This document shows positions 1 through 64,000 of a stretch of 64,000 nucleotides of DNA, piece by piece. This DNA comes from Bdellovibrionales bacterium (lineage in GTDB: Bacteria > Bdellovibrionota > Bdellovibrionia > Bdellovibrionales > UBA1609), in NCBI GenBank assembly GCA_965261545.1, contig CBDHDF010000007.1, positions 160,001 through 224,000 on the forward strand, read 5' to 3'. Numbering within the stretch: position 1 is the stretch's first letter; every line of letters begins with the position of its first letter. Below the pieces are notes generated by a model. It was not told the origin of the DNA, did not search any database, and worked only from the letters and a program-made list of their open reading frames with translations. Both the position numbers and the translations under genes were made by a program.

Positions 1-480
1 ATACCATAGGAAGGTGTTTAAGGTATTTCATAGGGTCTCCTCATAGGGATAAGGATACGAGATACTTTAAGTATCAGTAAGTATCGATGATTCATGTTTT
101 CATTATTTATTATATCGTAAATAAATGCTTGTTTTATAAGCTTTTTGAAGACTTTCTCTCCATTTTCTATACTTCTGTAATGAACTGGGAGTTCTCCATT
201 GTCCAGTGGTGTTAGGCGACAAGTGAGGGGTGAGACGAAGTGTAACCTAACTTAGCTAGTCGCTGTCGCGAAATAGACTTAAGAAGTCTTGCGATTCAGC
301 TTCAAGGTGGTTTTTTGGTAAATTATAATCTCCAATTTGTATAAATTCTTTAAAGGGATTTCTTTCCTGAAGATAGCGAGTAGAGAATTCTAGGTCAAAA
401 CGGGCAACAATTCTGATTTAAAAGTCGTTCCACTTTAGCCCGCATTTCTCACGAGCTTGTTAGCCCACTTTCGACTTTCA

Positions 481-794
481 TCAATTTCCTTTTGGGATGC
501 ACTTAATCATACATACATCTGTTCCTGGAAGTTGGCTATATATTCCCCGCTTCTGTGCTAGGATTTTGGGGTCGACAGCTGCGCAGGCGTTTTGATCGGC
601 GGCTGACGCGTTTACCCAACGTTGCGTCGATGTTCTGCCATGGTTGGCCCATCTCGCCGAGTTGTAACATCTTACTCCTATAGGTTGGTGGTTTGAATTG
701 AAACGCACTCTTGTCAAGTTGGCGGATACGACGGATGAGGAGCCGTAGGATTTTCCTTCATAAAGGTAAAGTCCTAGAGGGCAGTCGACATAAA
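481..794 (-). pseudogene. 3' part of an unknown Cys-containing protein gene, 5'-truncated by the IS21 insertion
   Basis: The first codons of ORF 481..807 lie inside the IS21 left end, which starts at 795; the rest is an open frame with no recognised homology. Confidence 0.4.
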
Positions 795-799
795 TGCAA

Positions 800-895
800 A
801 ATTTCACCTAGTTTGACCCACCCAATTTCACCTGGTTTGACCCACCCAATTTCACGAAGTTTGACCCACTGAATTTCACCAAACATTGACCCACT
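800..895. repeat. Four ~24-bp tandem repeats at the IS21 left end (probable transposase binding sites)
   Basis: AATTTCAC-N4/5-TTTGACCCAC-like unit at 800, 824, 848 and 872. Confidence 0.85.
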
Positions 896-940
896 TAGAT
901 CTTCATAGATATTCTTTCTGCGCTACGCATTAACGAGGAG

Positions 941-2464
941 GTGTCTATGGGCAAACAAGGTAAGAAAAAAGGAGCAAGAATGATCAACAATATTAAGAAA
1001 TACATAGAGCTTGGACTCAGTTCGAGACAAATAGCTCGAGCTATGGGTGTTAGTCGGAACACTGTGAAGAAGTATGTGAAGGATAGTCCCGGAGGCCCTA
1101 ACAGCCGCTCAAAGGGGTCGCATGGGCCCTACCAAGCCCCATGGTCATCCAAGGTGAATTGGACAGATGTTCGCCTCAAACAAAGCCTAGGGACTCAATT
1201 AGCTCATTACTGGGAGCGACATATTCAGTCCGAGATTGACGGTGTGAGTTATCTTTCTTTTTGGAGAGAGTTTCGTCGGAGGCACCCAAGTATAAAGCTT
1301 GATATGCACCAGACATTCACCCCTGGTGAACGGAGTGAGTTTGACTATAAGGGAAAAGACTCTTGTTTTGGCTATACAGATGCCAAGACTGGGGAGTTCA
1401 TCCAATGTCGATTATTTGGGATGATACTTCCATCGAGTCAGTTTTTCTTTCCCTGCGCCACATTAACAGAGCAGCGGGAAGATGTTTTTTCCTCCATAGC
1501 TTCTGGTTTTGAGTTTTTTGGTGGTGTGACCGGAACCATTGCTTTTGATAACGCAAAGGTTCAAGTGACAAGAGCTGATACTTATGATCCCGATATTAAC
1601 TCTGAGTTTCACCTCTTGTGTGATCACTACAATGTGGCTCCTTTGGCGATGAGGCCATCTCATCCCAAAGACAAGAGTCTTATCGAAAATACCCTTGGAG
1701 TCTTTTGGCGCTGGTCTTGGCCCCAGATAAGAGAGCGACAAATGTATTCTCTAGCAGACATCAACGCTGAGTTGAAGCATTTGGCAGCTATTTTCAATGA
1801 TCGTATTCAAAAAAAGTATGGGTTGAGTCGTCGACAGAAGTTTGAATCTTTTGAGAAGTCAAAATTGAATCCTCTTCCTGAAAGACGCTATGAGAGTGGA
1901 TTCTGGAAGCATGCCAAGGTTCATCCGGATTGTCACATTCAATATAACTACAATTTTTACTCTGTTCCTTATAAGCATCGCGGCAAGAAATTAGATATTC
2001 GTATTAGCCAACAATGCTTGGAGGTTTATTCAGAATTAGAGCGGGTGGCGATACATCACATCCCCCAGGGCAGTCGAGGGCGCTACTTTACGACAAAATC
2101 TCATCTCCCTGAGTCCCACCGGGCCATTTTAGAGCAAACGCCACAAAATGTACTTAAAGAGGCATCAAGCCTTGGAGAAAGCATTCACAAAGTTGCCGAG
2201 CGGCTTATCAAAGAGCCTCGCCATCCGCTTATGTATCTTCGTCGTGTTCAGGGGATACTCAATCTAAGAAAACGGTATTCAACAGCTTCTTTGGAGCAGG
2301 CTTGCTCATTTTTTGTAGATGCAGCTTTAAGTGACATTAGGGTTCGTGGAGTTGAGAAAGTCATTTCAGCAAAAAGTCATCGAAAAGAGGAGCCAAGAGT
2401 CTGCCGTCAACCTAATGAAAATTTAAGAGGTTCAGAGCACTGGGAGAATGCTTGCCGCCACTAA
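941..2464 (+). CDS. istA: IS21 transposase IstA
   Basis: N-terminal HTH (SSRQIARAMGVSRNTVKKY), PGERSEFDY, FDNAK, PKDKSLIE DDE motifs, YSVP motif. Confidence 0.95.
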   Translation: MSMGKQGKKKGARMINNIKKYIELGLSSRQIARAMGVSRNTVKKYVKDSPGGPNSRSKGSHGPYQAPWSSKVNWTDVRLKQSLGTQLAHYWERHIQSEIDGVSYLSFWREFRRRHPSIKLDMHQTFTPGERSEFDYKGKDSCFGYTDAKTGEFIQCRLFGMILPSSQFFFPCATLTEQREDVFSSIASGFEFFGGVTGTIAFDNAKVQVTRADTYDPDINSEFHLLCDHYNVAPLAMRPSHPKDKSLIENTLGVFWRWSWPQIRERQMYSLADINAELKHLAAIFNDRIQKKYGLSRRQKFESFEKSKLNPLPERRYESGFWKHAKVHPDCHIQYNYNFYSVPYKHRGKKLDIRISQQCLEVYSELERVAIHHIPQGSRGRYFTTKSHLPESHRAILEQTPQNVLKEASSLGESIHKVAERLIKEPRHPLMYLRRVQGILNLRKRYSTASLEQACSFFVDAALSDIRVRGVEKVISAKSHRKEEPRVCRQPNENLRGSEHWENACRH

Positions 2465-2545
2465 TCACATAGCCCCGGTGGGTGGTTCTCAACCACCTAA
2501 CGGGTCATTTTGACCTCCATAAGAGAGGTCGTATAGGAGAAGAAA

Positions 2546-3274
2546 ATGATTAAACAAACAGAAAATTTATTAGAGATATTAAAAATGAGGGGAGTTTTAG
2601 CAACCTTGAGCCAGAGGCTCAAAGAAGCTGAGGAGCAGGATCTTGGTTACGAGGACTTTCTAAATGTCATCTTTGAGGACGAAAAAATCCATCGTGACAA
2701 TCAGAAGGTCTTAAGACTTATCAAAAGAGCAGCTTTGAAGCAAAAAGCAAGCCTTGAGGCCTTTGAAACCAAGCCCAGCCGAGGAGTCGATCGAAGAGTT
2801 TTGAGTGATCTAGCCCTTATGAGATTTGCTCAAAGAGGTCAAAATATAATTATCTCTGGCCCAACAGGTGTTGGAAAGTCATATTTGGCTTGTGCCATAG
2901 GCAATCACGCCTGTCGCCAGGGTTTTTCCACTCAGTTCTTCAGAATGAATACTCTTGTTGAAAAATTCAACTTAGAAAGAGCCCAGGGGACATATCTAAA
3001 CTTCCTTAAAAGGCTAAAATCAATCTCTATACTTGTGTTGGATGACTTTGGTATCAAACCCCTTACCTCCAGCCAATATCAAGACCTTTACGATGTGATT
3101 GATGAACGAGGCCCTGACCTGAGCCTCATTCTTACAACCCAACTTCCAATAAAAAATTGGAGTGAAGTCATTGGGGATCCCATCGTTTGTGAAGCTATTA
3201 TGGATCGCATAACCTCTCAAGCTATCAAAATAGCCATGTCTGGAAGCTCATTTAGGCAGAGAAAGACGATTTAA
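2546..3274 (+). CDS. istB: IS21 helper AAA+ ATPase IstB
   Basis: Walker A GPTGVGKS, Walker B LVLDDFG, AIMDRI. Confidence 0.95.
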   Translation: MIKQTENLLEILKMRGVLATLSQRLKEAEEQDLGYEDFLNVIFEDEKIHRDNQKVLRLIKRAALKQKASLEAFETKPSRGVDRRVLSDLALMRFAQRGQNIIISGPTGVGKSYLACAIGNHACRQGFSTQFFRMNTLVEKFNLERAQGTYLNFLKRLKSISILVLDDFGIKPLTSSQYQDLYDVIDERGPDLSLILTTQLPIKNWSEVIGDPIVCEAIMDRITSQAIKIAMSGSSFRQRKTI

Positions 3275-3350
3275 GGAGAATCCATGCAAAAGCAGACCTT
3301 AGAAGACACCATCAGAAGACACTCCATCGGAACTATTGAATCATGTACCC

Positions 3351-3448
3351 GCCAGTTATCCACAAAATTTACCCACGGCAGCGCTGCGTTGATAGACATC
3401 GGGGTCACAGACGCAGCGTCACCATGGATAAATTTGTGGATAACTGGC
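3351..3448. repeat. ~98-bp imperfect palindrome with DnaA-box-like 9-mers, copy 1
   Basis: GCCAGTTATCCACA...TGTGGATAACTGGC; related copies at 26332 and 62319. Confidence 0.85.
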
Positions 3449-3729
3449 TCGCTATTCTCTGCCATTTTGAGCCATGGGTTCAACATCCCCATCGAAAAAC
3501 CCTCCATTGAAACCTCAAAAATGGGAAGGGCCGAGATTCTCAATGACAAAGTGGCCAATTTTAGTTGGCATCTAACATTCTGGCAAATAAGCCTTAACCC
3601 ACCGTTGGGACATCGTGACATTGAGGGTGTAAAAGTTACTGAGTCAGCAGAAAAAAGAAGGTTTAAATTGACAAAGTTTGAGCCACCGTGAAATTCAAAA
3701 TTGGACCTCAAATTGACTGACTGAGGGGT

Positions 3730-5146
3730 CAATGCCGTTTCCTTAAGCCACCACACCCCTCTGCCTCTGCGTTAAGCTATTTCTTTTAAAAGAACTCCCA
3801 GCCCTTTTGATAGACCTTTCATAGCTTCTTTTGAAGTGCCTCCTCTTCTCCATTGAAATCTTCATCAGCAACTTTATCTGCTTCCTAAATTTCTGATAGA
3901 GCCCCGCAACAAAAAGAGGGATGCTATCCATTATGAAATCAAGAATCAGTTTAAAGTTAGGTTTTTTGTAGTCATTTTTCACCAACTGATTCACACTGTC
4001 TTCATCCTCATTTATGCTCATTTGAATCTTTGTATAATTGAAGAGCCAAAAATAAGAATACAGCTCTTGCAATATTCCATTAAGGCTTGTTGAGTGCCAC
4101 TGCTCCATTTTCATTGTCGATGTAAAATCACGAAATGTCGTTTCTATTTCCCAACGACGAGAGTAAAGAGCAACCATATCCTTCTTGTCCAAGGAGCCAT
4201 GCGGAAGATTAGTGGCCAAAACAGAGAACTCCCCAGTCTTTGGGTTTTTATACTTATAGAGATGAATGACCACCCCCTCAATAACCATTTGTGAATACCA
4301 ACCTGGGCCATTAAATAAATTTACGATGGGGATAAAAGTAGAGCCTCGCTTACAACGCGCAATAAAGAAGTTACTGGCTTGAGCATGGGCCTTAATAATC
4401 TCTGTAGATAAATAAAGCCTATCGTAGAGAGTTATGCTATTACTCTCAAAACTACCTATCATTTGAATAGCATTGGCGATTTCGTTGAGAGCGGGAGAAT
4501 AGCAAAGATTCTTTGTCACACCCGATAAAACGTCATAAGCATGAGATAGATACATACGTAAGAAATGAGTTTCCATCTCATTTGGGCAAGGGTACCCACA
4601 ATAACCCTCCTTTAAAAGATCTTTAGAGCGAGGAAGTGCTAATTGGTCGCCATCTATGGCATAGATATAAAAACCATGAAACGTTTTTCTCAATGGTTCG
4701 TAGTCTGTAATCAGAGATTCAAAGATATCTTTGAAAAATAGGTAAGAAATACTTTGACGTATCTTGCTGAGACTGCTTTTGACTGGCATGAGAAGCAGGT
4801 CACCAAAATGAGTCCATACCGTCTTAAGAGCGATTTGGTAGCCTTCGTAATTTGTTCCTGAAATAAGATAGATAATGGTAAAAAAGAAAATTTGAGGATT
4901 AAATTTTCGATTCCTTTTTTGTTTTTCTGGATCGACAAGGTGCTCTGGCTTGAAGGAAGAATCAAGTTTTGGTAGAATAAAATGGTCATCTGTGACGCGA
5001 ACTCGTCATTTGGGGGCTTTCGAGATCAATATTGGATTGCATGTGACTTACTCCTTGGTTGAGGGTTGGGTGTAAAATAAAACAAGTCTTATTCTTGTCG
5101 ATTTATCTAATGATTTCAAGAGATTTTTCTTAAGGAAACGGCATTG
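3730..5146 (-). mobile_element. IS4-family element, copy 1 (no TSD)
   Basis: Perfect 18-bp IRs CAATGCCGTTTCCTTAAG (3730) and CTTAAGGAAACGGCATTG (5129-5146); near-identical to the copy at 9405. Confidence 0.9.
3743..5042 (-). CDS. IS4-family DDE transposase; the RBS-linked start (5042) is out of frame with the main frame (3743..5005)
   Basis: AIDGD, YDRLY, YSRRWEIETTFRDF (YREK-like); AAGGAG upstream of ATG 5042 opens only 18 codons. Confidence 0.8.
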
Positions 5147-5234
5147 CCCCCTGAATAGATAGAGCCTGTAAACTATTTTGTGTAACTGCCGAATCATATT
5201 AGGATGAACTATCATCCTGAAAGGAGAAGGCAGA

Positions 5235-7063
5235 ATGGATATCAAGACAATGTGTGCCACGAAGTCACGGAGGTGACATGCTGATGTGAAGATGGAGGTA
5301 GGTCCTCCGCACTCGGATTTCAGGATTTGAGTGCAAACAACCTTGCTGCTGCATGGGAGGCAAGGCCCTTGTAGTGAGCGAGCAAGGAAAAGGCCGTAGT
5401 AAACGGTCATGTAAGTACTAGGGAGATGAGCGAAAGCAAACCCACCGACGACGCATCGAAAGATTAACAGTCGCGTCAAAACCGAAGGAAGGTTGTCTCC
5501 GTCGGGATAAGTCTAGAGGAAGCCTGATGACCGATCTAGACGGCGTGCGGTGTATAGGGGGCATGAACCTAGTACAGGCTTCGTATCGGAACGTGGGAAC
5601 CTGCTGGTGGATGATAAGGGAAACGCTATAAGGGAGACCCCCGAAGTGCTAAATACCGATGCCACCAACCAGGGGCAGAGTGATTCGTAGTAGTGATGAA
5701 GTTCTTGTAATGAGAATGGAGCGAAGGGGTCACATGATTTATGGAAGTAGTCAGGCCAACTTGGTTATGCTGAGGAGGAGCCTAATGAAACGGAAAATCA
5801 TAGGAGCCGTGTGAGGGGAGACTTTCAAGCACGGTTCTGTGAGGGGCAGTGGGGGAAGTTCCCACTGCCTACTCGATAGGCAAGGAACTAGCGAAGAACG
5901 TCAAGACCCAAAAGGATTTATCCGACATAACGGGTCAACTGATGAAGGTTGTTTTAGAGACAGCTCTTAATGCGGAAATGGACGATCACCTAGGTTATGA
6001 GAGGCATGAGAAGTCTGAGACCCGCAAATCCAACACTCGCAATGGTTACAGTAGAAAGACCATAAAGGGAGAGAAAGGCGAGGTGGAGCTTCAGGTCCCC
6101 CGTGACCGAAGTGCCTCCTTTGAGCCCCAAGTCATTCCCAAAGGCAAGACTCGTCTTGAGGGCTTTGAAGACAGTATTCTGACCCTCTATGCGAGGGGAA
6201 TGACGACCAGGGATATTCAAGGAGCTATCAAAGACCTCTACCATGGTGCAGAGATATCCCACTCAGTGATAGCCAACGTGACGGATGCTGTTATTGATGA
6301 AGTTACGGCTTGGCAGAACCGCCCCTTGGATAGCACTTACCCTATCGTATTTTTGGACTGTATCGTGGTGAAGGTCCATCAAGACAAGAGAGTTATTAAT
6401 AAGGCGATTTACCTAGCTCTTGGTATTACAGAGGAGGGTCAGAAAGACTTGTTGGGCCTATGGATTTCTGAAAATGAGGGTTCAAAGTTTTGGTTGAGTG
6501 TTTTGACTGAGCTGCAAAATCGAGGGTTGAAAGACGTATTTATATTTTCTGTAGATGGTCTTACAGGTTTTCCTCAAGCCATTTCAGCGGCTTTTCCCAA
6601 GTCTAAAGTGCAACTGTGCATTGTCCATATGGTCCGCAATTCCCTTCGCTATGTTCCTTCCAAGGATATGAAAGCTGTCGCCCAAGACCTCAAGTCCATT
6701 TATGGCTCTACGACTCTGACAGAAGCTGAAAAGGCCCTTGAGGAATTTTGTACCAAGTGGTCTTCCAAGTATCCGAATATTGAAAAGTCTTGGCGTAGGA
6801 ATTGGGACAATCTCATCACTATTTTCGATTATCCGGATGAAATCAGAAAGATTTTTTATACCACAAACGCCATAGAGTCGTTAAATAGCGTGATCCGCAA
6901 GGCGATCAGAAATCGTAAGATATTTCCCAGTGATCGGTCGGCTTTAAAAGTTGTATATTTAGCGATAAAAATGGCCTCTAAGCGATGGACACGACCATTA
7001 CACAACTGGAAGCCAGCCATGAACAGGTTTGCCATTGAATACGGTGACCGTTTTGACAACTAA
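5235..7063 (+). CDS. IS256 transposase, join(5235..5251,5878..7063), 400 aa after splicing
   Basis: AAGGAG RBS and ATG at 5235; spliced N-terminus MDIKTIGKELAK; NTRNGY, VPRDR, FLDCI, DGLTGF, CIVH, TTNAIESLN motifs. Confidence 0.9.
5252..5877 (+). ncRNA. ORF-less group II intron (IIB-like), 626 nt
   Basis: 5' GTGTG; 34-nt domain V GAGCCGTGTGAGGGGAGACTTTCAAGCACGGTTC (5804-5837) with AGC triad; domain VI hairpin with bulged A (5871); 3' AT; EBS1 GTTGTC (5492-5497) in a hairpin loop complementary to exon IBS1 GACAAT. Confidence 0.92.
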
Positions 7064-7152
7064 GTTTTTTAATAAATAAGGTCCCCTTATAAGAGGGCTT
7101 AAAAGCCCTCTTAGGCGTTGACAGAAATGCTGGAATACGAGACTATGGTTAA

Positions 7153-7343
7153 GGGTAATATAGTATGGGAACCTAAATACATGCCCTCTTGGGCAGACTT
7201 GGGTTTCCATTTTTTTTCATATTTCATCCCAATGCTGGTATTTCTCGAATATCCCAAGTTAAAAAAAATAAAAAAAGGGGGTAATATAGTATGGGAACCT
7301 AAACACATGAACCCTTTGATGAGATTGGAATTTCCATTTTTTT
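7153..7343. repeat. Two ~65-bp imperfect direct repeats (126-bp period) in the IS256 3' region
   Basis: GGGTAATATAGTATGGGAACCTAAAYACATG...TTTCCATTTTTT at 7153 and 7279. Confidence 0.8.
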
Positions 7344-7506
7344 GAGAGAGCTATTGCTGATTTTTTTCCAACCAAGATGATAATTATTTATTTGAGTTCT
7401 TTCCAGTTCTGATATGATCCCATTACGGCTCCATGAGGTGGACCCCAATGTCAGACTGAAAAACTTGATTTTTAAGCTACACCACAGCGCACAAAGAAGC
7501 CCCGTG

Positions 7507-8355
7507 TTAATGTGTTAAATCCACCTCTCCCATATGCACCTGATAAGGGGTGCAATCCTGAAGAGACTGGTGTGGCCTTTTATTATTATAAAAATTAAAA
7601 TACGTTTTAAAACCTTTGTTGGCTTGAACCATTGATTTGTCTTGATAGCCTTTCAAGTAAACCTCTTCGTACTTAACAGACCGCCAAAGCCGCTCGATCA
7701 TAATGTTGTCTAAACACCTGCCTTTGCCGTCCATACTGATCGAGATTCCATGATTTTTCAATAATTTTGTGAAAACCTCAGAAGTGAATTGGCACCCTTG
7801 ATCAGTATTGACGATATCAGGGCAACCAAATGTTTCTATGGCTTCCTCAAAGACTTCTAAACAAAAAGTTGTCTCAAGGCTATTAGAAAGTCTCCAAGAC
7901 AGAACAAATCGGCTAAACCAATCTATCACAGCTACCAAGTAAGCAAAGCCACCAGACAACCTTATAAAAGTAATATCAGTAGCCCACACTTGGTTGGGGG
8001 AGCAGATATTAAGCCCCTTAAGTAGGTAGGGATAAACCTTATGCTGATGGTTTCGCTGACTGGTGTTTGGACCTGGGAAGATAGCGAAAAGACACATCTT
8101 TTCCATGAGCCGCTGAATCCTCTTGCGGTTGACCCCATGGCCATTAAGTCTTAAGTGAGCTGCCATTTTACGGCTCCCATAAAAAGGGGTCTCCAAGTAC
8201 TGTTTGTCAATTAAACTCATCAGTTTTAAGTTGTAGGCACTCTCAGGTATGGGCTTGTAGTACAAGGCTCCCTTAGAGAGTCCTAGCAACTCACATTGGC
8301 GAGTGACACAAATATTTGGATGTTTCCAATTGATAGCGGCTTTTTTCTCAGGCAT
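7507..8355 (-). CDS. IS3 OrfB (rve integrase core)
   Basis: [37 protein letters not shown]. Confidence 0.95.
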
Positions 8356-8638
8356 TGAAGCTCTCAGATTTTTTTTTTAACCAATCATTTTCAACCTTTA
8401 ACTGCCCTATTTGCCGATACAATTCATCAATGGTTTTTCTTTGTTCTTCTACCTCGTTGTTGTCCTTTTTTTTGCTCGCTAAGGCCTTAGGAATGGCTTC
8501 AATAGCTTGCTTCTTCCAATCTTGGATTTGGATGCGGTGAACTCCATGCTTGGAGGCCAACTCTGCCATTGTGTCAGTCTCACGAATGGCGTCAAGTGCG
8601 ACTCTGGCCTTAAATTGTGCGCTGTGTTTCTTTCTCAT
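8348..8638 (-). CDS. IS3 OrfA (HTH)
   Basis: [14 protein letters not shown]...[12 protein letters not shown]10 run near the end. Confidence 0.93.
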
Positions 8639-9076
8639 TATCCCCTCCTATGAGGGGCTTTTTACCCGCTGCGGTGTAACTTAGCAACCAGTCTGTTTTT
8701 GGGGTCCACTATACCATCTCCCCATTAAATTATAATGCATTGTGACTGACAAAATCGCTTGAAGGAAAAAATGTCAATTATACATTGACGAATAATATGG
8801 AGCTGTGCTTTTTACCAGGAGTGGAGCCACATAAGTGGCTTTAAGATTTAAGAAAAAAATTGCAGTTACACAATTATTTTTACAGTCCCAATAGATACAA
8901 TATCACAATGAATGAGACATATAGGATTTTTTCTTGACTCTATTGCGGTTTGAGTAGCCTTAGGCCAAAGATACCACAGGAGGATGAGCTAACTGCACAA
9001 TCAGAACTTAACGCACTCCTAAACTTGAATATGGTTAACAAAAAGTAAGAAAAGATGGTCTAAATAAAGTATTGGA

Positions 9077-9262
9077 TCACACCTTCCACAAATGGCTGGT
9101 TTTAACCCTCCCTCCCATCGGTGCTCTGTCCGCAGTACCAAGTCCATTAATTACGTGTAGCTCCAGATTCACTTTTGGAGATTTGTAGACACAATTTTGA
9201 AATAGAAATAATGGTATGGAAAAAAAGAGAATTAATAAGACAATTTGTATTTTCCTTTTCAT
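9077..9262 (-). CDS. Small hypothetical protein with an FQNC lipoprotein-like signal, possibly a remnant
   Basis: MKRKIQIVLLILFFSIPLFLFQNC preceded by a GGAGG RBS. Confidence 0.35.
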   Translation of the reverse strand: MKRKIQIVLLILFFSIPLFLFQNCVYKSPKVNLELHVINGLGTADRAPMGGRVKTSHLWKV

Positions 9263-9417
9263 TGTGACCTCCGTACGTATTGGGTCAAAAGTAAAGTGAC
9301 TTATCACTTTTATTATAACAATCTGATATGCTTGGGTCAATATAAACCTTACTCGCAATATTGTATTTGCAACATTTCATGCAATTGTTTCATTCACTAT
9401 GACTCAATGCCGTTTCC

Positions 9418-10717
9418 TTAAGCCACCACACCCCTCTGCCTCTGCGTTAAGCTATTTCTTTTAAAAGAACTCCCAGCCCTTTTGATAGACCTTTCATAGC
9501 TTCTTTTGAAGTGCCTCCTCTTCTCCATTGAAATCTTCATCAGCAACTTTATCTGCTTCCTAAATTTCTGATAGAGCCCCGCAACAAAAAGAGGGATGCT
9601 ATCCATTATGAAATCAAGAATCAGTTTAAAGTTAGGTTTTTTGTAGTCATTTTTTACCAACTGATTCACACTGTCTTCATCCTCATTTATGCTCATTTGA
9701 ATCTTTGTATAATTGAAGAGCCAAAAATAAGAATACAGCTCTTGCAATATTCCATTAAGGCTTGTTGAGTGCCACTGCTCCATTTTCATTGTCGATGTAA
9801 AATCACGAAATGTCGTTTCTATTTCCCAACGACGAGAGTAAAGAGCAACCATATCCTTCTTGTCCAAGGAGCCATGCGGAAGATTAGTGGCCAAAACAGA
9901 GAACTCCCCAGTCTTTGGGTTTTTATACTTATAGAGATGAATGACCACCCCCTCAATAACCATTCGTGAATACCAACCTGGGCCATTAAATAAATTTACA
10001 ATGGGGATAAAAGTAGAGCCTCGCTTACAACGCGCAATAAAGAAGTTACTGGCTTGAGCATGGGCCTTAATAATCTCTGTAGATAAATAAAGCCTATCGT
10101 AGAGAGTTATGCTATTACTCTCAAAACTACCTATCATTTGAATAGCATTGGCGATTTCGTTGAGAGCGGGAGAATAGCAAAGATTCTTTGTCACACCCGA
10201 TAAAACGTCATAAGCATGAGATAGATACATACGTAAGAAATGAGTTTCCATCTCATTTGGGCAAGGGTACCCACAATAACCCTCCTTTAAAAGATCTTTA
10301 GAGCGAGGAAGTGCTAATTGGTCGCCATCTATGGCATAGATATAAAAACCATGAAACGTTTTTCTCAATGGTTCGTAGTCTGTAATCAGAGATTCAAAGA
10401 TATCTTTGAAAAATAGGTAAGAAATACTTTGACGTATCTTGCTGAGACTGCTTTTGACTGGCATGAGAAGCAGGTCACCAAAATGAGTCCATACCGTCTT
10501 AAGAGCGATTTGGTAGCCTTCGTAATTTGTTCCTGAAATAAGATAGATAATGGTAAAAAAGAAAATTTGAGGATTAAATTTTCGATTCCTTTTTTGTTTT
10601 TCTGGATCGACAAGGTGCTCTGGCTTGAAGGAAGAATCAAGTTTTGGTAGAATAAAATGGTCATCTGTGACGCGAACTCGTCATTTGGGGGCTTTCGAGA
10701 TCAATATTGGATTGCAT
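9418..10717 (-). CDS. IS4-family transposase, copy 2, with the same split N-terminus
   Basis: Near-identical to 3743..5042 (one Q/R difference in the main ORF). Confidence 0.8.
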
Positions 10718-10892
10718 GTGACTTACTCCTTGGTTGAGGGTTGGGTGTAAAATAAAACAAGTCTTATTCTTGTCGATTTATCTAATGATTTCAAGAGATT
10801 TTTCTTAAGGAAACGGCATTGAGGTGGACCCCAATGTCAGACTGAAAAACTTGATTTTTAAGCTACACCACAGCGCACAAAGAAGCCCCGTG

Positions 10893-11741
10893 TTAATGTG
10901 TTAAATCCACCTCTCCCATATGCACCTGATAAGGGGTGCAATCCTGAAGAGACTGGTGTGGCCTTTTATTATTATAAAAATTAAAATACGTTTTAAAACC
11001 TTTGTTGGCTTGAACCATTGATTTGTCTTGATAGCCTTTCAAGTAAACCTCTTCGTACTTAACAGACCGCCAAAGCCGCTCGATCATGATGTTGTCTAAA
11101 CACCTGCCTTTGCCGTCCATACTGATCGAGATTCCATGATTTTTCAATAATTTTGTGAAAACCTCAGAAGTGAATTGGCACCCTTGATCAGTATTGACGA
11201 TATCAGGGCAACCAAATGTTTCTATGGCTTCCTCAAAGACTTCTAAACAAAAAGTTGTCTCAAGGCTATTAGAAAGTCTCCAAGACAGAACAAATCGGCT
11301 AAACCAATCTATCACAGCTACCAAGTAAGCAAAGCCACCAGACAACCTTATAAAAGTAATATCAGTAGCCCACACTTGGTTGGGGAAGCAGATATTAAGC
11401 CCCTTAAGTAGGTAGGGATAAACCTTATGCTGATGGTTTCGCTGACTGGTGTTTGGACCTGGGAAGATAGCGAAAAGACACATCTTTTCCATGAGCCGCT
11501 GAATCCTCTTGCGGTTGACCCCATGGCCATTAAGTCTTAAGTGAGCTGCCATTTTACGGCTCCCATAAAAAGGGGTCTCCAAGTACTGTTTGTCAATTAA
11601 ACTCATCAGTTTTAAGTTGTAGGCACTCTCAGGTATGGGCTTGTAGTACAAGGCTCCCTTAGAGAGTCCTAGCAACTCACATTGGCGAGTGACACAAATA
11701 TTTGGATGTTTCCAATTGATAGCGGCTTTTTTCTCAGGCAT
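10893..11741 (-). CDS. IS3 OrfB
   Basis: Near-identical to 7507..8355. Confidence 0.95.
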
Positions 11742-12024
11742 TGAAGCTCTCAGATTTTTTTTTTAACCAATCATTTTCAACCTTTAACTGCCCTATTTGC
11801 CGATACAATTCATCAATGGTTTTTCTTTGTTCTTCTACCTCGTTGTTGTCCTTTTTTTTGCTCGCTAAGGCCTTAGGAATGGCTTCAATAGCTTGCTTCT
11901 TCCAATCTTGGATTTGGATGCGGTGAACTCCATGCTTGGAGGCCAACTCTGCCATTGTGTCAGTCTCACGAATGGCGTCAAGTGCGACTCTGGCCTTAAA
12001 TTGTGCGCTGTGTTTCTTTCTCAT
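11734..12024 (-). CDS. IS3 OrfA
   Basis: Identical protein to 8348..8638. Confidence 0.93.
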
Positions 12025-12239
12025 TATCCCCTCCTATGAGGGGCTTTTTACCCGCTGCGGTGTAACTTAGCAACCAGTCTGTTTTTGGGGTCCACTATAC
12101 ATTGCACTATGACTATATAACTTGACTTAGTTATTAACACCCAAACATATGTAATATATTGAGATTACTTAGAAATAACTGATCAAAAGTCTTTCAATAT
12201 AGTCAATACTATTATTCTATAATTGTAGGAGGTTGCAGT

Positions 12240-12590
12240 ATGAGGACAGGAAATATCAAAGTGAGATGCCCTAAATGTGGAATGAGTTACAAGGGAAAGG
12301 CAAAGTTAAATCAGACAAGAATCAAAAGCCAATTCAAAGATACCGATGCAAACCATGCAATCATTATTTCACAACAAATACCCTTCGTACCACAAAGAAT
12401 CAGCGTAGGCTTGATTTAAACAACAAGGTCTATTTATTGTGAGAGGAATACGCTACGTGGTATTAGCCGATTGCTTGGCTGCGAATATAACAAGGACATT
12501 CAATCTATTTCTAGCGTTGATGAGCAACGCAAAGAACTTGGGTTCTCAACCACATATGTGCCAAGTTAAGGCATCATAATGTCACCTTAA
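12240..12590 (+). pseudogene. Degraded IS1-like transposase (zinc ribbon and HTH)
   Basis: AGGAGG RBS, MRTGNIKVRCPKCG; frameshifted pieces QRYRCKPCNHYF and TLRGISRLLGC. Confidence 0.6.
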
Positions 12591-12635
12591 CCACAAGACA
12601 TGGGCCACCACAAAGAGCAGGAGCGATTACAAATG

Positions 12636-12828
12636 CAGCAATTCCCGCCGAAATTAGTTTCTGCTACTACAGCCTGTTTCAGGAGGTTTTGAAAAAACAT
12701 ATCGTAGATTTTTCCTCTATTTTTGGCCAATTTTGAGAGGTATTGCTTTGCATTAAGTTGCTGTAATCAGAGTGTATATTTAAAATAGAAATGCCAGGTT
12801 TCAAAACGAATCTCGGCGGGAATTGCTG
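12636..12828. mobile_element. 193-bp MITE or internally deleted IS
   Basis: 16-bp perfect TIR CAGCAATTCCCGCCGA; 9-bp flanks TTACAAATG and TTACAAGTG. Confidence 0.75.
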
Positions 12829-13069
12829 TTACAAGTGCACGCACCTTGACTTGCTTATTGCATTCAAAATGGGTATAAATTAGTGGCTTAAGCGGCGTCT
12901 CACTTTTGTCATATATCCACTCTGGCCATTATCTCATAAAAATTAAGTCAAGTTATTAAAATAGGATGTATCTATTCAGGGGGGCATTTACTACAATACA
13001 AAGTCACGCCCTCATTGGGCAACTTTTAGATTTAAATATTTAAAAATATATCATGTATTTATTTAAAAT

Positions 13070-14122
13070 ATGCATATTGGAGGCTCTTCCATGGCACAGC
13101 TAAAATCTCAAAATACTTCAAAGCACTTAGGGACCAATGAAGGCTCCTATCTCTCCCAAAGGCCCCGAAGAAATCGACGCATGGCTTCCATTCGCCAGAT
13201 GGTGAGAGAAACCACCCTTCTGCCATCAGACCTCATTCTGCCCCTCTTCGTCACATCCAAGGAGAAAAAGGAAAAAATTTCCTCCATGCCAGGGGTTTAT
13301 CGACACTCCATGGAGTCTTTGATCCCTGAAGCTCAGAAAGCCTTTGAAAGAGGTATTCCTGGAGTGCTTTTGTTCCCAGCCCTTGAAGACTTCGTAAAAG
13401 ATGAGGTGGCCTCCGAAGCCATCAACCCCCATGGTTTACTTCAAAAAGCCATTCGAGCCATCAAAAGAGAGCTTCCCAAGCTCTGTGTCATCAGCGATGT
13501 CGCCATGGACCCCTACTCCATCCATGGCCATGACGGACTATGGAAAGATGACAAGGTTCTCAATGACGAAACCATTGACATACTGGCTGCCATGGCTGTG
13601 AACCAAGCACGATCTGGAGTCGATTATGTGGCCCCCTCGGATATGATGGATGGGCGAGTGGGGGCCATTCGAGAAGCTTTGGATCGTGAGGGCTTTTCAA
13701 ATGTGGGGATTATTTCCTATGGTGTTAAGTATGCCTCAAGTTTTTACAGCCCCTTTCGGGAGGCTCTCAGCTCCGCCCCCAAACACGGTGACAAAAAAAC
13801 CTACCAAATGGACCCTGCCAATTCCAAAGAGGCCGTAAGGGAGATGCTCCTAGATGAAAACCAAGGAGCTGATATTCTTGTGGTCAAACCCGCCTTGGCC
13901 TACCTGGACATCATTGCCAAGGTCAAAGACCAGGTTCAACTTCCCGTGGCCACCTACCATGTCAGTGGTGAATATGCCATGATTAAGGCGGCCAGTGAAA
14001 GATCTTGGATTGATGGAGAAAAGGTGATGCTTGAAGCTCATCTCGCCATGAAAAGAGCCGGGGCAGATATTATTTTTACATACTCGGCCATAGAGATCGC
14101 GGAGATACTTCATGGAAGCTGA
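13070..14122 (+). CDS. hemB: Porphobilinogen synthase (start may be 13091)
   Basis: RPRRNR, DPYSIHGHDG, APSDMMDGRV, KYASSFYSPFR, VVKPA, VSGEYAM. Confidence 0.97.
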   Translation: MHIGGSSMAQLKSQNTSKHLGTNEGSYLSQRPRRNRRMASIRQMVRETTLLPSDLILPLFVTSKEKKEKISSMPGVYRHSMESLIPEAQKAFERGIPGVLLFPALEDFVKDEVASEAINPHGLLQKAIRAIKRELPKLCVISDVAMDPYSIHGHDGLWKDDKVLNDETIDILAAMAVNQARSGVDYVAPSDMMDGRVGAIREALDREGFSNVGIISYGVKYASSFYSPFREALSSAPKHGDKKTYQMDPANSKEAVREMLLDENQGADILVVKPALAYLDIIAKVKDQVQLPVATYHVSGEYAMIKAASERSWIDGEKVMLEAHLAMKRAGADIIFTYSAIEIAEILHGS

Positions 14123-14948
14123 ACAAACTGAAGTTTACGATATGATTTCTCCAAAACCCAAAGAAGTTCCTCCCATAGTCTCTATAGCTCCTATCGTCCC
14201 TATCCTGGTGAGTATTCCCCATGCAGGCACCCACTTTCCCAAAGAACTCGCCGCCAACTACCACCCCCACATTCTCCAACACCCCACGGACACAGATTGG
14301 TTTGTGGATAAACTCTATGACTTTGCTTTGCGCTTGGGAATCACCCTCATTGTGGCCAAGCTCTCAAGGTATGTCATTGACCTCAACCGCAACCCCGAAA
14401 ATCAAGCCCTTTACTCTGAAGAAAGACCTCAGACCTCCCTTGTGCCCACCCATAGCTTTGAAGGAAAAAGTCTCTACATCGGGAACCCTCCCAACAGCAA
14501 AGAAATTCATCGTCGCCTCACAAATTACTATCACCCCTACCATGTGGCCATTTCAAATAAACTTAGGGAATTCAAGTTAACTTTTGGACATGCCCTATTT
14601 TTTGATGCTCACTCTATCAAACACCTTGTCCCCGGCCTAAATCCAAAGCCCTTTCACCAAATCACTTTGAGCGATCACAACGGACAATGCGCCCACCCAA
14701 AACTTGTGGAGCAAGCTCTTCAAAGTCTTCGAAGTGGACCCTATGCAGTGGCCTACAATGAAAACTTTCTTGGAGGTCAATTGGTTCGAAGTATGGGGCA
14801 GCCGGCAAAGAATATTTATGGCCTTCAATTAGAAATGTGTCAAAATATTTATATGGATGAGGACACCACTTGTTACCTCCCTAAAAAGGCCGCTCAAGTT
14901 CAGAAACTCTTAGAGCAGCTTTTTAAAGACCTCATCCGTTGCCTTTAG
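14112..14948 (+). CDS. hutG: N-formylglutamate amidohydrolase
   Basis: SIPHAG, TDWFVDKLY, SRYVIDLNR, YYHPYH, DAHS, LQLEM. Confidence 0.85.
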   Translation: MEAEQTEVYDMISPKPKEVPPIVSIAPIVPILVSIPHAGTHFPKELAANYHPHILQHPTDTDWFVDKLYDFALRLGITLIVAKLSRYVIDLNRNPENQALYSEERPQTSLVPTHSFEGKSLYIGNPPNSKEIHRRLTNYYHPYHVAISNKLREFKLTFGHALFFDAHSIKHLVPGLNPKPFHQITLSDHNGQCAHPKLVEQALQSLRSGPYAVAYNENFLGGQLVRSMGQPAKNIYGLQLEMCQNIYMDEDTTCYLPKKAAQVQKLLEQLFKDLIRCL

Positions 14949-15138
14949 TTCAGAAAGAAGTGGGTGAGCATGACGCCTTACAGAGATTCACTCTACTCTC
15001 ATTTAGGGAGTGGTCGCCCCCGTTCGTGTGAGTCGTGATATACGATCCCCCTTGATATAGATACAAATAAAGAAATGTTATTCGTCTCGAAAGATTTTTT
15101 AAATTGCACAATCCCTTTTTATTAGGGACAAGAGTCAT

Positions 15139-15246
15139 GCCAAGGGGAGAGAATTAATCTAAGAGGGAAAATGTAACGCCAAGGGGAGAGAATTAATCTA
15201 AGGGGAAAAAATGACGCCAAGGGGAGAGAATTAATCTAAGAGGGAA
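15139..15246. repeat. Three ~38-39-bp tandem repeats, intergenic
   Basis: GCCAAGGGGAGAGAATTAATCTAAG at 15139, 15178 and 15216. Confidence 0.9.
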
Positions 15247-15288
15247 GATTGGCTTCGGGAAGAAAACTCTTTGAATGAAGTCTCAAAT

Positions 15289-16641
15289 TTATTTGATGAA
15301 AGTAGCTTGCTTTTGTATAAGCTTTAAAATCTCTTTACGACAGGTCAGTTGTCTCTGAATTTGCTCTCGATAAGAGTACTTTAAAAGCTCCCCCAAGGGT
15401 CTTCCTTTCCAGCCGAGGGCCAAGAGGTCTTTTCCTGTCACTAAAGGTAAAGGGAGCTTGCCCCCGCCTAGGCAGGCCGCTTGATAATGCTTCTGATGTT
15501 GACACAAAACTTCATCGGATTGATTCCATGCCTTTAAGAACCACTGAGAAAACTCCATCCATCGAGATGCGTCTTTTTGATCTAAAATTTGAAAAGCTTC
15601 CCACCAAGTCTCCCGGTGAGTTAAGACTCTATAAGCCAATATATAATTGAATATTTCTTTTTTCATTGCATTGGAAAGTTTCCATCTCGACAAATACCTT
15701 TTCCAATTCGACAAATACTTTTTCCAACTCACTGTTTTTTCGGAGCCATCAGCATGGGTGTCAGAACCAGAGGGAATGTCAGAGTTAGAAGGAAGAGTCA
15801 AAAGAAGTAAACCCGCGAACAGCGAAGAAAGATTTTTCTCTGAAAAATGACGCATGAGAAACTTTATTTTTTCAAAGCTGTGGCCTTCAAGAGCAGCACT
15901 TAATTCACCAAAAAGGCAAGAGTTCAAATGAGCCGTCCTGATAAGCTCCAATCCTTTGTAATTATGAGGGCTTTCCATCATTTTTTTCATTTCAATCACA
16001 ATTCTTTCTATGGATATGTATGCAAGCTTTTCTCCAAGGTCACAAATAGCATGAAAAGTCTTCTCCTCTATGGATAGGTTCAATTCCACGGCAAACCGAA
16101 TGGCTCTCAGTATTCTTAGGTGATCTTCTAAGAATCTCTTTTTAGGGTCTCCTACACATCGTATGATCCCCCTTTCCAGGTCCTTTTGCCCCCCGACAAA
16201 ATCAATCACCTGTTGCCCATCAAAAAATAGAGCATTAATGGTAAAGTCTCTTCTTAGAGCATCCTCCCTAGGTGCGCTGTAAGTCACACTTTGAGGATGT
16301 CTTCCATCATGGTACTCCTCGTCATGTCGAAAGCGCGTCACTTCCACTTGCCCTCCACCATTGAGAGGAATCATGACCACTCCAAAGCTCTTACCTAATT
16401 CGAAGGATCCCGGGAATAAACTTAAAACTTCATCTGGTTCGGCATCGCTGGCTATATCTAAGTCTTTGGCCACTCGTTCCAAAAGGGCATCTCGGACACA
16501 ACCCCCTGTCCAATAAGTACAGTGGCCATTTGCTAAGAGTTTTTTAAAAATGGAAGAAGCCTCTTTCCAATGAGGATATTTTTGCAAATTCTGGAGTATA
16601 TATTTACATTTATCCCTACAATTATCCCTACATTTATCCAT
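15289..16641 (-). CDS. cca: CCA tRNA nucleotidyltransferase / poly(A) polymerase family
   Basis: GGCVRD, DLDIA, RRDFTINA, EDHLRILRAIRF. Confidence 0.88.
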   Translation of the reverse strand: MDKCRDNCRDKCKYILQNLQKYPHWKEASSIFKKLLANGHCTYWTGGCVRDALLERVAKDLDIASDAEPDEVLSLFPGSFELGKSFGVVMIPLNGGGQVEVTRFRHDEEYHDGRHPQSVTYSAPREDALRRDFTINALFFDGQQVIDFVGGQKDLERGIIRCVGDPKKRFLEDHLRILRAIRFAVELNLSIEEKTFHAICDLGEKLAYISIERIVIEMKKMMESPHNYKGLELIRTAHLNSCLFGELSAALEGHSFEKIKFLMRHFSEKNLSSLFAGLLLLTLPSNSDIPSGSDTHADGSEKTVSWKKYLSNWKRYLSRWKLSNAMKKEIFNYILAYRVLTHRETWWEAFQILDQKDASRWMEFSQWFLKAWNQSDEVLCQHQKHYQAACLGGGKLPLPLVTGKDLLALGWKGRPLGELLKYSYREQIQRQLTCRKEILKLIQKQATFIK

Positions 16642-16781
16642 AGAGTTTAAATACTTAATAAATATTGACTTGTAAATGTTAACTGTGGATATTGATTGGC
16701 CGATACGAACTTGTGTAGGGGGGGTTGATTTATGAGGGTTGATTCCTTTAATCTTAACTGTGAAAGGGTGAAGGGATATTC

Positions 16782-19082
16782 ATGATCTTAAATATTTCAA
16801 ATACAACTCATTTGTTTAGTCTATGGTTGGGCCTATTGTTAGGTCTGTATCGCTATGTTTTGGCTTCCTTGGCTTCTTTGATTTCAAATAGCTCGACGAT
16901 TTCAAATGGCTCAACGATTTCAAATAGCTCGACTCAAGTATTGAGCATGATCTTGACCTTGCCTTTGGCCCTGTTTTTCTTTTTCTTGTCTTTTTCTCAA
17001 CCTGTGCAGGCTCGACAAATGAGGGGGAAGATTGACTTAGCTTGTAAGCATATTTCACCTATTGAACACAGTTATCTTTCGAGACATATCAACTATAGAG
17101 AGACAAGTAAAAATCTCGAATCGAGAACGATCACTCAGTTTATCAAGAAGTTGGATGGGTCTAAGATTTATCTCTTAGAAAGTGACGTTAAGAAGATTCA
17201 AAAAAAGATGAAGGGAATTTTTGGCAAGGTGAGAATGCGAAACTGTAGCCCTATCAAAGAGTCCCATGACTTACTCATGGTTCGTATCAATGAGAGAGTG
17301 CGTTTTGCCACAAGTTATTTAGGACCTAAGTTTAAATTTAATAAAAACACTCAATTGATTCTGGACCCTGATTATAGAAAATACTCTAAAACGAAGAGAC
17401 AGGCTGATAAGTACCACAAAAAGTATATTCAGTTTCAGGTTTCCAATTACTTAGCGACCGATATGAAGCCTGAAGAGGCTAAGCAAAATGTTGTGCGGAG
17501 TTATGAGAGGATGTTGAAGAGAGTCGGTAAGATGGGGAAACCTGAAAATAGATCGGACCTATGGGCTATTTATGTAGATGCCTTTGCCATGGCCCTGGAT
17601 CCTCATTCCAGGTATCTATCTCAAGATGCTTTAGAGGACTTTCAAATTCAAATGCGCCTGTCTTTGGAGGGCATAGGGGCCACGCTGAGCAACCGGGATG
17701 GCTTTACTGTGGTGGAGCAGTTGGTTCCAGGGGGAGCGGCGGCGAGATCGGGCCTTTTGAGACCCAAGGACAAAATCATTGCTGTGGGTCAGGAGGATGG
17801 ACCTTTAGAAAATATTGTGGAACAGGAATTGCGTGATGTGGTTAAAAAAATTAGAGGCCCCAAGGGAAGCAAGGTGCGTTTAAAGATATTGCGTAAGAAG
17901 AAGAGTAAGGGGGGGGGCAGAAAGCCTCTTACAGTGGTTCTGGTTCGTGATAAGGTTAAATTGGAAGACGAGGCGGCCTCTGTCCACTATATAGAGAGGC
18001 CGGAGAGTGGTAAGAAGAAGTTGATTGCCCTACTTAATCTTCCTTCTTTTTACGCAGATGGCCGTCACCATGGCCGTTCTTCGGCCAAGGACCTTAAAAA
18101 ACTTCTCGCTGAAGCCAATAAAAAGAAAGTTGATGGAGTCATTCTTGATCTTTCCACCAACGGGGGAGGGGCTTTGGATGATGCTGTTAAGATTGCAGGG
18201 CTCTTTTTTAAGAAAGGAAATGTCGTTAAGCAATCCCATAGAGATCCCCAGCAAGGGGAAATTGTTTTGCCAGATAATGATTCCACTGTGGACTATGCCG
18301 GTCCCCTCGTGGTTCTCACCAGTCGAATCAGTGCCTCTGCATCGGAGATTGTGGCGGGAACTCTTCAAGATTACAAAAGGGCTCTTGTTGTGGGTGGAGA
18401 TCATACCTTTGGGAAGGGGAGTGTTCAATCGGTGGAGCCTCTTCCCCCTGGCCTTGGTGCTATTAAAACCACAGTGGGTATGTTTTTCATTCCGGGGGGA
18501 GGCTCCACACAACATCGTGGAGTTACCTCGGATATCTCCATGCCAAGTGAGTACTCCATGAACGAGGTTGGAGAAAAAACATTAGACTATTCTCTTCCTC
18601 CCAAAAAAGTCAAGCAGTTTCTTTCCAAAGAGGCCTATGTTCCCAAGGGAAAGAAAGGTTTTTGGAAAAAAGTGACGGCTTCATTGGCCAGGAAGTTGGG
18701 TTTTAAATCCAAGACACGCATTGCGGCCAGTGAGGACTTTGACAAAATTCGCAAGAGTATTCTTAAGAATAAAAAACGAGGAAAACTCCTTAAAGTGAGT
18801 GAAGTTTTGGAAGATAAAAAGGACTCAGAAGAGAAGCTTACAAAGGGTACGACGAGTTTTCAAAAAGGGAAGTCAAAAATCACTGACAACAAGCCTGCCA
18901 ATGGAGACGATGATAAATCTTCGGCAGATAAGTCTTTGGAGGAGACGGGCATTCTCAGCCCTGAGGAAAAGAAGAAAAGGTACCTTCAAAGAGCTGACAT
19001 TCAAGAAGCTCTTCATATCATGATGGATTATATCAAAGAGAGTGCAAAATCAGTTACCCTTGGGGCAAAGGCTAAGAGGTAG
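16782..19082 (+). CDS. S41A carboxy-terminal processing protease (Prc/Tsp-like) with PDZ domain; true start uncertain
   Basis: LDPHSRY, EGIGA, IRGPKGS, DLSTNGGG, SASASEIVAG, TFGKGSVQ. Confidence 0.92.
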   Translation: MILNISNTTHLFSLWLGLLLGLYRYVLASLASLISNSSTISNGSTISNSSTQVLSMILTLPLALFFFFLSFSQPVQARQMRGKIDLACKHISPIEHSYLSRHINYRETSKNLESRTITQFIKKLDGSKIYLLESDVKKIQKKMKGIFGKVRMRNCSPIKESHDLLMVRINERVRFATSYLGPKFKFNKNTQLILDPDYRKYSKTKRQADKYHKKYIQFQVSNYLATDMKPEEAKQNVVRSYERMLKRVGKMGKPENRSDLWAIYVDAFAMALDPHSRYLSQDALEDFQIQMRLSLEGIGATLSNRDGFTVVEQLVPGGAAARSGLLRPKDKIIAVGQEDGPLENIVEQELRDVVKKIRGPKGSKVRLKILRKKKSKGGGRKPLTVVLVRDKVKLEDEAASVHYIERPESGKKKLIALLNLPSFYADGRHHGRSSAKDLKKLLAEANKKKVDGVILDLSTNGGGALDDAVKIAGLFFKKGNVVKQSHRDPQQGEIVLPDNDSTVDYAGPLVVLTSRISASASEIVAGTLQDYKRALVVGGDHTFGKGSVQSVEPLPPGLGAIKTTVGMFFIPGGGSTQHRGVTSDISMPSEYSMNEVGEKTLDYSLPPKKVKQFLSKEAYVPKGKKGFWKKVTASLARKLGFKSKTRIAASEDFDKIRKSILKNKKRGKLLKVSEVLEDKKDSEEKLTKGTTSFQKGKSKITDNKPANGDDDKSSADKSLEETGILSPEEKKKRYLQRADIQEALHIMMDYIKESAKSVTLGAKAKR

Positions 19083-19836
19083 AGGCGATGAGTTCACTCA
19101 AGCCCACTTTCATATCTTGGTGTATCTTTTGTTTGAGTTTCTGGTGGGAGTTGGGAGGGTAGCTAGATATATCCACTGAGGGAAGAATTTTAATGAAGAC
19201 CTTTCGTTTCCATTTTCCACAGTTGATTCGGAGAGATTTTGGTGGAAGGGTCTCCAGTGCACCACTTATCACCACAGGCACAATGGGCATTTGAGCTTCA
19301 AGGGCGAGTAGAAAAGGACCTGATTTAAAATCTCCTAGTTTCTCTTCCCGTTGTCGAGTTCCCTCGGGGGCGATGGCTATGGAAAAAAAACGACTTTGGG
19401 CCTCTTTGGCCACTTGATGATAAGTGCTGATGGTTTTTGAACGATTGGATCGGTCGATAAGAATGGTTTCTTCCGCACGGAGAATAGAGCCAAAGATAGG
19501 AATTTTGCTTAATTCTCTTTTTGACACAAATCTGACCGTGACGGGCAGACACATAACAATAAGGAGAATATCCAATATACTTGTGTGATTGAAAAGTACA
19601 AGGTGGCTATCTTTGGGGATATTTTCGAGCCCTTCCAGTTGAGCTTTGATACCTGCCAGTGAAAAAAAGCTTTTGCACCACAAGACTCTCATAGACCGTT
19701 TGAAAGGGTGGTCATTTTTTATAAAGAAAGAGACAAGGATAAGCATGGGTCCCAAAAAAATGCAAGAGCAAGCGATGTACATAAATGCGATGGGGCTTCT
19801 TATATAACTAAGAAAATTAAGAAAGTGAATAAACAT
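19072..19836 (-). CDS. plsC: 1-acyl-sn-glycerol-3-phosphate acyltransferase
   Basis: NHTSILD, IDR, PEGTR, FKSG. Confidence 0.88.
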   Translation of the reverse strand: MFIHFLNFLSYIRSPIAFMYIACSCIFLGPMLILVSFFIKNDHPFKRSMRVLWCKSFFSLAGIKAQLEGLENIPKDSHLVLFNHTSILDILLIVMCLPVTVRFVSKRELSKIPIFGSILRAEETILIDRSNRSKTISTYHQVAKEAQSRFFSIAIAPEGTRQREEKLGDFKSGPFLLALEAQMPIVPVVISGALETLPPKSLRINCGKWKRKVFIKILPSVDISSYPPNSHQKLKQKIHQDMKVGLSELIASTS

Positions 19837-20929
19837 TTTTATCCTTGGGGGCTGCCACCCCTTTATCCTTGGGGGTTGCCACCCCTTGGGTTATTGAGTT
19901 TTTGAGCTTTTGAACAGTGGATTCTTGAGTCGTGGGACCATGTTCTTTGGGTTGTAAAACCACTCTCTTCTTGTGTCCATCCAGATGAGGCCGGCGTGTT
20001 TTATGCCCCATTTTGAAGTGGTGGGCACAATTTTTAGAGCAGGTTCTCAACTCTCGGTTCTTATCTTGGCTCTTTCGAAAACAATCTGTACAAACGATGT
20101 CTTTTCGATGGCATTGTAGGCAGTGGATACGCTGGTGACCTGGATCTCCACAGTGGGGGCAAAGACGATACTTTTGAGAGGGCTTGAGGTGCTGGTCTAA
20201 GGCCACCCGATAATCAAAGACAAAGCACTCTCCTTGGAATCCTTCAGGGTTGCGGGGAAATTCTTTTAAATAATTGATAATTCCGCCATCCAATTGGTAA
20301 ACATTTTTATAGCCTTGCTCTTGGGCAAGGAGTAGAGCCTTTTCACAGCGAATTCCCCCAGTGCAGTACATAAGAACTTTCTTGTTCTTGGAAAGATTTG
20401 AGTTTTTTAAGTAGTGTGGAAACTCATTAAACTCATGGATTTGAGGATCAATGGCGTTTTTAAAGTGCCCCATTTTTGTTTCATATTGATTCCTAACATC
20501 TAATAAAATAACATCTTTTTCTTTTAAAGCCCTGTGCCACTCCTTGGGAGAGAGGTGAAGATTCTTGTCACCGGGGACGAGGTCAGGTCGGTGAAGGGAA
20601 ACAATTTCTTTTTTTGTTTTGACCTTCATGTCGTGGAAGGGGTGTTTGTGGGACCATGAATCTTTAAAAATGAGTTCTTCACGAAGGCTTTCTTCACGAA
20701 AATTGTCTTCACGAAGGCTTTTTTCACAAAGGCTTAAAATGAGATTTTTGTAGTGGGTGATGGCGACTTCTGATCCTGAGAGGGTCCCATTGAGACCCTC
20801 AACTCCCACAAGAAGGAGTCCGCGCAGGTCAAGGTCTGTGGCCTCATTAAGGAGCCTCTGCTTGAGGCTGTCAAATTGATGAGGGGCGATGGGGGTGAAC
20901 TTATAAAAAGTTGTAATCAAAACATCCAT
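19817..20929 (-). CDS. trhO: Rhodanese-domain tRNA uridine hydroxylase (UPF0176/TrhO)
   Basis: FYKF, EGLNGTLSG, LDVRNQYE, YCTGGIRCEKA, GECFVFD. Confidence 0.85.
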   Translation of the reverse strand: MDVLITTFYKFTPIAPHQFDSLKQRLLNEATDLDLRGLLLVGVEGLNGTLSGSEVAITHYKNLILSLCEKSLREDNFREESLREELIFKDSWSHKHPFHDMKVKTKKEIVSLHRPDLVPGDKNLHLSPKEWHRALKEKDVILLDVRNQYETKMGHFKNAIDPQIHEFNEFPHYLKNSNLSKNKKVLMYCTGGIRCEKALLLAQEQGYKNVYQLDGGIINYLKEFPRNPEGFQGECFVFDYRVALDQHLKPSQKYRLCPHCGDPGHQRIHCLQCHRKDIVCTDCFRKSQDKNRELRTCSKNCAHHFKMGHKTRRPHLDGHKKRVVLQPKEHGPTTQESTVQKLKNSITQGVATPKDKGVAAPKDKNVYSLS

Positions 20930-21079
20930 AGGGTTTTAGTAATAAAAAAAGGGAAAACAGTCAAGAATCAACAATATGTTGCTTTTGAGCAACCAACAAT
21001 AGTAGTATAAGGGACTTGAGGTGAAAAGATATCCATAAAACAAAGGTGCTAAGAGATTTGAGTCGAGAAAATATTCATC

Positions 21080-23719
21080 ATGGCATTTATGGCTATGGCG
21101 CCCACGGCGGTGGTGGTCCACATGTTGTCCGTCAATAGTGGTGAAAACAGCCCTCCTAGTGGTGGCGAGAATAGTCCAAGCCTAGAGTCGCTTTCAGGAA
21201 TTGTCGAAAGAGTGACATTTCATAATGAGCAAAATGGGTGGTCTGTTCTCAAAGTTTCCTCTTTCAGAGATGTGACGCCCGTGGTGGTGATTGTTCATCA
21301 GGCTAAGGTTTTTGCCGGGGCCACCATGGAGTTTTGGGGGCAGTGGGTGGAGCACTCCAAGTATGGTCGCCAATTTAAGGCTGTGCGCGCCCTTGAAAAA
21401 AAGCCCGCCTCTGCGGCAGCTTTGGAGAAGTATTTAGGCTCAGGGCTTATCAAGGGGGTGGGACCTTTCACAGCCAAGAGAATTGTGTCTTATTTTAAAG
21501 ATCGCACTTTTGAAGTCTTTGAAAATTCCATTGAAGAACTCATGCAGGTTCCGGGAATTGCCTCTAAGAAGTTAGCTTTTATTAGGGAATCTTGGGAAGA
21601 GCATCGTGCGATTAGGGATGTTATGATTTTTCTCCAGAAATATGGCATCAGCACTCTCTTCGCCACCAAGATATATAAAACTTATAGGGATGATGCCATC
21701 TCTATAGTTTCAGAAAATCCCTATCGTTTGGCCCAAGATATTTATGGGATTGGCTTCTTTTCAGCGGACAAAGTGGCTCTCTCCATGGGCTTTGAAAGGA
21801 TGGGGGTGCCTCGTATTGCTGCGGGGATGAAGCATGTTTTGGCTTCCAGCCGTGATAAGGGCCATTGCTATTTGAAAGAAGATCAGATTCTTACACAAAC
21901 CACAGAATTGCTCAGTGAAGATATTCCAACAGAAAAATTAAAAAGTGTGCTTGACTCTCTTGTGCAAACTCAAGAGGTTCGATTTCGAAGGCTCGAAGTG
22001 AGAGGGGGGGAGAGCATTCATTGCTTTTACTCCAAGACTCTTTATTTTGATGAGATTCAGGTAGCCCATCTCATCAAAAGATTTGTATCTCAGTCCATAA
22101 AGGTCGATGAGGAACGCATTCGATCTTGGGTCTCTAGGTATTGTCAGAAAAATGAGATGCTTCTCAGTGAAGAACAAGAACACGCGGTGTGTACCATACC
22201 TTCTCGCGGTTTTTCTATTCTTACAGGTGGTCCGGGTTGTGGAAAAACCACTTGCACGAAGGCTCTTGTGGCTTTGCTTCAGGCCATGAAGCTAAGGGTG
22301 ACCCTTGTCGCTCCCACGGGGCGAGCTGCCCAGAGGATGACAGAGGTGATTGGCTTAGAGTCCAAGACGATTCACAGGTTGTTGGGATGGGTACCAGCCC
22401 ATAATCATTTCCAGAAAAATGAACAAGATCCTCTCGAAACGGATTTTGTGGTTTTGGATGAGGCTTCTATGCTCGATATTTCTCTGGCAGCCCACCTTCT
22501 CAAAGCGATTCCTCCGTCGGCTCAAGTGCTTTTTATTGGTGACCCGGATCAATTGCCTTCGGTGGGGGCAGGGCGTGTGTTGGCCGATCTTTTGGAGTCA
22601 GATGTGATTCCATCTCTTCGTTTGACTCAAGTTTTTCGTCAGGCTCAAGCCTCTTCTATTATTCGATTTGCCCATGATATCAATGGAGGAAGGATTCCCA
22701 AAATCATTTCCCCCATCCACAATCCCCATGCCTATGAAAAGGGGAATGATTGCTTGTTTCTCGATGCGAACGAAGCCACTCAAGATCAAATGAAGTTTAT
22801 ACGTCAGGTGCGTGGAATTGCCAATTCCTTGGGAAAAGATGGACGGCTTTTAAAATTCAAGGATGAGTGGGTGGGCAAGATGCTCAAGTCCATGGGAGGG
22901 GAGGGGGCTGAAATTGATGAAGTCGAAGTCGATAAGCTTTATCGTCCTCCCTTGGAAAGTGATGAGGAGGTGAGAAGACCGGCCCTATCTATTCCTGAAA
23001 AGTTTCGATATGTGGATATTTCTAAATTGGCCAACTCTAAGTCTGAAATTGAAGAGCTTATGTCGGTCCTTAAATCAGTCCATCCTTGGTCATCTCTTCA
23101 CTTTGGCATGACGGCTGTTGATACAGTTTTAAGAGTTTATACTCAATCCATAGAAAAGTGGCTGGGACGAAAATCTGAAATTCAAATATTAACCCCCCAA
23201 GTGCGAGGAAGTTTAGGAACCATCAACCTCAATGAGTCTATTCAAAAGCTTTGCAATCCGGAGTCACCTATGACCAAGCAGGTTCAAATGGGTTACAGAG
23301 TTTTGCGAGTCCATGATCGAGTGATTCAAACTCGTAACAACTATGATTTAGGTGTTTTTAATGGAGATATTGGCCGCATTGTAGACTTGGATATGGAGAA
23401 ACTGTTATGCACAGTGCTTTTTTCTGGGGGAACTGAGGAGCGGGAGGTAGTTTTTCAAAGGGAGGATCTGATAGATATTCAGTTGGCTTATGCCATTACA
23501 GTGCATAAGTCTCAGGGAAGTGAATTTGAGGTGGTTATTATTCCTGTCCTTGGCCAACACTTCAATATGCTTTTTCGCAATCTCATATACACAGGGCTGA
23601 CTCGTGCTAAAAAGCTTGCTATTTTTGTAGGCAGTCGCAAGGCTCTCTCCATGGCCATTCGCCAAGTGGATAGCCGGGAAAGGCAGACCGCCTTGAAGTC
23701 ACTGATCGAGGGTCACTGA
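21080..23719 (+). CDS. recD2: RecD2-like SF1B helicase
   Basis: YLGSGLIKGVG, TGGPGCGKT, APTGRAA, DEASM, GDPDQLPSVG, AITVHKSQGSE. Confidence 0.92.
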   Translation: MAFMAMAPTAVVVHMLSVNSGENSPPSGGENSPSLESLSGIVERVTFHNEQNGWSVLKVSSFRDVTPVVVIVHQAKVFAGATMEFWGQWVEHSKYGRQFKAVRALEKKPASAAALEKYLGSGLIKGVGPFTAKRIVSYFKDRTFEVFENSIEELMQVPGIASKKLAFIRESWEEHRAIRDVMIFLQKYGISTLFATKIYKTYRDDAISIVSENPYRLAQDIYGIGFFSADKVALSMGFERMGVPRIAAGMKHVLASSRDKGHCYLKEDQILTQTTELLSEDIPTEKLKSVLDSLVQTQEVRFRRLEVRGGESIHCFYSKTLYFDEIQVAHLIKRFVSQSIKVDEERIRSWVSRYCQKNEMLLSEEQEHAVCTIPSRGFSILTGGPGCGKTTCTKALVALLQAMKLRVTLVAPTGRAAQRMTEVIGLESKTIHRLLGWVPAHNHFQKNEQDPLETDFVVLDEASMLDISLAAHLLKAIPPSAQVLFIGDPDQLPSVGAGRVLADLLESDVIPSLRLTQVFRQAQASSIIRFAHDINGGRIPKIISPIHNPHAYEKGNDCLFLDANEATQDQMKFIRQVRGIANSLGKDGRLLKFKDEWVGKMLKSMGGEGAEIDEVEVDKLYRPPLESDEEVRRPALSIPEKFRYVDISKLANSKSEIEELMSVLKSVHPWSSLHFGMTAVDTVLRVYTQSIEKWLGRKSEIQILTPQVRGSLGTINLNESIQKLCNPESPMTKQVQMGYRVLRVHDRVIQTRNNYDLGVFNGDIGRIVDLDMEKLLCTVLFSGGTEEREVVFQREDLIDIQLAYAITVHKSQGSEFEVVIIPVLGQHFNMLFRNLIYTGLTRAKKLAIFVGSRKALSMAIRQVDSRERQTALKSLIEGH

Positions 23720-23731
23720 TCGAGGATCGTT

Positions 23732-25447
23732 CTATGGATTTTTAGCCACATTATGAGTCAGTTCTTCAATATAAATAGTATAAGATCCGTGTTTTACTCC
23801 CACAGAGCTTACCCCTAGATAATGTACCCCATTTTGTGTGGTAACAAACTCTTCGATGGTGCAATTTTCTAATATGGTTGTGGCAAGGCTTGCATTTTGT
23901 TTATATTTATTCCCATACTTACCATATCTTTTATACTTTTCATTCTCTTTATTCTTGCGAACCGATCCCCAAAGTGGTTTGCCATCGGAGTTATGAATGG
24001 CTAAGGCGAAGGAGATTGAGGTTTCGTTAGCGGCACGGGGCTCCACTTGAATGCGATACTTACGGTGGAGTTTAAGATCTATAACATACCAGTTCTTATC
24101 GTTAGGTTTTTCGATAGTTCCTTCCTCTGATACTCCGAGGCGGAGAACTTTGGGTTTCCTTGTTGGGTTTGTTGCATCGAAAAAGTCTTGATCCTCTTGG
24201 GTGGGCATGCGAGCTTCTATTTTGTATCCACCTATAGCTCTTCCGTATCCCCCCACTTTTATTTGGTAGACTGCTGTCTCAGGTGTTACAAAAACCACGA
24301 GGCTGTTTTTTTCTGAAGCGTCGTCATTTTCTCCCAACTTTTCTCCTCTGAGATAAACGCCTCGCAAGTAGGGGTCCGCAAGGGGGAGACTTCCTCTTTC
24401 TTCAATAGCCACTCCGTTCAGGGATATCGCATAAGGTTCACCACCATGCAATTCAACTTCATACCAGTCTTCATCTCCCAAGAAGTCAATAACTTCACTT
24501 TTGGCCTCTCCCACTGTCAATGAGGTGGGTTGGACCTCTGTTCCCGGATCAAGCCCCTTGCGGACAGCTTTTCCTAACTTTCCATTGCTACCACCACGGC
24601 CATTGGAAGAACATGTTTCCACCATTCCATTTTCACCAACATTTATGCCAGTGGCACCTTGGCAGTGGGAAGAAGTTCCCTTGGCCCTTGTCCCCTTATT
24701 TGCTTCACTACGGGTAGACTTATCCCCATCATCTGTTTTCTTGCTACCACCAAGATATTGGAAAGGGCCCGGAGGCAAAGCACCTTTGCTATTGGAAGTT
24801 CTTGTTTTTTGGGAAGTACCCATCATGGGTGCATGAATATTTATTGGGTTTGAGGATTCTTGGAGAGATTTTGTCTGATAAGAAATAGCCATTTCTCCGA
24901 GTTCGCCAAAGAGTTCAGTGATGTCCTCTATGGATAAGGGGCGAATGTTGAATAAATCTTCAGAGTCCGAACCTAATTTTGCTGTCATCTCTATTTCTGT
25001 ATCATCCTCTGTATCACCTATTTCCTCTTCATATTCTTCTGTCATTGTGTTTTCAGTTTCATTTTCTAAAGCATCTTGCATAGCCTTGTTGAAAGCAGAA
25101 ATATCATGAATATAGTCATAGGTTGGATCGACTGTCTCTAAGCTCTTTTGAAAACGGTGGAAGCTTTTTTTTTGTATGAAATTTTGTGTTATATCTATTT
25201 GAGAATCTTTCAAATATTTCTTCATAGAATCATATTCTTGGTTTATGTTTTCTATGAAAGAGGCGGGACGTGATAAAGCTTCTTTGTTCATTTTCTTTTG
25301 ATCTTTGTGATTGTTGTAGGAAAAGACCGTAAAGAACAAAGCAAAGATGAGTAGACTCAAAAAAATGAGATCCGCTAATATTTGTTTTTTAATTTTATTC
25401 TTATTAAATTTATTAAATTTTCTAAATAAATTATTTTCATACAACAC
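23732..25447 (-). CDS. Hypothetical membrane-anchored protein with two PPC-like domains
   Basis: N-terminal transmembrane segment; GDEDWYEVEL, LADPYLRGVY...ENDD, DKNWYVIDL. Confidence 0.6.
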   Translation of the reverse strand: MLYENNLFRKFNKFNKNKIKKQILADLIFLSLLIFALFFTVFSYNNHKDQKKMNKEALSRPASFIENINQEYDSMKKYLKDSQIDITQNFIQKKSFHRFQKSLETVDPTYDYIHDISAFNKAMQDALENETENTMTEEYEEEIGDTEDDTEIEMTAKLGSDSEDLFNIRPLSIEDITELFGELGEMAISYQTKSLQESSNPINIHAPMMGTSQKTRTSNSKGALPPGPFQYLGGSKKTDDGDKSTRSEANKGTRAKGTSSHCQGATGINVGENGMVETCSSNGRGGSNGKLGKAVRKGLDPGTEVQPTSLTVGEAKSEVIDFLGDEDWYEVELHGGEPYAISLNGVAIEERGSLPLADPYLRGVYLRGEKLGENDDASEKNSLVVFVTPETAVYQIKVGGYGRAIGGYKIEARMPTQEDQDFFDATNPTRKPKVLRLGVSEEGTIEKPNDKNWYVIDLKLHRKYRIQVEPRAANETSISFALAIHNSDGKPLWGSVRKNKENEKYKRYGKYGNKYKQNASLATTILENCTIEEFVTTQNGVHYLGVSSVGVKHGSYTIYIEELTHNVAKNP

Positions 25448-26331
25448 CTTGCGCCGAAATCTACGTTAAAACTACAAATTAAACTTAAATAATTTAAAAA
25501 CTTAACTTACATAATACATTTTGTGAGATGTATCTATATCTATACATCCATAAGAGTATCGGAAGGATTTATAAATTTATAAAGTGATTGACGACTTAAA
25601 TAATTCTTCAGGAATAAATGGACTTCCGTCGATTTTGTTTCCACCTATGGAAGTGCCGCCGATGTGTTGGTGAGTTCCCGGACGTAGGTCCCCATTTAGA
25701 TCGTCTGTTTTCAAAATTCGTCCTTGAACCCGACTATCCGCAATCTTGTTTCTATATCTGTTTTCTCACTGATACAGAAACAACCCACATGTAGGCTTCC
25801 TCGCTGCTGATCTTTATCCGGAAATCAAGTCTCTCAACTTACCGAAACTTACCAAAACTATCAGCCCGTGGAACGAATTTCACACGATCCTATATTTAAC
25901 TTACTCGGCTCTCTATTTCTCACGCTTGAGATGTTTTTTACATTCAAGCTGGTTTTCTTTAATTATCAGGTACATAAAACAGCTGTGTCTTGCTCACCTA
26001 TTCAAGGTCTTCACCCTTACGGGATCGCCTTATCCTGTTCCCCCTGCCGCCCATGTCAACATGCAGTAAATATCAGAGTCATAATTGCTCTATGGAGGTT
26101 CGTTGTCCATGGGGCGAGGCTCGTCACCGTTTTTATCAAGAAAATTTCAAGATTTACGAAGCTATTCAATCTTTTATCAAACTACATTATTTCATATTTC
26201 ATAACTCCTCCCCCTCAGAAATGCCTAGCCACAGTCATTTGTAATGTAAAAGGCATAATTAAACTCCTGGGTATTCCTATTCCACCCAATGACTGCGTTA
26301 CATGCAGCATACTAAGACCACTGAGGTGAGT

Positions 26332-26426
26332 CAGTTATCCACAGACTCATCCATGGTGACGCTGCGGCTATGGCCCTAGGGGAGCCAATAAGGCAGCGCT
26401 GCTGTGGATGAGTCTGTGGATAACTG
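26332..26426. repeat. DnaA-box-like palindrome, copy 2
   Basis: CAGTTATCCACAGACTCATCCA...TGGATGAGTCTGTGGATAACTG. Confidence 0.85.
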
Positions 26427-26502
26427 CGACGGAGTCTCCACACAAGTGTGTTGGCAACTCTGTCCTCCGTGGTTTCATGTACAAAGCTCGGATCCTGAAA
26501 TG

Positions 26503-27561
26503 CTAGGCTCCCATCTTCTCCAAATTGGCTTGGAAAGCATATTCCTTATAGCCACGGTTGTCCCGCAGCATCGCATAGCAGATACAGCTCATCTTGCGAG
26601 CCAGGGCCACAACAGCCTTATTGGTTCCCCTCCTCGACTCAACCTCTAAGGCCCATTTCCGAACAGGATCATCACATTTAGTGCTCTTTTTGAGCCAAGC
26701 CCGCGCCCCATGGATGAGATAGCGACGTAATATCTCATTGCCACTTTTGGTGATGGAGCCCATCATACGAGTGTTTGCTGAAGAGCTAACACTGGGAACT
26801 AAACCCAGGTAGCTGGCAAACTTACTGGCATCATCAAAACGACTGATATCATCCACCACTGCCACCATAGCCGCAGCCGTGAGAAGACCAACTCCAGGCA
26901 AAGTTCTCAATTGTTTTACAGACTCTTTCTCCTGAACTAAAAACTCAATCCGGTGGGTGATAGACTTTTCTTGCTGTTGGAGGGCTTCGGCCTGACCGTA
27001 CAATTCCTGAAGAGTGCTGCGAATAAAAGGATTGGGCACTTTGGAAATAGTCGCTGGTGCTTTCACCCAAAACTGATTTGCTCCCACGGGAATCGTAAGA
27101 CCCTGTTCCCTCAAAAGACCTCTGATGTGGTTTGTTAAACTCACCCGTGTGCCTACAGTAAGTTCACGGGAAACGAGCAGACTCTTTATGTCTCTGGAAC
27201 CAGGACTACGGAGATGAACCTCACAATCACTATCAGGGTTCAGGCGCAGAAAAGTATTTAAAGCCTTGGCATCCCGCTCGTCGGTTTTCTTGCCGCTGAT
27301 ACCTATGCCCCTAAACTTGTTTGGGTTGATGATGTGAACAGTGTGACCCAAATCCTGTAATTTCTGGACATAGGGGTTAACCCCTCCTGTGGCCTCAATG
27401 GCTATCTCACAGGGTTCTCTATTTGAGAAATAGCGAGGAAGATTCTTGGTCTGAATACAACTGACTCTAGGGACTCCTTGAACCATTTCTCCCTTTTGAT
27501 CTGTAGCATAAAGAACTGAGTTATTCTTGTGAAAATCGACTCCTATGTATAACTTGGGCAT
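26503..27561 (-). CDS. IS110 DEDD recombinase/transposase, 352 aa (start ATG 27561)
   Basis: GVDFHK, IEATG, KTDERDA, LPGVG, YLGLVPSVSSS; AAAGGAG RBS. Confidence 0.95.
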   Translation of the reverse strand: MPKLYIGVDFHKNNSVLYATDQKGEMVQGVPRVSCIQTKNLPRYFSNREPCEIAIEATGGVNPYVQKLQDLGHTVHIINPNKFRGIGISGKKTDERDAKALNTFLRLNPDSDCEVHLRSPGSRDIKSLLVSRELTVGTRVSLTNHIRGLLREQGLTIPVGANQFWVKAPATISKVPNPFIRSTLQELYGQAEALQQQEKSITHRIEFLVQEKESVKQLRTLPGVGLLTAAAMVAVVDDISRFDDASKFASYLGLVPSVSSSANTRMMGSITKSGNEILRRYLIHGARAWLKKSTKCDDPVRKWALEVESRRGTNKAVVALARKMSCICYAMLRDNRGYKEYAFQANLEKMGA

Positions 27562-27991
27562 TGCCGCTCCTTTCGTTTGTGAGCCTTTTGAGCTCGGTTT
27601 TTGTGTGGATAAGTATAACAACTTAGACCACGATGAAAAGGGGCGGCACTTCCATGCCTCCAGAAGGATTTATAAATTTATAAAGTGATTGACGACTTAA
27701 ATAATTCTTCAGGAATAAATGGACTTCCGTCGATTTTGTTTCAAGAAGAACACTAAAGTGCCGATTGTTCTTAGAGCATTGTGCTCCTTTCGTTTGTGAG
27801 CCTTTTGAGCTCGGTTTTTGTGTGGATAAGTATAACAACTTAGACCACGATGAAAAGGGGCGGCACTTCCATGCCTCCAGAAGGATTTATAAATTTATAA
27901 AGTGATTGACGACTTAAATAATTCTTCAGGAATAAATGGACTTCCGTCGATTTTGTTTCAAGAAGAACACTAAAGTGCCGATTGTTCTTAG
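27558..27991. repeat. 217-bp tandem duplication of the IS1111 left end plus flank
   Basis: 27566-27774 repeated at 27783-27991. Confidence 0.9.
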
Positions 27992-29272
27992 GTGAGACAT
28001 ACAAATGGCCAACATGGAGATAAAGTGATGCCTAAAAAAGAAAAACTATCAAAATCTCAACTAAGATATTGTTGGTTGAGATTTCTGGCTATACTATGTA
28101 GCCTTATGATCTCTATGGCTTGCACTGACCAACCTGAAGATCTTGCAGAGTTCAGTCGCAAAAGCACCGAGATGCCTGTCTCCATTGATATCGATGCCTT
28201 GGAGACAATCAATAGCTCAAATGCTTCTTACTTTCCCATTAAGGGAACCTGCTCGGAAGAGGGTCGTGAAGTGACTCTCCACATTGAAGGAGTTCAGACC
28301 TCAACTCTTTGCTCCAATCAAGCTTGGAATGTGACTGTGGATATAACTCACACAAATAAAAAAAATCTTGTCAATATAACAGTCTTTCATTCAGCAGCCA
28401 GTGGAGAAAAAGGAGAAGCTTTTTCCAGCATCAACAATCAATTTATTTGTGACAGCCATTTTATAGGCGTTCCGGCGATGAGCGAGTATACAACCCATAG
28501 CTTTTGTGTGGCTAAGTACGAAATGAAAAGCAATCAACGAGGTCATACAATTTCTCATCCCAAGGGTTTGCCTAGAACGAAAATCAACCGTAATGATGCG
28601 GCGGATCAGTGTCGAACTATGGGAGATGGGCATGACCTCATCACCAACGATGAGTGGCAAACTCTTGCTCGCAATATTGAGCAGGTACCAAGTAATTGGG
28701 AGGCAAGTACGATAGGGTCTCCAGGAGGCATCAATCAAGGTCATTCAGGTTCTTTTTTACCCATGGACCCCCTTCCTGCAAGCGATAATGACAGCAAAGG
28801 TTGCTTTAAAACCAAAGAGCAGTGTGATGGCACCCTGTGGAGCGTTAAAAAAAGAACTCATGCTCTCTCCAATGGTGAAGTTATTTGGGATCTTTCTGGA
28901 AACGTTGAAGAGTGGGTCAAAGATGACAACGGTGAGAGGTATGGCACCAGCGATTATTGGTCAAAGATCACAGCTAAAAGTCATCTACGACGGAGTCATT
29001 TGAATCGAAGGAGTACAAATAGATCAAGGTTGACTAAGGATCAATTTGGCCCCTACAGAGATTACTCTCAACATGATGCAGCTCCCTATGCAGGATTGGG
29101 TTATGCTCGCATTGACTTCAATGGGGGGGCTATTGTTCGTGGAGGTTACTGGCGGTGGGGTTGGTTATGGGGGCCGGCTTCAGGTATTTTTGCTGTCAAT
29201 CTCAGTTATCCTCCCTCCTATGCCTCCAAGAAATTGGGATTTCGATGTGTCTTTCACCCCCGCGTACTATAG
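27992..29272 (+). CDS. Lipoprotein with Ig-like and FGE-sulfatase (CLec-fold) domains; start likely 28028
   Basis: SMAC lipobox; FCVAKYEMK, LITNDEWQ, WDLSGNVEEW, RGG..W, LGFRCV. Confidence 0.8.
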   Translation: MRHTNGQHGDKVMPKKEKLSKSQLRYCWLRFLAILCSLMISMACTDQPEDLAEFSRKSTEMPVSIDIDALETINSSNASYFPIKGTCSEEGREVTLHIEGVQTSTLCSNQAWNVTVDITHTNKKNLVNITVFHSAASGEKGEAFSSINNQFICDSHFIGVPAMSEYTTHSFCVAKYEMKSNQRGHTISHPKGLPRTKINRNDAADQCRTMGDGHDLITNDEWQTLARNIEQVPSNWEASTIGSPGGINQGHSGSFLPMDPLPASDNDSKGCFKTKEQCDGTLWSVKKRTHALSNGEVIWDLSGNVEEWVKDDNGERYGTSDYWSKITAKSHLRRSHLNRRSTNRSRLTKDQFGPYRDYSQHDAAPYAGLGYARIDFNGGAIVRGGYWRWGWLWGPASGIFAVNLSYPPSYASKKLGFRCVFHPRVL

Positions 29273-29399
29273 AGTTTCAGGGCCACCATCCCAGCACAGA
29301 GGCTAGAAATTGAGAAGCAAGGGTGGTTCCATTTGTGGGAAGAAGCCTTGTAAGTTATCCTCCCCCTTAGAGGTTGTTATTAGGTCAAAGTAGGTCAGT

Positions 29400-30413
29400 G
29401 TGAAGAACTTTTCTGCAGGTCTTTCTTGTAAACATGCATATACATATTTCGTTGCGGCCATCACCGTGGCCACGACGATGACGGTGATGACGATCATGAT
29501 ATTGATGGTTTTTTCCCCTCAGTCGTGGGGGCAAACCGAGCACAAGCTTATCCGCCGCATGGCTGTCTTTCCTATTCAAGTTGCCCCCAAATTAAATTCT
29601 CTTGCTGAGGAGGCTTGGTGGAGCCTTAGAGAAGAGCTTACCAAGGATAAGAGGTTTTTATTGGCCAGCCGTAATTTTTTACAGAATAAGGATGTCTTTC
29701 GAGCCCATGGGGAGCTTGGCCCTGCTGATGTCATTATATTGAGTCGGCTCCTCGATGCCCATGCTCTTGTAACCACCTTTCTTAAGGAGCGTCAACTCAC
29801 CATGAATGTTTATGAGGGGGAGTACGGTCGGCTTCTTTGGTCTTACACACTGGACTTAAATCAATCAGAACCCCTGAAAGGCCAGCTCATAAAAGCCACT
29901 CAAAGGCTCGCTCAAGCTTTTATTGCCAACACTCCCTACCAAGGCTTCGTCATCATAGACCACTTATGGGAGGGGAATGTGACGATTCCTTTGGGTAGAA
30001 AGACCATTGTTAAAGCCAGTGTGGGAACCCATGCCAAAGTAGATATAGGAGATGTTGTTCAATTTATTCATATTCGCAGTGAGAAGCTTCAAATGCTCTT
30101 TGAAGGTGATCTACATATTGAAGTCTTTGCCGAGGGACGAATTATAGATATCGGCCGAAGGGAAGTCATCATTGAGATTCTCAACGCCACAGATATCTCT
30201 CATATTGTTGAAGGAACTCTTGTTCGCTTGCCCAAGGAAGCCAAGAGGTTGCAAGAACACTATGGTTTAAACTGGAAAGATAAGAACATCCGTCTCCAAT
30301 ATTTTTCTTCTGAAATATACTCCTTTCAAAAGGAGGAAAATGAAAAAAAGCCATTGGCTCTTTCCATGGCTTTTCTTTTCAATTTAGCAGCCTTTCTTCT
30401 TATCGCCCTTTGA
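29400..30413 (+). CDS. Hypothetical exported or membrane protein
   Basis: 337-aa ORF with hydrophobic N- and C-termini. Confidence 0.65.
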   Translation: MKNFSAGLSCKHAYTYFVAAITVATTMTVMTIMILMVFSPQSWGQTEHKLIRRMAVFPIQVAPKLNSLAEEAWWSLREELTKDKRFLLASRNFLQNKDVFRAHGELGPADVIILSRLLDAHALVTTFLKERQLTMNVYEGEYGRLLWSYTLDLNQSEPLKGQLIKATQRLAQAFIANTPYQGFVIIDHLWEGNVTIPLGRKTIVKASVGTHAKVDIGDVVQFIHIRSEKLQMLFEGDLHIEVFAEGRIIDIGRREVIIEILNATDISHIVEGTLVRLPKEAKRLQEHYGLNWKDKNIRLQYFSSEIYSFQKEENEKKPLALSMAFLFNLAAFLLIAL

Positions 30414-30681
30414 TCGAAAACCTGGCAAGAATTTCATACTCAACACAGGTCTTTCGTCTTGAAATCTAGCCATAAATCTAGACATAACTGAGGAGATTTC
30501 AGGAGATTTCGGATGGGCCCAAACTTCTTGGCCCTTTGGAGAGGTCATGCTGGAGGTATGGATATTACCTTGACATATTCTTATGCGACATCAAACATAT
30601 ATTTATATATTGATCATATGATTTAATTTAATTTAATTTAATTTTTAATCCATTCAAGGAAACACTAAAGGAGAAAAAGAC

Positions 30682-31149
30682 ATGAAATTCGTTTTTCGTA
30701 CTCATACAGCCAATACAGTCAATGCCACCAAGACAATTTATGAAATCATGATAAAGCCGTTACTTATTATTATGAGCTTGTGTCTTACCATGCTTCTTAC
30801 CAAGCCTTTACAGGCGGCGAATGGTGCCATTGCTGTTCAAATGCAGGGTTGGGGATTTTATGTTGGGGCGAGGTGCTACACAGAAAACGGTGCAGATCAT
30901 GTGGGATCATGGAAACGTCTCAGTGTTGGGTTGACCCACAGGTGCTCCACTGCATCCACAGACTCCCAGCCCAGTTATATGAAAATCCAGCGTGTCAATT
31001 TATGGGGTCGAGATAGAGGGAGTGTTTGGAGAGTTTATCGACCAGATGATTGTAACCATAAAAAAGATTTTTGTATCTATGTGAGGGGGGGGAGTCTTGG
31101 TAAATCAAGGTATGAGACCAATTGTAACGGATATTTAAAATGTTATTAG
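30682..31149 (+). CDS. Small secreted Cys-rich hypothetical protein
   Basis: AAGGAG RBS, signal peptide ending LQA-A, six Cys in the mature part. Confidence 0.65.
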   Translation: MKFVFRTHTANTVNATKTIYEIMIKPLLIIMSLCLTMLLTKPLQAANGAIAVQMQGWGFYVGARCYTENGADHVGSWKRLSVGLTHRCSTASTDSQPSYMKIQRVNLWGRDRGSVWRVYRPDDCNHKKDFCIYVRGGSLGKSRYETNCNGYLKCY

Positions 31150-31152
31150 CCC

Positions 31153-33219
31153 TCATGTTGAATGGAGAAGCTCCTGAAATTCCTCCCAGCGGATAATGGG
31201 AACTCCAAGGCTTTCAGCCTTGTTAAGCTTGGACCCTACAGAATTTCCAGCGAGGAGGTAATCAACTTTCTCGCTGATGGAGGACTTGATTTGTCCTCCA
31301 TGGAGGGTGATAAGGTCTTTGATGTCGTTTCTTGCCATGTGAAAAGTTCCTGTGATGACAAAACTAAGGTCTTGGAGAGGGGCTGTGGCGTATTGATGAG
31401 CCTTTGTATATTGGATTTGTACTCCGGCATCTTGAAGTTTTTGGAGTTCCTTGAGGGAGTTGGAGTGGGCAAAGTACTGTCGAAGAGAGGAAGCCGCTTT
31501 GGGTCCAATATCGTAAATACTGAGGAGCTCTTCTTCTGTGGTTGAGGATAGACTTTCGATATCTTTGAAGTGACGACTAAGGGAGCGGGCAGTTTGTTCA
31601 CCCACAAAGCGAATGCCAAGAGCATAGATAAACTTATCAAATTGAGGCCGCCGACTGTCGCTGACACTTTTTATCAAGTTGTTCACAGATTTTTTGCCCT
31701 GTCTTTCTAAATTGAGAATACTTTCACTTTTGCTATCTAGGAGGTAGATATCGCTGTAGGTTTTGATGAGTCCATGGTCCACAAATTGTTCGATAAGTTT
31801 ATTTCCAAGTCGATCTATATTCATTGCTTTTTTGGATACAAAGTGTTTTAAGGATTCTTTGATAATCGCCGGACACAATGGATTGTGACACCTTAAAATC
31901 GCCTCATTATCTCGACTTTTAAGGGGGCTATGGCAGGAGGGGCACTTTGGGGGGAAGGCAAAGGCGAGAGAGTTTTCTTTTCTTTTTTCTTTCACCACAG
32001 AGACAATTTCAGGGATGACATCTCCAGCCCTTTGAATAATCACTGTGTCTCCTTTTCGAATATCTTTTTTTTTAATTTCATCTTGGTTGTGAAGTGTGGC
32101 GTGGGTGATAGTAACACCTCCAACCTTTACTGGCTCCATGGTGGCCAAAGGAGTGATAGCTCCGGTGCGTCCGACTTGTATGGTAATTTCTTGAATCACG
32201 GTTTGGGCCTGTTCAGGTTGAAATTTCACCGCTGAGGCCCAGCGAGGACTTCGGCTAATGGTGCCCAATTGATTTTGAAGTGAAAGGGAGTTGACCTTAA
32301 TGACTAGTCCATCGATATTGTAATCGAGCTTGGAGCGAATGGAATCAATAAAGTGGTAGTGTTCTATGGCTTCTTCAATGTGGCGACACTTTTTAATGAG
32401 CGGTTTTTTGCCAAATTTCTCATGGATCAATGTGGGGAGACCTTTTTGATCCATTTGTTGAAGAAATTCTTCTTGGGTGGTGAAGGAGAGGTCTTTGAAT
32501 TCGCCAAAAGAGTGACTGAACATCTTAAGTGGTCTTGCAGCTACCACCTGGGGATCGAGTTGTCGTATGGTTCCTGCGGCGGCATTTCTCGGGTTGGCAA
32601 AGGTATGCTGGCCTGTTTCTTCCTGGTCTTTGTTGAGTTTTTCAAAATCGGCCTTGGAGATGATGATCTCTCCACGGACTTCCAAGAGAATTGGTGTTTT
32701 TTTGTCTTTTAATTGCAGTGGAATAGAGGGAATGGTTTTTACATTAGATGTCACCAATTCTCCCATCAAGCCGTCTCCTCGGGTGAGGGCATGGACTAAA
32801 ATTCCATTCTCATAAACAAGCTCAATAGCGAGCCCATCCAGCTTGGGTTCGCAAATGTATTCCATCGAGAAGGGGGAATTCTTTAAAAATTTCTTGAGTC
32901 GCTTATCAAAAGCAGAGATATCTTCAGAAGAGTAGCTATTTTGTAGAGATAGCATGGGTTGACGGTGGGCTTTTTTTTCAAAGGCTTCAAGGGGAGCATC
33001 CCCCACGCGGTGGCTGGGGGAATCTTTTGTGACCCATGCCGGGTATTTTTTTTCCAACTGAAGGAGTTCATTAAATAACTGGTCGTAATCGTAATCAGAT
33101 ATTTGGGGTTGATCGAGTTGATAATAATTGTAATTGTGCTTGGATAACTGTACCTTGACTTGTTGAAGTCGCCGCTTATCTTTATTTGTTGTATCTTTCA
33201 CTTTGATGGCCTCACTCAC
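31153..33219 (-). CDS. ligA: NAD-dependent DNA ligase
   Basis: EPKLDG, TRGDG, FANPRNAAAG, QVGRTG, zinc finger, BRCT. Confidence 0.98.
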   Translation of the reverse strand: MSEAIKVKDTTNKDKRRLQQVKVQLSKHNYNYYQLDQPQISDYDYDQLFNELLQLEKKYPAWVTKDSPSHRVGDAPLEAFEKKAHRQPMLSLQNSYSSEDISAFDKRLKKFLKNSPFSMEYICEPKLDGLAIELVYENGILVHALTRGDGLMGELVTSNVKTIPSIPLQLKDKKTPILLEVRGEIIISKADFEKLNKDQEETGQHTFANPRNAAAGTIRQLDPQVVAARPLKMFSHSFGEFKDLSFTTQEEFLQQMDQKGLPTLIHEKFGKKPLIKKCRHIEEAIEHYHFIDSIRSKLDYNIDGLVIKVNSLSLQNQLGTISRSPRWASAVKFQPEQAQTVIQEITIQVGRTGAITPLATMEPVKVGGVTITHATLHNQDEIKKKDIRKGDTVIIQRAGDVIPEIVSVVKEKRKENSLAFAFPPKCPSCHSPLKSRDNEAILRCHNPLCPAIIKESLKHFVSKKAMNIDRLGNKLIEQFVDHGLIKTYSDIYLLDSKSESILNLERQGKKSVNNLIKSVSDSRRPQFDKFIYALGIRFVGEQTARSLSRHFKDIESLSSTTEEELLSIYDIGPKAASSLRQYFAHSNSLKELQKLQDAGVQIQYTKAHQYATAPLQDLSFVITGTFHMARNDIKDLITLHGGQIKSSISEKVDYLLAGNSVGSKLNKAESLGVPIIRWEEFQELLHST

Positions 33220-33353
33220 CTAGCGAAGTAAGAACGCCCATGACCCAGGAAATGAACACAGCCCATGGAAGTAAATTATAATTCCTGGGGGTGAACATCT
33301 TCATGGAAGTGATTCATGATTCCATGAAGATGTATGACCCCACGAAGTGAAGA

Positions 33354-34352
33354 TCAGAAATTTTCATTAAAACTCACATTGCCGGGGATGCCCACTTGGT
33401 AGGCTGAAACTCGTCGCTCAAAGAAATTGGCAAGTTCTTGGGTATCCTGAAGTTCCATAAATGAGAAGGGGTTTTTCTTTTTATATTGAGCCGGAATGTT
33501 CAATCTCTCTAGGCGTTGGTCAGCAACAAATTCAAGATAATTCCTCATATCCTTCATACTCAAGCCAGCCAAACCGGGTTTTAAGAATTCACTAGCAAAT
33601 CTTATTTCGCACTCAATGGCCTCGTCCATCATAACAATCACCATATCTTTCATAGGCTGATCAAAAAGCTTAGGATCTTCTTGAGTGGCAATTTCAAAGA
33701 CTTTAAAGGCAAAGTCAATATGGGCACTTTCATCTCGAAAAACCCAGTTTGTTCCGCTGGCGAGCCCATTGAGCAGGCCCTTCGAACGCAAATAGTACAC
33801 ATAGGCAAAGGCGGCAAAGAAGAAAAGTCCTTCAATGCAGCCTGCAAAGCAAAGGAGATTCATTAAGAATCTTTTTCGATCCTGGGTCGATTCGAGCCTA
33901 TCCATGTCTTTGATGGAATCCATCCATTTAAAGCTAAAATCAGCTTTGGCTTTGATGGACTCAATATTATGAATGGCAGCAAAGGCCCACTCCCTCTCTT
34001 TCATATCTGAAATGTATGTATCTAAGAGCGTCAAATAAAATTGCACATGCAGGGCTTCTTCGTAGAGTTGGCGAGAAAGATACAGTCTAGCCTCAGGGGC
34101 ATTAACATGCTTATAGAGATTGAGAACTAAATTGTTGCCGACAATGGAGTCTCCAGTGGCAAAAAAAGCGACAAGGCGATGGATGAGAAAAGTTTCATTT
34201 TTATTGAGTTTTGAATGGAGGTCTACAATATCTGAACTGAAGTCAATTTCGTCCACGGTCCATGTATTTTTAATTCCATTTTTATACATTTCAAAAAATT
34301 CAGGATACTTCATTGGTCTGAGTGTTAAATTGAAACCTGGATCTAAAAGCAC
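33354..34352 (-). CDS. nrdB: Ribonucleotide reductase class I beta subunit
   Basis: FFATGD, EEALHVQFY, EGLFFF, RDESAH, NFFERRV. Confidence 0.95.
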   Translation of the reverse strand: MLLDPGFNLTLRPMKYPEFFEMYKNGIKNTWTVDEIDFSSDIVDLHSKLNKNETFLIHRLVAFFATGDSIVGNNLVLNLYKHVNAPEARLYLSRQLYEEALHVQFYLTLLDTYISDMKEREWAFAAIHNIESIKAKADFSFKWMDSIKDMDRLESTQDRKRFLMNLLCFAGCIEGLFFFAAFAYVYYLRSKGLLNGLASGTNWVFRDESAHIDFAFKVFEIATQEDPKLFDQPMKDMVIVMMDEAIECEIRFASEFLKPGLAGLSMKDMRNYLEFVADQRLERLNIPAQYKKKNPFSFMELQDTQELANFFERRVSAYQVGIPGNVSFNENF

Positions 34353-34440
34353 TCTACCTCCTTTTATAATTTGTTTAAAATTATAATTTATCTAAATCAA
34401 ATGATCTCACACTTTTTCTATTTTCTCAATCACAGATACC

Positions 34441-36951
34441 CTATTGACACGCCTCACAGGATTCTGGGTTTTCCAGCGAACAAGCAATATCTTGCTGAAA
34501 AGACGACGAGTCAGAAGTTTTTTCCTGAGGTTCAGACTGTGGACCGTTGGGGGTTGTGGTTGTTATCTGTGAGATTTTCGTTGCAGGTCGCGACCGTAGA
34601 TAATAAGTGGTTTTAAGTCCCTTTTGCCATGCATGCATGTACATACTTGAGAGTTTTCCAATGGTGGGATTTTCTATGAATAAATTGAGACTTTGGCTTT
34701 GGTCAATAAAAGCTCCGCGATTGGCAGCCATATCGATGAGGGATCGTTGGGAAATCTCCCACACAGTACGAAACACATTGCGAACGTCCTCAGGAATTTC
34801 AGCAATTTCTTGAATGGACCCCTCGTGGGTTTTTATTTTTTGACGCATTTCTGCATTCCATAGCTCCAACCTTTTGAGTGTTGCCACCAAGTACTTATTG
34901 ATTTGAATAAATTCACCAGACAATGTTTCGCGTTTAAAAAGGTTAGACACTTGGGGCTCTATGGCTTCGTAAACACCTGCCACCGACGCAATGGTGGCTG
35001 TGGGAGCAATGGCAATCATGAGGGAGTTGCGCAAACCATGTTTCATAATCTGCTGACGAAGGTTCTCCCAAGGAGCGAGGTTTTTGGGTTGGATGCCCCA
35101 GCTATCAAATTGAAGTTCTCCTTTGGCGGCACGAGTTTCATAAAATGCATCATGAGGGCCATATTGTTGAGCAAGTTGGCAAGAGGCTTTGAGAGCGTGA
35201 AAGTAAATGGTTTCAGAAACTTTTTGAGAGAGAGCACGGGCCTCTTCGGAGTCAAAGGGATAACTCAACTTAAAGAAAACATCTTGGAGTCCCATGAGTC
35301 CTAGGCCCACAGGTCTCCAGCGACGATTGGAACTCTGGGCTGTTGGAATGGGATAAAAGTTGATATCCACAACACGATCTAAATATTTCATAGCCACTTC
35401 AGTGGTTTCACCAAGTTTGGTGTAGTCTATTTTTCCGTTGATCACATGGTTGGACAGGTTCACAGAACCAAGGTTGCAAACAGCGGTTTCTCCCTCCGAA
35501 GTGACTTCGAGAATCTCTGTGCATAGGTTGGAGAGGTGAATCATATTTTGAGGTTGTCCCGTTTGATTGGATTTCTGGTTGCTTGCATCTTTAAATGTGA
35601 CCCAGCCATTACCTGTTTGAGCCAATGTTTTCATCATGTGGCCGTAGAGATCGCGAGCTCGCACTTGTTTAATAAAAAGTTTTTCTTCTTCAGCTTTACA
35701 GTAGGCTTTTTCAAACTCCTCTCCGAATATTTCAAGAAAATGAGGTACAACTTTGGGGTCAAAAAGGGACCACATTTCATCGCCTTGAACTCGTTTCATG
35801 AAGAGATCGGGAATCCAGTTGGCCAAGTTCAAATTGTGGGTTCTTTGAGATTCACCCCCTGTATTGTCACGAAGTTGTAAGAACTCCTCTATGTCTCCAT
35901 GCCAACTCTCTAAATAAATGCATGCAGCTCCCTTGCGACGTCCTCCTTGATTCACCGCTTGAACGGAGGAGTCTAGGGTTTTTAACCAAGGGATCAGCCC
36001 ATTGGAGTGTCCATTGGTTCCTTGAATGAGAGAGCCACGGGATCGGACCCTTGAGAAGGAAACTCCAATACCTCCTGCGAATTTAGAGAGGAGAGCAATG
36101 TCGGTGTACTTTTTATAAATAGACTCCAAGTTATCTTGGGGCGAGTCCAGCAAATAACAGGAAGACAGTTGAGGCCTTTGAGTGGCTGAGTTGAATAAGG
36201 TGGGAGAGCTTGTCATATAGTCGAGACTTGAAAGAAGTTCGTAGAGTTCTCTTGCTTCTTCAAAACTCTGGGCGAGGCCACAGGCCACACGTAGGAAAAA
36301 ATGTTGGGTGGATTCAATAACCTTTCGTGAATGGGGGTCCTTTAAAAGGTAACGATCGTAAAGAGTACGGAGACCAAAGTACTCAAACTTTCTTGTGTGA
36401 CCCTCATCCACAATAATATTGAGGGCTTCTTTGTGTTCACGTACAAAGTTATATTTTTCTTCGGAGATAATATCTTTTTTAAAGCCATATTTCACAGAGT
36501 CATAAAAATTTCTAATGTTCTGAGTGGCGACTTCCTCATCAATAAAACGAGCGAGGAGGCGTGCCGACAGCTTGGAGTAGGAAGGCTCTTCACCAATGAG
36601 AAGAGAGGCTGTTTGAATACAGAGCTTGTCGAGTTCTGCCGTTGTGGCTCCATCGTAGAGTCCACTGATCACTTTTGTAGCGACCCTCATGGGATCGACA
36701 TCCTTGAGTCCTCCCGAGCAAGCGATGACCACATTGACAATTTTATTCACATTGACGGGCTGGAGTTCACCATTGCGCTTGCATACGCGCATGATCTTGG
36801 GGCCATCTTCTTCGTTTTCTTCATCTTCTAAAGATGTGTTGATTCGTCCTTTGTCTTCCACGGCATCTGTGGATGAAATGGCTTTGGGCTTCTCCTGGTG
36901 GGAGTGCTTGGAATAACTTGGTTCATTTTTCGAAATGGGTTCTTGATTCAT
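34441..36951 (-). CDS. nrdA: Ribonucleotide reductase class I alpha subunit with ATP cone
   Basis: SPTLFN, LSSCY, SNLCTEI, CNLGS, APTAT, KTTYY, C-terminal CEACQ. Confidence 0.97.
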   Translation of the reverse strand: MNQEPISKNEPSYSKHSHQEKPKAISSTDAVEDKGRINTSLEDEENEEDGPKIMRVCKRNGELQPVNVNKIVNVVIACSGGLKDVDPMRVATKVISGLYDGATTAELDKLCIQTASLLIGEEPSYSKLSARLLARFIDEEVATQNIRNFYDSVKYGFKKDIISEEKYNFVREHKEALNIIVDEGHTRKFEYFGLRTLYDRYLLKDPHSRKVIESTQHFFLRVACGLAQSFEEARELYELLSSLDYMTSSPTLFNSATQRPQLSSCYLLDSPQDNLESIYKKYTDIALLSKFAGGIGVSFSRVRSRGSLIQGTNGHSNGLIPWLKTLDSSVQAVNQGGRRKGAACIYLESWHGDIEEFLQLRDNTGGESQRTHNLNLANWIPDLFMKRVQGDEMWSLFDPKVVPHFLEIFGEEFEKAYCKAEEEKLFIKQVRARDLYGHMMKTLAQTGNGWVTFKDASNQKSNQTGQPQNMIHLSNLCTEILEVTSEGETAVCNLGSVNLSNHVINGKIDYTKLGETTEVAMKYLDRVVDINFYPIPTAQSSNRRWRPVGLGLMGLQDVFFKLSYPFDSEEARALSQKVSETIYFHALKASCQLAQQYGPHDAFYETRAAKGELQFDSWGIQPKNLAPWENLRQQIMKHGLRNSLMIAIAPTATIASVAGVYEAIEPQVSNLFKRETLSGEFIQINKYLVATLKRLELWNAEMRQKIKTHEGSIQEIAEIPEDVRNVFRTVWEISQRSLIDMAANRGAFIDQSQSLNLFIENPTIGKLSSMYMHAWQKGLKTTYYLRSRPATKISQITTTTPNGPQSEPQEKTSDSSSFQQDIACSLENPESCEACQ

Positions 36952-37179
36952 GGTCCCTCCCTATGTGTCTGAGGATTAGAATAAGGACGGGAGTAGGATG
37001 TCGTCTAGATTTTTTTTGGATTTTATTTTTTTAATACTTTGCAATAGCTGTTATGGAGTTGTGGAGGCTCTGTTGACGAGCTTCGTAGAAGGCTCTGCAG
37101 TCTCATTTCAAATATTCTTCAAGTCTCCGTGGCAAGGAGCTTTCAATGCACATTTCCACGCATTCTTGACAAGCTGCTT

Positions 37180-37920
37180 TCAAGGATGGCTTTGGGAGTA
37201 GTTATGCAGTGCAATACTAGCTGCGGACACAGCGTTAAGAGAATCGATGCCCGGCGCCATAGAAATGGCAATTTTTGTGGCGTGGAGGTGGGGAGGGAGC
37301 CCTTGCCCTTCTTCCCCCATGAGCAAGCGGAGATTTCGTGGCCATTTCCAGCTTTCTATTTTCTTTCCTTGGCAACTTAAGGCGATGACGTCAAAGTCCA
37401 GGCGATTTATAGGGGGCCCCTTTTCAAGAGGGATATGGAAAATGGATCCACTGGAACTGCGAATAGTTTTAGGGTGAAAAGGGTGGGCGGCTTCTTCCAG
37501 TAGAATGAGTTTACGGGCTTTAAATGCATGGCAGCACCGAGCCAAAGCTCCTACATTTTGAGGGTCCCCAAGGCCACAGACAACTTCGAGGCCCACAGGG
37601 GGGCATTGAGTTGAAAAGTGTTTTATTTCTGGCACTTTGGCTATGAGCAAAGGAGCTTGAGTGCCAAAGATATCCAGTTTGTTAAACAGGTTTTGAGGCA
37701 GAGCGTAGTGAGGAATCAGTGAATTCCCAACGAGGTGCATTATTTCTTTGGAGAAGATGAATTCCACGGCAAGGTGGGGACGCTTGTTGATAAGCTCGCG
37801 CACAACCTTGGGTCCACTAACAAGGCACTGGGAGTGCTTTTGAATGCCTCTTCGACTTTGGAGGCTCACCCAGCGTTTGTAGTGGCGATTTTGGGAGCTT
37901 TGAACTTGTTTTATTTGCAC
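37180..37920 (-). CDS. TrmH/SpoU-family RNA methyltransferase
   Basis: DPQNVGALAR, GEEGQGL, SLNAVSAASI. Confidence 0.9.
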   Translation of the reverse strand: MQIKQVQSSQNRHYKRWVSLQSRRGIQKHSQCLVSGPKVVRELINKRPHLAVEFIFSKEIMHLVGNSLIPHYALPQNLFNKLDIFGTQAPLLIAKVPEIKHFSTQCPPVGLEVVCGLGDPQNVGALARCCHAFKARKLILLEEAAHPFHPKTIRSSSGSIFHIPLEKGPPINRLDFDVIALSCQGKKIESWKWPRNLRLLMGEEGQGLPPHLHATKIAISMAPGIDSLNAVSAASIALHNYSQSHP

Positions 37921-38020
37921 TTTCCCTCGCTTACAAACTTTTTCCTCGTTTACAAACTTTTGCCTACAGTCTCTTGCCTATAAAAAGAGGTTGAACCATT
38001 ACTAAACCTTATTATATACA

Positions 38021-39361
38021 TTGTACATGTCACCTCAAGCTCCTATGACACTAGAAGACCGGGGGGTCTATATTTCCACCTATGGTTGCCAAATGAATGT
38101 CAACGATACGGAGAGGATGTATACCCTTCTTGAAATGTCCAACTATGTCCCCGTGAGTTCTCCTGACCAGGCCAGTGTTATCATTATTAATTCTTGTAGT
38201 ATTCGTGAAAAACCCGTTCACAAGGTCCACTCAGAGGTGGGGCGCTATAAGAAATTGAAAAAGCAAAAACCCCACTTAAAAATTGGAGTGGGAGGCTGTG
38301 TGGCTCAACAAGAAAAAAAGCGTCTTCTCAAAGACATTCCCATGATTGACTTTGTCTTTGGCACCGATACCATTGATGATTTGCCGACTCTCTTAAGAAA
38401 GTTGCATCATTCAGATGAGAGGATTGTATCCGCACGCTTTGACTATCAAAACCCCTATCAAGTGGAGACCTTGGTGAGAAACCCCGGAGTTTCAGCCTTT
38501 GTGAACATTACCAAGGGTTGTGATAATTTTTGTACTTTTTGCGTGGTTCCTTTCACTCGGGGGCGGGAGCGTAGCCGTGCTTTGAGTGAGGTTGTCCAAG
38601 ACATTCACCAGTTGGTGGCCAGGGGAGTGAAAGAGGTGACCTTGTTGGGGCAAAATGTCAATTCCTACCAATCCTCCTGTGGTGCTCCTTTTGCCGAGCT
38701 ATTGCGCTCTCTCGCCTTAGAAACGGGCATTGAGCGCATTCGCTATACCACCAGCCACCCCAAGGATTTTGATCTTCTCTTGATGGAAACCATGCAGTCT
38801 TATAGAGAAAAGATTTGCGAGTATATTCATCTTCCCGTTCAGTCGGGTAATTCAGAAGTTTTAGAGCGGATGAATCGAGGTTACACTCGTGAAGAGTATA
38901 TACATAAAGCCCACCTTATTTTAGAAAAGATTTCAGGAGCCACTCTTTCCACAGATATTATTGTTGGTTTTCCCGGTGAGACGGAGGAGCAATTTCAGGA
39001 TACCATGACCCTTATGGATGTGGTTCCCTACGAAAGCATTTATGCCTTTAAATACAGTCCCCGACCCTTGACAAAGGCTGCCAGGTATCAAGAACAGGTT
39101 CCCGAAACTGTAAAGTCAGATCGCTTAAATCGCTTATTTGAAAAACATCGTCAAATAGGTCTCAAGCTATGCCAAAAATATGTGGGCATGGAGTTGGATG
39201 TTCTTGTGGAGAGTTATGATTGTGATTTAAAGCGTATCCATGGGCGCTCCACCCAAAATAAAGTGGTTCACGCCAAGGGCCATGGGGAGATGGTGGGCAC
39301 AACAGTCAAAGTTAAGGTCTTGGAAGCTTTTCCTCAAACATTGAGAGGGGTGATTTTGTGA
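38021..39361 (+). CDS. miaB: tRNA methylthiotransferase MiaB
   Basis: TYGCQMNVND, NSCSIRE, CDNFCTFC, YTTSHP, TRAM domain. Confidence 0.96.
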   Translation: MYMSPQAPMTLEDRGVYISTYGCQMNVNDTERMYTLLEMSNYVPVSSPDQASVIIINSCSIREKPVHKVHSEVGRYKKLKKQKPHLKIGVGGCVAQQEKKRLLKDIPMIDFVFGTDTIDDLPTLLRKLHHSDERIVSARFDYQNPYQVETLVRNPGVSAFVNITKGCDNFCTFCVVPFTRGRERSRALSEVVQDIHQLVARGVKEVTLLGQNVNSYQSSCGAPFAELLRSLALETGIERIRYTTSHPKDFDLLLMETMQSYREKICEYIHLPVQSGNSEVLERMNRGYTREEYIHKAHLILEKISGATLSTDIIVGFPGETEEQFQDTMTLMDVVPYESIYAFKYSPRPLTKAARYQEQVPETVKSDRLNRLFEKHRQIGLKLCQKYVGMELDVLVESYDCDLKRIHGRSTQNKVVHAKGHGEMVGTTVKVKVLEAFPQTLRGVIL

Positions 39362-39891
39362 GAGATGATTTTGCGATGAAACATACGGAGGAAGAGGGAG
39401 GGGAGGAAGAAAAGTGGCTGGAGCTTTTTCCCTACGGAGTCACTTTTGATTCCGATGGTTTTGCATCTCCAGAGCGTCCTGTGATGTTTTTTAGAGATAA
39501 AGAAGAAACTCATACTTTGCCTGTTTGGTTGAGTCCTTTGGATGCTGGAATTCTTCTCTGTCAGCAAGATAAAAGATCCATTTCGAAAAATCCCCATAAC
39601 CTGTCTTTAAAACTTATCAAGTCCTTGGGTATTGATTTAGAAAGATGTGTTTTTGTGGATATCAAGGGACATCATCAATATGTAGACCTTCACTTTGCGG
39701 GAGCCAGTCAGTTAACCAAAGTAAGAAGTCGTGCCGATGAGGCCATTTCCTTTTGTTTGAGTGCGAATGTGAAGTTTTACTGTCAACTATCTTTTATTGA
39801 GCGTTGCCGTGTTATAGATGCTCAACTGCTTCATCAAGCACCTTTTGTAGACTCCAAATATGGAGGAGTACGTCCCACTTACTTTAATTGA
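39358..39891 (+). CDS. Bifunctional nuclease (DUF151)-like protein
   Basis: LPVWLS...PH.L, RADEAISF pattern; adjacent to miaB. Confidence 0.7.
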   Translation: MRDDFAMKHTEEEGGEEEKWLELFPYGVTFDSDGFASPERPVMFFRDKEETHTLPVWLSPLDAGILLCQQDKRSISKNPHNLSLKLIKSLGIDLERCVFVDIKGHHQYVDLHFAGASQLTKVRSRADEAISFCLSANVKFYCQLSFIERCRVIDAQLLHQAPFVDSKYGGVRPTYFN

Positions 39892-40447
39892 GGAGTATGT
39901 CATAATAGAGTCCGTGAAAGAAAAAACTCCCCAGCAGGGTGAAGGATGTTTTATAGCTCCCTCCGCCGATGTCATTGGTGATGTGGTGGTAGGGGCTCAT
40001 TCCTCCATTTGGCATCGCTGCGTTTTGAGAGGGGATGTCATGCCCATAAGAATTGGGGAAATGTCCAATGTACAAGATGGGTCCATCCTCCACGGCTCCT
40101 TTGGAGCCCATGGAGTGACTGTTGGGAGCAGAGTTTCTGTGGGGCATGGAGTGATTCTCCACGGCTGCTGTATTCACAATGAGTGTCTTATTGGCATGGG
40201 AAGTATTCTCATGGATGGGTGCGAGGTGGGAGAGCTTAGTTTGGTGGGGGCAGGTTCTTTATTGACGGAGAACTCTAAGTTTGAGGGCGGACAACTTATT
40301 CTAGGTCGCCCCGCCAAAGTGATGCGACCTTTGACAGAAAAGGAAAAGGCTGTTGTGAGTGGAAGAGCGGATGAGTACAAGGTTTATATGGGTTGGTACC
40401 AAGGAAGAGATGAGGAGGTAGTGAATTCAGGAGGACTTCATGGGTAA
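39860..40447 (+). CDS. Gamma carbonic anhydrase-like hexapeptide protein
   Basis: VIGDV, LRGD, NVQDGSILH, VGHGVILHGC. Confidence 0.9.
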   Translation: MEEYVPLTLIEEYVIIESVKEKTPQQGEGCFIAPSADVIGDVVVGAHSSIWHRCVLRGDVMPIRIGEMSNVQDGSILHGSFGAHGVTVGSRVSVGHGVILHGCCIHNECLIGMGSILMDGCEVGELSLVGAGSLLTENSKFEGGQLILGRPAKVMRPLTEKEKAVVSGRADEYKVYMGWYQGRDEEVVNSGGLHG

Positions 40448-41945
40448 GGTCGATAAGGTTGATGAAGTTAATAAAATCGATGAAGTTGATAAAGTTTCAT
40501 CTTCCATGGCTTTCACCTTTGATGACTTGCTTCTCGTGCCCCAATATTCAGAAGTGATTCCTTCCCAGGTTTCCACGGAGATGCCCTTTGGCAAGGATAT
40601 GGTTTTAAACACTCCTGTTTTATCAGCGGCCATGGACACTGTGACTGAAAGTCGATTGGCTATTGTCATGGCTCAGCAGGGAGGTCTTGGAGTTATTCAC
40701 AAGAATATCTCCATTGAGCAGCAAAGTCTTGAGGTGGAAAGAGTCAAAAAATATGAAAGTGGCATGATTATAAAGCCTATCACCATGTCGCCAGAGCAGT
40801 CGGTGGCAGAGGCTTTGGAGATGATGAAGCAGTGCTCAATCAGTGGTTTTCCTGTCACGACAGATGGAATTCTCGTTGGTATTCTCACCAATCGAGATCT
40901 TCGCTTTGAAGCGAATGTAAACCAGCCCATTGCCAATGTGATGACTCAAGAAAACCTTGTGACGGCAGAAGTTGGAACCACCTTGGAACAAGCTAAGAAA
41001 ATTCTCCATAAAAATCGTATTGAAAAATTGCCTGTGGTGGATACAAAGGGTCGCCTCAAGGGCTTGGTTACAATCAAAGATATTGAAAAATCCAAGGCCT
41101 TTCCTCTGGCCTCTAAAGATCGTGGCGGAAGGCTCTTGGCGGGAGCCGCCGTGGGTGTGGGCAATCGTTCTCAAGAGAGGGCCGAGGCCCTTGTTGAGGC
41201 TGGAGTGGATGTTCTTGTGGTGGATACCGCCCACGGCCACTCCAAAAATGTTCTTAATATGGTGGAGTACTTGAGTCAACGCCATAAGGACATTGTCATT
41301 GTAGGTGGAAATGTGGTGACATCCCATGCAACACAAGCCCTTATAAACAAAGGAGTCGATGTTGTAAAGGTGGGTGTTGGGCCAGGTAGCATTTGCACCA
41401 CAAGGATTGTTGCGGGCGTGGGGATGCCCCAAGCTTCAGCTATTATGGAGTGCGCAGAAACGGCGAGACAACTTGGAAAATCCATTATTGCTGATGGCGG
41501 AATTAAGTTTGCGGGAGATGTGACCAAGGCTCTAGCTCTTGGGGCCAGCTCTGTGATGGTGGGAAGTTTGCTGGCGGGAGCTGATGAAAGTCCGGGGGAG
41601 ACTGTTTTGTACCAAGGGCGTGCCTATAAGGTTTACCGTGGTATGGGAAGTTTGGGAGCTATGAAGGATGGTTCTAAAGATCGCTATTTTCAAGAAGATA
41701 TTTCTGATTATGAAAAGTTTATTCCCGAAGGAATTGAAGGTCGGGTTCCCTACAAAGGGCCCATCCATGTGATTCTCCACCAGCTTGTAGGGGGACTAAA
41801 GTCAGGGATGGGTTACTTAGGGGCTCACTCAATTCCTGACCTGCAAAAGAAAGCTCAATTTGTAAAAATCAGTCAGCAGGGCTTAAGGGAGTCCCATGTC
41901 CACGATGTAAGTATCACCAAGGAGGCTCCCAATTACCGCTTGTAG
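40440..41945 (+). CDS. guaB: IMP dehydrogenase
   Basis: TFDDLLLVP, SAAMDTVT, CBS pair, GPGSICTTR, YRGMGS. Confidence 0.98.
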   Translation: MGKVDKVDEVNKIDEVDKVSSSMAFTFDDLLLVPQYSEVIPSQVSTEMPFGKDMVLNTPVLSAAMDTVTESRLAIVMAQQGGLGVIHKNISIEQQSLEVERVKKYESGMIIKPITMSPEQSVAEALEMMKQCSISGFPVTTDGILVGILTNRDLRFEANVNQPIANVMTQENLVTAEVGTTLEQAKKILHKNRIEKLPVVDTKGRLKGLVTIKDIEKSKAFPLASKDRGGRLLAGAAVGVGNRSQERAEALVEAGVDVLVVDTAHGHSKNVLNMVEYLSQRHKDIVIVGGNVVTSHATQALINKGVDVVKVGVGPGSICTTRIVAGVGMPQASAIMECAETARQLGKSIIADGGIKFAGDVTKALALGASSVMVGSLLAGADESPGETVLYQGRAYKVYRGMGSLGAMKDGSKDRYFQEDISDYEKFIPEGIEGRVPYKGPIHVILHQLVGGLKSGMGYLGAHSIPDLQKKAQFVKISQQGLRESHVHDVSITKEAPNYRL

Positions 41946-41947
41946 GG

Positions 41948-42226
41948 TTATGGTACCTTTATAGACATATCTATTGAGGGGCACAACTGACAAGAAAGTC
42001 TTTCTTTTTCTGTAAAGCTTCGGGTTTCTGCCATTTCTTTTTCGAGTTCATTTCTTGGCGGAAGTTTTTGAGGTTTGTCCACATAGACTCGGCAAGTTCC
42101 ACAGCTTCCCATCCCTCCGCAAGAGTGTGAAATTTCAATATCATGACCTAAGAGAAGTTGAAGGAGGCTTTCGTCGTCCTTGGCTTCAAGGTCTAAACCC
42201 ATGGGCTCCACTCTTACTTTAGGCAC
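41948..42226 (-). CDS. 2Fe-2S ferredoxin
   Basis: CGGMGSCGTC...RLSCQ. Confidence 0.9.
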   Translation of the reverse strand: MPKVRVEPMGLDLEAKDDESLLQLLLGHDIEISHSCGGMGSCGTCRVYVDKPQKLPPRNELEKEMAETRSFTEKERLSCQLCPSIDMSIKVP

Positions 42227-42227
42227 C

Positions 42228-43112
42228 TTAAGATGGTCCTTTCGAAGCAGGTGGTTCTTTGGAGGTGAAGCCAGAGGTGGCGTCGGAGCTAGAAGTGGCC
42301 TTGGAGGCAGAGGTCGAATGGTGGGAGCTTTTTGTATGCTCCTTTAATATTGTGTAGAAATCAACGCAGCGGTGATATTTTTTGCAAAGCTGATGCCACT
42401 TGCGCCTCAGAAATTGTGAGGGTAGCATAGATGAAGGTTGGCTGGATAAGGGCCAGAGAGATGAGGGCTCATGGTGAAAAACTTTGCAGGACTCTCTTGA
42501 CGAGAGCCCCCTGTCGTCATGGGATACTAAGGGTGGGTCTATGGAGTAGGGAATAAGCCCATGGGTCCAATATTCATACAGTTGGTGGTCGGCATAGAGA
42601 ACCATGCGAGGGATTTTTTCCATAAGGATTTGAGCCCCCCGGCGAGTGATGACATAGGCCAGCGCCCCTGAGTCTGGGGGATACATCAAGCCCAAGGAGC
42701 GACCGCCCTTCATTTTGCGAAGAGGGACATATTTGCGACGGACCTTCACACGGTGCAAGCGGATGATGTCAAAATCACCGGCCTCACCTCTTTCTATTTG
42801 TTGAAGCACTGTGGGCAGGTCGTCTTTGATACAAAGGTCATCCTCTAAAATGAGAGCCATATCGTTGGGGCCATGAACTACTTTTTCATGGGCGAGCCGG
42901 TGGCTGATCCAACAGCCAATATCTCCAGGAGTCACCCTCACTCCCTGTCGAACTTGCTCTTTATGGTCCACGAGAGATTGATGGGAACTTGTTAAGTCTC
43001 GCCAGTGAATAGCGGAAAGGCGTTCCCAGGAAAGACCGAGTTCATCGAGCCGTTGGGTTGTGCGTTGAAGGCGCAGCCTGTCTTCGTCAAGGTTGATAAG
43101 AATAATTCGCAT
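42228..43112 (-). CDS. Glycosyltransferase family 25
   Basis: INLDEDRLR, GDIGCWISH, LILEDD, AYVITRRGA. Confidence 0.9.
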   Translation of the reverse strand: MRIILINLDEDRLRLQRTTQRLDELGLSWERLSAIHWRDLTSSHQSLVDHKEQVRQGVRVTPGDIGCWISHRLAHEKVVHGPNDMALILEDDLCIKDDLPTVLQQIERGEAGDFDIIRLHRVKVRRKYVPLRKMKGGRSLGLMYPPDSGALAYVITRRGAQILMEKIPRMVLYADHQLYEYWTHGLIPYSIDPPLVSHDDRGLSSRESCKVFHHEPSSLWPLSSQPSSMLPSQFLRRKWHQLCKKYHRCVDFYTILKEHTKSSHHSTSASKATSSSDATSGFTSKEPPASKGPS

Positions 43113-43133
43113 ATTGTTCGCTGTTCTTGTTCA

Positions 43134-43904
43134 CTAAGAGTCTTTGGAGTTCTCAAAGTTCGCCTTTGTTAATTTTAACATTTTATAAAAATCGGCTTGG
43201 TAATGATACTTTCTACAAAGTTGGTAAAACTTTCTTCTCATAAACTGTGAGAGATTCGCCGGCCGAGGTTTAGTGCTTGAGGTGGTGATGGAAGAGTGTC
43301 CCCCGTCCTTGTGCAGCACCACAGGGGGGTCTATGGAGAGGGGAATAAGGCCATGAATGTGATGCTGAGTGAGTTGGTGATCGGCAGAGCGAACCATGCG
43401 AGGAACCTTTTTCATAAGTGTTTGAGCCGCTCGGCGAGTGATCACATAGGCTTGGGTGCCAAGGTCCGCAGGGCGAACAAAGCCGAGGCTGCGTTCCTTT
43501 CCGATTTGGCGAACCGGCACGTATGGACGGTGGGTTCGGAAGCGATGCAGTCGAATGATGTCAAAGGAACCGATCTCCCCTCGTTCTATCTGCTCCAAAA
43601 CTTCGGGGAGGTCTTCTTGAATTTCAATATCATCTTCCATAATGAGGCCCATCTCGCCAGGTCCCTTGGCCACTTTTTGGTGGGCCAAACGATGGCTCAT
43701 CCAACAGCCAATCTCTCCGGGGAAAACCATAATCCCTTGGGCCTCCTGCCGCTCTCGGTTTACAAGAGCGTGGTGCTCCTCTGTCAAATTTCGCCAGTGA
43801 ATGGCAGGAAGGCGTTCCCAGGAAAGGCCAAGTGCACTGAGCCTTTGGGTCGTACGCTGAAGTCGCTCCTTGTCTTCATCGAGATTGATGACCATAATTT
43901 CCAT
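43134..43904 (-). CDS. Glycosyltransferase family 25 (paralog)
   Basis: INLDEDKER, GEIGCWMSH, IMEDD, GTQAYVIT. Confidence 0.9.
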   Translation of the reverse strand: MEIMVINLDEDKERLQRTTQRLSALGLSWERLPAIHWRNLTEEHHALVNRERQEAQGIMVFPGEIGCWMSHRLAHQKVAKGPGEMGLIMEDDIEIQEDLPEVLEQIERGEIGSFDIIRLHRFRTHRPYVPVRQIGKERSLGFVRPADLGTQAYVITRRAAQTLMKKVPRMVRSADHQLTQHHIHGLIPLSIDPPVVLHKDGGHSSITTSSTKPRPANLSQFMRRKFYQLCRKYHYQADFYKMLKLTKANFENSKDS

Positions 43905-43966
43905 GGCAGACTCTATATTCTTTCTCTTTCAGAGGGGCAAGGGCGAGCAGTTACGAGTAAGTATCT

Positions 43967-45076
43967 CTAGTGCTTTGTGAGCGGTTTGTTGGCGTGGGCC
44001 TTCTTTTCTGAAGGGGCCTGTGCCGCAGTCGTCTTCATGGCCTCTTGACCCTGAGTTTTCAAGGAGGCGAGACCATAAGCTTCCAAAATTTTCCCTTGAA
44101 TTTCTTCTTTCATATCGGTATGGGTTTTGAGAAATTCCTTAGAGGCATCGCGACCTTGGCCTAAGCGCTCGCCGCTGTAGCTGTACCAAGATCCTGACTT
44201 ATCAACAATATTCTTTTTAACTCCAAGATCGAGCATATCTCCCTCTTCAGAAAATCCTTCCCCATACATGAGATCAAACTCCACTTTTTGGAAGGGAGGA
44301 GCCATCTTATTTTTGACAACTTTGACAGATGTGCGGTTGCCAATGACCTCTTCACCTTTTTTAATGGCACCAATGCGGCGAACATCGAGGCGAACTGAGG
44401 AGTAAAACTTAAGGGCATTTCCCCCTGTTGTGGTTTCGGGGTTGCCAAACATAACACCTATTTTCATGCGTATTTGGTTAATAAAAATAATCAGTGTATT
44501 GCTGCGGCTAATGGCTCCTGCCAATTTACGTAGAGCCTGGGACATCAAGCGAGCCTGCAACCCCATGTGACTGTCTCCCATGTCACCCTCAATTTCTGCC
44601 CGTGGAGTGAGGGCAGCTACAGAGTCCACAACCAAAACATCAATGGCTGCGGATCGGACAAGGGTTTCAGTGATTTCTAGGGCTTGTTCACCTGTATCTG
44701 GTTGAGAAATAAGCATTTCATCCGCTTTGACTCCAAGTTTCTTGGCGTAGGAGATATCGAGGGCATGTTCGGCATCGATAAAGGCCACTGCGCCCCCTGC
44801 TTTTTGAGCCTGTGCGATCGCGGAGAGGGCTAAAGTTGTTTTTCCTGAACTTTCAGGACCATAGACCTCAACAATTCGCCCCCTAGGGAGACCACCAATG
44901 CCCAAAGCAATATCCAAACTCAAGGCCCCTGTTTTCACCACAGGAATATCTTTATAAAGACTTTGATCTCCTCCAAGCTTCATAATAGAGCCCTTGCCAA
45001 ACTGCTTTTCAATGGCTGAAATGGCAAGATCAAGGGCACGCCCTTTTTCTAAAGTATTGTTGTTCACTGTTGTCAT
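43967..45076 (-). CDS. recA: Recombinase A (start likely ATG 45076)
   Basis: [49 protein letters not shown]. Confidence 0.98.
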
Positions 45077-45320
45077 AGAAGACCTCCTTTGTAGGTGCTT
45101 GTGGGCCAATAACGAAGAAATGAAGAGCCTAAATGTGCTGCTCAGAGGTAAGCAAGATACTCTGGCAAGTTTTCTCTGCCTCTTACTGGCTTGTGTCCAT
45201 TTTTGTTTTGTTTTATTTTTATTTATCTTTTTTATCTTTTACATCTTTTTTAGGTCCTTTATGGATGATTAGCGAATATGCAAATTCATTGCCATGACCA
45301 TTGCCACTCCATCTGTTGTG

Positions 45321-45779
45321 TTAAAGTCTTCCCAGCCAATTTGTTTGTACCAGCATAACCTGTAAAATAAAATTTGTGATCACCCCCGCAAGAATATCAT
45401 CGGCCACAACCCCCAGTCCTCCTTGAATGTGACGGTCTATATAGCTCAAAGGAAAAGGCTTCAGTCCGTCAAGTATTCGAAAAATCACAAAAGCAAAAAG
45501 AAAAGACTGCCAAGTCACTGGTAGCCAAGTCATGGCAACAGCGTATCCAGCCACCTCATCAATAACAATTTCACGGCTATCATGCACGTCATATTTGTTT
45601 TCAAAAGCCTGGGCCACAAAAATGGCAACAAGTGTTAGAAGTAGAGTGGCTAATATGTACCCTGTATGTCCCCCGCAAAGAAAAACCATGGCCAAGGGAA
45701 TCCCCCCGAGGGTGCCCACTGTTCCAGGTATCCAAGGAGATCGGCCTAAATAAAAAAAAGTCGCCAATAACCGAACCAC
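45321..45779 (-). CDS. pgpA: Phosphatidylglycerophosphatase A
   Basis: PGTVGT, IVIDEVAG, FRILD..KPFP, GVVADDILAG. Confidence 0.93.
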   Translation of the reverse strand: MVRLLATFFYLGRSPWIPGTVGTLGGIPLAMVFLCGGHTGYILATLLLTLVAIFVAQAFENKYDVHDSREIVIDEVAGYAVAMTWLPVTWQSFLFAFVIFRILDGLKPFPLSYIDRHIQGGLGVVADDILAGVITNFILQVMLVQTNWLGRL

Positions 45780-45970
45780 GGACCTAGACTAACAGCATAT
45801 GTGCTGGGAACCTAGTCCTAGTATCTACAAATTTTTTATTGTGGGGATTGTGCATAATTTTTAAGCATTTTAACGCATTCATACAAGTTTTAAGGTGGCT
45901 TTCACTTCCACAATAACAACCCACAACGACAATTCACAGCGACAATTTCGATTGTTCCTTTTGTCTAAAA

Positions 45971-47275
45971 ATGGTGTTCGTAAAACTTTGGTACATGACA
46001 GGGGGGCCGGAGACTCTTAAAGTAGATTTTATGCTTAAAGATATTCTCATGATAGCTGTCCGGAGAGGGGCCAGCGATATTCACCTCAAAGCTGGCACAC
46101 CTGCGGTGATTCGTAAGCATGGAGTTCTCCAACCCCTTGTCAAAGATGGTCCCGTGGTCAGCACCGAAGAAATTGAAAAAATCGCTTTTTCAGTGATGAA
46201 TAAAAGCCAAAAGGAAATGTTCTTAGAAAAGTATCAGGTGGATATTGGCTTCGGGATTTCAGGTCTTGGACGATTTAGGTTCAATATTTTTAAGCAACGG
46301 GGGAGTATGCGTATTGTGGTGAGAACCATCTCGATGAGTATTCCCTCTCTTCCCTCCTTGAATCTTCCTAAAGTTGTAGAGCATTTAACAACATCAAAGC
46401 GAGGGCTCATATTAGTCACTGGGGTGACTGGCGCTGGCAAATCCACAACCATTGCTTCTATGGTGAACCATATGAATAGCAATTTCTGTCGTCATATCCT
46501 TACCATTGAAGACCCCATTGAGTTTCTCATCAAAGACCAAAAGAGCCTCGTGACTCAAAGAGAACTAGGCAGTGATGCGGTCAGCTTTCCAGAAGCTCTT
46601 AAGGCTTCTCTGCGCCAGGACCCCGATGTTATTTTTATTGGGGAGATGAGAGATATGGAAACTGTGGACACAGCCCTTCTTGCTGCGGCCACGGGACACC
46701 TTGTCGTTTCCACTCTTCACACCCTCCACTCCACAGAAACCATCAATCGAATCCTTGGTTTTTTTCCTGCGGAGAAGCACCAGCAAGTGAGATTTCAGTT
46801 GGCCTCTGTTCTCAGGGCTGTCATCAGTCAGCGCTTGACCAACAAGCCGGAGGGTCAGGGCTTCGCCCCTGCGGTGGAAATTCTTATCAACAATGCAAGA
46901 ATAAGAGAGATGATCGAAGTTCCCGAAAGGACAGCTGAGATACCCAAGGCTCTCGAAGAGGGAGGAGCCACCTATGGAATGCAAACCTTTGACCAGAGCC
47001 TTACTCAACTTGTTTCCAAAAAAATTATTTCCTATGAGGAGGCCATGCGCCATGCCACATCCCCTGAAGATTTTGCCATCAAGCATTCGGGCGTGATTCA
47101 CTCCAACGCAGGTAATGACCCACACGAGGAGGGAGTTACTAGCAACTACAATCAGCGCATCCAAAGCAAATGGCATAACCTCACTTCTGTAGAACTTGAA
47201 AATATTGATGAAAATACTTCTGAAACCGACAAAGACCTGCGTATTAAAAAACGCAAGTTTGGATCTAAAAGATAA
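45971..47275 (+). CDS. pilT: PilT/PilU-family retraction ATPase (start likely 46031)
   Basis: ASDIHL, GVTGAGKSTT, TIEDPIE, LRQDPDVI, TGHLVVSTLH, GMQTFDQ. Confidence 0.85.
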   Translation: MVFVKLWYMTGGPETLKVDFMLKDILMIAVRRGASDIHLKAGTPAVIRKHGVLQPLVKDGPVVSTEEIEKIAFSVMNKSQKEMFLEKYQVDIGFGISGLGRFRFNIFKQRGSMRIVVRTISMSIPSLPSLNLPKVVEHLTTSKRGLILVTGVTGAGKSTTIASMVNHMNSNFCRHILTIEDPIEFLIKDQKSLVTQRELGSDAVSFPEALKASLRQDPDVIFIGEMRDMETVDTALLAAATGHLVVSTLHTLHSTETINRILGFFPAEKHQQVRFQLASVLRAVISQRLTNKPEGQGFAPAVEILINNARIREMIEVPERTAEIPKALEEGGATYGMQTFDQSLTQLVSKKIISYEEAMRHATSPEDFAIKHSGVIHSNAGNDPHEEGVTSNYNQRIQSKWHNLTSVELENIDENTSETDKDLRIKKRKFGSKR

Positions 47276-47333
47276 AAGAAATGTACTAAGATGCGGCCTC
47301 AGATGTTTGCTATATCCGATGTTTTCTCTATTC

Positions 47334-50300
47334 TCATTGGGGAGTGACAGTGGCAGATCTAGAGATAAGACTGTTGCTATCAGAGCTATTCACCGCTCGT
47401 ACTTGAAAGGTGTAAAGTGTCCTATTGGTAAGAGAAGTCACCACGTAGTATGTTCCATTTCTTTGATTTGGAGCACTATTTGGAATATCCTCCCAACTTC
47501 CGTACCCTTGTGTACCTGCTGTTTTTTTTCGATACTGATGTTTTATAATGGGAAATCCACCATCACTTGTTGGCGGCTGCCAGGTTAAAAAAGTTCTGCC
47601 ATCTCTAGGGTTTGCAATGAGGTTACTAGGAGATGGGAAGGTTAAATTCTGGGTTGTTTCTGGTGTGACAGTTACACTGGAGGAATCGCTTTCATTGGTG
47701 ATAATATTCACCGCTCGCACTTGAAAGCTGTAGCGTGTTCCGTTGGTGAGAGAAGTCACCAGGTAGCTTATTCCATTGGATTCACTGGGAGCACTCATTG
47801 GAATATCCTCCCAATTTTCGTACTGTTGTGCATTTTCTTCTTTTTTTCGATACTGATGCTTTGTGATGTAATGTCCACCATCACTTATCGGAAGCTGCCA
47901 GGTTAAATAAGCTCCGCCATTTCTGGGGTTTGCGATGAGGTTTCTAGGAGGTGCTAAACTCTGGGTTGTCGCTGGTGTGACAGTTGCGCCGGAGGGACTG
48001 CTTTCATGAGTGCTATTCACTACTCGCACTTGAAAGCTGTAACGGGTCCCATTGGCGAGAGAAGTCACCCAGTGGCGTTGTCCATAGGATTCATTGGGAG
48101 CACTATTTGGAATATTCTTCCAACTTTCGTATTGCTGTGCACCTTCTGCTTTTCTTCGATACTGATGCTTTGTGATGGGAATTCCACCGTCACTTGTTGA
48201 CGGCTGCCAGGTTAAATAAGCTCCTTGATTCCGAGGGTTTGCGATGAGGTTTCTAGGAGATGCTAAACTCTGGATTGTTGCTGGTGTGACAGTTGCAACA
48301 TTGGAGGAACGACTTTCATTGGCGTTATTCACCGCTCGCACTTGGAAGTTATAAATCGTCCCGTTGGCGAGAGAAGTCACCAGGTAGCTTATTCCATTGG
48401 ATTCACTGGGAGTACTCGTTGGAATATTCTTCCAATTTCCGTACTGTTGTGCATTTTCTTCTTTTTTTCGATACTGATGCTTTGTGATGGAAATTCCACC
48501 GTCACTTGTTGACGGCCGCCAGGTTAAATAAGTTCCTTGATTCCGAGGGTTTGCAATGAGATGAGTGGGAGACGAAACAGCTAAACTCTGGGTTGTCGCT
48601 GGTGTGACAGTTGTAACATTGGAGGAACGGTTTTTATTGGCACTATTCACCGCTCGCACTTGGAAGTTATACATCGTCCCGTTGGCGAGAGAAGTCACCA
48701 AGTAGCTTATTCCATTGGATCCACGGGGAGCACTCGTTGGAATATTCTTCCAATTTCCGTACTGATGCTGTGCGCCTGTTGTTTTTTTTCGATACTGATG
48801 TCTTATGATGGAAAATCCACCATCACTTGTTGATGGCTGCCAGGTTAAATAAGCTCCTTGATTCCGAGGGTTTGCGATGAGGTTTCTAGGAGGTGCTAAA
48901 ATCTGAGTTGTCGCTGGTGTGACAGTTGCAACATTGGAGGAACGACTTTCATTGGCGTTCACCGCTCGCACTTGAACATTGTAGCGTGTCCCATTGGTGA
49001 GGGTCACCCAGTGGCGTTGTCCATTGGATTCATTGGGAGCACTATTTGGAATATCCTTCCAACTTTCGTATTGCTGTGCACCTGCTGCTTTTTTTCGATA
49101 CTGATGCTTTAATATGGGAGTTCCACCATCACTTATTGAAGGCTGCCAGGTTAAATAAGTTCCTTGATTCCGAGGGTTTGCGATGAGATGAGTTGGAGAT
49201 GAAAAGGCTAAACTCTGGGTTGTCACTGGGGTAACAGTTACACTGGAGGGATCGCTTTCATTGGCGTTATTCATCGCTCGCACTTGAACATGATAGCGTG
49301 TCCCATTGGTGAGAGAAGTCACCAGGTAGCGTATTCCATTGGATTCATTGGGAGCGCTCATTGGAATATTTTTCCAATTTCCGTATTGCTGTGCACCTGC
49401 TGCTTTTTTTCGATACTGATGTTTTATGATGGAGGATCCACCATCACTTATCGAAGGTTGCCAGGTTAAATAAGCTCCGCCATTTCTGGGGTTTGCGATG
49501 AGGTTTCTAGGAGGTGCTAAACTCTGGGTTGTCGCTGGTGTGACCGTTGTAACATTAGAAGAACGACTTTTATTATTGTCACCATTCATCGCTCGCACTT
49601 GAACATGATAATGTGTTCCATTGGTGAGGGTCACCCAGTGGCGTTGTCCATTGGATTCATTGGGAGCACTATTTGGAATATCCTTCCAACTTTCGTACTG
49701 CTGTGCACCTGCTGCTTTTTTTCGATACTGATGCTTTAATATGGGAGTTCCACCATCACTTATTGAAGGCTGCCAGGTTAAATAAGTTCCGCCATTTCTG
49801 GGGTTTGCGATGAGGTTTCTAGGAGGTGCTAAACTTTGGGTTGTCACTGGGGTAACAGTGACACTGGAGGGATCGCTTTCATTGGCGTTATTCATCGCTC
49901 GCACTTGAACATGGTAGCGTGTCCCATTGGTGAGAGAAGGTACTAGATAGCCTATTCCATTGGATTGATTGGGAGCACTATTTGGAATATCTTTCCAACT
50001 TCCGTACTGTTGTGCACCTGCTGCTTTTTTTCGATACTGATATTTTATAATGGGAATTCCACCGTCACTTATTGAAGACCGCCAGGTTAAATAGGCTTCA
50101 CCATCTCTAGGGTTTGCGATAAGGCTTCTAGGAGACCCTAAAATCTGGATTGTCGTTGGTGTGACAGTTGCAACATTGGTTGAACGATTCTTATTGGCAC
50201 TGTTTACTACTCGCACTTGAAAAGTGCAAGGCTGCCCATTGGTGAGAGGAGCGACAAAGTAGCGCATTCCATTGGATTGATTGGGAGCACTATTTGGAAT

Positions 50301-51194
50301 ATCTTTCCACCTTCCGTACTGTTGTGCACCTGCTGCTTTTTTTCGATACTGATGTTTTATAATGGGAACTCCACCGTCATTTATCGAAGACTGCCATGTT
50401 AAATAGGCTCCTTGGTTCCTAGGGTTTGCCATGAGGTTTCTAGGGAGTGCTAAACTTTGGGTTGTCGCGGGTGTGACAGTTGCAACATTGGAGGAGTGAC
50501 TTTCATTGGCGTTATTCACCGCTCGCACTTGAACATTGTAACGTGTCCCGTTGGTGAGAGAAGGTAGTACTAGATAGCCTATTCCATTGGATTGATTGGG
50601 AGCACTCATTGGAATATCTTCCCAACTTCCGTACTGCTGTACACCTTCTTCTTTTTTTCGATACTGATGCTTTGATATGGGAGTTCCACCGTTATTTACT
50701 GAAGGTTGCCAGGTTAAGTAAGCTCTTTGATTCCTAGGGTTTGCAATGAGGTTTCTAGGGGCTGAGGGGATGGTTGAAATTCGAGAGGTTGCATTTGGTG
50801 TCACTATGGTAGCATTCGAAGGAGTGCTTACAGTGCCAAAAGCATTCTCTCCCCGCACTTGAAAGTTGTAGCGTGTCTCGTTGGTGAGACCCATGACGGT
50901 GAATATTGCTTCATGAATGTCCCCGTAGGAACTGTTGGGAATATCCACCCAGCTTTCGTACACTTCTGATTCTACTTTTTTTCGATATTGATGTTTTGTA
51001 ATACTTTCTTTTTGATTACTAGTGGAAGTTCTCCAAGACAAAGTTGCCTGTCCATCTCCGGGTGCTGCCGTCAAGGTATATTTGATTTTTATCGGCTTCT
51101 CAGAAATGTAAGACTTGTCTTTACTACAACCCAAGCATAAAAAATATAAAAGTATAACAATAGATACACTAAAATTCTTTATTAAATTATTCAT
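47334..51194 (-). CDS. Lipoprotein with 12 fibronectin type III repeats
   Basis: LCLGC lipobox; ~102-aa unit PRNLIANP...YLTW...GG.PI.KHQYR...LTNGTRY.FQVRAVN. Confidence 0.9.
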   Translation of the reverse strand: MNNLIKNFSVSIVILLYFLCLGCSKDKSYISEKPIKIKYTLTAAPGDGQATLSWRTSTSNQKESITKHQYRKKVESEVYESWVDIPNSSYGDIHEAIFTVMGLTNETRYNFQVRGENAFGTVSTPSNATIVTPNATSRISTIPSAPRNLIANPRNQRAYLTWQPSVNNGGTPISKHQYRKKEEGVQQYGSWEDIPMSAPNQSNGIGYLVLPSLTNGTRYNVQVRAVNNANESHSSNVATVTPATTQSLALPRNLMANPRNQGAYLTWQSSINDGGVPIIKHQYRKKAAGAQQYGRWKDIPNSAPNQSNGMRYFVAPLTNGQPCTFQVRVVNSANKNRSTNVATVTPTTIQILGSPRSLIANPRDGEAYLTWRSSISDGGIPIIKYQYRKKAAGAQQYGSWKDIPNSAPNQSNGIGYLVPSLTNGTRYHVQVRAMNNANESDPSSVTVTPVTTQSLAPPRNLIANPRNGGTYLTWQPSISDGGTPILKHQYRKKAAGAQQYESWKDIPNSAPNESNGQRHWVTLTNGTHYHVQVRAMNGDNNKSRSSNVTTVTPATTQSLAPPRNLIANPRNGGAYLTWQPSISDGGSSIIKHQYRKKAAGAQQYGNWKNIPMSAPNESNGIRYLVTSLTNGTRYHVQVRAMNNANESDPSSVTVTPVTTQSLAFSSPTHLIANPRNQGTYLTWQPSISDGGTPILKHQYRKKAAGAQQYESWKDIPNSAPNESNGQRHWVTLTNGTRYNVQVRAVNANESRSSNVATVTPATTQILAPPRNLIANPRNQGAYLTWQPSTSDGGFSIIRHQYRKKTTGAQHQYGNWKNIPTSAPRGSNGISYLVTSLANGTMYNFQVRAVNSANKNRSSNVTTVTPATTQSLAVSSPTHLIANPRNQGTYLTWRPSTSDGGISITKHQYRKKEENAQQYGNWKNIPTSTPSESNGISYLVTSLANGTIYNFQVRAVNNANESRSSNVATVTPATIQSLASPRNLIANPRNQGAYLTWQPSTSDGGIPITKHQYRRKAEGAQQYESWKNIPNSAPNESYGQRHWVTSLANGTRYSFQVRVVNSTHESSPSGATVTPATTQSLAPPRNLIANPRNGGAYLTWQLPISDGGHYITKHQYRKKEENAQQYENWEDIPMSAPSESNGISYLVTSLTNGTRYSFQVRAVNIITNESDSSSVTVTPETTQNLTFPSPSNLIANPRDGRTFLTWQPPTSDGGFPIIKHQYRKKTAGTQGYGSWEDIPNSAPNQRNGTYYVVTSLTNRTLYTFQVRAVNSSDSNSLISRSATVTPQ

Positions 51195-51541
51195 GATTTT
51201 AACTCCTAGCCTATATACCTTTGTAGTAATATCTGAATCATCTTTTTCTCGTTTGTTAAATTTTAAGACTTCTCATCAAAAATCGTCTCAATTTCATTAC
51301 TCGGCCATAAGTTAAGTAAACTTTAGAGCGTGTCCTTTGACTAAGCGCATCCAACCTGGAAAAACCAAAAACAGAACCAAAATCTAGGATGATAAAAAAG
51401 GTTGTTATGACACCAAAAATGGCCGGAAATTATGGAGGTTCACGACTCCCAGTCGCAGATCAAATCATCAAAGGAGTTACGTACCTGAATTCCCCAGCGT
51501 TTTGAAAAAGAAGATTTTTCTCAACTAAAAATTATCGTAAC

Positions 51542-51940
51542 ATTCATGGGGGCGCCTTGCTTCCCCACCCACGCCCATGAATCTTTCTAGGCCCCCACTT
51601 CTTTGCACGAAGCAACTCGGTGGACAGCTTCGCTGGTCTATATAATTGGCCTCTTTTAGTTACTCTGGACTTTTGATGGTATTTTTGTCATGTATGATTC
51701 CGATACAATAAAGGATAAAGCAATAACATTATTGGAAGGTGATAAGATGAGTGGCCGTTGAATAGATTGGTAATTTTAATTCCGTGAAGTAACATGGTCT
51801 TGAGCTTTGGATCGAACCCACGCATGTACCTGCACTCTGAGTGTATGGACGTATAGTAAGTTGACCTATTTTCGCTTTAGAATTTATGGCAAAATCCCAA
51901 GGCTCTAGTTTTATCACCTTCTTTTTTTCTAACAGAAAGG
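51542..51940 (+). ncRNA. Candidate bridge RNA in the IS110 left non-coding end
   Basis: ~400-nt non-coding region upstream of the recombinase; internal loop holding TGAATAG and GTAAC, which match the IS66 TIR; transcript boundaries unknown. Confidence 0.6.
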
Positions 51941-51949
51941 AGGAGTCAT

Positions 51950-53150
51950 GTGGATATTATTTATAGTTCTGTTTGTGGAATAGATGTTCATCAACATATG
52001 TTGATGTGTACGATTGTCAAAGTGGAAGACGGTAAGAAGAAGTTTTTCACAAAAGAGTTCAAGAATTTTCCAAAAAATTTTCCTAGAATGCGCTCTTGGA
52101 TGAAGCCACATAAGGTTGAGAGAGTTCTTTTTGAGAGCACAGGGATTTATTGGAATTCTTTATACGATGATTTGACAGAAAAAGGTTATGAAGTAGATGT
52201 TATCAATGCCTTTCATGTCAAAAATATTACTGGTAAAAAAACTGACGTGTTGGATAGCCAGTGGATTGCAGAGCTTGGTGCTTGTGGTCTTCTAAGAGCT
52301 AGCTTCATTCCTCCACGTGAGATTCGTTCTATTAGACTTTTGGCTCGTTATCGTACAAAAACGATCCGCCAAATATCTTCGGAACAAAATCGTATGTATA
52401 AGGTTCTTGAATATTCAGGCATTCGTTTAACCTATGCAATGTCTAAAGCTGACTGCGTATCTGGTATGGCCATGATTCGTGCCATAGCTAATGGAGAGAG
52501 ATCAGTTTCTAAATTGATGTCTCTTGCCAGAGGGTCTTTACGTCAAAAGACCGAAGAATTTTCTTACGCCCTGTCGGGAAAGATGACGGAAGAAAATCGT
52601 TTTGTTCTTCAACGCATTCTTGATCGAATAGATTTTTTGAAAAAAGAATGCTCTCAAATTGAAGAAGAACTTTTCATTCGTATGAAACCCTATGAAAGGC
52701 AGTGGCATCTACTCCAGACTATACCTGGAATTGACGAATTAAGTGCAGCGCTTTTGATTGCAGAAATAGGAGGCAATGTGAAGTCTTTTAAAAATAAAGG
52801 AAATTTTTGCTCCTGGATGGGGATTTGCCCATCCAATAATGAGAGCGCAGGAAAAAAAGTCTTCACGAACGAGGAAAGCGAACACATATGTGAAATCGTT
52901 GGTATGTGAGATGGCCAATAGTGCTATTAAGACGAATTCACAATTCAAAGGCAAATACCAATCACTTGTTATAAGGCGTGGGCACAAGAGATCAGTGATT
53001 GCCGTTGGTCACAAAATGATGGGAGTTGTTTATTCAGTCATAAGTAATGACACCCCCTACAAAGACCCTGGAATTGACTATGAAAAGCTCATGGTGAAAA
53101 AAAATGCACCAAGGTGGATTAGAGCGTTAAAAAAGTATGATTTCATGTAA
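51950..53150 (+). pseudogene. IS110 recombinase, frameshifted at an A7 run (52852-52858)
   Basis: GIDVHQ, FESTG, KTDVLDS, IPGID, PSNNESAG; C-terminus SSRTRKAN is in another frame. Confidence 0.85.
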
Positions 53151-53238
53151 TGTAGGATGATTTAAAAACTCGGACATTTGAAAAAATTCGAAGAACGGAT
53201 AGTGGATTCGTGCGTCCAAACTACCCCGGAGATTCATA

Positions 53239-54953
53239 GTAACTATTCAGGGTGTGCCGCATTAATTCGAACAATTTTTTTAAAAAAAGTATAAAAATTC
53301 TTGACAAGTTTTTGAAGCAAACGACCTCTTTCATTTGTTCTTTATCGAATATGTTCCTGCATATGCCTTAAACTCTCTGAGAGCCATAGTATTGAAAGAT
53401 TGTGAAACATAGGTCGCGGGGGGCACTTCTCATTCCTTTTGCTTCTTAGAACGAATCCTAGTGCATTTTTTTTAATGAAAAAAAGGCATGTTAATATTTT
53501 CATAAGGTAAGTATGAAAATAGAAAATATTGACGTGTCTTCAGCCATAAATAAAATCAGGAAGCTTCTTAAGAAAGAGAAGTCCCTTTCTCCCGCTTTTA
53601 TTGTGGCCATTGAGTTGTTGATCAAAATCATCACTATTCTAGTAAATCAAAAAAAATTAAATAGTCAAAACAGTAGTATTGCCCCTTCTCAAGATCCGAA
53701 TGGCCCTAAAAAGAAACCTAAGGAAGAAACTGGTAAGAAGCCAGGAGGACAACCCGGACACGAAGGAGCTACTTTAAAACCCGTGGATACTCCAGACAAG
53801 GTGGAGTTCATTTCTATTAATAAAGAGGAACTTCCTCCAGGTGATTACATTTCTTCTGGAGTTGAAAAGCGTCAAGTATTTGAGGTAGACCTTTCTGTGC
53901 ATGTCACGGAGTATCAAGGAGAAATCCTCGAAGACCAAGATGGGAATCAGTGGGTTGCAGGTTTTCCAGAAGGAATCAATAACCCAACTCAATATGGCCC
54001 TTCTGTGAAAGCTCACTCAGTTTATATGTCCCAGTTTCAGTTAATCCCTCATCTTCGAGTCGCAAGTTACTTTAATCAATGGGGTCTATCGCTTGCTGGA
54101 TCTACGGTACACAATTTTAACAAATCTGCCTTTGAGGCTCTGGAAGCTTTTGAGGAGTGGGCAAAGGAAACTCTTCTGAACTCACCTTTGATTCATGCTG
54201 ACGAAACTGGAGTGAATGTTAATGGGAAGAGGCTGTGGTTTCACCTCTTGTCCAATGATACTGTGGTTCTCTATCAGGTGGACGAAAAAAGAGGCGCAGA
54301 GGCTATGGATCGCATGGGAATTCTTCCAAAATACACAGGGATTGTTTGTCATGACCATTGGAAACCTTATTATACATATACTTCCTGCATTCATGCCCTT
54401 TGCAATGCGCACCATTTAAGGGAGCTTCAAAGAGCTTGGGAGCAAGATGATCAAAAATGGGCAAAAGAAATGAAGTCTCTTTTAGAGACAATAAACAAAG
54501 AGGTGCACGATACGCAGAACCAATGCCTTTCACAAGACCGAATTGAATATTACAAAGAGAAATATCGAAATATTCTCTTCGAAGGGGAAAAGGAATCTCC
54601 ATTAATGGAGAGGACAGAGAAAAAAAAGAAGGGAAAGGTTAAACAATCCAAATCTAGAAATTTACTAGATCGACTGAGAAACTTTGAAGATGATACCTTG
54701 CTATTTATGAAGGACCCCATAGTTCCATTTACGAATAATATAGCAGAAAATGATCTGAGAATGACCAAAGTTCAGCAGAAAATATCTGGGTGCTTTCGTT
54801 CGTTGATGGGAGCCAAGACATTTTGTAGAAACCGAAGCTTTCTCCTGACTTGCCAGAAAAATGGCATAGAACCTAAAGATGCTCTAAATATGCTATTTCA
54901 AGGAAAACTTCCCTCATTTATGACTCGAATTCGCCCACCCCCTGAATAGTTAC
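53239..54953 (+). mobile_element. IS66-family element (TnpC only, ISBst12-like)
   Basis: TIRs GTAACTATTCAGGGTGTG and CACCCCCTGAATAGTTAC; 8-bp TSD AAATTATC displaced to 51529-51536 and 56662-56669. Confidence 0.92.
53513..54949 (+). CDS. IS66 transposase TnpC
   Basis: NSQNSSIAPSQD, PGGQPGH, HADETG, CNAHHLREL, PFTNNIAENDLR, KISGCFRS. Confidence 0.95.
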   Translation: MKIENIDVSSAINKIRKLLKKEKSLSPAFIVAIELLIKIITILVNQKKLNSQNSSIAPSQDPNGPKKKPKEETGKKPGGQPGHEGATLKPVDTPDKVEFISINKEELPPGDYISSGVEKRQVFEVDLSVHVTEYQGEILEDQDGNQWVAGFPEGINNPTQYGPSVKAHSVYMSQFQLIPHLRVASYFNQWGLSLAGSTVHNFNKSAFEALEAFEEWAKETLLNSPLIHADETGVNVNGKRLWFHLLSNDTVVLYQVDEKRGAEAMDRMGILPKYTGIVCHDHWKPYYTYTSCIHALCNAHHLRELQRAWEQDDQKWAKEMKSLLETINKEVHDTQNQCLSQDRIEYYKEKYRNILFEGEKESPLMERTEKKKKGKVKQSKSRNLLDRLRNFEDDTLLFMKDPIVPFTNNIAENDLRMTKVQQKISGCFRSLMGAKTFCRNRSFLLTCQKNGIEPKDALNMLFQGKLPSFMTRIRPPPE

Positions 54954-56661
54954 TATGAATCTCCGGGGTAGTTTGGACGCACGAATCCACTATCCGTTCT
55001 TCGAATTTTTTCAAATGTCCGAGTTTTTAAATCATCCTACATTACATGAAATCATACTTTTTTAACGCTCTAATCCACCTTGGTGCATTTTTTTTCACCA
55101 TGAGCTTTTCATAGTCAATTCCAGGGTCTTTGTAGGGGGTGTCATTACTTATGACTGAATAAACAACTCCCATCATTTTGTGACCAACGGCAATCACTGA
55201 TCTCTTGTGCCCACGCCTTATAACAAGTGATTGGTATTTGCCTTTGAATTGTGAATTCGTCTTAATAGCACTATTGGCCATCTCACATACCAACGATTTC
55301 ACATATGTGTTCGCTTTCCTCGTTCGTGAAGACTTTTTTTTCCTGCGCTCTCATTATTGGATGGGCAAATCCCCATCCAGGAGCAAAAATTTCCTTTATT
55401 TTTAAAAGACTTCACATTGCCTCCTATTTCTGCAATCAAAAGCGCTGCACTTAATTCGTCAATTCCAGGTATAGTCTGGAGTAGATGCCACTGCCTTTCA
55501 TAGGGTTTCATACGAATGAAAAGTTCTTCTTCAATTTGAGAGCATTCTTTTTTCAAAAAATCTATTCGATCAAGAATGCGTTGAAGAACAAAACAATTTT
55601 CTTCCGTCATCTTTCCCGACAGGGCGTAAGAAAATTCTTCGGTCTTTTGACGTAAAGACCCTCTGGCAAGAGACATCAATTTAGAAACTGATCTCTCTCC
55701 ATTAGCTATGGCACGAATCATGGCCATACCAGATACGCAGTCAGCTTTAGACATTGCATAGGTTAAACGAATGCCTGAATATTCAAGAACCTTATACATA
55801 CGATTTTGTTCCGAAGATATTTGGCGGATCGTTTTTGTACGATAACGAGCCAAAAGTCTAATAGAACGAATCTCACGTGGAGGAATGAAGCTAGCTCTTA
55901 GAAGACCACAAGCACCAAGCTCTGCAATCCACTGGCTATCCAACACGTCAGTTTTTTTACCAGTAATATTTTTGACATGAAAGGCATTGATAACATCTAC
56001 TTCATAACCTTTTTCTGTCAAATCATCGTATAAAGAATTCCAATAAATCCATCCCTGTGCTCTCAAAAAGAACTCTCTCAACCTTATGTGGCTTCATCCA
56101 AGAGCGCATTCTAGGAAAATTTTTTGGAAAATTCTTGAACTCTTTTGTGAAAAACTTCTTCTTACCGTCTTCCACTTTGACAATCGTACACATCAACATA
56201 TGTTGATGAACATCTATTCCACAAACAGAACTATAAATAATATCCACATGACTCCTCCTTTCTGTTAGAAAAAAAGAAGGTGATAAAACTAGAGCCTTGG
56301 GATTTTGCCATAAATTCTAAAGCGAAAATAGGTCAACTTACTATACGTCCATACACTCAGAGTGCAGGTACATGCGTGGGTTCGATCCAAAGCTCAAGAC
56401 CATGTTACTTCACGGAATTAAAATTACCAATCTATTCAACGGCCACTCATCTTATCACCTTCCAATAATGTTATTGCTTTATCCTTTATTGTATCGGAAT
56501 CATACATGACAAAAATACCATCAAAAGTCCAGAGTAACTAAAAGAGGCCAATTATATAGACCAGCGAAGCTGTCCACCGAGTTGCTTCGTGCAAAGAAGT
56601 GGGGGCCTAGATAAGATTCATGGGCGTGGGTGGGGAAGCAAGGCGCCCCCATGAATGTTAC
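54954..56661 (-). mobile_element. IS110-family element, copy B, inserted at the right TIR of IS66
   Basis: Reverse complement of copy A. Confidence 0.9.
55042..56247 (-). pseudogene. IS110 recombinase, copy B, with two frameshifts
   Basis: 4-bp GGAT duplication near 56050 and an A8 run near 55334-55341. Confidence 0.85.
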
Positions 56662-57139
56662 AAATTATCAAGAATAAAATATTATCAAAGTGGAATTATT
56701 CAATAGTTCCATCCTAAATTGAATTGTGAATTGTTCAACTTATTTTGACACACCTCCTTAGTTTTGGACCTAGTTCAAACTCTGGGGAATTCAATTACGT
56801 AACAAAGCAAGTTTCATATATAAATATACAAATGAGACAAGCACAAGAGACGTGATCTTTATTGAGACAAAATCAATTTTTACTAGACTTTGGTAGAATC
56901 CCTTAGTATCCTTAAAATTAAGAAGCAGCATGATAAAGATTAAGAAATATATATAAGAATACGAAACCAATAAGAATTACGAAATAAAATTAAAGACTCC
57001 ATGGACCGAAGGCTTTGACGAGTGGCCTAAGGGTCCTAGCAAAAGAAGAGAAGCGGCACAAGGAAGTGCTAAAGTAGAACGTATATGCAAAAGGAGGTGG
57101 CACGAAAAAATAAAGCTAACTTCGGGCAATTCCTTTCTT

Positions 57140-57220
57140 TGATCAAGGCAAACTAGGGGAAACACTAGGACGCAAAACTAAGGAGCTAAGGTCGTGGATG
57201 ACTAAGCTTGCCAGTTGCCA
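57140..57220 (+). ncRNA. c-di-GMP-I (GEMM) riboswitch aptamer
   Basis: GGCAAAC-stem-GAAA-stem-GACGCAAAAC...GCTAAG...CCAGTTGCC consensus. Confidence 0.85.
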
Positions 57221-57288
57221 GAGAAAACTGATTATTGGCTTTGAAATAAAATGGAAGGATATGACCGGGGAACAATACATATCCCTGT

Positions 57289-57326
57289 AAGCCCACCTTG
57301 ATTTGCTAAGGTGGGCTTCTTTTGTT
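57289..57326 (+). terminator. Intrinsic terminator
   Basis: AAGCCCACCTT/AAGGTGGGCTT stem followed by CTTTTGTT. Confidence 0.75.
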
Positions 57327-57487
57327 GCAACTCGCCGTGTCGCAACCCTAGGAATGTTTCAACTCGACAGTGAGAGCTAAATAAATCCACTCCGAGAACT
57401 GAAAAATGGCTCAATAGGCCCTGCGACAGCGACTAAACTATTTAATTGTAAGATTTTTATATTGCCTTATCACTTGAAGGAGCTATA

Positions 57488-58396
57488 ATGCTGCGAATGA
57501 GATGCCACAATGAAAATAAGCCTATGAAGCCATCCATGAAAGTCGAATCCACAATAAGGGAACAAATACTTGTGTTCTACATGGTGCTTCTGATGATGAT
57601 GGCGATATCAGTGGCTCATCCACTTGGTGCTGCCACAACAACCACTGCTGCCCCCCCACAACCCACATTCCAAAGTGAGAACCAAGAGCCCAAGGGGATG
57701 GTTGAACCGACAACTGTGAAGAAGGCCGTGACGAAGACTGTTGCTAGCAGCGCTTTCGATTCAACCCTTACAAAGACTCTCAAAAGATATCATCGTGCCC
57801 AAGATGTCTCTTCAACTCTGACCAAAGAGATGACCTTTCCCCTTCTTGGGAAAACACAAATGAGTCAGGGTAAATTGTATTTTTCCAAAGGCAAACTACG
57901 CATGGAAATACAAGGGGCAGATAAAATGACCTTGGTTTTGGATGGTCAGAAGCTATGGATAGAGAGAAGGTTTAGCCGTGAATTGGGAGGCCAAGTTCAA
58001 GTGATGCAAATGGCTCTCCATAGCGAAGAGAAAAGCCTTCAAAGTTTGCTGCCTCTCATTTTAGGCCAAAAGAGTTTCTTGGAAGACTTTGATATTGCGA
58101 AAAAGAATATTGTGAAAAAGAATATTGCAGAAAAGCACCTTAAGCACAAAGGCCAAAAGGGTCAGCAGGTCTTTGACCTTCGACCTAAGGCAGGGAAAAA
58201 ATACCAAAACCTTGTCCGAATGGAAATAACTATTGAACGCGAAGAACTCAAAGAACTTATTTATTGGGACGAGCTTGAAAACAAAGTTCATTACAAATTC
58301 GGTGGGCCTCAGTTCAATACCAAGATTTCCCAGAAATATTTTTCGTACTTACCTCCCAAGGGTGCAAAGGTCATAAACCACAAACTACAAAGGTAA
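57488..58396 (+). CDS. lolA: LolA-family outer-membrane lipoprotein carrier (start uncertain)
   Basis: SQGKLYFSKGKLRME, LVLDGQKLW, FSYLPPKGAKV; upstream of rimO. Confidence 0.75.
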   Translation: MLRMRCHNENKPMKPSMKVESTIREQILVFYMVLLMMMAISVAHPLGAATTTTAAPPQPTFQSENQEPKGMVEPTTVKKAVTKTVASSAFDSTLTKTLKRYHRAQDVSSTLTKEMTFPLLGKTQMSQGKLYFSKGKLRMEIQGADKMTLVLDGQKLWIERRFSRELGGQVQVMQMALHSEEKSLQSLLPLILGQKSFLEDFDIAKKNIVKKNIAEKHLKHKGQKGQQVFDLRPKAGKKYQNLVRMEITIEREELKELIYWDELENKVHYKFGGPQFNTKISQKYFSYLPPKGAKVINHKLQR

Positions 58397-58402
58397 GTCC
58401 CC

Positions 58403-59800
58403 ATGGATTCCCCCCCTCTCAAAGATCATTCCACCAAAAAAAAAGTTCATTTTATTAGTCTTGGTTGTCCTAAAAACTTAGTGGACACAGAGATGATGTT
58501 GGGTTCTCTCACTCAAGAAGGCTATGAATTGACCGAAAATGAATCCGAAGCTGAAGCCATTGTTATCAATACATGTGGCTTTATTGGTGGAGCCAAAGAA
58601 GAATCTATAAGGCATATTCTCGATGCTTCTGAACTTAAAAAGAAAGGCTCCCTCAAAAGACTCCTTGTGGCGGGTTGTCTCACCCAAAGATACAAAGAAG
58701 AACTGCTGGAGGCCCTGCCTGAGGCTGATGCCCTTATTGGGTCAGGTGAGTTTCAGAATATCGCCCATATCATGAAGGAAATAGAAGAAGGCACCACCAC
58801 CGGGCGATCCAAGCTCAAATCTTTTTTTCACAAACCAACTTTTTTGCAACAAGACTCAACTCCAAGGCTTCGTTCGGGTCCCAAGCATATGGCTTACCTC
58901 AAAATATCAGAGGGCTGCAAAAAGAGATGTGCTTTTTGTGCTATTCCTCATATCCGAGGGAACTTGCAATCTCGAACTCTCGATGGAGTTGTCAGCGAGG
59001 CTAAGCTTCTTGTGGCCAGTGGAGTGAAAGAACTCATTGTCATTTCCCATGATTTTACAGATTACGGTTGGGACTTGCGCAGAAAAAATCATGGGGCTTT
59101 GGAATCACCCAAAGAGCTTTTGCGTCGTTTATCTGATGAATCGGGTGCCCAGTGGATTCGAGTTCTTTACCTTTATCCCGACGGCATTGATCAAGAACTT
59201 GTTGAATTAGTGAAAGAACGCCCTAACCTTGTCAATTATTTTGATATACCTTTACAACATATCAACAATGATATGCTAAAATCCATGAATCGAAGAATGA
59301 CACGACAGCAGATTGAAGAGGCTCTTCAGATAATAAGAAAAGAAATTCCCCATGCAGTGATTAGAACTCAATTTATTGTGGGTTTTCCTGGAGAAACAGA
59401 AGAATCGTTTCAAGAACTCTTGGATTTTGTCGAAGAGCAGAAGTTTGATCGTGTGGGAGGTTTTAAGTACTCACGAGAAGAAGGGACAAAGGCTCACAAC
59501 ATGGACCACCAAGTGTCGGAAGAAATAAAATCCGCAAGATATGAGCAGCTTATGACTCTTCAAAGAAAAATAAGCCGACAAAAGCATCGCTCCTTTGTGG
59601 GAAAAACCCTTTCTGTGATCATAGAAGGTCTCAGTAAAGAAACCGACCTTTTATTGAAAGGTCGGTTTTCCCTTCAAGCTCCCGAAATTGATGGAGTGAC
59701 CTATATCAACTCCGGGGAGGCCAACATAGGCGATATTGTTCCCGTCCTTATCACTGATTCCCACGACTACGACCTCGTGGGTGAGATTGTAGAAACCTAG
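58403..59800 (+). CDS. rimO: Ribosomal protein S12 methylthiotransferase RimO
   Basis: SLGCPKNLVD, NTCGFI, CKKRCAFC, YLYP, APEIDG. Confidence 0.96.
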   Translation: MDSPPLKDHSTKKKVHFISLGCPKNLVDTEMMLGSLTQEGYELTENESEAEAIVINTCGFIGGAKEESIRHILDASELKKKGSLKRLLVAGCLTQRYKEELLEALPEADALIGSGEFQNIAHIMKEIEEGTTTGRSKLKSFFHKPTFLQQDSTPRLRSGPKHMAYLKISEGCKKRCAFCAIPHIRGNLQSRTLDGVVSEAKLLVASGVKELIVISHDFTDYGWDLRRKNHGALESPKELLRRLSDESGAQWIRVLYLYPDGIDQELVELVKERPNLVNYFDIPLQHINNDMLKSMNRRMTRQQIEEALQIIRKEIPHAVIRTQFIVGFPGETEESFQELLDFVEEQKFDRVGGFKYSREEGTKAHNMDHQVSEEIKSARYEQLMTLQRKISRQKHRSFVGKTLSVIIEGLSKETDLLLKGRFSLQAPEIDGVTYINSGEANIGDIVPVLITDSHDYDLVGEIVET

Positions 59801-59801
59801 T

Positions 59802-61950
59802 TAGTTCCTGTCCAGGGAAGAAAGTTAAGTAGTTTTAAGTATTTACATGCCTTCCCTTTAGATTTTATGCTTTAAAATGGAGTCCATCAAACATAATCCG
59901 TGTAAATTCAGTTACTTACATAAAACGGAAAAATAAAATAAGTTCCCCCCCCTCTCTTGACGAACCTTTCACAGCCCCTCCCTTTCAGTGACTTATGTGG
60001 CTATCAACTGGTTACTTGATATGAGAGGAAGAGTTGGATCAACCTGTGTTTCCACCGTGGTGATTTCAAACCTCCTTCAGGGAAATAACATTACGTTGCG
60101 CATCAACTTCAAAAAATACTTGACGTGTTTTTTCAGAGAAATAATTTTTGATATTTTATTCTTCATTTATTTTTTATGTAGGTTTTAGGAGGCGTGGGAA
60201 CCTCTCTATGAGGTAGAATTCTTATCCATGTTCTCCGAGAACCTCTCTGATTTTTTTCTTCTTAAAAGACATCCTTGCTCACTTTTTTCCCTCAAAAAAA
60301 CGTATGTTAATATAAAAATTAAAGAGAAACTTTCACCAAAGGGGGGACTATGCGCCATTTGAAGAAGACACAGTTGGGACTCTTTTCCCAATATCCTAAC
60401 CACCAACTCAGTACAGAATTGCAGCAAATTAATAACATCATTGATCGCCATCCAGAGTTTGCCCATATGGTTCATGAAGACCTTGTTAAAGAAAAGAAAG
60501 ATTCTGGTGATATTGGTATGACATCGGAGCAAGTTCTCAAGGTGGCTATTCTTAAATCCATAAGAGGTCTTTCCTATCGTGCGTTAGCCTTTAATCTTGT
60601 CGATTCAGTATCCACCAGAGCTTTTCTGGGCCTTGAATTGGAAGAAAATTACGCTCACTCCACCTTACAGGACTTGATTGTTCAAATAAGTGAAGAAACT
60701 TGGGGAATTATTAGCGCCTCTTTAGTTTCAGATGCAAGAGATCAAAAGATTGAGCCGTGTAAGAAAATGAGATTGGACAGTACAGTGACGAAATCAAATA
60801 TTCATCATCCAACGGATGCATCGCTTTTATATGACTGCATAAGAGTTACAGAAAGAGAATTTAAAAAAGTTCGTAAAAATGTCATGAAAGATTTTTGGCG
60901 ACTTATTTCAAGAGAAGATCTTAAGAGAGCAAAAACCTTGCTTTACAAAATTAATAATTCCAAAAATGATGCGGAAAGACTACCTTGCTATAAGGAGCTT
61001 TTAAAAATCGCTACCAAATTGAACAAAGGATTACCTGATACCATCAGAAAGATAAAAAAAGAACAAAAATGTGTGAAGATGAATGCTTTGAAAAAGAGTC
61101 TAAAACAGTTAGAAAATGTTGCCTTCTACCTGGAAAAAATCATCTTTCAAACTCAAAAAAGAGTTATTGAGGGGAAAAAAGTATCTTCTGAAAAAAAGGT
61201 CCTATCCATCTTTGAACCGCATACAGACATTATTGTAAAGGGGCAAAGAGAAGTCGAGTTTGGGCATAAAATCTTTCTGACCTCAGGGCAAAGCAACATG
61301 ATTTTAGATTGTCAGATCCCTGATGGCAACCCCGCAGACTCTGATATGTTTTTAAAAGTTATGAATTCAGTGACACAAACCTATGGGGCTTGCCCTGTAA
61401 AAGTAAGTGCAGATGGTGGGTTTGCTTCAAAAGAAAATCTTGAAGAGGCCAAAGAGATGGGGGCTAAAGATGTTTGCTTCCCAGAAAAAAAAGGAATGAA
61501 AATATTAAAGATGGTTAAAAGTGCTTGGGTCTTTAAAAATCTTCTCAATTGGAGAGCCGGAATAGAGGCTGTTATTTCATTCCTTAAGAGATGTTTTGGT
61601 ATGAGAGTTGCTTACTGGAAAGGGCATGATGGTTTTAAGAGGTATGTAAAGAATGCCGTTTGTGCCTATAATTTTGTTGTCTTGGCAAGACATGAATTAT
61701 CAACTGTCACCTAAATTTATCCATTAGGAATAACAGCAATGGACCAGGTCGAAGGTGCTAAAATCTTCCAAAGGTAGGGGTGCGTCTTCAAATCGAAAAA
61801 ACTAGGGCGCAAGTCGCTTAAAGACCTTTTTCCCCTTAATCTGTAGAGTTTGTGTGGCAAATCTCCAACTCTCACTCCCCCATTGAGGCATTGGGAGGCT
61901 CAATGGGGAGTGTCAGAGAACAAAAAATGGGCCTTTCTGGACAGAAACTA
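59802..61950 (+). mobile_element. ISNCY (ISDol1-like) or IS5-related element, no TSD
   Basis: IRs TAGTTCCTGTCCAG and CTGGACAGAAACTA. Confidence 0.75.
60350..61714 (+). CDS. DDE transposase
   Basis: RLDSTV..NIHHPTD, SIFEPH, EFGHK, ADGGF, RAGIEAVISFLKR. Confidence 0.92.
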   Translation: MRHLKKTQLGLFSQYPNHQLSTELQQINNIIDRHPEFAHMVHEDLVKEKKDSGDIGMTSEQVLKVAILKSIRGLSYRALAFNLVDSVSTRAFLGLELEENYAHSTLQDLIVQISEETWGIISASLVSDARDQKIEPCKKMRLDSTVTKSNIHHPTDASLLYDCIRVTEREFKKVRKNVMKDFWRLISREDLKRAKTLLYKINNSKNDAERLPCYKELLKIATKLNKGLPDTIRKIKKEQKCVKMNALKKSLKQLENVAFYLEKIIFQTQKRVIEGKKVSSEKKVLSIFEPHTDIIVKGQREVEFGHKIFLTSGQSNMILDCQIPDGNPADSDMFLKVMNSVTQTYGACPVKVSADGGFASKENLEEAKEMGAKDVCFPEKKGMKILKMVKSAWVFKNLLNWRAGIEAVISFLKRCFGMRVAYWKGHDGFKRYVKNAVCAYNFVVLARHELSTVT

Positions 61951-62013
61951 AATATGCTATTTCAAGGAAAACTTCCCTCATTTATGACTCGAATTCGCCC
62001 ACCCCCTGAATAG
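61951..62013 (+). mobile_element. 63-bp remnant of the IS66 right end
   Basis: Matches 54887-54949 and stops 4 bp short of the terminus. Confidence 0.9.
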
Positions 62014-62318
62014 TGTTAGGCGCCAATTAAAATTGGCCATTTTTAGAAGCCGTCGCCAATGAAAAACGGCCAGTTGATGATGTACTGATTTAGTTATTCT
62101 TCGTTCAGAGTTTAGTCAAGTGTCTTTATTTTGCTCATCATTTAACTCGGACTATGCCACAAGATTCTGAGGAATGATTTTCTGCCCACCACTTTTGGCA
62201 TGACCCCAAATGCATCCTTCAGCCCTATGGCAGAGGTAAATGGAGTATTTTTCAGGATTCCTTGGCGCAGCTAATGTCTAAAGCTCCGCGAGAGTGACGA
62301 GCAAATAGTACGGTAAAA

Positions 62319-62416
62319 GCCAGTTATCCATAAATTTATCCATGGCGACACTGCGGCTGTGACCCCGATGTCTAGCAACGCAGTGCTGCTGTGGATAAAT
62401 TTTGTGGATAACTGGC
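62319..62416. repeat. DnaA-box-like palindrome, copy 3
   Basis: GCCAGTTATCCATA...TGTGGATAACTGGC. Confidence 0.85.
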
Positions 62417-62443
62417 GAGTTCCTTCCCCAAAAGTGGGGATCT

Positions 62444-63178
62444 CTAATGAACTTCTTTGGTTGAACTTTCCTCTTTGCTCTGTTTAGACTTGGCTTTTGC
62501 CGATTCGGTTCTCCAACTTTCTTTTCCTTCAATGTTGAGGGTTTCACAGTTGTGAATGATTCGATCAACAGCAGCAGCGGTGGTAATAGGGTTAAGAAAC
62601 ACCTTATCCCATTCAGAGTATGTTAAGTTTGTAGTGATCATGAGACTTTTCCTTTCATATCGCTGAGATATGAATTGAAAGAAAAGATCTGCCCCCTCTG
62701 TGCAGGAAGCTGTATAGCCAAGTTCATCACAAGCAATAAGATCAAAACGGTCTAATTTCTTAAAAAGAGCATTCAATGAGAGTTCTTTCTTGCTTTCACG
62801 CATTGTTTCAATAAGTTCATGAGTGGTGACCCATAAACATCGATAGCCTTGTTCACAGAGTGAACGAACTAGGGACATGGCCAAATGACTTTTCCCCATT
62901 CCAAAGCTTCCGTAAAACACAACATTACAGGCTTTTCTGACCCACTCTCCCTCTGCCATCCAATTAATTTGCTGAGCTGTCACTCCCGTTCTTTTCTGGA
63001 AGTTATAAGTTTGGAGTGATTTAAGTTGAGGAAGCTTGGCCCCCTTAAGCAATCTTTTCACTCTCTGGGAATGCTTGTCAGCAAGCTCATTTTGAACGAG
63101 TATACCTAAATACTGTTCATACGTCTTTTTTGTTTTTTCGGCAACTCTAGCCGTTGCAACATATTCATCCGCCACGAA
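62444..63178 (-). pseudogene. istB: IstB ATPase with its N-terminus cut by a further insertion
   Basis: GSFGMGKS, ACDELGY, AAVDRIIH; no istA upstream, and an oppositely oriented transposase lies there instead. Confidence 0.75.
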
Positions 63179-63447
63179 TTGGGTCAAAAATAACGACACC
63201 AAGACGCATCACATTAAAACACCTTCGTGGTGCCCGGGTTATGGTCCTCCACCTGGCTGGCTCATTATTCCGACACCGAGTTCCCACTTTTCTCTTTTTG
63301 AGTCAAAAATGTGCGTTGAGGAGACTCCCTCACTCAATAAGACACCGGTTGTTACGCCTTCTAAAACAGATCAGCCGAGCTACCCCTCTGTTGATCCTCT
63401 CAGTAAGATTGATCTTTGGAAACAAACAATCAACGAGGGGGTCTTCA

Positions 63448-64000
63448 GTGAGGGAGTCGGCTGTTAATGCTTACTTAACTGCAATTTCAGGCTTATATCA
63501 ACAAAGTTCTAAGGCTAAAAAAGGGGAGTTGCTAGATCATGCGGAACTGGTCACAAACCTCTCTAGGAAGCGACTCATAAGGAGATTAAACGAGATTCAA
63601 CAAAATAATGGCTCTGTGCCACTCAAGCGGTCAGGGAGGCCTCTGGCTTATTCTCAAGAGGAGTTACGACCCCACATCAAATATTTGTGGGAACAAATGG
63701 AAAAAATCTCGGCTGTACGAATAAAAGCCGCTCTACCGGATTGGCTCCCCAATTATGAGTCGTGTCCTCCCCACTTAAAGCTTCAGTTAGAAAAAATGAG
63801 TGCCAGCACCTTGAAGCGTTATCTGAAGGAAATTCGCTTGGCTTCATTGGTCTCTAAGGGATTGTCCACAACCTGTCCTGCCCAATATATGAAAAATAAG
63901 GTTCCCATCAATACACTGGACTCCAAGGTCACAAGGCCTGGTTATATACAAACAGATACGGTTGCTCACTGTGGAACGAGTGCCCAAGGCCCTTTTATCA
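63448..64000 (+). CDS. Integrase-core transposase (ISNCY/ISLbi1-like), runs off the window
   Basis: GTG 63448 after GAGGGG; YQQSSKAKKGELLD, SRKRLIRRL, MSASTLKRYL, PGYIQTDTVAHCG; upstream TCA...GACACC repeats at ~63184, ~63262, ~63335. Confidence 0.8.
   Translation, partial: MRESAVNAYLTAISGLYQQSSKAKKGELLDHAELVTNLSRKRLIRRLNEIQQNNGSVPLKRSGRPLAYSQEELRPHIKYLWEQMEKISAVRIKAALPDWLPNYESCPPHLKLQLEKMSASTLKRYLKEIRLASLVSKGLSTTCPAQYMKNKVPINTLDSKVTRPGYIQTDTVAHCGTSAQGPFI

What the first reader, a model, noticed from the sequence alone, without database searches (positions are those of the whole stretch)
5235..7063. ORF-less group II intron splits an IS256 transposase at codon 6: a possible splicing-gated transposon
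Seen: a 626-nt ribozyme (GTGTG start at 5252, canonical DV/DVI, AT end at 5877) lies between an RBS-ATG exon (ATG GAT ATC AAG ACA AT) and the rest of the transposase. Removing it gives an intact 400-aa frame, MDIKTIGKELAK.... The EBS1 loop GTTGTC pairs 6/6 (one G-U) with IBS1 GACAAT, so the intron fits this exact site. The IS keeps both IRs and an 8-bp TSD. Known: bacterial group II introns usually encode an RT/maturase and often insert in IS elements, while ORF-less ones are uncommon. Inference: transposase expression depends on self-splicing or a maturase supplied in trans, and the intron may travel as IS cargo. The ORF track misses this by starting inside domain VI.
Basis: partly seen in the sequence, partly recalled or inferred. 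Interest (0 to 1): 0.85.

Follow-up and report, generated by a model that had tools for sequence, protein, structure and literature searches.

The report
Gene-less intron repeatedly invading IS256 transposase
A small self-splicing-type RNA element with no protein gene of its own has copied itself again and again into the same spot of a very common jumping gene, probably disabling those copies; it is a real but largely familiar case of one mobile element parasitising another, not a splicing switch for the transposon.

Summary
In detail: a 626-nt ORF-less group II intron (5252-5877) splits codon 6 of an IS256 transposase, and removal gives a 400-aa frame identical to an intron-free copy. It is a class D-type (IIB, RmInt-like) ribozyme: 7-nt EBS1 pairs 7/7, EBS3 fits, EBS2 only 3/5. 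The 'splicing-gated, co-travelling transposon' reading fails: 59 IS256 junctions in the genome are empty (43 with an intact ORF) against 9-10 occupied loci. The six well-covered occupied copies are each 0-1 SNP from an empty copy but 2-5 from another occupied one, while 8 introns are identical: repeated independent retrohoming. The intron also sits in IS3, IS1634 and Rpn-like repeats and forms two head-to-tail pairs. Precedents: RmInt1 in ISRm2011-2, ORF-less TeI3 introns in ISEL1, tandem RmInt2. The scan noted this same intron elsewhere in this genome (as IIC, which I do not support) and like cases in other genomes. One loose end: the assembly holds no intact class D RT, only broken pieces; its intact intron RTs are of another RNA type. 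No RNA data: splicing untested. New member of a known kind.

The parts
5154..5161 (.). Left 8-bp target-site duplication (AATAGATA)
5162..5187 (+). IS256 left inverted repeat
   Evidence: 68 genomic copies of the left end
5222..5226 (+). Shine-Dalgarno-like AGGAG, 8 nt before the transposase ATG
   Evidence: read from sequence
5235..5251 (+). Transposase exon 1 (5 codons + 2 nt); holds IBS2 (5239-5243) and IBS1 (5245-5251)
5252..5877 (+). ORF-less class D-type (IIB) group II intron, 626 nt; 8 exact copies in the genome
5462..5466 (+). EBS2 by position in the alignment (GAUUA); pairs 3/5 with this site
5482..5505 (+). Id3 stem-loop with 7-nt EBS1 at 5492-5498 (7/7 with IBS1, one G-U type pair)
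5555..5555 (+). EBS3 (U); this column complements the first 3'-exon base in 6 of 6 aligned introns
   Evidence: with flanks
5774..5814 (+). Domain IV remnant: ribosome-binding site and 9-codon stub at the place where RT-coding relatives start their ORF
5804..5877 (+). Domain V (5804-5837, AGC triad) and domain VI with bulged A at 5871; in-frame GTG at 5849 lies inside the domain VI stem
5878..7063 (+). Transposase exon 2 (IS256 family)
7435..8713 (-). IS3-family element (ORFs 8348-8638 and 7507-8355) inserted in the IS256 3' tail; limits approximate
8864..8889 (+). IS256 right inverted repeat
8890..8897 (.). Right 8-bp target-site duplication

Best explanation
A non-autonomous class D (IIB) group II intron that lost its RT gene but kept the ribozyme and the domain IV start region. 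It spreads by retrohoming with an RT/maturase borrowed in trans, and the start of the abundant IS256 transposase gene is its main landing site. Each insertion is a separate event that most likely silences that IS copy, apart from whatever low splicing occurs, while dozens of intron-free copies still make transposase. Re-homing at an already occupied 5' junction (EBS3 U pairing with the intron's first G) gives head-to-tail pairs. Shown: structure, boundaries, copy distribution, independence of insertions from haplotypes. Inferred: retrohoming as the route, the trans RT (most likely a class D RT now broken or missing from the assembly), low splicing.
For: 59 empty against 8 occupied 5' junctions and 9 occupied 3' junctions, 9-10 loci. 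8 exact 626-nt copies. For the 6 occupied copies covered over at least 1,100 nt, the nearest of 45 full-length empty copies is 0-1 SNP away and the nearest well-covered occupied copy 2-5 SNPs. IS markers 18 nt upstream and 22 nt downstream of the site differ among occupied copies, against long gene-conversion tracts. Precise insertions in three other repeats whose empty alleles number 22 (IS3), 35 (IS1634) and 20 (Rpn-like), EBS1 6-7/7. Tandem junctions pair 7/7 plus U-G under the re-homing model against 5/7 for the alternative, as reported for RmInt2 (PMC4615759 passage). RT-coding introns found by this RNA encode RTs 48-57% identical to the S. meliloti GR4 419-aa IEP. RmInt1 splices at 0.07% in its IS host yet stays mobile (PMC3035460 abstract and discussion).
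Against: No intact class D RT is in the assembly: only pieces with a stop, frameshift, IS insertion or truncation, and their RNA is only 56% identical to this intron, so the helper is unidentified. EBS2 pairs only 3/5 here. The three short occupied copies are uninformative on independence, and two occupied loci (C2:390224, C11:1057454) share one insertion point in an 11-copy repeat, so one passive duplication is possible. IS haplotypes are mosaic, so recombination blurs the comparison. The replication-strand test was inconclusive (6 of 8 against 34 of 55). IS256 preference over the other three repeats is not significant (9/68 against 3/80, p = 0.07). No RNA data.
Confidence: 0.82

Rival explanations
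1. Splicing-gated, co-travelling transposon: the IS carries the intron as cargo and its transposase is controlled by splicing.
For: Precise removal restores an intact frame; the window copy keeps IRs and TSD; EBS1 and EBS3 fit; two occupied loci share a flank.
Against: 59 empty junctions, 43 with intact ORF; occupied copies are closer to empty copies than to each other; a TSD survives a later intron insertion, so it says nothing on cargo; the class D precedent splices very poorly in its IS host.
Confidence: 0.07
2. The intron is mobilised across classes by one of the intact resident RTs of another intron type, acting as a relaxed 'driver'.
For: Three intact intron RT families pass TIGR04416 while every class D RT piece is broken; the ORF-less copies are identical while two class D RT copies differ at about 10 of 1,280 nt, so the burst looks younger than their decay; a second ORF-less class D-type family is also multi-copy.
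Against: Those RTs are 29-35% identical to class D RTs and sit in a different RNA type (Rfam D1D4-6); published trans-mobilisation is between related introns; the assembly is 96.8% complete in 11 contigs, so an intact class D copy may be unassembled or recently lost.
Confidence: 0.12
3. The intron spread among IS256 copies by homologous recombination or gene conversion, with no RT needed after the first insertion.
For: IS haplotypes are mosaic; a recombinant between the two ORF-less families exists at C2:463512; no intact cognate RT is assembled.
Against: Flanking IS markers about 20 nt on either side differ among occupied copies; precise insertions in unrelated repeats and tandem pairs need reverse splicing.
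Confidence: 0.1
4. The occupied copy still makes a transposase without splicing, from the in-frame GTG at 5849 (404 aa, new N-terminus).
For: The frame is open and covers the whole IS256 profile.
Against: The GTG lies within the 11-bp domain VI stem and I saw no well-spaced ribosome-binding site before it (read from sequence).
Confidence: 0.05

Closest known systems
RmInt1 in ISRm2011-2 of Sinorhizobium meliloti (PMC3035460 abstract and discussion; PMC5894124 passages)
   Same: Class D/IIB intron interrupting the transposase gene of a multi-copy IS, spreading by homing to empty IS copies and to ectopic sites; proposed to limit IS spread.
   Different: RmInt1 encodes its own RT and its host is an IS630-family element; this intron is ORF-less and its main host is IS256.
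ORF-less TeI3 family F4 introns of Thermosynechococcus elongatus (PMC2882425, section 10 and passages)
   Same: ORF-less introns mobile in trans, several families with different EBS sequences, three copies at one conserved site of an IS (ISEL1); identical introns in diverged hosts read as independent insertions.
   Different: TeI3 are IIB1 introns closely related to intact resident RT introns; here the RNA is class D-type and no intact close RT is assembled.
RmInt2 of S. meliloti GR4 (PMC4615759 passages)
   Same: Class D, imperfect EBS2-IBS2 at natural sites, EBS3 = U, head-to-tail double insertion attributed to U pairing with the intron's first G; a GR4 intron that I take to be RmInt2 (419-aa ORF, target sequence as in the paper) matches this RNA at 67%.
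   Different: RmInt2 has an ORF and targets IS inverted repeats, not the transposase start.
IStrons (PMC4227781, search listing and start of abstract only)
   Same: An intron physically tied to an IS.
   Different: IStrons are fixed chimeras of a group I intron and an IS that move as one; here the group II intron is in a minority of IS copies and moves by itself.

Membership tests
Group II intron | Domain V with AGC triad, domain VI with bulged A, GUGYG start and AY end | tested here: met
   Rfam RF00029 66 bits, RF01999 88.5 bits; ends fixed by empty alleles. The DV two-base bulge reads AA or AG rather than the consensus (alignment); effect unknown.
Group II intron | Splices through a lariat | not testable with these tools
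   No RNA holder listed.
Subgroup IIB | EBS1, EBS2 and EBS3 pairings with the exons | tested here: met
   EBS1 7/7, EBS3 U-A, EBS3 column covaries in 6 of 6 introns; EBS2 present by position but only 3/5 paired.
IEP class D (RmInt-type) | Own IEP falls in the class D clade | not testable with these tools
   The intron has no IEP.
IEP class D (RmInt-type) | RNA homologous to that of class D RT introns | tested here: met
   61-64% identity over DI-DIV to L052, L053, L054; all 7 RT-coding loci examined that were found with this RNA (L052, L053, L055-L058, L064) have RTs 48-70% identical to the GR4 IEP.
   No terminator-like site at 5050-5950; sites are inside coding sequences; 7-nt EBS1 and an EBS2 segment; nearest RT introns are class D.
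Mobile ORF-less intron (TeI3-like) | Identical copies at several sites with matched EBS/IBS | tested here: met
   8 exact copies, four kinds of repeated target.
Mobile ORF-less intron (TeI3-like) | Closely related intact RT-coding intron in the same genome | tested here: not met
   Only broken class D RT pieces in the 96.8% complete assembly; absence from the organism is not shown.
IS256 family | Mutator-type DDE transposase, terminal IRs, 8-bp TSD | tested here: met
   NF033543 430 bits; IRs and TSD.
IStron-like co-mobile unit | Intron and IS inherited and transposed together | tested here: not met
   59 empty junctions; occupied copies not each other's nearest relatives.

The most novel reading that the evidence does not exclude
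Two ORF-less class D-type intron families are still spreading in a genome whose class D RT is dead, because an intact RT of a different intron class (29-35% identical, different RNA type) splices and mobilises them: cross-class retromobility, a shared splicing factor across group II lineages in a bacterium.
Probability: 0.12. Interest if true: 0.7.

Novelty: new member of a known kind. Interest (0 to 1): 0.3.

Why it matters
As it stands it is one more clean example of a non-autonomous intron using an IS as a landing pad, with an unusually good natural dataset (9-10 independent hits on 68 IS copies, tandem pairs, a second family and a recombinant). It would matter more if the helper RT proved to be of another class, since that would show relaxed maturase specificity across lineages, a step usually invoked for the origin of a common splicing machinery.

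Tried and rejected
RNA evidence: no RNA holder listed. DNA contigs of 4 of the 7 listed runs (two studies) hold the intron and the empty junction; 84 pieces were not shown, so I draw nothing on occupancy in run X5; the break at 5462 in X5 coincides with a rearrangement point in the C2:236742 copy and is not taken as an EBS2 variant. Search for a close RT-coding parent: 0 matches for three patterns in four scans (metagenome contigs; GTDB contigs); 1 of 60 relatives with a short weak match; 10 of 400 phylum genomes with partial matches of 68-86%; plasmids best about 70%. Replication-strand bias: inconclusive, skew is scrambled. Promoter scan: no + strand sigma-70-like site at 5050-5950, uninformative. 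RT tree (14 rows): most inner branches weak; the class call rests on identities and RNA homology, and the class names of the three intact RT families were not determined. Literature: five searches listed no paper whose title or opening abstract describes an ORF-less group II intron in IS256, nor cross-class mobilisation; I did not open the five papers; Simon et al. 2008 (PMC2525955), the survey of bacterial ORF-less introns, is not held and may describe class D cases. No supplements were read. Rejected: IIC label, IStron-like unit, single inactivating insertion, TSD as evidence of cargo.

Full report
Observation. The intron runs from 5252 to 5877 (626 nt) and matches Rfam group-II-D1D4-2 (88.5 bits) and Intron_gpII (66 bits); it folds at z = -4.2 against 20 shuffles. 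Removing it joins 17 nt of exon 1 to exon 2 and gives a 400-aa frame identical to that of the intron-free copy at C2:2737, an IS256-family transposase. The IS spans 5162-8889 with both IRs and the 8-bp duplication AATAGATA; an IS3 element lies in its 3' tail.

Anatomy and class. Alignment with related introns places EBS2 at 5462-5466, EBS1 at 5492-5498 and EBS3 at 5555. EBS1 pairs 7/7 with the last seven exon bases, EBS3 (U) with the first base of exon 2 (A), EBS2 only 3/5. The EBS3 column complements the first 3'-exon base in 6 of 6 aligned introns (U/A, A/T, U/A, A/T, G/C, G/C; with flanks read). Domain IV is reduced to a ribosome-binding site and a 9-codon stub where relatives start their RT. 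The RT-coding introns retrieved with this RNA carry RTs 48-70% identical to the 419-aa IEP of an S. meliloti GR4 intron that I take to be RmInt2, a class D intron according to PMC4615759 (passages). So the RNA is class D-type, subgroup IIB.

Distribution in the genome. Of 67 exon-1 sites, 59 are followed by exon 2 and 8 by the intron; 9 intron 3' ends are followed by exon 2. That is 7 loci with both junctions and 3 with one, 9-10 loci in all. Of the 59 empty junctions 43 have an intact 400-aa ORF. Eight intron copies are exact over 626 nt. Single precise insertions lie in an IS3 (antisense; 22 empty alleles), an IS1634 (sense; 35) and an Rpn-like repeat (antisense; 20), and four more 5' ends lie at sites for which no empty allele was found (three tested). 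Two IS256 loci carry head-to-tail pairs.

Homing or cargo. For the six occupied IS copies covered over at least 1,100 nt, the nearest of 45 full-length empty copies differs by 1, 0, 1, 1, 0 and 0 SNPs, the nearest well-covered occupied copy by 4, 5, 2, 4, 2 and 5. The three short occupied copies tie and tell nothing. IS markers 18 nt before and 22 nt after the site differ among occupied copies, which leaves little room for gene conversion. Identical introns in different hosts is the argument Mohr et al. used for independent insertions (PMC2882425 passage). Against: haplotypes are mosaic, and two occupied loci share one insertion point in an 11-copy repeat, so one passive duplication is possible. 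The tandem pairs fit re-homing at the occupied 5' junction (7/7 plus U-G) better than insertion at the 3' junction (5/7), the explanation given for tandem RmInt2. A replication-strand test (6 of 8 against 34 of 55, contigs over 100 kb) and a test of IS256 preference (p = 0.07) were inconclusive.

The helper. Thirty RT-domain matches were found. Three intron RT families have intact copies but sit in a different RNA type (Rfam D1D4-6) and are 29-35% identical to class D RTs. The class D RT is present only as pieces: one copy has an IS insertion, an internal stop and a cut domain I, another a frameshift and a 5' truncation; its RNA is 56% identical to this intron. The assembly is 96.8% complete, so the likeliest helper is a class D RT that is unassembled or lately lost; help from another class is not excluded. 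No close parent was found in collections. The review PMC4424553 (passages) says bacterial ORF-less introns are rare and nearly always have a related RT intron in the genome.

Effect on the IS. For this copy the native transposase frame needs splicing, which could not be tested (no RNA holder listed). RmInt1 splices at 0.07% in its IS host while staying mobile, and its authors read this as blocking the IS (PMC3035460 abstract and discussion; PMC5894124 passages). By analogy (inference) the insertion mostly silences the copy; with 43 intact empty copies there is no gate on the family. DNA contigs from two studies hold both the intron and the empty junction.

Comparison and verdict. ORF-less introns at a conserved site of an IS are described (three TeI3 F4 introns in ISEL1; PMC2882425 section 10), as are class D introns in IS transposase genes. 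Five searches of the held library listed nothing on IS256 as host of an ORF-less intron, but the main survey is not held. The scan has noted like cases in other genomes. Verdict: real, new member of a known kind; interest 0.3, with the unidentified RT as the one open point.

Noticed in passing
G000 C2:47262-47908 (L017) and about 7 other loci: A second ORF-less class D-type intron family (about 645 nt, 65-71% identical to this one) with different EBS1/EBS3 and its own targets; its domain V lower stem has two mismatches near the triad in all copies seen.
   Followed up: partly
G000 C2:463512-464144 (L006): Recombinant intron: 5' half from the second family, 3' half from this one.
   Followed up: partly
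G000 C11:346168-348328, C10:509088-511248, C2:263415: An RT-coding intron whose two seen 5' flanks resemble intron 3' ends; one copy sits directly behind the class D intron, one lies antisense inside the second ORF-less family, and a diverged copy is followed by IS256 exon 2, perhaps an older insertion behind an intron at the same IS256 site.
   Followed up: partly
window 7064-8863; reference copy C2:2737 positions 1277-1889: This IS256 has a 613-nt 3' tail without a long ORF, with a 65-nt direct repeat (85%) and a hairpin after the stop codon.
   Followed up: partly
window 941-12024: Dense nest of insertion sequences: IS21 (istA/istB), two IS4-like DDE elements, IS256, two IS3; many IS256 copies in the genome are inserted in other repeats.
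   Followed up: no
window 57137-57222 (+): c-di-GMP-I riboswitch, 74.5 bits.
   Followed up: no
L054 (CP157007.1, Methylomonas plasmid), about 1943-2600: Another ORF-less class D-type intron with matched EBS1 and EBS3.
   Followed up: partly
G000 C7:387877-389650 (L024): Intact RT intron whose domain V was not found by the RF00029 search although domain I matches D1D4-6; several short ORF-less-looking derivatives by BLAST.
   Followed up: no

Follow-up and report, generated by a model that had tools for sequence, protein, structure and literature searches.

A single-gene IS66 element capped by two inverted copies of an IS110 element, with an 8-bp duplication outside the pair, occupies positions 51529..56669 of the window, by which we mean the whole 64,000-nucleotide stretch of Bdellovibrionales DNA that was analyzed. 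We put a probability of roughly 85% on the reading that IS66 arrived first and that IS110 was then guided by a bridge RNA into each of its terminal repeats, in two independent events that rebuilt the target. Such a unit would be a well-replicated natural example of one insertion sequence parasitizing another under RNA guidance, and the one genome offers 36 scorable target sites together with near-miss controls.

The arrangement described in an earlier note on this DNA (duplication, GTAAC and GTTAC junctions, inverted IS110 pair, inner IS66) is confirmed in the sequence, with the duplication, AAATTATC, placed outside the whole unit at 51529..51536 and 56662..56669 (no strand). GTAAC lies at 51537–41 and 53239–43, and GTTAC at 54949–53 and 56657–61. 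IS110 copy A (51541..53240, + strand; 1,700 bp plus one AA core) and the inverted copy B (54952..56657, – strand) are 99.6% identical, differing at four places, and flank an IS66 of 1,715 bp with a single gene (53239..54953, +). Each IS66 terminal repeat is complete, with its outermost 2 bp supplied by an IS110 right end, and the note's claim that they are regenerated intact holds at the sequence level. The bases at 51537..51540 (+) are probably the first 4 bp of the original IS66 left repeat, which the insertion would have left on the outside, and those at 56658..56661 (–) probably the outer 4 bp of the original right repeat; the order proposed in that note, with IS66 first and each end struck separately afterward, is likewise the one we favor.

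The inner element is assigned to IS66 by PF03050 (169 bits) and NF033517 (285 bits, cut-off 180), and its transposase is an open frame of 478 amino acids (53513..54949, +) with a stop codon that ends one base before the right core. It has the features of the ISBst12 group, namely one transposase gene, GTAA-type terminal repeats and an 8-bp duplication, and four uncapped IS66 copies each have an 8-bp duplication of their own. The outer elements are assigned to IS110 by PF01548, PF02371 and NF033542 (245 bits for an intact copy), all above cut-off. Both recombinase genes in the window are broken, that of copy A (51950..53150, +) by a frameshift in a run of seven A at 52852–58, where intact copies have nine A and a 400-aa product, and that of copy B (55042..56247, –) by a 4-bp duplication and a run of eight A. 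These frameshifts fall after S299 or earlier; intact copies are found elsewhere in the genome, and their 400-aa protein conserves the DEDD RuvC-type and Tnp serine residues D12, E62, D99, D102 and S299.

We give next to no weight to the idea that repeats were misassembled into this structure. No contig spans the compared stretch from 51200 to 54945 (the left IS110 and IS66), no single record covers the complete unit, pieces that cross a junction do not satisfy a 31-base rule, and three of the four sequencing runs compared represent one sample, possibly the source; however, two unique flanks are joined by an exact 8-bp duplication, copies A and B can be told apart by their four differences, three further double-hit units have their own duplications, and a contig in run X3 links an IS110 right end to an IS66 end.

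The target is an 11-mer corresponding to the first 11 bp of the IS66 repeat, and reads as GT, the core AA and CTATTCA. The IS110 right end is present at 16 of the 36 exact GTAACTATTCA sites in the genome, whereas the other GTAA sites, about 25,400 in number, carry 26 junctions, of which 12 are onto IS110's own left end; such repetition excludes chance. In all 18 IS110 arrays that have an outer right end, this end lies on the IS66 terminal repeat or a near match, as the earlier note had proposed: 16 at an exact 11-mer, one at an IS66 end that an IS21-type element has since split, and one at a site with a single mismatch. The flank predicted there to follow the right end is found at array outer ends (17 of 18 on the 11-mer), but not at 19 of the 37 right ends: 10 of these abut the left end of the element itself, six an internal site in another copy, and three the upstream flank. 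Related ends with an altered core or guide position are nearly unused, with 0/15, 0/13, 0/21, 1/15 and 1/4 occupied, although several of those counted belong to copies inside one repeated element. A comparison of 17 hit and 18 free flanks shows no visible preference in the sequence beyond the IS66 end.

As 33 of the 36 exact 11-mers are IS66-type ends, sequence and element are nearly confounded, and IS110 might in principle be targeted by a protein contact, such as one that recruits it to the end of IS66 or to the IS66 transposase, with any RNA match being incidental. We regard this as highly improbable, given that one of the three exact sites outside IS66 is occupied, that near-identical IS66-type ends with one changed base go unused, and that the predicted guides follow the junctions in relatives with other targets.

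Among 13 IS66 units, four are hit at both ends, five at one and four at neither, where 3.25, 6.5 and 3.25 would be expected, and in nine units the IS110 left end(s) have an 8-bp duplication on their outer side. None of the capped units was seen again elsewhere in the genome. The double hits fit independent events, such that a special mechanism for striking both ends is unneeded and the double hit at the same nucleotide and in the same relative orientation, which the note had singled out, does not call for one. The opposite orientation of the two IS110 copies follows from the inversion of the IS66 repeats. No flipped IS66, which the note thought the inverted pair might produce, was seen, the comparison with sequencing runs covering the left IS110 and the IS66. 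Large inversions split two of the double-hit units; in the one examined, the break lies at an IS21-type insertion inside IS66 and not at the IS110 pair.

Exchange appears to take place at a 2-bp core, AA (51539–40 at the left end), with no target duplication of IS110's own. In all eight off-guide junction types, AA precedes the joint, the bases farther out vary, and only AA is held in common, which rules out a 5-bp GTAAC core; the GTAAC junction that had been taken as shared is really this AA together with a GT and a C present by coincidence in both donor and target. Because the donor supplies the same GT as it displaces, both the IS66 repeat and the 11-bp target are rebuilt, and rebuilding of the target in turn explains the ten tandem IS110 junctions, in which neighbors differ in sequence in at least four of the ten pairs. 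Insertion of IS110 is said to destroy the target; a landing site that renews itself is an exception to this, and offers a simple way of building tandem stacks. We note that circle-junction PCR is not diagnostic in this genome, since the ten chromosomal tandem junctions would also give product, and that a sigma-70 promoter scan of the circle junction (as found in a tandem copy) detected none.

A bridge RNA with two guide loops is predicted from an alignment of 21 sequences in the left end of copy A (51753..51866, +), and that of copy B (56331..56444, –) is identical. Changes on both sides are seen at 10 of the 17 stem pairs in this alignment; RNAalifold recovers two of the five helices, single-sequence folding did not give the proposed structure (z = –0.28), and a search of Rfam returned no match for the predicted RNA. 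One putative target guide of 7 nt (51759..51765, +) is complementary to positions 5–11 of the IS66 repeat, while the other (51784..51795, +) ends in GTAA, positions 1–4 of the repeat, after which comes a handshake-like segment of 3 nt that is identical to the first bases of the IS110 left end. A guide RNA matching the target, as the earlier note anticipated, is thus predicted in the left end, where it would spell out the IS66 11-mer. In the donor loop, one guide (51851..51859, +) matches the right end plus core, and the 5′ guide (51816..51824, +) matches a left-end motif (51567..51575, +) at eight of nine bases in the same sense, without a match beside the core.

Three of these four predicted guides covary with the junctions beside the core in relatives 33–48% identical, and the fourth has no match there; these relatives are kin, so that permutation p-values overstate the case. 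The donor guide against right end and core scores 4.95 of 5, compared to 3.66 when permuted (n = 19), and the 7-nt target guide, which carries a one-base mismatch at the core, shows moderate covariation (2.45 compared to 1.65 of 6; n = 11, best of six registers). The 5′ donor guide does not rise above permuted values beside the core at any of five shifts. Against the inner left-end motif it scores 7.46 of 9 compared to 6.61 permuted (n = 28), with no advantage for the same match in a nearest-neighbor swap (6 wins, 18 ties, 4 losses).

The non-coding DNA around the IS110 gene measures 409 bp on the left and about 90 bp on the right, the left end being lengthened by a 65-bp piece (51619..51683, +) about 95% shared with a multi-copy IS256-type element. 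A left sub-terminal inverted repeat, ATGAATCT (51577..51584, +), 36 bp inside the core, pairs with AGATTCAT (53230..53237, +), which lies 3 bp from the core at the right end, and both sides of this 8–9-bp repeat change together in the 18 elements listed.

The IS110 left end also resembles the left repeat of IS66, sharing 14 of 20 positions with it, and a 51-bp unit of the left-end hairpin, with ends matching the IS66 left and right repeats at 14/20 each, is flanked by 8-bp duplications at three loci, two of them clean and the third an imperfect repeated locus. The whole 5.1-kb unit could then have arrived together, cut by IS66 transposase at the IS66-like left ends of IS110, with the duplication stemming from that move; indeed, the duplication by itself cannot distinguish the two orders of events. 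Nevertheless, we consider this improbable: capped IS66 units, when compared by eye, all differ from one another in their IS110 and IS66 variants, and the 51-bp units may instead be deletion scars of double-hit units, formed via a 9–12-bp direct repeat. Furthermore, the left-end layout is common to the clade, including relatives at 39–48% identity, with 10 of 16 positions beyond the core matching the IS66 repeat here and 3–9 in 28 relatives. In light of the same layout in those relatives, we also rejected a captured IS66 miniature as the main origin of the left end. A broader proposal, which we hold only tentatively and think rather unlikely, is that this clade has a mirror-image bridge RNA with a split donor, the 5′ donor guide reading about 27 bp inside the left end, and a left end turned into a working IS66 end that lets IS66 transposase carry capped units and 51-bp miniatures; the parasite would then both rebuild and replace the ends of its host element.

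In the reading we prefer, IS66 would insert first, giving the 8-bp duplication. A bridge RNA expressed from the IS110 left end would then direct the recombinase, supplied in trans by intact IS110 copies elsewhere in the genome, to the first 11 bp of the IS66 repeat, and one copy would enter each terminal repeat in two independent events. Exchange catalyzed at AA would leave GTAA outside and join the IS110 right end, ending in GT, to the remainder of the repeat, and with the full repeat and full 11-bp target restored, later copies could stack at the same point.

Among related genomes, 13 of 61 and 3 of 384 gave matches, none a close relative with DNA (best other at 35%), and 49 plasmid records matched, all under 60% (best 41%); proteins 65–80% identical to the recombinase are found as sequences without DNA. 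No report of an IS66-end target was evident from titles or the beginnings of abstracts in the literature on IS110 with IS66 or the ends of other elements, and IS66 goes unmentioned in the main texts of PMC11208160, PMC11187229 and 10.64898/2026.08.14.744561, as well as in the searchable supplements to PMC11208160 and PMC11187229. Homing of IS110-family elements on the ends of other elements is already known; an IS66 target and a self-renewing site were not found in the portions of the literature searched.

The precedent named in the earlier note, IS4321/IS5075, is the right one, in that an IS110-family element uses a terminal repeat as a fixed, oriented site. IS4321 and IS5075 leave the 38-bp repeat interrupted. 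As described in the available parts of PMC8269217, these IS1111-group elements (see also Partridge and Hall 2003) insert into Tn21-family terminal inverted repeats, with another element's repeat serving as safe harbor, and look-alike sites outside the transposon are also hit. In contrast to them, and within what those parts cover, our IS110 has an IS66-end target, an upstream non-coding region, a 400-aa protein and a fully rebuilt repeat.

The intact protein matches the DEDD and serine recombinase IS621 with E = 2.7e-15. The available text of PMC11208160 and PMC13626964 points to further likenesses to IS621: an RNA, here a predicted one, in a long left end with two loops, a 2-bp core, an 11-bp target read as 7 + 2 + 2, and handshake-like bases after the 3′ guides. 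Unlike IS621 as portrayed in that text, the IS110 here has the core AA, predicted guides in mirror order relative to the gene, sub-terminal repeats of 8–9 bp rather than 2–3 bp, and a 5′ donor guide without a match beside the core. ISEc21, of the IS110 group, is alike in its upstream non-coding region and in having another insertion sequence as target; according to the accessible part of PMC11187229, it targets DDE codons of IS3-family genes, with the top-strand match located 3′ of its bottom-strand counterpart. Here, the top-strand match lies 5′ of the bottom-strand match, which is the order given for IS1111 in that part of the paper.

As to the host element, the part of PMC12898284 available describes the ISBst12 group of IS66 (for example, ISDge4) as having a single gene, GTAAC-type ends and an 8-bp duplication, and makes no mention of IS110 at those ends. 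Tandem and half-match expansion of IS110 loci is covered by three preprints (bioRxiv 10.64898/2026.08.14.744561, 10.64898/2026.08.31.748434 and 10.1101/2025.10.25.684509), and their tandem modules, repeat units bounded by the left donor arm and direct single-junction transfer, so far as the accessible sections describe them, fit the six internal and three flank-duplicating junctions found here.

With respect to the two groups of the family, the long upstream non-coding region agrees with the IS110 group, whereas the 8–9-bp sub-terminal repeat departs from the absence of a long one in that group, and the guide order of IS621 and ISEc21 (bottom-strand guide 5′, top-strand 3′) is reversed when the gene strand is taken as top. 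The IS1111 group differs in having its non-coding region downstream, proteins of 330–350 rather than 400 aa, and repeats of 11–13 bp at distances of 7 bp (left end) and 3 bp (right end), as opposed to 8 bp with the left copy 36 bp inside. The 400 aa fall within the 395–455 aa range of the subgroup around IS110 itself. The right sub-terminal repeat, at 3 bp from the core, agrees with IS1111-group spacing. The predicted RNA of this clade would combine an IS110-group position with an IS1111-group guide order, with one donor guide lacking its expected partner, and if this is true, the donor-reprogramming rules for these 400-aa recombinases differ from those of IS621.

The capped IS66 unit of the window (G000:C7:160001-224000, that is, contig C7 of genome assembly G000) has exactly the layout claimed in the earlier note, with an 8-bp duplication (51529-36 and 56662-69) outside the whole unit and, within it, an IS110 on the plus strand (copy A, 51541-53240), a 1,715 bp IS66 (53239-54953) and an inverted IS110 (copy B, 54952-56657), both families being assigned with Pfam and NCBIfam. 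Copies A and B differ at four places, and the recombinase genes of both are broken. The inner IS66 has a single open gene of 478 aa, the stop codon of which ends 1 base before the right core and is intact after insertion, and each of four uncapped IS66 copies in the genome has an 8-bp duplication of its own; the ISBst12 group, as described in PMC12898284, fits such a single-gene IS66. We note that mobile DNA is abundant in the window, which also carries an additional DDE transposase gene (PF01609; 60350-61714, +), an exact 209 bp tandem duplication (27566-27991), and a gene for a 1,286-aa protein made up almost entirely of fibronectin type III repeats (47334-51194, -; 12 repeats of ~312 bp), the start of which lies 335 bp from the composite.

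The earlier note also predicted that the same IS66-type flank would follow the right ends of other copies, and a genome-wide tabulation of the 37 full-element right ends bore this out for the outer ends but not for the remainder. GTAACTATTCAG directly follows 15 of them (14 at ends of the window-type IS66 and one at another IS66-type end), while three more abut, respectively, an IS66 end that an IS21-type element later interrupted, an exact 11-mer (the first 11 bp of the IS66-type end) outside any IS66, and a site with a single mismatch. Together, these 18 form the outer ends of every array; the other 19 are array-internal, with 10 joined to the left end of the element itself, six on internal sites of another copy, and three on upstream flank. 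Counted by site, 16 of 36 exact GTAACTATTCA sites are occupied (15/33 IS66-type ends and 1/3 others), and the ~25,400 other GTAA sites hold 26 junctions (full element and miniature together), 12 of these onto the left end. IS66-type ends with 1-2 base differences are scarcely used (0/15, 0/13, 0/21, 1/15, and 1/4), although several of these are copies inside one repeated element and thus not independent, and none of the 21 GTAACTGCTCG ends of a second IS66-family element carries the IS110. This second element (protein 33-41% identical) occurs at G000:C11 579098-580888, C7 148572-150112, and elsewhere. At window 61948-64000 (G000:C7 221948-226771), an IS21-type element (IstB gene, 62444-63202) flanked by a 5-bp duplication interrupts the right end of another IS66; the outer remnant of that end bears an array of three IS110 copies, and the corresponding left part of the IS66 is on contig C11.

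The junctions themselves indicate that the recombination core is AA, because in 8/8 off-guide junction types the partner DNA shares only AA immediately before the joint, with variable bases further out, and because one nested insertion reads TTAAC at its left and GTAAC at its right. The shared junction had earlier been taken to be GTAAC; the repeat is indeed rebuilt, but the core is just AA. The full repeat is restored because the IS110 right end, like that of many relatives, has GT before the core and the IS66 end begins with GT, such that exchange at AA would leave GTAA outside and rebuild the inside repeat in full. The same coincidence would also restore the whole 11-bp target, and stacking is therefore predicted. 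Ten tandem junctions were found, and at least four neighbor pairs within tandems differ in sequence, three of these differences involving the unstable A-run of the recombinase gene. Tandems could possibly be made by copy-out or recombination, processes treated in 10.1101/2025.10.25.684509; the differing neighbors fit separate insertions.

Target choice appears to be encoded in a predicted bridge RNA (51753-51866). Two scans yielded 159 related loci (33-48% identity), 41 upstream regions of which fitted a profile, leaving 29 once partial and near-identical ones were dropped; junctions were set from end motifs, independently of the guides, with two hand-set entries (the target of the window element and the mis-called right end of relative L125). 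With p-values that are inflated by kinship among the relatives, slot 51851-59 matched the right end at 4.95 of 5 positions versus 3.66 when permuted (n = 19; p = 0.0002), slot 51784-92 matched the left flank at 2.38 of 3 versus 1.48 (n = 21; p = 0.0002), the 3 bases after that slot matched the start of the left end at 2.05 versus 1.40 (n = 21; p = 0.0002), and slot 51759-65, 3 bases before the inner stem, was complementary to the right flank at 2.75 of 6 versus 1.71 (n = 12), or at 2.45 versus 1.65 without the window element (n = 11, p = 0.0016, best of six registers), its peak being one register off in aligned columns. Read together, the two target slots of the window IS110 give the first 11 bp of the IS66 end except for a single mismatched core position, following the same 7 + 2 + 2 reading of an 11-bp target as IS621, and the 3 bases after slot 51784-92 resemble handshake guides as presented in PMC13626964. 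A five-helix structure drawn from a 21-sequence alignment has 88.5% paired cells versus 79.8% when shuffled, with 10/17 pairs changed on both sides, as judged on the same alignment to which it was fitted; RNAalifold recovered two of the five helices, and the lone window RNA sequence folds otherwise, without yielding this structure.

The layout departs from that of IS621. If the gene strand is taken as top, the top-strand guide lies 5' of the bottom-strand guide, which is the order given for IS1111 in PMC11187229, although here the RNA precedes the gene. Each end also has one arm of an inverted repeat of 8-9 bp, and the two arms vary in concert; the right arm is 3 bp from its core, and the left arm (51577-84) lies ~36 bp inside the left core. 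In the donor loop, the 5' slot (51816-24) shows no match to core-adjacent DNA; its agreement, in the same orientation, is with the 9-mer just before the left repeat (51567-75), at 7.46 of 9 positions versus 6.61 when permuted (n = 28), with 8 of 9 in the window IS110 versus 5 for its nearest relative, and in nearest-neighbor swaps the true pairing won 6 times, tied 18 times, and lost 4 times. This is only suggestive of the slot reading the inner left-end 9-mer, and PMC11208160 has a figure with six diverse bridge RNAs that may already show this RNA layout. Past the core, the left end agrees with the IS66 repeat at 10/16 positions versus 3-9 in 28 relatives, on which basis mimicry of the IS66 end is not established. 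The left end is 409 bp long versus 254-353 bp in 28 relatives, and 65 bp of it (51619-51683) are common to a multi-copy IS256-type element.

Pairing by 8-bp duplication gave 13 IS66 units in a hand-compiled list omitting unpairable pieces (e.g., C1 23341, C2 467752, C7 389891, and C11 790238), with four double-capped, five single, and four uncapped, against 3.25, 6.5, and 3.25 expected from independent hits (Fisher p = 0.56). Besides the window unit, those capped at both ends are C7 343399-351652 and two units that inversions later split. Because comparison by eye found a different set of variants in every capped unit, each most probably formed where it now lies, and the opposite orientation of the IS110 pair would follow from an asymmetric target within inverted repeats. 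Five sequencing runs contain the stretch, none of them recorded as RNA and four of them from one sample, which may be the source. When contigs of four runs were compared with 51200-54945 (left IS110 and IS66), one started in the unique left flank and reached 28 bases into the IS110 left end, one joined an IS110 right end to an IS66 end, another, which came from a second study, crossed an IS110 right end by <31 bases, and none spanned the whole interval. Among 35 genome copies, the recombinase A-run has 7 A in 18, 9 A in 14, and 8 A in three; copy A (52852-52858) is of the 7-A frameshifted class, and 9-A full-length copies encode 400 aa with D12, E62, D99, D102, and S299. Since three relatives (65-80% identity) have 314-317 aa, the length given by the frameshift, the A-run may be especially prone to slippage or else a place where the assembly is unreliable.

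One-sided events also occur: where a right end was joined to an internal AA or to one upstream, short duplications and repeated flank-plus-element units arose, the latter at G000:C7 226760-232573 and 311413-314881 (tandem units with flank segments of ~345 bp and 52 bp, bounded by a junction of the right end with AA upstream). A gene-less miniature of ~105 bp (C6 3544-3652, C3 20865, C10 576454, C11 725851, C2 233621, and C2 289234) combines the IS110 left end with a variant right end, is likewise found in front of IS66-type ends, and has a sub-terminal repeat differing from that of the full element on both sides together. Finally, a 51-bp unit consisting of the left-end hairpin is flanked by 8-bp duplications, cleanly at two loci (C2 618569-618619 and C6 99928) and imperfectly at one repeated locus (C2 345417-383719, 7 copies), and may be either the collapse scar of a double hit or an IS66 transposase substrate, that is, an IS66-moved miniature.

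Across the literature searched, which comprised mainly open-access articles and preprints and did not extend to ISfinder, no report of an IS110 directed at IS66 came up. Homing on the terminal repeat of another element is established for IS4321/IS5075 (PMC8269217), in agreement with the precedent that had been proposed, and ISEc21 homes on the gene of another IS according to PMC11187229. The one-sided junctions are consistent with the half-match and tandem expansion of IS110 described in 10.64898/2026.08.14.744561, 10.64898/2026.08.31.748434, and 10.1101/2025.10.25.684509. IS110 capping of IS66 ends is a real, well-replicated variant of known behavior, and its distinct points, judging from the sequences compared here, would be the renewed target and the RNA layout.

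What the first reader, a model, noticed from the sequence alone, without database searches (positions are those of the whole stretch)
51750..51865. Candidate bridge-RNA guide loops matching the IS66 end and the element's own junction
Seen: GGCCGT (51753-58) pairs with ATGGTC (51794-99), enclosing TGAATAG (51759-65), an inner hairpin ATTGG/TTAAT, and GTAAC (51789-93). These two segments match opposite strands of the target GTAACTATTCA. Further on, TGAGTGT (51838-44, one G-T wobble versus TGAATGT) and ATAGTAA (51853-59) match opposite strands of the predicted donor junction ATAGTAACATTCA. Known: IS110 bridge RNAs have a target-binding loop followed by a donor-binding loop, each with two guides. 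Inference: this is the RNA specifying IS66 TIR targeting. The matches are short, the donor-loop stems are weak, and AGTAACAT also matches the donor.
Basis: inference. Interest (0 to 1): 0.75.

Follow-up and report, generated by a model that had tools for sequence, protein, structure and literature searches.

The report
Bridge RNA reading folded donor DNA
This is the guide RNA of a jumping gene that repeatedly inserts into the ends of another jumping gene, and it seems to recognise its own DNA as one folded-back strand rather than as the ordinary double helix used by the textbook system.

Summary
Real IS110 bridge-RNA region (about 51734-51922; 37 model matches in the genome). The element occupies 15 of 33 perfect IS66-type ends and 0 of 23 one-mismatch ends. 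The fourth guide (51838-44) fails: it lies in an optional hairpin (absent in 23 of 56 homologues) and does not covary. The homologous 5' donor strand is 51816-23, identical in the same sense to the left end at 51567-74 (covariation z 9.2; held-out z 5.2). Both donor guides therefore pair with the same DNA strand. A covarying left-end hairpin, sub-terminal repeats and fixed spacings suggest that the joined ends fold back on one strand into a duplex-like 13-14-nt donor. Guide order is reversed versus IS621 although the RNA is upstream. The scan noted this element (same genome) and a reversed order (another genome) before; neither listing mentions the same-strand donor match. Expression and activity are untested. 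New variant of a known kind.

The parts
51529..51536 (.). 8-bp target-site duplication of the IS66 element, left copy
   Evidence: identical to 56662-69; 3 of 3 uncapped full-length IS66 copies have 8-bp duplications
51541..53242 (+). IS110-family element, copy 1 (core dinucleotide AA at 51539-40 and 53241-42)
   Evidence: ends from 51 left-end and 35 right-end probe matches in the genome and tandem junctions
51547..51567 (.). Left-end DNA hairpin (arms 51547-52 and 51562-67; 5 of 6 Watson-Crick here)
   Evidence: arms covary in homologues, 33 of 46 at >=5/6, z 12.8
51567..51574 (+). Left-end segment identical in the same sense to the 5' donor-loop strand; proposed binding site on the bottom strand
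51579..51584 (+). Left sub-terminal inverted repeat
   Evidence: complementary to 53230-35; covaries in 43 homologues, z 8.5, median perfect length 6 bp
51734..51922 (+). Predicted bridge RNA, closed by a basal stem (about 51734-45 with 51910-22)
   Evidence: fold; model match 51749-51866 (the model includes this sequence); expression not shown
51753..51799 (+). Target-binding loop: outer stem 51753-56/51796-99, inner hairpin 51768-73/51780-84
   Evidence: compensatory changes in 10 of 13 predicted pairs over 56 sequences
51759..51765 (+). [quoted passage not shown]
   Evidence: 7/7 at 16 of 30 non-tandem right junctions; homologues z 5.9, held-out only z 1.5
51786..51794 (+). 3' target guide (51786-92, ending in the core) and handshake dinucleotide (51793-94)
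   Evidence: 33 of 66 homologues >=7/9 versus 2.8% non-cognate; handshake 94% and 90% of 52; in this genome only the last 4 positions match flanks
51816..51823 (+). 5' donor-loop strand (true positional equivalent of the left donor guide)
51825..51851 (+).
   Evidence: hairpin region <=9 nt in 23 of 56 sequences; no covariation
51853..51861 (+). 3' donor guide (51853-59) and handshake dinucleotide (51860-61)
   Evidence: 58 of 63 homologues >=6/7 versus 7.3%; 14 of 14 held-out
51950..53150 (+). IS110 recombinase gene; this copy is out of frame at a poly-A run near 52851
   Evidence: PF01548 and PF02371; intact copy scores NF033542 at 245.5 bits, cut-off 140; D12, E62, D99, D102, S299
53230..53242 (+). 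Right sub-terminal repeat (53230-35) and terminal 7 nt with core (53236-42)
53239..54953 (+). IS66-family element (1715 bp; single transposase 53513-54949), both ends occupied by IS110
   Evidence: PF03050, NF033517 285 bits, cut-off 180
54950..56657 (-). IS110 element, copy 2 (RNA copy 56331-56448); out of frame at two places
56662..56669 (.). 8-bp target-site duplication, right copy

Best explanation
The region encodes the bridge RNA of a 400-aa IS110 recombinase. SHOWN by sequence and covariation: the target loop reads an 11-bp site, which here is the first 11 bp of IS66-type ends; the recombining strand is the bottom strand (core AA/AG on top = TT/CT on the bottom), so the guide order is the reverse of IS621; both donor-loop strands are complementary to that same bottom strand, one at the right-end terminus and one about 23-35 nt inside the left end. 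INFERRED: after the ends are joined in a circle, the bottom strand folds on itself (single-stranded circle or cruciform arm). The small left-end hairpin stands in for the left flanking duplex, the returning arm is the surrogate 'opposite strand' held by the 5' donor guide, and the two sub-terminal repeats pair as the right flanking duplex, leaving 13-14 nt (6-7 + 2 + 5) where IS621 has a 14-nt donor. INFERRED, weaker: only one strand exchange can then be productive and replication finishes the insertion (copy-in). IS66 ends serve as a multi-copy, gene-free landing site.
For: Target loop; IS621-polarity controls null (z -0.7 and 0.1). Occupancy 15 of 33 perfect versus 0 of 23 one-mismatch ends (Fisher P 1e-4, 8e-4 if one site is reassigned); the 12 full-length capped ends show 12 different allele/neighbour combinations. 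Same-strand donor match: 36 of 47 at >=6/8 versus 34% non-cognate, z 9.2; unique guides 19 of 25, z 7.0; five controls null; held-out 10 of 14, z 5.2, canonical geometry 0 of 14; one per 60%-identity cluster 8 of 12, z 3.4; nearest-relative swap 12 better, 10 tied, 2 worse. Geometry: hairpin end to repeat 11-12 nt in 30 of 33, match ends 4-5 nt before the repeat in 34 of 35, while hairpin length varies 14-23 nt; junction fold mean z -2.0 versus -0.1 for coding controls, repeats paired in 31 of 43 folds. CazIS110-1 integrates a single-stranded circle of one strand only and IS621 excises mainly one strand (10.1101/2025.10.25.684509, 10.64898/2026.08.31.748434).
Against: No expression or activity data. 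The 5' donor strand is partly conserved across the clade, so non-cognate matches are common (34%) and 11 of 47 cognate pairs score below 6/8. Only 12 clusters remain at 60% identity and too few at 55%. Ends could be placed in only 14 of 28 held-out loci. In this element the small hairpin is weak and the minimum-energy fold pairs part of the region the guide must open. In ISPpu9, which has AG ends and a left-end palindrome, mutating the palindrome did not stop circle formation (PMC12288879; integration not tested, clade membership not tested here). CazIS110-1 prefers double-stranded donors about 20-fold at one junction. The 5' target guide matches homologue flanks only loosely (9 of 50 at >=5/7; held-out 2 of 13).
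Confidence: 0.6

Rival explanations
1. Bridge RNA with reversed polarity, but the internal same-strand match acts without the full fold-back: the guide invades duplex DNA at a distant left-end site, or acts only in end recognition during excision, and the hairpin and repeats are protein-binding sites.
For: Explains the covariation equally; sub-terminal repeats are known duplex features of IS1111 ends; ISPpu9 palindrome dispensable for circles.
Against: Does not explain why spacings on both sides stay fixed while hairpin length varies, nor why polarity and length reproduce the IS621 donor only after folding.
Confidence: 0.25
2. One reading: canonical four-guide recognition of a duplex junction with 51838-44 as the second donor guide.
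For: 6 of 7 match with one wobble; conforms to the IS621 scheme.
Against: Chance 6.7%; homologues 2 of 32 (z 0.8) in that hairpin and 6 of 51 (z 0.1) anywhere in the loop; region missing in 23 of 56; it is base-paired within the RNA.
Confidence: 0.05
3. The association with IS66 ends comes mostly from hitchhiking: one early insertion, then spread by the IS66 transposase, which may accept the IS110 left end as a substitute end.
For: After insertion the new outer end resembles the IS66 end (11 of 16 positions, by eye); positions -7 to -5 of the 3' target guide match flanks only at background (9, 9, 8 of 41) whereas homologues match at 60-87%; palindromic scars with 8-bp duplications exist.
Against: Both IS66 ends, two other elements' ends and three non-IS66 sites carry the same motif; 12 of 12 capped ends differ in allele combination.
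Confidence: 0.1

Closest known systems
IS621 and ISCro4/IS622 bridge recombinases (PMC11208160, PMC11208158, 10.1101/2025.05.14.653916)
   Same: DEDD plus serine recombinase, upstream RNA with target loop then donor loop, 2-nt core read as CT/TT on the recombining strand, handshake dinucleotides, 8-nt 5' donor strand.
   Different: Distant protein (E 2.7e-15 and 1.5e-13), 400 versus about 330 aa; recombining strand antisense to RNA and gene; donor guides on one strand; 6-bp median sub-terminal repeats placed about 40 nt apart across the junction instead of 2-3 bp flanking a 14-nt donor.
IS1111-group seekRNA elements (ISEc11, ISKpn4, ISPa11; PMC11187229) and IS4321/IS5075
   Same: Top-strand match precedes bottom-strand match; sub-terminal repeats; IS4321/IS5075 target terminal repeats of Tn21-family transposons (seen only as a reference title).
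   Different: RNA here is upstream, not downstream; protein 400 aa versus 330-350; repeats asymmetric; target is an IS66 end.
ISPpu9 of Pseudomonas putida (PMC12288879)
   Same: AG at both ends, 43-bp left box with a palindrome, 16-bp right box, upstream RNA, no junction promoter, short non-autonomous derivatives. By eye from supplementary Tables S2, S4, S5: 6 nt, then hairpin, 13 nt, then a 6-bp repeat complementary to the right box 5 nt before the core.
   Different: Targets REP sequences; guides and the end-to-end repeat were not described in the sections read; relatedness to this protein was not tested; its left box has a second possible hairpin.
CazIS110-1 (10.1101/2025.10.25.684509)
   Same: High copy number; copy-out and one-strand integration would suit the model.
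   Different: No hairpin or fold-back donor in the passages searched; clade membership not tested.
Integron attC sites (recalled, no call)
   Same: Recombination of one folded strand with a duplex site, finished by replication.
   Different: Tyrosine recombinase with protein-only recognition; here RNA-guided and the folded site is the element's own junction.

Membership tests
IS110 family (bridge recombinases) | PF01548 plus PF02371 with DEDD and catalytic serine | tested here: met
IS110 family (bridge recombinases) | Insertion at a short shared core without a long duplication, at a specific site | tested here: met
IS110 family (bridge recombinases) | Structured non-coding RNA with target loop whose guides covary with targets | tested here: met
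IS110 family (bridge recombinases) | RNA expressed and bound by the recombinase; circular intermediate | not testable with these tools
   needs small-RNA sequencing and PCR; tandem junctions are indirect
IS621-type bridge RNA | 5' guide pairs the bottom strand left of the core, 3' guide the top strand right of it (gene orientation) | tested here: not met
   controls z -0.7 and 0.1; reverse polarity strongly supported
IS621-type bridge RNA | Two donor guides on opposite strands of a contiguous 14-bp junction | tested here: not met
IS621-type bridge RNA | Handshake dinucleotides | tested here: met
   target-loop handshake 94%/90% of 52, 13 of 14 held-out; donor-loop handshake weaker (57% versus 41%)
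IS621-type bridge RNA | Promoter formed at the circle junction | not tested
   only the linear 51400-52000 stretch was scanned: 0 sites
IS1111 group | Non-coding RNA downstream of the gene | tested here: not met
   RNA lies upstream
IS1111 group | Sub-terminal inverted repeats of 7-17 bp | tested here: inconclusive
   perfect length 3-10 bp, median 6, asymmetric position
IS1111 group | Top-strand match 5' of bottom-strand match | tested here: met
IS66 family (the target element) | IS66 transposase, terminal inverted repeats, 8-bp duplication | tested here: met

The most novel reading that the evidence does not exclude
A widespread clade of about 400-aa IS110 recombinases (relatives in Actinomycetota, Bacillota and Pseudomonadota plasmids) recognises its donor as a folded single strand: both donor guides read one strand, which builds a duplex mimic from a hairpin and two sub-terminal repeats, and integrates by one strand exchange. 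This would be an RNA-guided counterpart of integron cassette insertion and a natural programmable single-stranded-DNA integrase; this member uses it to colonise IS66 ends.
Probability: 0.5. Interest if true: 0.85.

Novelty: new variant of a known kind. Interest (0 to 1): 0.7.

Why it matters
Whether IS110 elements move through single- or double-stranded circles, and how one-strand integration is completed, is disputed in the papers read. This clade offers a direct test, since the model names the exact bases whose pairing must matter. It predicts that pipelines which rebuild donors as short duplexes around the core will miss one donor guide in these elements, and it suggests a meaning for the unexplained left-end palindrome of ISPpu9. 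If right, it gives a compact programmable enzyme that accepts single-stranded donors. Targeting IS66 ends adds a case of one mobile element living on another.

Tried and rejected
Rfam: nothing relevant, one match at E 0.6. Promoter scan of 51400-52000: 0 sites, shuffles mean 1.7. Sequencing runs: no RNA holder listed. The genome-contig scan with the single protein gave only 3 distant loci; 2 of 300 other genomes of the phylum had a match at 34-35%, and those two loci gave no RNA-model match. Structure-aware alignment was unavailable; regular-expression anchoring was too noisy and was replaced by an alignment. One search used a wrong offset for this element's own right flank; corrected. One search contained one mis-entered pair (8 of 56 paired), which lowers its totals; corrected for the model. 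One search stopped after 17 folds; repeated. Rejected: 51838-44 as guide; canonical left donor guide at any of 6 offsets in either sense; IS621 polarity; a fold-back target for the 5' target guide (four tests null); a third RNA segment pairing with both the guide and the left-end segment (z 0.5 and 0.0); clonal spread of one IS110-IS66 composite. ISPpu9 was compared by eye only, so its fit is open. Rows dropped before counts: of 113 loci, 76 were aligned (metagenome set plus this element and two viral loci, >=170 nt upstream, near-duplicates removed), 66 passed the anchor check, 12 needed a 4-nt register correction set by the core rule, 52 had a left end, 58 a right end, 47 a left repeat.

Full report
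Setting. The window holds two inverted copies of an IS110-family element (51541-53242 and 54950-56657), one in each end of a 1715-bp IS66 element, the whole flanked by an 8-bp duplication. The genome (4.3 Mb, 11 contigs) has 51 left-end and 35 right-end probe matches and 37 matches to the RNA model. Of 35 copies examined at a poly-A run in the gene, 18 have 7 A, 3 have 8 A and 14 have 9 A; a 9-A copy gives an open 400-aa frame with D12, E62, D99, D102 and S299. Both window copies are out of frame.

Observation. The two target-side matches together arose in 0 of 3000 shuffles. Of 42 right-end junctions in the genome, 12 are tandem right-end/left-end joints, giving the donor junction directly; 15 sit in perfect IS66-type ends, 7 inside the element and 8 elsewhere. 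Among the 30 non-tandem junctions 16 match the 5' target guide 7/7, and 10 of 19 distinct flanks match at 5/7 or better against a background of 1.3%. Perfect 11-bp ends are occupied in 15 of 33 cases, ends of two one-mismatch classes in 0 of 23; a further one-mismatch site is empty and one two-mismatch end carries a short derivative. The 12 full-length capped ends show 12 different allele/neighbour combinations, arguing for repeated insertion. Against a long guide here: positions -7 to -5 of the 3' target guide match left flanks only 9, 9 and 8 times in 41, versus 35-36 for the last four positions (the 41 include a few spurious pattern hits).

Homologues. Relatives of 35-48% identity were fetched; 76 upstream regions were aligned and 66 passed an anchor check. 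The window sequence aligns through both loops and satisfies the consensus pairs; 10 of 13 predicted pairs show compensatory change over 56 sequences and 0 of 500 shuffles reached the observed pairing (relatedness inflates this). The 3' target guide equals the left flank plus core (33 of 66 at >=7/9 versus 2.8% non-cognate); the next two bases equal the first two left-end bases (94% and 90% of 52 versus 34-35%; not used to place the ends), the handshake described for IS621 (PMC11208158, passages). The 3' donor guide equals the last 7 nt of the right end (58 of 63 versus 7.3%). The 5' target guide is complementary to the right flank but loosely (9 of 50 at >=5/7, z 5.9; 15 of 46, z 7.6 with a sliding window; held-out 2 of 13, z 1.5). 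Controls in IS621 polarity were null. Cores are AA or AG on the gene strand, that is TT or CT on the other, matching the IS621 core with its near-invariant second T. The order, top-strand match first, is the one reported for IS1111-group RNAs and the reverse of the upstream-RNA element ISEc21 (PMC11187229, passages) and of IS621 (PMC11208160, parts 1, 2, 5 and passages).

The fourth guide. 51838-44 lies in a hairpin between the arms of the donor-loop inner stem; that stretch is 9 nt or shorter in 23 of 56 sequences. A reverse complement of the left-end start occurs there in 2 of 32 homologues (z 0.8) and anywhere in the loop in 6 of 51 (z 0.1); in this element such a match arises in 6.7% of shuffles. 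By position the 5' donor strand is 51816-23. It shows no canonical match at any offset but is identical in the same sense to 51567-74, just before the left sub-terminal repeat. In homologues 36 of 47 match at >=6/8 (34% non-cognate; z 9.2), unique guides 19 of 25 (z 7.0), with position-wise covariation along one diagonal and five null controls. In loci not used for the model, ends could be placed without the guides in 14 of 28; there the match held in 10 of 14 (z 5.2), the canonical geometry in 0 of 14, the 3' donor guide in 14 of 14, the handshake in 13 of 14. One locus per 60%-identity cluster gave 8 of 12 (z 3.4, 23 of 20000 permutations); swapping in the nearest relative's end was worse in 12, tied in 10, better in 2. 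Kin are not independent, so the z values overstate.

Geometry. The left end is 6-7 nt, a hairpin with covarying arms (33 of 46; z 12.8) of variable length (14-23 nt), then 11-12 nt (30 of 33) holding the match, then a repeat complementary to one that starts 7 nt from the right-end terminus (z 8.5 over 43). Rebuilt junctions fold better than shuffles (mean z -2.0; 20 of 43 below -2) while coding controls do not (-0.1; 2 of 43), and the repeats pair in 31 of 43 folds. If the bottom strand folds back, the returning arm has the polarity of the strand that the left donor guide binds in IS621, and the unpaired span is 13-14 nt. This is inference; no experiment here shows the fold.

Mechanism. Shown by sequence: target site, core, three guides, handshake, reversed polarity, same-strand donor match. 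Inferred: RNA expression, a folded single-stranded or cruciform donor, single-strand exchange and replicative completion. Support from print: single-stranded excision products and one-strand integration in other IS110 elements (10.1101/2025.10.25.684509, part 1 and passages; 10.64898/2026.08.31.748434, part 1). Against: double-stranded donors were preferred there at one junction (also stated in 10.64898/2026.08.14.744561, passages), IS621 structures use duplex substrates (PMC13626964, passages), and the ISPpu9 left-end palindrome was dispensable for circle formation (PMC12288879, discussion, two results parts, passages and supplement parts), which fits a role in integration only but equally no role.

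Novelty. Searches found no paper describing IS66-end targeting by IS110 or a same-strand, fold-back donor; passages of 10.64898/2026.03.19.712850 (target stem-loop, opposite-strand donor guides), 10.1101/2025.05.14.653916 and 10.64898/2026.10.21.760802 (passages and section 2.4) showed none either. Figures and bioRxiv supplements were not visible and may bear on this, and most subscription journals are not searched. Targeting another element's terminal repeat has precedent (IS4321/IS5075, title only). Earlier scan notes: e1-3589645 (same element, called ordinary) and e1-7871514 (reversed order in another genome); both were seen after my own reading was formed.

Noticed in passing
window 47334-51194 (-): 1286-aa protein made of about 12 fibronectin type III repeats, directly beside the insertion.
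   Followed up: no
window near 52851; proteins: Poly-A run occurs as 7, 8 or 9 A in the genome, and many homologues end at 314-317 aa at the same motif: a slippage or programmed-frameshift hotspot, or assembly error.
   Followed up: partly
window 51619-51683: A 65-nt piece of the left end is about 95% identical to one end region of a different repeat with about 50 matches in the genome; it lengthens this left end relative to homologues.
   Followed up: partly
G000:C2 near 618600; C6 near 99930: Palindromic remnants of about 51 bp made of two left-end tips and flanked by 8-bp duplications; probably deletion scars of an IS66 capped at both ends.
   Followed up: partly
G000:C11 near 725860; C6 near 3550; C2 near 233600: Short non-autonomous derivatives (about 100 bp) with both ends, no RNA, and a changed but still complementary pair of sub-terminal repeats; one sits in a two-mismatch IS66-type end.
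   Followed up: partly
right-end junctions listed: 5 of 30 non-tandem junctions ignore the target guide and start with the first donor-loop handshake base (4 with both); one lies at the DNA that encodes the 3' donor guide itself. Resembles half-match recombination.
   Followed up: partly
window 51537-51552 versus 53239-53254: After insertion the new outer end resembles the IS66 end it split (11 of 16 positions by eye), so the composite might remain mobile.
   Followed up: partly
G000:C7 226700-232600: Three tandem units of the IS110 element plus about 340 bp of host DNA.
   Followed up: no
G000:C11 69171-69247: An 87%-identical 77-nt fragment of the RNA region inside an unrelated gene.
   Followed up: partly
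L024, L055: Some homologues have much longer end-to-end inverted repeats (about 17-20 bp).
   Followed up: no
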